Positions 1 to 19,866 of a stretch of 19,866 nucleotides of DNA are shown here, piece by piece. The stretch comes from Candidatus Ratteibacteria bacterium (GTDB lineage: Bacteria; Ratteibacteria; UBA8468; B48-G9; DTJG01). The notes below the pieces were generated by a model. That model was not told the origin of the DNA. It saw only the letters and a list, made by a program, of their open reading frames with translations, and searched no databases. The DNA lies in the NCBI GenBank assembly GCA_049971295.1, contig JBMFLH010000032.1:1-19866 (forward strand), read 5' to 3'. Made by a program: the position numbers and the translations under genes. The stretch's first letter is position 1. Each line of letters opens with the position of its first letter.

Positions 1-2
1 AT

Positions 3-437
3 CAGGTTTATGAAGCAAAAATGTATGGCGCTGATTGTATTCTTTTAATTTTTAGGATACTATCAGATGAACAATTTATATCTTTGTTAAATGTAACAAA
101 AAATTTGAATCTTGAAGTTCTTGTTGAGTTGCATACAGAAAAAGAGATGGAAAGATTTTTTAATCTTATGCCAGCAAACAAAGGGTTACTAATTGGAATC
201 AATAGTCGCGACCTTGACAGTTTAAAAGTTGACTTTGACGGTATGATTCATTTGCTTTCCCTGCTTAAAGGCATTAAAATACCTGTCATTGCAGAAAGCG
301 GGATTAATGATGTGAAAACCCTGGTGAAGTTATACAACGCAGGCGCTAATGGGGCGCTCATTGGAAACTATTTTTTGAAAGCAAAATCGCCAGGATTGGC
401 TGTGAAAAATTTCTTAAAGGAGATTTGCTATGGATGA
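3..437 (+). CDS. trpC: Indole-3-glycerol phosphate synthase, 5'-truncated by the window edge
   Basis: The frame is open from base 3 ([16 protein letters not shown]). It carries the IGPS motifs [16 protein letters not shown] and IAESGI. The stop overlaps the next ATG. Confidence 0.93.
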
Positions 438-1788
438 AAGAAAAATTCTATTGAGTGAAAAGGAAATGCCTGCAGCATGGTATAATGTGTTGCCTGATCT
501 TCCTGAGCAACTTCCGCCACCTCTCGATCCAGCAACAGGTAAACCAGTGGAGCCATCTGTTCTTGCAAAGATTTTTCCAATGTCTTTGCTTCAGCAGGAA
601 ATGTCAACCGAACCATGGATTGAAATTCCGGAAGATATAAGAAAAGTTTATGCGATGTGGAGGCCTACTCCTTTACACAGGGCGGTGGCTCTTGAGAAAT
701 ACTTGAAAACACCAGCAAGAATTTATTTTAAGAATGAAAGTGTAAGTCCTCCGGGGAGTCATAAACCAAATACCGCTGTTGCCCAGGCATACTATAATAA
801 AAAGGAGGGTGTAAAAAGATTGTGCACTGAAACAGGTGCAGGCCAATGGGGAAGCGCCCTTTCGTTTGCCTGTAATCTTTTTGGTCTTGATTGTGTGGTT
901 TATATGGTGAAGGTCAGTTATCAGCAAAAACCATACAGAAGAATTATGATGCAGACATGGAATGCGAAAATTTATCCATCTCCGAGCGACCAGACAAACT
1001 ATGGCAGAAGATTGTTGAAAGAGAATCCAGACAATCCAGGAAGTCTTGGTATCGCAATCTCTGAAGCGATTGAAGACACAATCAGTAGCAAAGATAGTAA
1101 ATATAGTTTGGGAAGTGTTTTGAACCATGTACTTCTTCACCAGACAATTGTTGGTCTTGAAACACAGAAACAACTTGCCCTTGTCGGTGAAAAGCCAGAT
1201 GTTCTTGTGGGTTGCGTGGGTGGAGGCAGCAACTTTGCTGGACTTGTTCTTCCTTTTGTGAAGGATAAAACCAAAGGGAAAAGCAATGTTGATGTAATTG
1301 GGGTTGAGCCAACTGCGTGTCCGACAATGACAAAAGGTCCTTACAGATATGATTATGGCGATACTTCAGGTTTGACGCCACTATTGAAAATGCTTACGCT
1401 CGGCCACGATTTTATGCCACCTGGTATTCATGCTGGTGGACTCAGATACCATGGACTTGCCCCAATTGTGAGCATGCTTGTGAACAAAAAGATTGTAAGA
1501 GCAGAAGCAGTGGCACAGACAAAGGCATTTGAAGCAGCCGTTATTTTTGCCAGAACCGAAGGATTCCTTCCTGCGCCAGAGACCTCGCATGCCATTAGAG
1601 TCGTGATTGATGAGGCAAGAAAGTGTGCTGAAACCGGCGAAGAAAAATGCATTGTGTTTAACTTTAGCGGACACGGGCATTTTGACCTATCTGCGTATGA
1701 CGCATATTTGACAGGAAAATTACAGGACTACGAATATCCTGAAGAAAAAATACGTGAGTCACTTGAGAATCTACCCAAAATTGAATGA
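430..1788 (+). CDS. trpB2: TrpB-like PLP-dependent enzyme (tryptophan synthase beta chain type 2, TrpB2)
   Basis: 452 aa. Motifs [29 protein letters not shown] (PLP lysine), [29 protein letters not shown] and [10 protein letters not shown] are characteristic of TrpB2. Confidence 0.95.
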
Positions 1789-2423
1789 AGGTCAAAATTT
1801 GCGGGATTACTCAAAAGAAAGATGCAGAGCAGTGTGATGCTCTTGGGGTTGATTATCTTGGTTTTAATTTTTACAGATTGAGTAAAAGGTACATACTTCC
1901 TGAAAAGGCAAGAGATATCATTTCTATCTTAAAAAGAGCAAAACCCATAGGTATATTTGTGGAACAGGACTTAGATTATATAAAAATGATTGTTGATATA
2001 TGCCATTTATACGGAATTCAAATACATGGAACCGAGAGACCAGAATTCTGCTACAGGGTAAGGAAATTGTTTCCAGACCAGATCATTATACAGGTTTTCA
2101 GAATTAAGGAAACAGTTCCTGCGAACTTGAGAGATTTTGACACTGACTACTATCTTTTTGATTCTTTTGATTCTGCAAGTCCTGGTGGCACTGGAAAACC
2201 ATTTAACTGGACAGTGCTACAAAAGTTGCAACCTGTTGCACAAAAATCTTTCATTGCAGGTGGAATAAACCCGGAAAATGTGGGAAGACTTATTGCCAGA
2301 ATAAACGCATATGGAATTGATATCGCATCAGGTGTGGAGAAAGCGCCAGGTATTAAGGATATTGAAAAGGTGAAACAGTTGCTGGTGAAAACCAGGGGGT
2401 ATGTGAATGACAAAATTGCCTGA
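1785..2423 (+). CDS. trpF: N-(5'-phosphoribosyl)anthranilate isomerase
   Basis: Motifs [37 protein letters not shown] and [12 protein letters not shown] overlap with trpB2. Confidence 0.95.
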
Positions 2424-3597
2424 TAAAAAAGGAAGGTTTGGTATTTATGGTGGAAAGTTTGCTCCTGAGACATTGATGGCTCCAATTGCAGAACTTGAGC
2501 ATGCATATTTTACCACTGGTACGAGCAGGCAATTTCATAAAGAGCTTGATTACTACCTGAGAAATTATGCAGGAAGACCCACTTCCCTTTATTATGCTGA
2601 AAATTTTTCAAAGGAGATTGGTTGTAAGGTTTATTTGAAGAGAGAAGACCTTGCATTTACAGGCGCTCACAAAATTAACAATACCATTGCTCAGGTTCTC
2701 CTTGCAAGGAAAATGGGGAAAACGCGTGTGATTGCTGAGACAGGAGCAGGGCAGCATGGTGTAGCAACAGCAACAGCGGCAGCGCTTTTCAAACTTGAAT
2801 GCGAAATATACATGGGAGAAGTTGATATGAAGAGACAGGCCCTCAATGTTTACAGGATGCGACTTCTGGGTGCAAGGGTCAATTGCGTAAGTTCAGGTAG
2901 CCGTACGCTTAAAGATGCAATCAATGAGGCATTGAGGGACTGGATATCAAATTTCAAAACAACTCATTATGTCATCGGCAGTGTTGTGGGTTTTCACCCG
3001 TTTCCAGTAATGGTCAGGGATTTTCAATCAGTAATTGGAAAAGAGACACGGCGTCAGATCCTGAAAATAGAGAAGCGACTTCCAGATTATCTGGTTGCGT
3101 GTGTTGGTGGAGGCAGCAATAGTATAGGCCTTTTTCATCCATTCTACGAAGATAAAAATGTAAAATTTATTGGCGTAGAAGCTGCGGGAAAAGGACTTGA
3201 TACAGATTATCATTCTGCGACGCTGTGCAGGGGAACCCCAGGAATATTGCATGGCAGTTTTAGTTATGTTCTTCAGAACAAAGATGGTCAAATTCATCCA
3301 ACCCATTCTATTTCTGCAGGGCTTGATTATCCAGGAACAGGGCCAGAGCATAGTTTTTACAAGGATACAGGAAGGGCAGAATATTGTGCTGTGACTGACC
3401 ACGAGGTTCTTAAAGCATTTCACGTTCTGAGTGAAAAAGAGGGTATTATACCTGCTCTTGAATCAGCTCATGCCATTGCGTATTTAGTGGAAAATAAAAA
3501 AAGATTTAAGCCAGACGATATTGTGGTTGTATGTTTGTCTGGAAGGGGAGATAAGGATGTCAATGAAGTTGCAAGAATTGAAGGAGTTCAACTGTGA
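2407..3597 (+). CDS. trpB: Tryptophan synthase beta chain (type 1)
   Basis: Motifs [51 protein letters not shown] and LSGRGDKD. Confidence 0.97.
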
Positions 3598-4376
3598 ACA
3601 TTAAACAGAAGTTTAAATTACTCGTGCAGGAAAATCGAGTGGGATTGATTATTTATGTCACAGCTGGCTACCCGGATATCAATTTTACAGAAGATTTTGT
3701 CCAGAGATTGCAGGATGTGGGAGTTGATTTTATAGAGATTGGGGTACCTTTTTCTGACCCTGTCGCTGATGGTCCAATTATTCAGGCATGTTCCCAGAAG
3801 GCACTTGAAAACAAGGTGAATTTAGAGTCAATTTTCAATGTGTGTGACAGGTTGAAATCTCGATTATCAATTCCATATCTTTTGATGAGTTATTATAATC
3901 CTGTATATCAATATGGGCTTGAAAAATTCGCGCGCGACTGCGCAGAAACTAATGTTTCTGGAGTTATTGTTCCTGATTTGCCTTTTGAAGAATCCAGACA
4001 GTTAAACACACAACTGAAAAAATTCAGTATCGACCAGATTTTGTTTATTAGTTCAACGACATCTCCAGAAAGAAGGAAAAAAATTCTTAAGGTTGCAACA
4101 GGATTTATTTATTACATTGCAGTGCATGGTGTGACTGGAACAAGGGATTTTTTGCCTGAAGAAACATACCAGGATGTGGCACAATTGCGAGAACAGGCCA
4201 CCTTACCTGTAGCAGTTGGATTTGGAATTTCAAATCAGCAGCAAATTCTTCGATTAAAAAGGTGTGCAGACGGCATCATAATAGGAAGTTTTGTGATGAA
4301 AGAAATCATGGACGGTAACTGGTTATCCTTGCTTGAGACGTTGAAAAAGTTCCACTATATTTTGAAACATGGTTAA
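3594..4376 (+). CDS. trpA: Tryptophan synthase alpha chain
   Basis: Motifs [40 protein letters not shown] and DGIIIGS. The GTG start overlaps the trpB stop (GTGA). Confidence 0.96.
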
Positions 4377-4380
4377 TGGC

Positions 4381-4410
4381 TTGACCTGAGGATACATTTA
4401 TTTGTATAAT
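4381..4410 (+). promoter_or_regulatory. Putative sigma70-type promoter driving a leaderless transcript
   Basis: TTGACC (4381-4386), 18-bp spacer, TATAAT (4405-4410), then 6 nt to the ATG at 4417. No Shine-Dalgarno is present. Confidence 0.65.
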
Positions 4411-4416
4411 AACAAA

Positions 4417-5169
4417 ATGGCAAAAAAGAACAAAAAATCAGGTAAAAAGTCGTGGAAAAAATTCATCATGTTGTCTGTACTGCTAATTCTTGCTGGCGGT
4501 GCATATATTGGTTATAACAGGTATCAGGCATACCAGAAGCGACTTGCCGAGCAGAAAGCAAAAGAAGAAGAATTGAGAAAACAGCAGCTTGCTGAGGAGC
4601 AAAAACGTAAAGAACTTGAACAGGCCAAACAGAAATTTGAAGAACTTCTATCACAGATGAGACAGGCTCTGGCAAAGAAGAATTATGCCCTTGTCAGACA
4701 ACTTGGTGAAAAAGCCAGGGATCTTGCGCTTGCATATAAGTTTCCCACTGATGAAATTGAAAAAATTTTGAGAGAAATGAATCTTGCCATAGCCATGGCA
4801 GGACTTGCGCGACTTGAAAAAATAAAGGACCCATACGCCCATCTTTATGTCAGGAACGAATTGAAGAAGATTCCTCGATATCCTGAAATTGCAAAAAGAT
4901 GGGATAAACTATGGAAAAAAAGTTTTCAGGATGAATACCTGGTATTGCTGGATCTTGCTGAAATTACTTCAGGTAAAGTAAATAGTGGTGATAGTCCTGA
5001 AGGCAATTACTTATTGTCGAAGACATATCTAAAAAAAGCAAAGGCAATTGTTGCCTCGGGCAGGGCAATTTCGGATAAAGAACGTGAAAATGCGTTGCTA
5101 CAAAAGCAGAGTGATGGATATTTTTCTTCCATTGGAAGAAGTTTTCAACCTGCCGGCCTTTACCGCTGA
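4417..5169 (+). CDS. Hypothetical single-pass membrane protein with a coiled-coil/helical soluble domain
   Basis: Lys-rich N-terminus (MAKKNKKSGKKSWKK), one hydrophobic helix (FIMLSVLLILAGGAYIGY), then a Q/E/K-rich coiled coil. I prefer ATG 4417 over the track's TTG 4402, which lies within the predicted promoter, immediately before its -10 hexamer. Confidence 0.8.
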   Translation: MAKKNKKSGKKSWKKFIMLSVLLILAGGAYIGYNRYQAYQKRLAEQKAKEEELRKQQLAEEQKRKELEQAKQKFEELLSQMRQALAKKNYALVRQLGEKARDLALAYKFPTDEIEKILREMNLAIAMAGLARLEKIKDPYAHLYVRNELKKIPRYPEIAKRWDKLWKKSFQDEYLVLLDLAEITSGKVNSGDSPEGNYLLSKTYLKKAKAIVASGRAISDKERENALLQKQSDGYFSSIGRSFQPAGLYR

Positions 5170-5171
5170 TT

Positions 5172-6461
5172 ATGAAAAAGAAAATCAATGTTGGTATTAT
5201 AGGATTTGGAACTGTTGGTAGCAGCACGGCATTGGTTTTGCGTGAAAAGAGGGACCTTTTTCAGAGGTACATAGGAATAGATTTTGAAGTAAAAAAAATT
5301 TGTGATATTGACTGGAGAACAAAAAGGACTTGGATACCACCGAAAAATGTTAGAATATCCAATTATCAGGATGTTGTGAACGACCCTGACATTGACATTG
5401 TTGTTGAATTGGTGGGAAAATTTCAACCAGCATATGATATTATCAGCCTGAGCTTAAGAAATAAAAAGGCAGTTGTCACAGCAAACAAGTTTTTACTATC
5501 AAAAAAGCTTTTGGAATTGTTGAACTTGGCAAATGAAAATGGTACTTATTTAGGGTTTGAAGCCAGCGTTGCTGGCGCTATTCCTATTATAAAGACAATT
5601 AGAGAGAGTTTTGCGGCAGACAGGATTACATCGATTATTGGCATTCTTAATGGTACGACAAATTATGTACTTTCATCCATGACAGAGAAACATCAAACAT
5701 TTTCACTGGCTCTTGACTGTGCAAAAAAATTGGGGTATGCTGAAAGTGATCCTTATCTTGACATTTCAGGAAAAGATAGTGCACAGAAACTTACCATTAT
5801 TTCAACGTATGCATTTCATTGTCCAATTTCAGAGGATGATTTTCTGATTGAAGGGATCGATGCTGTGGTACCAGAAGATATTGAGTTTGCGTTAGAACTT
5901 GGGTACAAAATTAAACTGCTTGCCATAGCAAAGCGAGTGGATGATACAATTTCTTTGAGGGTGCACCCTGCTCTGATTCCGCAAAGCCACATGCTTTCCG
6001 ATGTTAATGATGTGTACAACGCTGTGTATCTGGAGGGAGATCTTTTTAATAAAATCCTTCTTTATGGCGAGGGCGCTGGCGGAAGGCCAGCTTCAAGCGC
6101 TGTGGTATCTGATATTATTGAAATCGGCAGGAAACTGTTGATTCAGGACCATTTATCTGAAAAATTTGTTATAGAGCCTGAATTAAGGATTCAGCAATTA
6201 GATAGTCTTGAAACCAGATATTACTTGCGTTTTACTGCAGTGGACAGACCTGGAGTTCTGGCAAAAATTGCCAATGTTCTCGGAAGAAACAGTATCAGCA
6301 TTGCTTCAGTAATCCAGAAAAAAGAAAATCCTGATAGGGCAGTGCCCATTGTCATGCTGACCCACAGAGCAACTGAAAAAAATATCAGAAAGGCAGTAGA
6401 TGTGATTAATAAACTATCCTGCATAAAACAAAAAACGCAGGTCATTCGCGTTGAAGATTGA
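5172..6461 (+). CDS. hom: Homoserine dehydrogenase with C-terminal ACT domain
   Basis: Motifs GIIGFGTVG, VVTANK, FEASVAGAIPII, GILNGTTNY, GYAESDP..DISGKD and YGEGAG, plus the ACT motif DRPGVLAKI. Confidence 0.95.
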   Translation: MKKKINVGIIGFGTVGSSTALVLREKRDLFQRYIGIDFEVKKICDIDWRTKRTWIPPKNVRISNYQDVVNDPDIDIVVELVGKFQPAYDIISLSLRNKKAVVTANKFLLSKKLLELLNLANENGTYLGFEASVAGAIPIIKTIRESFAADRITSIIGILNGTTNYVLSSMTEKHQTFSLALDCAKKLGYAESDPYLDISGKDSAQKLTIISTYAFHCPISEDDFLIEGIDAVVPEDIEFALELGYKIKLLAIAKRVDDTISLRVHPALIPQSHMLSDVNDVYNAVYLEGDLFNKILLYGEGAGGRPASSAVVSDIIEIGRKLLIQDHLSEKFVIEPELRIQQLDSLETRYYLRFTAVDRPGVLAKIANVLGRNSISIASVIQKKENPDRAVPIVMLTHRATEKNIRKAVDVINKLSCIKQKTQVIRVED

Positions 6462-6481
6462 CGTTTTTTAAAAACAAATCC

Positions 6482-7381
6482 ATGAAAAAAATAAACAAAG
6501 TTATTATTTCAGTACCTGGCTGCATAGGGAATGTGGGTAGCGGTTTTGACTGTATGGGTATCAGCATAAAACTGTTTAACAAATTCACCTTTGAAAGGTC
6601 AGAGCATTTTTCCATTTCCGTTTCGTCTCCTGATGTGGATAGCAGCAAAAACAATCTATGTTATAAATCTTTTGAAAAGGTTTGCAAATTTCTCGGGAAA
6701 GATGCTCCTGATGTGAATTTGAGCATCGATAGTGAAATTCCTGTCGGCAAGGGTCTGGGTAGCAGTGGCACTGCAGTTCTTGCAGGAATTATCGCTGGTT
6801 TAATTTTTTCTGGGGAAAAAGTGATTCTCAACAGTGTTTTGAAAGCAGGCAAAAAAATTGAAAAACATCTTGATGATATCGCGGCAAGTTTTCTTGGGGG
6901 ACTGGTCGTTGTTGCAGAAAACAATGGAGAAATTGTTTGTAAACAATTTGATATTCCTTCAGGTATTTCAGCTGTATTTTTCATTACAGAGTATGCATTT
7001 TCCACAAAACAGGCGAGAAAAATTCTTCCTGATACTGTTTCTATGTCAGACGCAATTTTTAATCTTTCAAGGACATGTCTTATCCCTGTGGCGTTCATTG
7101 AAAAAGATAAGAAACTACTCAGCATCGCAACCCAGGATAAACTTCATCAGATATACAGAGAAAAAATCTATCCTCACTTCAGGATTCTTTATGATTCTGC
7201 AATGCAATGTGGTGCTGCTGGCTGTTGTTTAAGTGGCGCAGGACCATCAGTGGTTGCGTTTTGTTTTGATGATACCGAAAAGCTTGTAAAAAAATGGACA
7301 GAGGTTTCCAAAAAATTTAGAATCGCAGGTGAAATAAGGATAATCGAACCAGGTGGAAAAACAACATGGAATCTTTATTGA
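6482..7381 (+). CDS. thrB: Homoserine kinase (GHMP kinase family)
   Basis: Motifs GNVGSGFD, IPVGKGLGSSG, DKLHQIYR and LSGAGPSV, located directly after hom. The start is ATG 6482, or alternatively TTG 6458 overlapping the hom stop. Confidence 0.88.
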   Translation: MKKINKVIISVPGCIGNVGSGFDCMGISIKLFNKFTFERSEHFSISVSSPDVDSSKNNLCYKSFEKVCKFLGKDAPDVNLSIDSEIPVGKGLGSSGTAVLAGIIAGLIFSGEKVILNSVLKAGKKIEKHLDDIAASFLGGLVVVAENNGEIVCKQFDIPSGISAVFFITEYAFSTKQARKILPDTVSMSDAIFNLSRTCLIPVAFIEKDKKLLSIATQDKLHQIYREKIYPHFRILYDSAMQCGAAGCCLSGAGPSVVAFCFDDTEKLVKKWTEVSKKFRIAGEIRIIEPGGKTTWNLY

Positions 7382-7405
7382 CAGGCGTGTTTGTATTAAA
7401 ATACT
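7378..7405 (+). promoter_or_regulatory. Possible promoter for the Trk cluster
   Basis: A perfect TTGACA at 7378-7383 overlaps the thrB stop. The -10 candidates are imperfect (AATACT at 16-bp spacing) or badly spaced (TAAAAT at 13 bp). A purine-rich SD-like stretch precedes ATG 7428. Confidence 0.35.
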
Positions 7406-7427
7406 ACGAGAGGGGGAATAAGGCGTC

Positions 7428-8072
7428 ATGTATTTTATTGTGATTGGATGTGGAAAGGTTGGAAGTCAGCTTGCAAAATTTCTCTCAGAAAACCATAATG
7501 TTGTTGTAATTGATAAAAATGCTTCAAGCTTTCAGGCATTGCAACCAGTTTTCAATGGCATTACTATTACGGGAAACTGTATTAATCTTGATGTTCTCAG
7601 GGATGCCGGAATTGAAAGGTGTGATGGTATCGCAGCTGTGACAAGTGATGATAATGTCAATATCGTCGTTGGCCAGATAGCAAAGAAAATGTTTAATATT
7701 AACAAGTGTATTATTAGAATCGTAGATCCTGTGAAGAATGAAATATACAGAAAACTTGGTTATGACGTGATTAGCGGACAGAGATTGATTGCTGCAATTA
7801 TAAGAGATAAACTGATTGAAAGAGGTACGACCACATACATAGTTGAAAACAGTGATATCTCCTTTCTTGAAATTTTCATCAACGGGAAAAAATCAGGCAC
7901 GCGAGTTTCTGACCTGAATATCCCTGAAGAATTTAAGGTTGTTGTGGTGGTGAAGCAGGATGGGCCTGTGATTCCTGATGATGGGTACGTTGTGAAGGAG
8001 GGAGACCTTGTTATTGGAGTTGCACGAATGAAGTCCATGCAAAGAATTAAAAAGATTCTGGAGATGACATGA
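7428..8072 (+). CDS. trkA: TrkA/KtrA-family K+ uptake regulatory subunit (RCK_N + RCK_C)
   Basis: 214 aa. Rossmann motif IVIGCGKVG..VVVIDKN, AVTSDDNVNI, and a C-terminal RCK_C (IPDDGYVVKEGDLV). Confidence 0.9.
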   Translation: MYFIVIGCGKVGSQLAKFLSENHNVVVIDKNASSFQALQPVFNGITITGNCINLDVLRDAGIERCDGIAAVTSDDNVNIVVGQIAKKMFNINKCIIRIVDPVKNEIYRKLGYDVISGQRLIAAIIRDKLIERGTTTYIVENSDISFLEIFINGKKSGTRVSDLNIPEEFKVVVVVKQDGPVIPDDGYVVKEGDLVIGVARMKSMQRIKKILEMT

Positions 8073-8728
8073 GAATTATTATTGTTGGCGGAGGAAAGGT
8101 TGGTTATTTTCTTGCTGAACGACTCGCAAGAACACATTATGTTTCCTTGATTGAGAAGGACAAAAGAATTACCGACGAATTGGCTGAAAACAGAAATATA
8201 CTCATAATCAATGGAGATGGATGCCAGACAGATATTCTTGTTCAGGCAGGGGTGAAGGATGCAGACGTTGTTGCTGCAGTGACTGGCAAGGATGAGGACA
8301 ATCTTGTGATATGCCAGATTGCAAAGGATATTTTCAAGGTGAAAAGGACAGTTGCCAGGGTCAATGATCCCAAGAATGAAAGAATATTTTTCCAGCTGGG
8401 TGTGGATATTGCTATAGATAGTACAGCAATCATCGCGAAAATTATAGAAGAAGAGGTTTCACTTGAAGACATGATAAATCTCTGTGCTTTCAAAAAAGGG
8501 CAACTATCGCTTGTCAGGATTGACCTGCCCGAAGATGCGCCAATTGTGAAAAAAAGTTTGAAAGAAATTGAGCTTCCAGCAGAGGCAGTAATTGTGGCTG
8601 TGTTAAGAAAGGAACATCTGATAGTGCCTGACAGGGACTTTGTTTTTCAGCAGGGTGACGAAGTTGTTGCTCTGACAAAAATTGAAGACGAAGGCGAAAT
8701 TCTGAACGCTTTAATAGGCAGAATGTAA
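8069..8728 (+). CDS. trkA: Second TrkA/KtrA-family K+ uptake regulatory subunit
   Basis: 219 aa. Motifs IIIVGGGKVG, GDG, AVTGKDEDNL, ARVNDPKN and RCK_C (LIVPDRDFVFQQGDEV). ATGA overlap with the first trkA. Confidence 0.92.
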   Translation: MRIIIVGGGKVGYFLAERLARTHYVSLIEKDKRITDELAENRNILIINGDGCQTDILVQAGVKDADVVAAVTGKDEDNLVICQIAKDIFKVKRTVARVNDPKNERIFFQLGVDIAIDSTAIIAKIIEEEVSLEDMINLCAFKKGQLSLVRIDLPEDAPIVKKSLKEIELPAEAVIVAVLRKEHLIVPDRDFVFQQGDEVVALTKIEDEGEILNALIGRM

Positions 8729-8729
8729 T

Positions 8730-8876
8730 ATGAAAATCAGGTTAATACGCTATCTCACAATGCTCAAAAAGGGAATCATTGGTATATCCATTGAACTGGT
8801 ATATCCATTGATTGTTACCATTTCTGCGTTTATCCTCAGCTTTATTATGTTTATTTCGGAGATTGTCCACAGATGA
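8730..8876 (+). CDS. 48-aa putative small membrane protein (not in the ORF track)
   Basis: Manual translation gives MKIRLIRYLTMLKKGIIGISIELVYPLIVTISAFILSFIMFISEIVHR*. It starts 1 nt after the trkA stop, ends in an ATGA overlap with trkH, and fills the gap exactly. Basic N-terminus followed by a hydrophobic helix. Confidence 0.72.
   Translation: MKIRLIRYLTMLKKGIIGISIELVYPLIVTISAFILSFIMFISEIVHR
8780..8811 (+). repeat. Perfect 15-bp direct repeat TGGTATATCCATTGA x2 (17-bp period)
   Basis: Copies at 8780-8794 and 8797-8811, read directly from the sequence. Confidence 0.9.
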
Positions 8877-10369
8877 TTCCTGATTTTAGCAGGGATGATA
8901 TTTCTGTTGTCAGCCACTATCTGGGGAAAATTTTTATTGCTTTTGCTATTGCTCAGCTTTTTCCTGTGTTTGTTGGTCTGGTCTGTCGTGAGTTCAATCC
9001 GGTAATAGATTTTTTCATCTCAATCATTACCTGTCTTGCTTTTGGTTCTATTCTTCTTTATTTTTCACCGTCTCCGCAGGAAATAACCTGGCGGCAGGGA
9101 ATGACGATTGTGGCGTCCAGCTGGTTTCTGGCAATGTGTTTTTCTGCTCTTCCTCTCTATCTGAGCGGTCATTACGAGTGTTTTCTTGATGCATGTTTTG
9201 AGTCAATGAGCGCCTATGCCACCACAGGACTTGTTCTGGTACAGGACCTCGACCACATGTCGCATGCTCACAATATCTGGAGACATTTAATGTGTTTTAT
9301 TGGTGGACAGGGGATTATTCTTGTTGCACTCATTTTTTTCTTCAGGGGCGGTGATGCGCTGAGAATCTACATTGGAGAGGCAAGGGACGATAAAATTCTT
9401 CCCAACAGTATCACCACAGCAAAGTTTATCTGGATGGTAAGTTTTACCTATCTGATTATTTGTTCAAGTTTGCTTGCAATTATTCTTATGTTCCACGGCG
9501 TTCCTTTTTCCAGAGCCATCTTTCATGGGGTGTGTATTTTTATGGCAGGATGGGATACTGCGGGCTTTGCTCCGCAATCGCTTAACATTCTTTATTATCA
9601 CAGCCCGGTTTTTGAACTTGTGACAATTATTATCATTCTTCTTGGAGCAACAAGTTTTGGCGTTCATTACGCTGTATGGACAGGAAAATTTAAAGAATTG
9701 AGGGAGAATTTTGAAGTCAAAATACTGATGTTTACGATTTTCTTTACATATCTGATTGTTCTTGTTGGCTTTACAGGATACACATCCCAGTTTGTTGATT
9801 CATTTTCTTTTTTCAGACATACATTCTATCAACTCATTTCTGGTCACACCGGTGTTGGATATGCTAATATTTACTCTTCAGACCTTGCTCGGTGGCCAGA
9901 ACTTGCTCTTTTTGGAATCATCGTTGCAATGGGTATCGGCGGTTGCATGAATTCTACTGCTGGTGGAATAAAGGTTTTAAGAATAGGGCTATTTTATAAG
10001 TCCGTGAAAAGAGAAATTCGTCGGCTTGCCTATCCTGAAAGCTCCTACATAAAAGAATTTTTTCATCATCAGAGAGAAATTTCTGTGGATGATACGATGG
10101 TGAAAACCGCAATGATTATTACGATGTGTTATATTTTGCTTTATCTTTCCGGAGCGATTATCGCAAGCTTTTTTGGATACGGTTTTATCCATGGCCTTTT
10201 TGAATCTGTGTCTGCTGCTGCAAATGTCGGACTTTCTGTAGGAATTACAAGTCCATCGATGCCAGTACCTCTGAAGATTTGGTATATCTTCGAGATGTGG
10301 GCTGGAAGACTTGAGTTTTTTGCAATATTTATTCTGATAAGATTTCTCGTAAAAAGTGTGAAAAGATGA
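8873..10369 (+). CDS. trkH: TrkH-family potassium uptake membrane subunit
   Basis: 498-aa polytopic protein. It has four pore-loop motifs (FESMSAYATTG, GWDTAGF, SGHTGVGY, FESVSAAANVG), the gate loop GGCMNSTAGGIKVLR and C-terminal MWAGRLE. Confidence 0.93.
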   Translation: MIPDFSRDDISVVSHYLGKIFIAFAIAQLFPVFVGLVCREFNPVIDFFISIITCLAFGSILLYFSPSPQEITWRQGMTIVASSWFLAMCFSALPLYLSGHYECFLDACFESMSAYATTGLVLVQDLDHMSHAHNIWRHLMCFIGGQGIILVALIFFFRGGDALRIYIGEARDDKILPNSITTAKFIWMVSFTYLIICSSLLAIILMFHGVPFSRAIFHGVCIFMAGWDTAGFAPQSLNILYYHSPVFELVTIIIILLGATSFGVHYAVWTGKFKELRENFEVKILMFTIFFTYLIVLVGFTGYTSQFVDSFSFFRHTFYQLISGHTGVGYANIYSSDLARWPELALFGIIVAMGIGGCMNSTAGGIKVLRIGLFYKSVKREIRRLAYPESSYIKEFFHHQREISVDDTMVKTAMIITMCYILLYLSGAIIASFFGYGFIHGLFESVSAAANVGLSVGITSPSMPVPLKIWYIFEMWAGRLEFFAIFILIRFLVKSVKR

Positions 10370-10854
10370 AACCCGCGACTATTGTTTTTGTGATTGTGTT
10401 GATTATGACTGCTTTTTGCCGTGGCCAGAGTATCCCGGCGTTGGTAAACAATCCAGATTTGTTTGATGGAAAAATTGTGAGTGTTGATGGTGAACTTGTG
10501 GGAGATATCATCGAGGGCAAAGGTGGTTTCTGGGTTAATGTGCTTGAGGCAGATGTTGCCATCGGTGTTTGGTGCCCATTGGCTGCAAGAGGAAAAATTA
10601 AATTTCTTGGTAGATATGATGTTGAAGGAGACATCGTCAGGGTTGAAGGCGTGTTTCATAAAAGATGCGTGGAACACACAGGGGATATGGATATCCACGC
10701 TGGTTCAATTGAAGTTTTGAAACAGGGCAGGATAAAGGAGGAGGAAATACCGATAGAAAAAGTTATTTTTGCGTTTTCTCTTGGAATTGTAAGTCTTGCA
10801 GCAATAGGTCTTCTCCACATATTGACCCGCAGAGAATCCCTTCACGGTGATTGA
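10366..10854 (+). CDS. Hypothetical exported/membrane protein with an OB-fold-like domain and C-terminal TM helix
   Basis: N-terminal signal-like segment. The beta-rich core (FDGKIVSVDGELVGD...GDIVRVEGVF...DIHAGSIEVL) resembles an OB fold. C-terminal hydrophobic helix. ATGA overlap with trkH. Confidence 0.75.
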   Translation: MKPATIVFVIVLIMTAFCRGQSIPALVNNPDLFDGKIVSVDGELVGDIIEGKGGFWVNVLEADVAIGVWCPLAARGKIKFLGRYDVEGDIVRVEGVFHKRCVEHTGDMDIHAGSIEVLKQGRIKEEEIPIEKVIFAFSLGIVSLAAIGLLHILTRRESLHGD

Positions 10855-12112
10855 TAATTTTAACTTTTACAATTCTTCCGAGAATGTTTTTATTGCATGG
10901 AAATGCAACAGAAATTCCCTGAATATTTTTTCCGATGATTTGTGATGGGTTTTTGACACTAATTTTTTCAGCCAGCACATCGCATGTTTTTCCAATAAAA
11001 GAAGACAGGATTTCATTGCTGATTTTTCTCTGCATGTCAAGTATTATTTTATGTCTTCGTTCTTTTTCCTCTTTTGACACATCGTCTTTCATATTATACG
11101 CCTTTGTCATTGGTCTTGGTGAGTATTTGAAGATAAACAATTCGTTGAACCTTGTTTTCTCAACTATTTCATATGTTTTTTGGAAATCGTTCTCTGTTTC
11201 TCCAGGAAAGCCTACCATAATATCAGAAGTAATTGAAATTTCCGGCATCATATTTCTTGCCATTTCAACGATCTCAAGAAATTTTTCAACTGTGTACTTT
11301 CTATTCATCATTTTTAGAATTTTGTTGGACCCACTTTGAAGGGGTATGTGCAGATGTTTTAGAACTTTTGAGCATTCAGCCATGGTTTGTAGAATTTTTT
11401 CCCCTGTATCTTTGGGATGAGATGTCAGAAATCCTATTCTTAAGAGTCCGTCAATTCTGGCAATTTCCCGGACAAGATCTGCAAAATCATAGTCATCCAT
11501 AAGATCCTTTCCGTATTCATTAACATTCTGTCCCAGAAGAGTTACTGATTTAATCCCTTTTTCAACCGCGCATTTAATCTCATACAGAATATCTTCTCGC
11601 TTTCTGCTTTTGAGTGCTCCTCTTGCAAGTGGGACAACGCAATATGAGCAAAAATTATTACATCCTTTTGTAATAGGGACATCCATCGTGACATCATTTT
11701 TAGAAGGTAAATACTGAAGAAAAGGATTGTCACATTCGCCTGTTTTGACAATCATTTCCTTGCCTGTACAACTGGCAAGAATATCAGGGATGCTGGAAAG
11801 CTGATTCGGTCCACACACAATATTCAGAAATGGTAGTTGGTTCAATATTTTTTCACCATGAAGATTTGCCGTGCAACCCAGAAGTCCCAGCAGGACTCCT
11901 TTTTTTTTCAGATGTTTATTGCTTTTTAGAAAAGAAAGTACTCTGTTTTCTGCTTTCTGTCTGACACTGCAGCCTATGGCTATTACCACATCAGCTTTGT
12001 TAATATTGCCTGTTTTTTCCCAGCCAGATTTTATAAGCAATTTCTGCAATCTTTCAGCTTCAGCAAAATTCATCTGGCATCCATAGGTTTTGATAAAGAA
12101 ATTTTTTTTCAT
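10763..12112 (-). CDS. miaB: tRNA-2-methylthio-N6-dimethylallyladenosine synthase (methylthiotransferase)
   Basis: N-terminal MTTase domain (TYGCQMN, GCSVRQKAE, LGC), radical SAM motif GCNNFCSYC, LLGQNVNEYG, TSHP, HIPLQSGS, SDIMVGFPGET, and a C-terminal TRAM-like region. Confidence 0.92.
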   Translation of the reverse strand: MKKNFFIKTYGCQMNFAEAERLQKLLIKSGWEKTGNINKADVVIAIGCSVRQKAENRVLSFLKSNKHLKKKGVLLGLLGCTANLHGEKILNQLPFLNIVCGPNQLSSIPDILASCTGKEMIVKTGECDNPFLQYLPSKNDVTMDVPITKGCNNFCSYCVVPLARGALKSRKREDILYEIKCAVEKGIKSVTLLGQNVNEYGKDLMDDYDFADLVREIARIDGLLRIGFLTSHPKDTGEKILQTMAECSKVLKHLHIPLQSGSNKILKMMNRKYTVEKFLEIVEMARNMMPEISITSDIMVGFPGETENDFQKTYEIVEKTRFNELFIFKYSPRPMTKAYNMKDDVSKEEKERRHKIILDMQRKISNEILSSFIGKTCDVLAEKISVKNPSQIIGKNIQGISVAFPCNKNILGRIVKVKIINHREGILCGSICGEDLLLQDLQFQEKTQK

Positions 12113-12122
12113 CTCAGAAAAG

Positions 12123-12395
12123 TTATTTCGAATCTGCCAGTTCTCTTACAAGCAGTATAGTGGTTGAAGTCAACAGTCCAAGCCAGGAAAAAGTATTTGT
12201 GAGAATTTTTATGCCGATGTTAACATTGATGACTCTCAAATTTAAGTTTAACGTATCAAATCCCCATACAGTGCTTGGAGCGAAAAATGGTAGATTTGTA
12301 AAGGTTTCTGGCAGCAATATTGATAATATTTCGCCAATTGTTGTACCGATAAGAAAACTCAAAAGCAAAATTAGAAAATATGTCATCAGTTTCAT
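12123..12395 (-). CDS. Small membrane protein, DUF4321-like
   Basis: 90 aa with two hydrophobic ends around a beta-hairpin-like LNLNLRVINVNIGIKI segment. The family assignment is from recognition, not from a search. Confidence 0.65.
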   Translation of the reverse strand: MKLMTYFLILLLSFLIGTTIGEILSILLPETFTNLPFFAPSTVWGFDTLNLNLRVINVNIGIKILTNTFSWLGLLTSTTILLVRELADSK

Positions 12396-12401
12396 TAAAA
12401 T

Positions 12402-12429
12402 ATTTTACTGTTTATTTTAATTGCGTCAA
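12402..12429 (-). promoter_or_regulatory. Putative sigma70-type promoter driving a leaderless DUF4321-like/miaB transcript
   Basis: On the minus strand: TTGACG (12429-12424), 16-bp spacer, TAAAAT (12407-12402), then 6 nt to the ATG at 12395. Confidence 0.6.
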
Positions 12430-12446
12430 AATCAGCATTACGTTTC

Positions 12447-12474
12447 TGGACTTGTTGTGTGTATGTGATAAAAT
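12447..12474 (+). promoter_or_regulatory. Putative extended -10 promoter upstream of the short ORFs and the MFS gene
   Basis: TGGACT (12447-12452), 16-bp spacer containing TG at 12466-12467, and TAAAAT (12469-12474). Confidence 0.45.
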
Positions 12475-12496
12475 TCAGTAATAACCTGAAGGATCT

Positions 12497-12656
12497 ATGG
12501 AAATAAAACCGTTAACTCCTGAGAATGCAATATGTTTTTTCGGTTATCACGGAAAAAACAGATAAGTCCTTCTGGAAAATATTTTCTATAAAGATGTATG
12601 CCTGGTTGTCAGACGAAAAATTGATTTATAATGTCGGGATAAAAGAAATTTTTTAA
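12497..12656 (+). pseudogene. Possible gene remnant or short uORFs: two overlapping short frames
   Basis: ATG 12497 follows GAAGGA and gives MEIKPLTPENAICFFGYHGKNR* (stop at 12565). The +1 frame (ATG 12525) gives a 43-aa ORF ending at 12656. T6 and A6 runs lie in the overlap. Confidence 0.3.
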
Positions 12657-12672
12657 TACCTCTGGAGGCATT

Positions 12673-13947
12673 GTGTCGTTTTTAGCAATACTCAGGGCTT
12701 TGCGTAATCGTAATTATCGACTTTTTTTCTTTGGCAATGGACTTTCTTTAATAGGCACCTGGGTTCAGACAGTGACTGTGGGGTGGCTTGTATATAGATT
12801 AAGTCACTCCTCGTACGTTCTTGGAGTTGCAGGCGCCCTCGGGACACTGCCCATTCTTTTATTTTCAATCTTTGGCGGTTATGTTGCTGACAGGACCAAC
12901 AGGTTCAAAGTTATTCTTACAACCCAAACATTTGCAATGATACAGGCATTTATACTTGCAATACTTACTCTTACTGGCGGCATCAGGGTTGGTCATATTC
13001 TTTTCCTTTCTTTTGTTTTGGGTACAATCAATGCGTTTGATATCCCTGCAAGGCAGGCATTTGTCGTGAATATTGTGGAACAAAAGGAAGACCTTCCCAA
13101 TGCCATTGCCTTGAATTCCTTTCTTGTCAACAGTGCGCGGTTAATCGGACCTTCCATAGCGGGTGTGCTGATTGCTGTTGTGGGTGAAGGTGTTTGTTTT
13201 CTTATCAATGCCGTCAGTTACATTGCTGTGATTATTGCCCTTTTGATGATGCATGCGCCAGAAACCGTAATCGGCAATCCTATCGCAAGTTCGGAAAATG
13301 TAATAAAAAAATTACAGGAAGGTTTCAGATATGTCAAAACATTTGCACCAGTGCGCACAATAATCTTATATGTTGCCTTTTTCAGCATATTTGGGATGCT
13401 CCATGGAGTGCTGATGCCGGTATTTGCAAAGGAAGTATTTCGTGGCGATGCCAGAACACTGGGTTTTCTTGTTGGGAGTGGAGGAATTGGGGCAATTATT
13501 TGCGCAATTTTTCTTGCATCGCGTCACGCTCACGCGGGACTTGGCAAAGTTATTCATTTTTCGGGACTTGTGTTCGGCTTGTGTCTGATTCTGTTTTCTC
13601 ATTGCAAAACTTTCTGGTTTGCTGTAATGATTTTGATCATCATTGGTGCAGGCATGGTTGGTCAAATCGTGGCAGCAAACATCATTATTCAGACGCTTGT
13701 TCCTGATGAGAAACGGGGTAGGGTAATGAGTTTTCATACCATTGCTTTCATGGGGACCCAGCCTGTTGGCTCATATCTTGCGGGATTGCTGGGTAAAACA
13801 ATAGGCATTCAAAATACAGTAATGCTTGGGGGAGTTTTGTGTATTATTGGCAGCGTGATTTTGAAAAAAAGTTATATGTCATTTTTAAAAGATGTGGGTG
13901 AAGAAAATCAACAAAAAAATTTGATAAAGAAAATTTTTACTGGTTAA
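12673..13947 (+). CDS. Major facilitator superfamily transporter (MFS_3/H+ antiporter-like), substrate unknown
   Basis: Motifs ALRNRNYRLFF, motif A GGYVADRTNR, FDIPARQA, NSARLIGPSIAG and VPDEKRGRV, with about 12 hydrophobic segments. GGAGG at 12664-12668 precedes the GTG start. Confidence 0.92.
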   Translation: MSFLAILRALRNRNYRLFFFGNGLSLIGTWVQTVTVGWLVYRLSHSSYVLGVAGALGTLPILLFSIFGGYVADRTNRFKVILTTQTFAMIQAFILAILTLTGGIRVGHILFLSFVLGTINAFDIPARQAFVVNIVEQKEDLPNAIALNSFLVNSARLIGPSIAGVLIAVVGEGVCFLINAVSYIAVIIALLMMHAPETVIGNPIASSENVIKKLQEGFRYVKTFAPVRTIILYVAFFSIFGMLHGVLMPVFAKEVFRGDARTLGFLVGSGGIGAIICAIFLASRHAHAGLGKVIHFSGLVFGLCLILFSHCKTFWFAVMILIIIGAGMVGQIVAANIIIQTLVPDEKRGRVMSFHTIAFMGTQPVGSYLAGLLGKTIGIQNTVMLGGVLCIIGSVILKKSYMSFLKDVGEENQQKNLIKKIFTG

Positions 13948-15623
13948 CCCTGATATTTATTTGTGATAGGCATTCTTCTGTCTTTTCCAAACGAACGGGG
14001 TGTAATTTTTATGCCTGGTGGCGCTTGTCTTCTTTTATATTCGCTTTTATCAACCATTCTTACAATTTTTCTGACCATCGTTTCCTCAAAGCCAGATTTA
14101 ATAATACTTGTGATGCTTTTGTTATCTTCAACATACATTTTTAGAATTTTATCAAGAAATTCATAAGGAGGCAGGGTGTCGATATCTTTCTGATTGGGTC
14201 TAAGTTCTGCAGTTGGCTCTTTTTTGATAATACCGTCTGGAATTAATTTTTCCTTATGATTCCGATATTCTGCAAGTTGATAGACCAGGGTTTTCGGTAC
14301 ATCCTTTAGTACCGCAAAACCACCAGCCATGTCTCCGTAAAGTGTAGCGTAACCTGTGCTAATCTCTGATTTATTGCCTGTGGTGAGAACCAGGTATCCG
14401 AATTTATTTGATAAAGCCATAAGAATGTTTCCTCTGATTCTTGCCTGAATGTTTTCTTCAGTAATGTCGGGTTTTGTATTTTTAAAATATGGCTCAAGTG
14501 TTTGCAGGTACGATGAGAAAATTTCATCAATAGGAATTGTTATTAGTTCAATACCAAGATTTTTTGCAAGTTCCTTTGCATCAATTTCAGATTGCCGGGA
14601 CGTGAATCGGGAAGGCATAAAAACGCCCTTTACCCTTTCCTTTCCCAGCGCGTCAACAGCAATTGTTGAGACAAGGGCAGAATCAATGCCCCCACTGATT
14701 CCAACGACCACCTTTGAGAAACCATTTTTTTCAGTATAATCTTTTAGCCCGAGAATCAGGGCATGGTATATTTCGTCTTCTACTGAAAGATGCTTTGCAA
14801 AAAACGCAGGGACTGGTTTTTTTTCTTTTGGTTTCATTATGAGTTCAACATCATTTCTAAACTTTCTGGCTTCTACTTCAATGTCTGTTATCAAAAGTTG
14901 TTCCTTGAACGCATGAGCCCGGGAGATAATTCTTCCTGCAGGCGACACAACGAAACTCTGTCCGTCAAAAACAAGTTCATCCTGTCCACCGACAAGATTT
15001 GTGTAAACAATGTAAACATTATTTTTCTCAGCTATGTCTGTTGCGATTTTTTCTCTTTCTTTTATTTTCCCCATGTGATAGGGGGATGCATTGATATTAA
15101 TAATAAATGATGCCCCTGACTTTGCCTGTTTGTTTGTTGGACCGCTATCGTGCCAGATATCTTCACAGATGCTCACTCCGAAAATGCAGCCATGATTTTG
15201 CATCTGGGTTTTGAAAACAGAACCTGTGTCCCCGGGTGTGAAGTACCTCACTTCGTCAAAAACTCCATAATTTGGAAGTAGTATCTTGTGATAAACTGCC
15301 TTAATTTTCTTCTGGTTAATGACGGCAGCAGCATTAAAAATTTTCGATTTTATCATATCCACGAAGCCCACGACTGCGATAATTTCATCAGTTTGGCTCG
15401 CGATAAATTTCAGTGTGTTGATGTTATCTTCAACAAATGATTGTTTCAGAAGAAGGTCTTCAGGAGGGTATCCTGTAATGGCAAGTTCAGGAAAAGCGAT
15501 AATGTCAGCGCTGAACTCCTGCGCCCTTTTTATAAAATCAACAATTTTTTCCGCGTTGCCATTTAAGTTGCCAACAGTTGAATTGATCTGGCCACACGCT
15601 ATACGAATTGAGATTTTTCCCAT
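13944..15623 (-). CDS. nadE: Glutamine-dependent NAD+ synthetase (nitrilase-like glutaminase + synthetase domains)
   Basis: Glutaminase triad motifs FPELAITGYPPEDL, YHKILLPNYGVFDE and ICEDIW. Synthetase motifs GISGGIDSA, ENIQARIRG, TGNKSE, YGD and PTAELRPNQKD. I prefer ATG 15623 (AAAGGG upstream); the alternative is GTG 15647. Confidence 0.96.
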   Translation of the reverse strand: MGKISIRIACGQINSTVGNLNGNAEKIVDFIKRAQEFSADIIAFPELAITGYPPEDLLLKQSFVEDNINTLKFIASQTDEIIAVVGFVDMIKSKIFNAAAVINQKKIKAVYHKILLPNYGVFDEVRYFTPGDTGSVFKTQMQNHGCIFGVSICEDIWHDSGPTNKQAKSGASFIININASPYHMGKIKEREKIATDIAEKNNVYIVYTNLVGGQDELVFDGQSFVVSPAGRIISRAHAFKEQLLITDIEVEARKFRNDVELIMKPKEKKPVPAFFAKHLSVEDEIYHALILGLKDYTEKNGFSKVVVGISGGIDSALVSTIAVDALGKERVKGVFMPSRFTSRQSEIDAKELAKNLGIELITIPIDEIFSSYLQTLEPYFKNTKPDITEENIQARIRGNILMALSNKFGYLVLTTGNKSEISTGYATLYGDMAGGFAVLKDVPKTLVYQLAEYRNHKEKLIPDGIIKKEPTAELRPNQKDIDTLPPYEFLDKILKMYVEDNKSITSIIKSGFEETMVRKIVRMVDKSEYKRRQAPPGIKITPRSFGKDRRMPITNKYQG

Positions 15624-15636
15624 ATCATCTGCCCTT

Positions 15637-15685
15637 TTGTAAAACACAGCTTTTATAGTATACTTCTATCAGAAATGAAATCCAA
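15637..15685. promoter_or_regulatory. Putative overlapping divergent promoters sharing the palindrome AGTATACT
   Basis: Plus strand: TTGTAA (15637-15642), 16 bp, TATACT (15659-15664). Minus strand: TTGGAT (15685-15680), 17 bp, TATACT (15662-15657). Confidence 0.5.
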
Positions 15686-16259
15686 ATTTTGCTGGACGAA
15701 AAAGGGTGCCATTTTACTGTTTTCTGTAAATCTGACACTGCCTGCTTTTTTTGGAAACACTGCAGTTTCTCTATGCAGACAGTCAATTGAAAAATACCTT
15801 ACATCTGGCGAAACAATCGAGGGGAAAAATTTGCCTGATGTTTTTGGTGAAAAAATTCCAGTGTTTATTTCATTTAAAAAAGGAAATCAGACAAGGGGTT
15901 GTGCCGGCACTTTTTTATCAGAGAATACTTTTGCAGAAAATCTCATCTATTTTTCCATTATCGCGGCATCGCATGACTGCAGGTACAGACCAATCGACCG
16001 GCACGAATTGAAAGACATCAGAATACAGATTACAATTCCACAGCAACCAGTCGAAATACCATCCATAGAATTTTATAATCCAGAAACAGAAGGTTTAATT
16101 GTAAAAAAACAGGATAAAGTAGGTGTAGTGTTGCCAAGAGAGGCAAAAACTTCTGAATATGCCTTAAAGATAGGTTTGAGAAATGCAGGCATTGAAGATA
16201 AAGAAGGAATAACGTTATTTAAGTTCAAAGCACAAATTTTTATGGAGGGGGAAAAATGA
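15675..16259 (+). CDS. AMMECR1-domain protein (AmmeMemoRadiSam protein A-like) with a signal-peptide-like N-terminus
   Basis: PVFISFKK..TRGCAGTF corresponds to GxFVTL..LRGCIG, and AASHDCRYRPIDRHEL to AAxxDPRFxP..EL. Also EGLIV..GVVLP. The N-terminus is basic then hydrophobic. Confidence 0.85.
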   Translation: MKSKFCWTKKGAILLFSVNLTLPAFFGNTAVSLCRQSIEKYLTSGETIEGKNLPDVFGEKIPVFISFKKGNQTRGCAGTFLSENTFAENLIYFSIIAASHDCRYRPIDRHELKDIRIQITIPQQPVEIPSIEFYNPETEGLIVKKQDKVGVVLPREAKTSEYALKIGLRNAGIEDKEGITLFKFKAQIFMEGEK

Positions 16260-19200
16260 AAAAAGTTATTTATCCATTGATTTTGATTTTTGCTTCTGTG
16301 TGTTTCTGCGATACGATTACCGGTATCGTAAAGACGACAGATAATAAACCGGTTATTGGCGCTGAAGTACGGGTTTTGAAAATCAGACAGGTTGAAAGTA
16401 CACCAGTAAAGACCACGACATCCGACAGATTTGGAAAATTCAAAATTGAAGGTCTTGAAACCGGTTATTACAGAATTATAGCGTCAAAGAAAAACTTTTG
16501 TGACGCTAGTCCTGGAACCATTGAAGTAAACCAGCCAAAATTTGGAATTGTCAATTATGAAATTGTATTGAAAAAACCCGGTTCAATCAGTGGTTTTGTT
16601 TATGACCCGAATGGGCAGCCAGTTCAATCTGCAAAGGTAATTTCTACAAGAAATAACAGATCTGCAATTACGGATAACAAAGGATTTTACAAAATCGATG
16701 GGCTGGAACCAGGTAATTTCTATATATATGCGGAAGCAAAGGGCTTTGTAAGAAATTACAGGGCTAATGTGATTGTTGAAGAAAACAAGGAAACAGCAGG
16801 TATTAACTTTACACTTTCTTACTCAGGAGCAATTAAAGGAGTTGTCGTTGACGCGGAAACAGGGGAAGTGGTTGAAAATGCAATGGTTGAATGTTCCGGT
16901 AAACAGTATTATTCTACAAAAACAGATTTAAAAGGCAAATTTTTTGTTGACAATATGATGCCCGGAAGGTATGACGTTGGCGTTTACAGGCAGGGTTATG
17001 AATCCGCACGTGCAAGGGGCATTTCTGTAGTTGCAAAAGAAACTGTTGACATTGGAGAAATAAAAATAAAACTCAGGCCAAAATATTTTTATCTGAACAC
17101 AAATCAATGGCTTTTTACTCCTGGTGAAAATGTCAAACTTTATTTTAACGCATATAGAATTCCTTCTATTACAATTGACATTTACGAAATTGACCTTCTA
17201 AACGAGATAAACAAATCAAAAGGTTTTTCTCGCTCCACCAAGGAAATTTTAATGGCTGCCGATATATCAAACAAAGCGCCTGTATTAAGCAAAAAAATTG
17301 GTGTTTTTTACAAAACCCCATTAACGGAATTGTATGGCAGAACAATTTCAGCAGGGATGTTGTCTGAAGGTGCATATGTCTGTGTAATCACACCAGAAGG
17401 GATGCCACCACAGAGACAGGTCTTTTTTGTCACTGATGTGGGTTTTATTTCAAAAACATGCGACAACAAATCTGTTTTCACTGTTTTTTCAATTTCAAAA
17501 GGCATGACTCTTGCAGATATTTTTGTTTATGTTTTTGATAACTGGTGGAATCTGAAGCAAGAAGTCAAAACCGATAACAATGGACAGTTTGTATCTGATG
17601 AAAATCAGAAATTTCTGATAATGTCAGGAAAGTCTTTTGCAGTTTCAGACACTGTGACTAAAAGTTATTATGGGTCAGATGACAGGAGAATGATTTATGC
17701 CTACACTGATAGACCTGTGTATAGACCAGGCAATACCATTTATTTTAAGGCGATTCCAAGAATTGATTCCGGCGATAGGTATGAGATACCTCAAATTACA
17801 GGTTGTCAGGTAAAAATACTTGTTCCGGATGGAAGCGTAGTGTATGAAACTACCCTGATGCCACAAAAAAGCAGTTCAATTTCTGGTCAGTGGGCAATTC
17901 CAGATGAGCCACCTCTTGGCACTTACTCAATAGAATTCAAAACGCAGGGGCAAGACATTTTGAGCGGAAGATGCACTTTTAAGGTTCTTGAGTATAGAAA
18001 GCCCGAATTTTCCGTAGAAGTAAAGACAGACAAACTTAGATATCTTCCTGGAGAAAAGATTAAGGCAGTTATTTCAGCACAATACTACTTTGGAGCACCT
18101 GTAAAAAACGCAGACATTATGTGGGCGGTTTATTCAAAGCCAGCATACCATTATTATGATTTTGAAGAATATGAGGGAGAATATGAATATGAAGGATGGT
18201 GGCGCGGGTCTCTTGTTTGTTCGGGTAATTTGAAGACTGACGAAAAAGGAACAGCATTCATAGAAATTCCAACAAAAAAATCATACCAGCAGAAAGAAAC
18301 TTATTCAATTGAAGTGAAAATGACTGACCTGAGCAGGAGAGAAATCACATCAAGTACACAGGTGCTTACTGTTCCAGGAAATTTTGAAATCTCTGTTTCA
18401 ACTGATAAGTACGTGTATTCGCCTGGTGAAGAAATACCGTTAACTGTTTCAGCGCGATACTACCAAGATAATAGTCCGGTTATTGGGAAACAATTCACTG
18501 TTTCTGCAAGTCAGGAATCATACGACCAGAAGAAAAAAAGGTGGACCTTCAAGGAACTTCTGACCACAAATTTTGTTTCTAAAGGGGAAAAAACAACGAT
18601 AAAACTGAAGCCATCAACAACAGGTTACATAAGAATTGATATTCAGGGAATTGACCAGTTTCACAATATTATTTCTACAACGACATATATCTGGATAGCA
18701 GGCAGGGATTATTATTCATCCTGGTACGGAAGAAAGGAAATTGAGATCGTTGCAGACAGAAAAGAATATGAAATAGGAGATATTGCAAAGATTCTCATTA
18801 ACTCTTCCTATAAAGATTTGAATTTCTTGTTTTCAATTGAAGGGACAAGGTTGTTTGAAACCAGACTTATCAAAATGCAGGGAAATTCAGCCCTGATTGA
18901 GATACCAGTTAAGCAGGAATATGTTCCAAATATCTATATTTCAGTGTGTGGCGTAAAAAACAAAAACTTCATTTCTTCAAGCAAACCATTGAAAATTGCA
19001 TGTAAGGAAAAATTTCTCAATGTGGAAATTATGCCGGAAAAAAGCCAATTTCAGCCTCAGGAGAACGCCAGATATAGAATAAAAATCACAGATTCAGAAG
19101 GAAAAGGCGTTTCCGCTGAATTTTCAATGGGCGTGGTCGACGAGTCAATTTATGCAGTTTCCGGCGAACTTGTTCCAAAAATTCAGGACTTTTTCTATGG

Positions 19201-19866
19201 CGGCAAAGCAAACAGGGTTTCAACCTCTTATTCCTTCAGTCGCTGGTACTATGGTGGAGCAGGAAAGGATTTTGCTCAGGAGGAAATAAGAAAAAATTTT
19301 AAGGATACTGCCTTCTGGCAGCCTTATGTTTTCACAGATACAACTGGAATAGCGGATATTCAGTTTATTCTTCCTGACAATCTTACCACATGGAGAACAA
19401 CAGTTCGCGCCATTACTTTAGATACGAAAGTTGGTTCAGGGATTAATAAAGTAATTACCACGAAACCTTTGATTGCAAATTTGATTACGCCGAGATTTAT
19501 GGTTGAAGACGATAGAATGTTAATCTCAGGAGTCATTCATAACCACACAGGCAAAAATCAGAAAATTTTTGTTGAACTGAAAGCAGATGGACTTGAGATT
19601 CTTGACGAAAAAGAAAAAAACATTGAAATTGAAAATGGAAAATCAGCAAGGATTGATTGGAAAGTAAAGGTCAGTTCAGTGAAAAATGCACTTATTACCC
19701 TTTTTGCACAGTCATCCCATTATAAGGATGCTATGGAATTGACAATTCCTGTCTTTCCCTATGGCGCTGACGAAAGACGTGTTTTCACAGGTCAATGCGA
19801 GGATACCAGGATAGATACATTTTACATGCCCACAGGTACAATTCCAGCGTCAATTGATGCAAAATC
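16256..19866 (+). CDS. Bacterial alpha-2-macroglobulin family protein with three N-terminal carboxypeptidase-regulatory-like repeats; 3'-truncated by the window edge (about 1203 codons visible)
   Basis: Manual translation. GGAGGG SD and ATGA overlap, signal peptide MKKVIYPLILIFASVCFC. In-frame A2M motifs are YTDRPVYRPG (about 17702), FKVLEYRKPEF, AQYYFGAPV, GVVDESIYAV (about 19130), IRKNFKDTAFW (about 19286) and LPDNLTTWR. It is probably absent from the ORF track because it has no stop in the window. Confidence 0.93.
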   Translation, partial: MKKVIYPLILIFASVCFCDTITGIVKTTDNKPVIGAEVRVLKIRQVESTPVKTTTSDRFGKFKIEGLETGYYRIIASKKNFCDASPGTIEVNQPKFGIVNYEIVLKKPGSISGFVYDPNGQPVQSAKVISTRNNRSAITDNKGFYKIDGLEPGNFYIYAEAKGFVRNYRANVIVEENKETAGINFTLSYSGAIKGVVVDAETGEVVENAMVECSGKQYYSTKTDLKGKFFVDNMMPGRYDVGVYRQGYESARARGISVVAKETVDIGEIKIKLRPKYFYLNTNQWLFTPGENVKLYFNAYRIPSITIDIYEIDLLNEINKSKGFSRSTKEILMAADISNKAPVLSKKIGVFYKTPLTELYGRTISAGMLSEGAYVCVITPEGMPPQRQVFFVTDVGFISKTCDNKSVFTVFSISKGMTLADIFVYVFDNWWNLKQEVKTDNNGQFVSDENQKFLIMSGKSFAVSDTVTKSYYGSDDRRMIYAYTDRPVYRPGNTIYFKAIPRIDSGDRYEIPQITGCQVKILVPDGSVVYETTLMPQKSSSISGQWAIPDEPPLGTYSIEFKTQGQDILSGRCTFKVLEYRKPEFSVEVKTDKLRYLPGEKIKAVISAQYYFGAPVKNADIMWAVYSKPAYHYYDFEEYEGEYEYEGWWRGSLVCSGNLKTDEKGTAFIEIPTKKSYQQKETYSIEVKMTDLSRREITSSTQVLTVPGNFEISVSTDKYVYSPGEEIPLTVSARYYQDNSPVIGKQFTVSASQESYDQKKKRWTFKELLTTNFVSKGEKTTIKLKPSTTGYIRIDIQGIDQFHNIISTTTYIWIAGRDYYSSWYGRKEIEIVADRKEYEIGDIAKILINSSYKDLNFLFSIEGTRLFETRLIKMQGNSALIEIPVKQEYVPNIYISVCGVKNKNFISSSKPLKIACKEKFLNVEIMPEKSQFQPQENARYRIKITDSEGKGVSAEFSMGVVDESIYAVSGELVPKIQDFFYGGKANRVSTSYSFSRWYYGGAGKDFAQEEIRKNFKDTAFWQPYVFTDTTGIADIQFILPDNLTTWRTTVRAITLDTKVGSGINKVITTKPLIANLITPRFMVEDDRMLISGVIHNHTGKNQKIFVELKADGLEILDEKEKNIEIENGKSARIDWKVKVSSVKNALITLFAQSSHYKDAMELTIPVFPYGADERRVFTGQCEDTRIDTFYMPTGTIPASIDAK
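16310..17075 (+). repeat. Three tandem protein-level repeats of about 80-90 aa (carboxypeptidase regulatory-like beta-sandwich)
   Basis: The repeats read TITGIVKTTDNKPVIGAEV..TSDRFGKFKIEGLETGYY, SISGFVYDPNGQPVQSAKV..TDNKGFYKIDGLEPGNF and AIKGVVVDAETGEVVENAMV..TDLKGKFFVDNMMPGRY. Boundaries are approximate. Confidence 0.85.

Follow-up and report, generated by a model that had tools for sequence, protein, structure and literature searches.

A predicted exported AMMECR1 protein encoded ahead of an alpha-2-macroglobulin in Candidatus Ratteibacteria: a third gene context for bacterial macroglobulins

Introduction

Why would an AMMECR1-domain protein be encoded directly ahead of a bacterial alpha-2-macroglobulin (A2M)? 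The question is raised by the end of the stretch of DNA analyzed here (the window: 19,866 nucleotides, the entire contig C32 of a Candidatus Ratteibacteria genome). AMMECR1 is an uncharacterised enzyme found from archaea to eukaryotes, for which a role in RNA modification alongside Memo and radical-SAM partners has been predicted (PMC2034487; this and the other sources are cited from excerpts of their text), while type I bacterial A2Ms are paired with PBP1c (PMC5764988), a pairing for which a trap-and-repair logic has been proposed (PMC5764988, PMC4498604). The human AMMECR1, the function of which is unknown, is a relative of the window protein.

Results and Discussion

A stand-alone AMMECR1 from a separate branch

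The features needed for the argument are as follows:
15654-15664, forward strand: conserved TATAGTATACT, a predicted -10 box (TATACT at 15659-15664), 10 nt before the ATG
15675-16259, forward strand: stand-alone AMMECR1-domain ORF of the LPxE[AG] branch, 194 aa (Pfam PF01871, fold model, trees)
15675-15740, forward strand: N-terminal ~22 residues, likely a Sec signal peptide or a signal anchor, with uncertain cleavage site (n-/h-region, pLDDT, orthologues)
15894-15908, forward strand: RGCAG motif (R74-G-C76-A-G) with invariant Cys76 (alignment of 41 operon-linked copies)
15975-15986, forward strand: DxR-aromatic motif DCRY (D101-C-R103-Y; same 41 copies)
16131-16151, forward strand: LPREAKT, the LPxE[AG] subfamily signature, standing where canonical copies have LPQVA or LPDLEG
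16244-16259, forward strand: GGAGG Shine-Dalgarno (16244-16248) inside AMMECR1 and ATGA stop/start overlap (16256-16259)
16256-19866, forward strand: A2M, residues 1-1203 (Pfam MG2, A2M_BRD and A2M; three N-terminal CarboxypepD_reg repeats; MG domains)
19247-19258, forward strand: YYGG, part of the A2M bait segment, which is short and conserved (alignment of module A2Ms)

The first ORF scores 108.9 bits against PF01871 (gathering cut-off 25; match over residues 31-189), whereas it stays under the AmmeMemoRadiSam protein A threshold (82 bits vs the TIGR04335 cut-off of 99) and likewise does not reach that of TIGR00296. The RGC and DxR motifs noticed by the sequence-only reading are indeed kept as RGCAG and DCRY, with C76, G78 and D101 invariant and R103 present in at least 90% of the 41 operon-linked copies; a conserved His that could complete a classic Cys-His dyad is absent, which counts against the docked-subunit reading favoured below. 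The predicted structure superposes on PH0010 (1vaj) with a TM of 0.78, the best Foldseek matches being 1zq7, 1vaj and 1wsc (duplicated RAGNYA fold).

The fold and the RGChG/DxR-aromatic motifs are thus shared with AmmeMemoRadiSam protein A (TIGR04335; archaeal PH0010, MM0484 and ST0229; PMC2034487), from which the window protein differs, beyond its score, in its operon, its predicted N-terminal export signal and its branch, none of the 100 sampled members of which carries a Memo fusion. A single branch separates the stand-alone LPxE[AG] proteins (SH-aLRT 95 with 101 rows in a quick, unrooted IQ-TREE tree; FastTree 0.805 with 200 rows), so that the proposed phylogeny does recover a distinct group with hydrophobic N-termini and A2M linkage. 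When 8000 candidates were scored, the 16 longer matches were Memo/LigB-type fusions in 15 cases and, in the last, a weak match of another kind; no fusion joining the exported AMMECR1 to a partner was among them, which is weak evidence against the docked-subunit reading. Related clusters were commonest in Melainabacteria and Thermodesulfobacteriota in an atlas search.

A separate canonical copy, asked after by the earlier reading, does exist: the Memo/radical-SAM (AmmeMemoRadiSam) system of the same genome lies on another contig (C104). Its Memo-AMMECR1 fusion also begins with a signal-like segment, which makes the premise that prokaryotic AMMECR1 proteins are normally cytoplasmic an overstatement. 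As had been claimed, no Memo or AmmeMemoRadiSam radical-SAM gene adjoins the window AMMECR1, and such genes after A2M in the operon are ruled out, as it is a VanW gene that follows there.

Start codon, predicted promoter and predicted export

ATG 15675 is the sole in-frame ATG/GTG/TTG from the upstream stop to 40 codons before the catalytic motif, and therefore no downstream start is open to the window AMMECR1; a true start farther downstream, which the sequence-only reading had held against itself, is ruled out. The start position is conserved across the genus, and the N-terminal extension is kept in 20/20 loci examined. Both the window and 10 of the 12 closest fetched loci have TATAGTATACT shortly before the start codon, and it is this conservation that constitutes the evidence for a promoter (promoter-like site 15637-15664), because the number of sites found by the scan barely differs from chance (4 vs 3.2 expected). 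The position of the -10 box suggests a near-leaderless mRNA, and the palindromic AGTATACT (15657-15664), which overlaps this box, might double as a promoter element for the divergent nadE.

The basic-then-hydrophobic extension described earlier is real (MKSKFCWTKKG-AILLFSVNLTL), though weak as a signal: the maximum Kyte-Doolittle value is 2.14 over 11 residues and a marginal 1.68 over 17 (a heuristic only), the short h-region is atypical in having Asn, Thr and Pro inside, and pLDDT is below 50 for residues 1-18, the first helix starting at residue 25. Divergent orthologues show classic, clear signal-like N-termini by the same kind of heuristic, and hydrophobic N-termini are seen in 85 of 100 members of the branch, which supports the earlier idea of an exported subfamily, as a prediction. 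All three proteins (AMMECR1, A2M and VanW) are probably Sec-exported.

A2M and VanW downstream

The claimed overlap of AMMECR1 with the A2M start is there and recurs in most fetched orthologous loci; together with the internal GGAGG, it predicts translational coupling of the two genes. The window A2M, the N-terminus of which is signal-like and without a lipobox, is cut at residue 1203 by the contig end, and the rest (~residues 1213-1708) lies reversed on contig C116. The CxEQ thioester motif is intact there (YPYGCIEQ), and it is found in 14/14 of the full-length orthologues listed from the same phylum. G1001 of the bait is invariant across 41 module A2Ms, whereas the bait is longer and variable in four stand-alone ones; a PDB search with the segment returned no bacterial A2M.

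The VanW gene follows A2M on C116, off the window contig. Its ~223-aa product matches PF04294 at 128 bits as its only Pfam domain (no PG4 or G5), and a Cys/His/Asp triad can be placed in GGGLCQ, RKPHS and GLDA, assigned by conservation and not by alignment to Ldt4/Ldt5; no solved VanW structure was found. It is predicted to be an L,D-transpeptidase-type cell-wall cross-linking enzyme. Among the downstream genes that were to be inspected (pbpC, SpoIID-like, DUF1175), a co-encoded PBP1C is absent, the gene next to A2M being VanW, and SpoIID joins in other phyla.

Recurrence of the unit across phyla

In four or more phyla the LPxE[AG] branch is linked to A2M, VanW, SpoIID and a transpeptidase-only PBP; for all counts, the caveat applies that related genomes are not independent and that metagenome loci include near-duplicates. 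Within its own phylum, the paralogue occurs in 20 of 65 genomes, all of them among the 27 genomes with A2M, and the 38 genomes lacking A2M have no copy (the next-best ten AMMECR1 loci are canonical). Of 19 fetched loci, 18 have A2M directly after AMMECR1, and the remaining contig breaks off at the A2M ATG; four stand-alone A2Ms of ~2000 aa have neither AMMECR1 nor VanW as a neighbour. In 14 of 16 Bacillota-type loci an A2M::VanW fusion comes after AMMECR1 (contigs end in the other two, one of which shows an A2M start), and in Armatimonadota A2M lies downstream of 13/15 LPxE-type copies vs 0/5 canonical ones. The order A2M-VanW-membrane protein-transpeptidase-SpoIID-AMMECR1 is seen in 10 of 14 fetched loci from the phylum of genome G069, and at least one partner accompanies AMMECR1 in 39 of 61 metagenome loci (17 of 19 where at least 3 kb are available on both sides). 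Against the docked-subunit reading, no module neighbour was detected beside AMMECR1 in the loci L110, L069 and L072, and in L140 and L149 it sits between trpB and pantothenate kinase. The correlation of AMMECR1 and A2M tree distances (Spearman 0.64, 41 pairs) carries no evidential weight because shared ancestry explains it.

Recurrence in its own phylum, Bacillota, Armatimonadota, the G069 phylum and metagenomes rules out chance adjacency, and with the AMMECR1-A2M-VanW unit bacterial macroglobulins have a third, genuine gene context. The conserved coupling to A2M has therefore held up, and so has the envelope setting: VanW and, in other phyla, SpoIID, the transpeptidase-only PBP and a membrane protein point to peptidoglycan. 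This context was not found described in the literature searched, although the Memo-AMMECR1 survey of Burroughs 2019 and its supplements (cited in PMC7159879, an excerpt) might mention the branch.

What the AMMECR1 protein might do

Because the unit recurs in several phyla, AMMECR1 is a likely envelope partner of the trap. As the first gene of the unit, it would encode an exported accessory subunit of a periplasmic complex for protease trapping and cell-wall repair, in which this subunit would dock on the A2M macroglobulin ring; we favour this reading somewhat on balance. Binding to A2M per se appears slightly more probable than its absence, given a complex prediction for AMMECR1 and A2M residues 276-1100 as the sole segment: the score was 0.39 (runs 0.39, 0.53 and 0.07) vs 0.00 for the best control, with at least 65% of contacts shared by the runs and partner pLDDT of at least 78. 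The mark applied is reached by 116/157 solved and 2/215 mismatched pairs, but with scores no higher than 0.60 it is reached by only 18 of the solved pairs, along with the two mismatched ones. The earlier suggestion of a partner of the trap gains weak structural support. More tentatively, and with the odds somewhat against it, Cys76 with Asp101, Arg103 and Glu156 might form an acyl-carrying nucleophile acting on a peptide or peptidoglycan-stem substrate, and not on the A2M thioester.

The strongest competitor, albeit an unlikely one, is a stand-alone periplasmic peptidoglycan enzyme (with an amidase- or peptidase-like Cys nucleophile) serving SpoIID, transpeptidase and VanW, which would fill the DUF1175/YfaT slot of mag/yfa operons and would not bind A2M. 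Five loci (L114, L158, L159, L175 and L176) have transpeptidase-SpoIID-AMMECR1 but no A2M within the DNA fetched, which speaks for it and against the docked-subunit reading; a further point for it is SpoIID being the commonest metagenome neighbour (22/61), but most Armatimonadota loci consist of AMMECR1 and A2M only, with no wall enzyme detected nearby, and the window genome has no transpeptidase-only gene, its two transpeptidase matches (C89 and C49) not being beside A2M. DUF1175, which we take to be NlpC/P60-like, is found in 0/65 and 0/251 genomes of two phyla using LPxE[AG] AMMECR1, as slot replacement would have it, but this absence is lineage-wide and hence no paired test.

Improbable, in our estimate, is a scheme in which AMMECR1 cleaves its own A2M at the conserved YxGG bait, after which VanW would cross-link the exposed Gly terminus to peptidoglycan and so tether the trap. 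The bait is short with an invariant glycine, A2M has no lipid anchor because it has no lipobox, and A2M::VanW fusions exist; the bait GG, however, is kept also where VanW is missing, self-cleavage would use up the thioester, and a Gly-Gly bait may be general to bacterial A2Ms. Proteins are attached to peptidoglycan by YkuD-type LDTs (PMC12729407), whereas no protein-anchoring activity was found reported for VanW in the excerpts of the cited sources.

Even less credit is due to AMMECR1 as a factor maturing or protecting the A2M thioester, or as a periplasmic redox factor, which the sequence-only reading had put forward and which the data disfavour. The cysteine is invariant and most linked A2Ms have CxEQ, but such a role is unlikely because the link persists with eight Armatimonadota A2Ms that lack CxEQ (L062, L109, L112, L117, L118, L119, L122 and L125) beside an AMMECR1 that keeps GCxG; moreover, two stand-alone CxEQ A2Ms of the own phylum (L192 and L193) have no AMMECR1 neighbour, and a conserved CxxC is absent. 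Least probable of all is a signal decayed in this genus, leaving a cytoplasmic or only membrane-associated AMMECR1 kept through gene linkage, as the short h-region broken by Asn and Pro and the internal starts called for four close homologues (P0006, P0007, P0011 and P0016) are outweighed by the single conserved start, the extension kept in every locus examined and intact catalytic residues.

Comparison with known systems

In encoding a CxEQ A2M together with a peptidoglycan cross-linking enzyme, the unit resembles the type I pairs (E. coli yfhM/ECAM-pbpC; Salmonella Sa-A2M; PMC5764988, PMC4498604). It differs in having a predicted VanW-type L,D-transpeptidase in place of PBP1C and in adding the predicted exported AMMECR1. 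ECAM is a lipoprotein, whereas the window A2M lacks a lipobox and bears three carboxypeptidase-regulatory repeats at its N-terminus. Type II systems (P. aeruginosa magABCDEF; E. coli yfaA-yfaT-yfaS-yfaQ-yfaP) are likewise multi-gene operons with small exported partners, and Mag partners bind MagD 1:1 (PMC5764988). The window A2M, unlike that of type II, keeps CxEQ, DUF1175 (YfaT/MagC) is missing from the 65 + 251 genomes searched, and Mag includes neither AMMECR1 nor VanW. The long form of the module does approach type II in having six genes, a membrane protein included, and its SpoIID and transpeptidase presumably resemble YfaQ.

VanW is an L,D-transpeptidase family (PMC11348318, PMC12729407), and the window-unit protein shares PF04294 and the conserved Cys, His and Asp with C. 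difficile Ldt4 and Ldt5, from which it differs in its small size without PG4 or G5, in belonging to a diderm and in being coupled or fused to A2M. Only 3/7 non-C. difficile VanW proteins assayed were active (PMC11348318), which counts against the docked-subunit explanation.

Significance

With the AMMECR1 unit, the two bacterial A2M systems described so far are joined by a third architecture. The unit also sets VanW transpeptidases, for which most descriptions come from Gram-positives, next to a protease trap or in fusion with it. A large, predicted exported AMMECR1 branch seems to have dropped Memo and radical SAM, kept the catalytic Cys and come to travel with a macroglobulin and cell-wall enzymes; its proteins are small and soluble, and an activity assay could draw on the bait peptide and muropeptides as candidate substrates. 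The boldest extension, which we consider unlikely, is that A2M-docked AMMECR1 is a cysteine acyl-transfer enzyme acting on the conserved bait or on peptidoglycan stems, whereby the trap would be activated or wall-tethered, and that A2M, VanW, transpeptidase-only PBP, SpoIID, membrane protein and AMMECR1 form a widespread third class of macroglobulin system; if true, this would be the first biochemical reaction for the AMMECR1 family, and one independent of Memo and radical SAM.

Genomic context of the AMMECR1 gene

The window spans all of contig C32 in a genome that is 92% complete, and the features discussed here are located as follows (window coordinates).

430-1788, 2407-3597: pair of tryptophan synthase beta-like genes within one trp cluster, presumably one TrpB2-like and one TrpB1-like
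4402-5169: 255-aa unannotated membrane or exported protein, coiled and anchored at its N-terminus; no Pfam match over cut-off
10366-10854: 162-aa unannotated membrane or exported protein with a signal-like start and a C-terminal hydrophobic segment; no Pfam match over cut-off
15657-15664: palindromic AGTATACT, TATACT on both strands
15675-16259 (+): 194-aa AMMECR1 protein
16256 to contig end: alpha-2-macroglobulin (A2M), ending at residue 1203

The AMMECR1 protein (Pfam, 108.9 bits; under both the TIGR04335 and TIGR00296 cut-offs) carries, as the sequence-only reading had described, RGCAG and DCRY motifs, the types proposed as the active site in the consulted excerpt of PMC2034487, and its stop overlaps the A2M start in an ATGA, with a Shine-Dalgarno sequence within the AMMECR1 gene. 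Its predicted model (mean pLDDT 85.9; <50 at residues 1-18) has structural matches in the archaeal proteins 1zq7, 1vaj and 1wsc. ATG 15675 is the sole available in-frame start, and the TATAGTATACT box directly 5' of it is kept in the window and in 10 of the 12 closest fetched loci. AMMECR1 and the divergently oriented nadE may both use the AGTATACT palindrome as a -10 box.

Contig C116 of the same genome, when reversed, holds A2M residues ~1213-1708, including YPYGCIEQ; it does not overlap the window and about nine residues are missing in between, yet the two would form one gene, since A2M is unbroken in same-genus loci (e.g., L035). The gene immediately after A2M on C116 is a 223-aa VanW gene (motifs GGGLCQ, RKPHS and GLDA); a Memo or radical-SAM gene in this place would have contradicted the earlier proposal of an envelope-defence module. 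The separate canonical AMMECR1 that the same reading had advised looking for sits on contig C104, in a radical-SAM and Memo-AMMECR1 pair, which makes the window AMMECR1 a paralogue of different function. Both canonical proteins (C104:585-3127, loci L001 and L004; radical SAM of ~360 aa, Memo-AMMECR1 fusion of ~495 aa) start with signal-like hydrophobic N-termini, and this system may be exported too.

Distribution of the module

The paralogue was found in 20 of 65 phylum genomes (E <= 2e-34; the ten next-best loci looked at were canonical RGCIG/LPQVA proteins), namely in 20 of the 27 A2M-positive genomes vs. none of the 38 A2M-negative ones, although these counts come from kin genomes and are not independent. 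The adjacency to A2M is conserved, A2M being the next gene in 18 of 19 fetched phylum loci, while the contig of the 19th stops at the A2M ATG; VanW lies 3' of A2M wherever the contig extends far enough, and this also holds for six A2M ends located on a different contig. Four stand-alone A2Ms of ~2000 aa in the phylum are without an AMMECR1 or VanW partner.

A genome-wide pattern scan turned up 22 loci. In 14 of 16 Bacillota-type loci, the AMMECR1 gene precedes an A2M::VanW fusion in which VanW forms the C-terminal part and the motifs of both are preserved, and the contigs of the other two end (one after showing an A2M start); a divergent LysM and BsuPI (proteinase-inhibitor) gene is seen just 5' in most of the loci L058-L075 (Pfam-checked in L067). 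The Armatimonadota locus L062 reads transpeptidase-SpoIID-AMMECR1-A2M-VanW, and no module neighbour was seen at L069 and L072. Armatimonadota matched in 123 of 251 genomes; among 20 of the top 30 loci (short or previously covered contigs left out), LPxE-type copies had A2M downstream in 13 of 15 (next gene in 12) vs. 0 of 5 for canonical copies. Canonical LPDLxG-type genes of Armatimonadota (L108, L116, L121, L126) sit in what we take, from N-termini, to be a der(engA)-plsY-AMMECR1-maf order, with no Memo among the listed neighbours.

In the phylum of genome G069 (18 of 93 genomes matched), the order A2M-VanW-membrane protein-transpeptidase-SpoIID-AMMECR1 occurs in 10 of 14 fetched loci and partly in three more. 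The multi-pass membrane protein of this long form (~345 aa, L226:5978-7012) has no Pfam match over cut-off and no match in the window's genome; homologues occur in L221-L234, L172, L173, L181 and, weakly, L129 and L131. At least one partner was present at 39 of 61 metagenome loci (A2M 20, VanW 20, SpoIID 22, transpeptidase 13), and, where at least 3 kb was available on either side, at 17 of 19. The two partnerless ones (L140:5117-5848, L149:7800-8546) belong to a signal-bearing LPGEALT sub-group located between trpB and type III pantothenate kinase, away from any A2M.

A separate and probably exported branch

Profile searches returned many stand-alone AMMECR1s with LPxE[AG] replacing LPQVA or LPDLEG. 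In a 200-row FastTree tree, whose rows were picked by similarity to the query and a GCxG-type pattern, one split (support 0.805; SH-aLRT 95 in a quick IQ-TREE run on a 101-row subsample) holds 100 LPxE[AG] rows and no Memo fusion; four rows overlooked by an earlier motif search keep the Cys on inspection. An 11-residue hydrophobic window of >=2.0 occurs in 85 of these 100 vs. 2 of 48 stand-alone rows outside, the 52 fusions being left out. Export, as suggested earlier, is predicted for the branch: divergent orthologues have classic signal-like N-termini, whereas the h-region of the window copy is weak. Bacillota copies carry a 17-residue hydrophobic stretch and a linker of 32-119 residues.

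Role of AMMECR1 beside A2M

All 41 linked copies, despite a mean column identity of 21%, share C76, G78, D101, G140, L153, P154 and E156 and probably retain catalysis; no His is conserved. Judging by the neighbouring genes, the reaction would most likely be an acyl transfer with a peptide or a stem as substrate. As for the suggested partnership with A2M, a complex prediction using A2M residues 276-1100 supports it weakly, at 0.39 (runs 0.39, 0.53, 0.07) vs. 0.00 for the best control, with contact agreement of at least 65% and partner pLDDT of at least 78. In calibration, passes in this range (<=0.60) comprised 18 of the 157 true pairs and also the only two false passes that 215 mismatches produced. 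Retention of the pair where wall enzymes are absent nearby favours direct partnership, and five loci with AMMECR1, SpoIID and a transpeptidase, A2M not being nearby, argue against a purely A2M-bound role. Thioester maturation by AMMECR1, also proposed earlier, is unlikely, because eight linked Armatimonadota A2Ms (L109, L112, L117, L118, L119, L122, L125, L062) are without CxEQ while the adjacent AMMECR1 keeps its Cys. These A2Ms retain the conserved GG bait segment, as seen in the seven whose bait was compared (all but L119).

Full-text searches of the open literature found no description of an AMMECR1-A2M-VanW system among the matches listed: AMMECR1 with macroglobulin gave human expression or proteomics studies only, VanW with macroglobulin none on the system by title or abstract start, and AMMECR1 with peptidoglycan, AMMECR1 with Memo and radical SAM, and AmmeMemoRadiSam likewise left the module undescribed; yfaQ/yfaS gave no matches. 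According to the excerpts consulted, the VanW domain is an L,D-transpeptidase with Cys, His and Asp, for which activity was seen in C. difficile and in three of seven homologues tested from elsewhere (PMC11348318, PMC12729407), type I A2M and its co-encoded PBP1C are a proposed trap-and-repair pair, and the type II MagD binds MagA, MagB and MagF 1:1 (PMC5764988, PMC4498604). The module would be a variant among the known A2M envelope systems, with A2M joined by a predicted VanW cross-linker where the type I system has PBP1C; on the simplest reading, the operon would supply a trap (A2M), a cross-linker (VanW) and an accessory subunit (AMMECR1).
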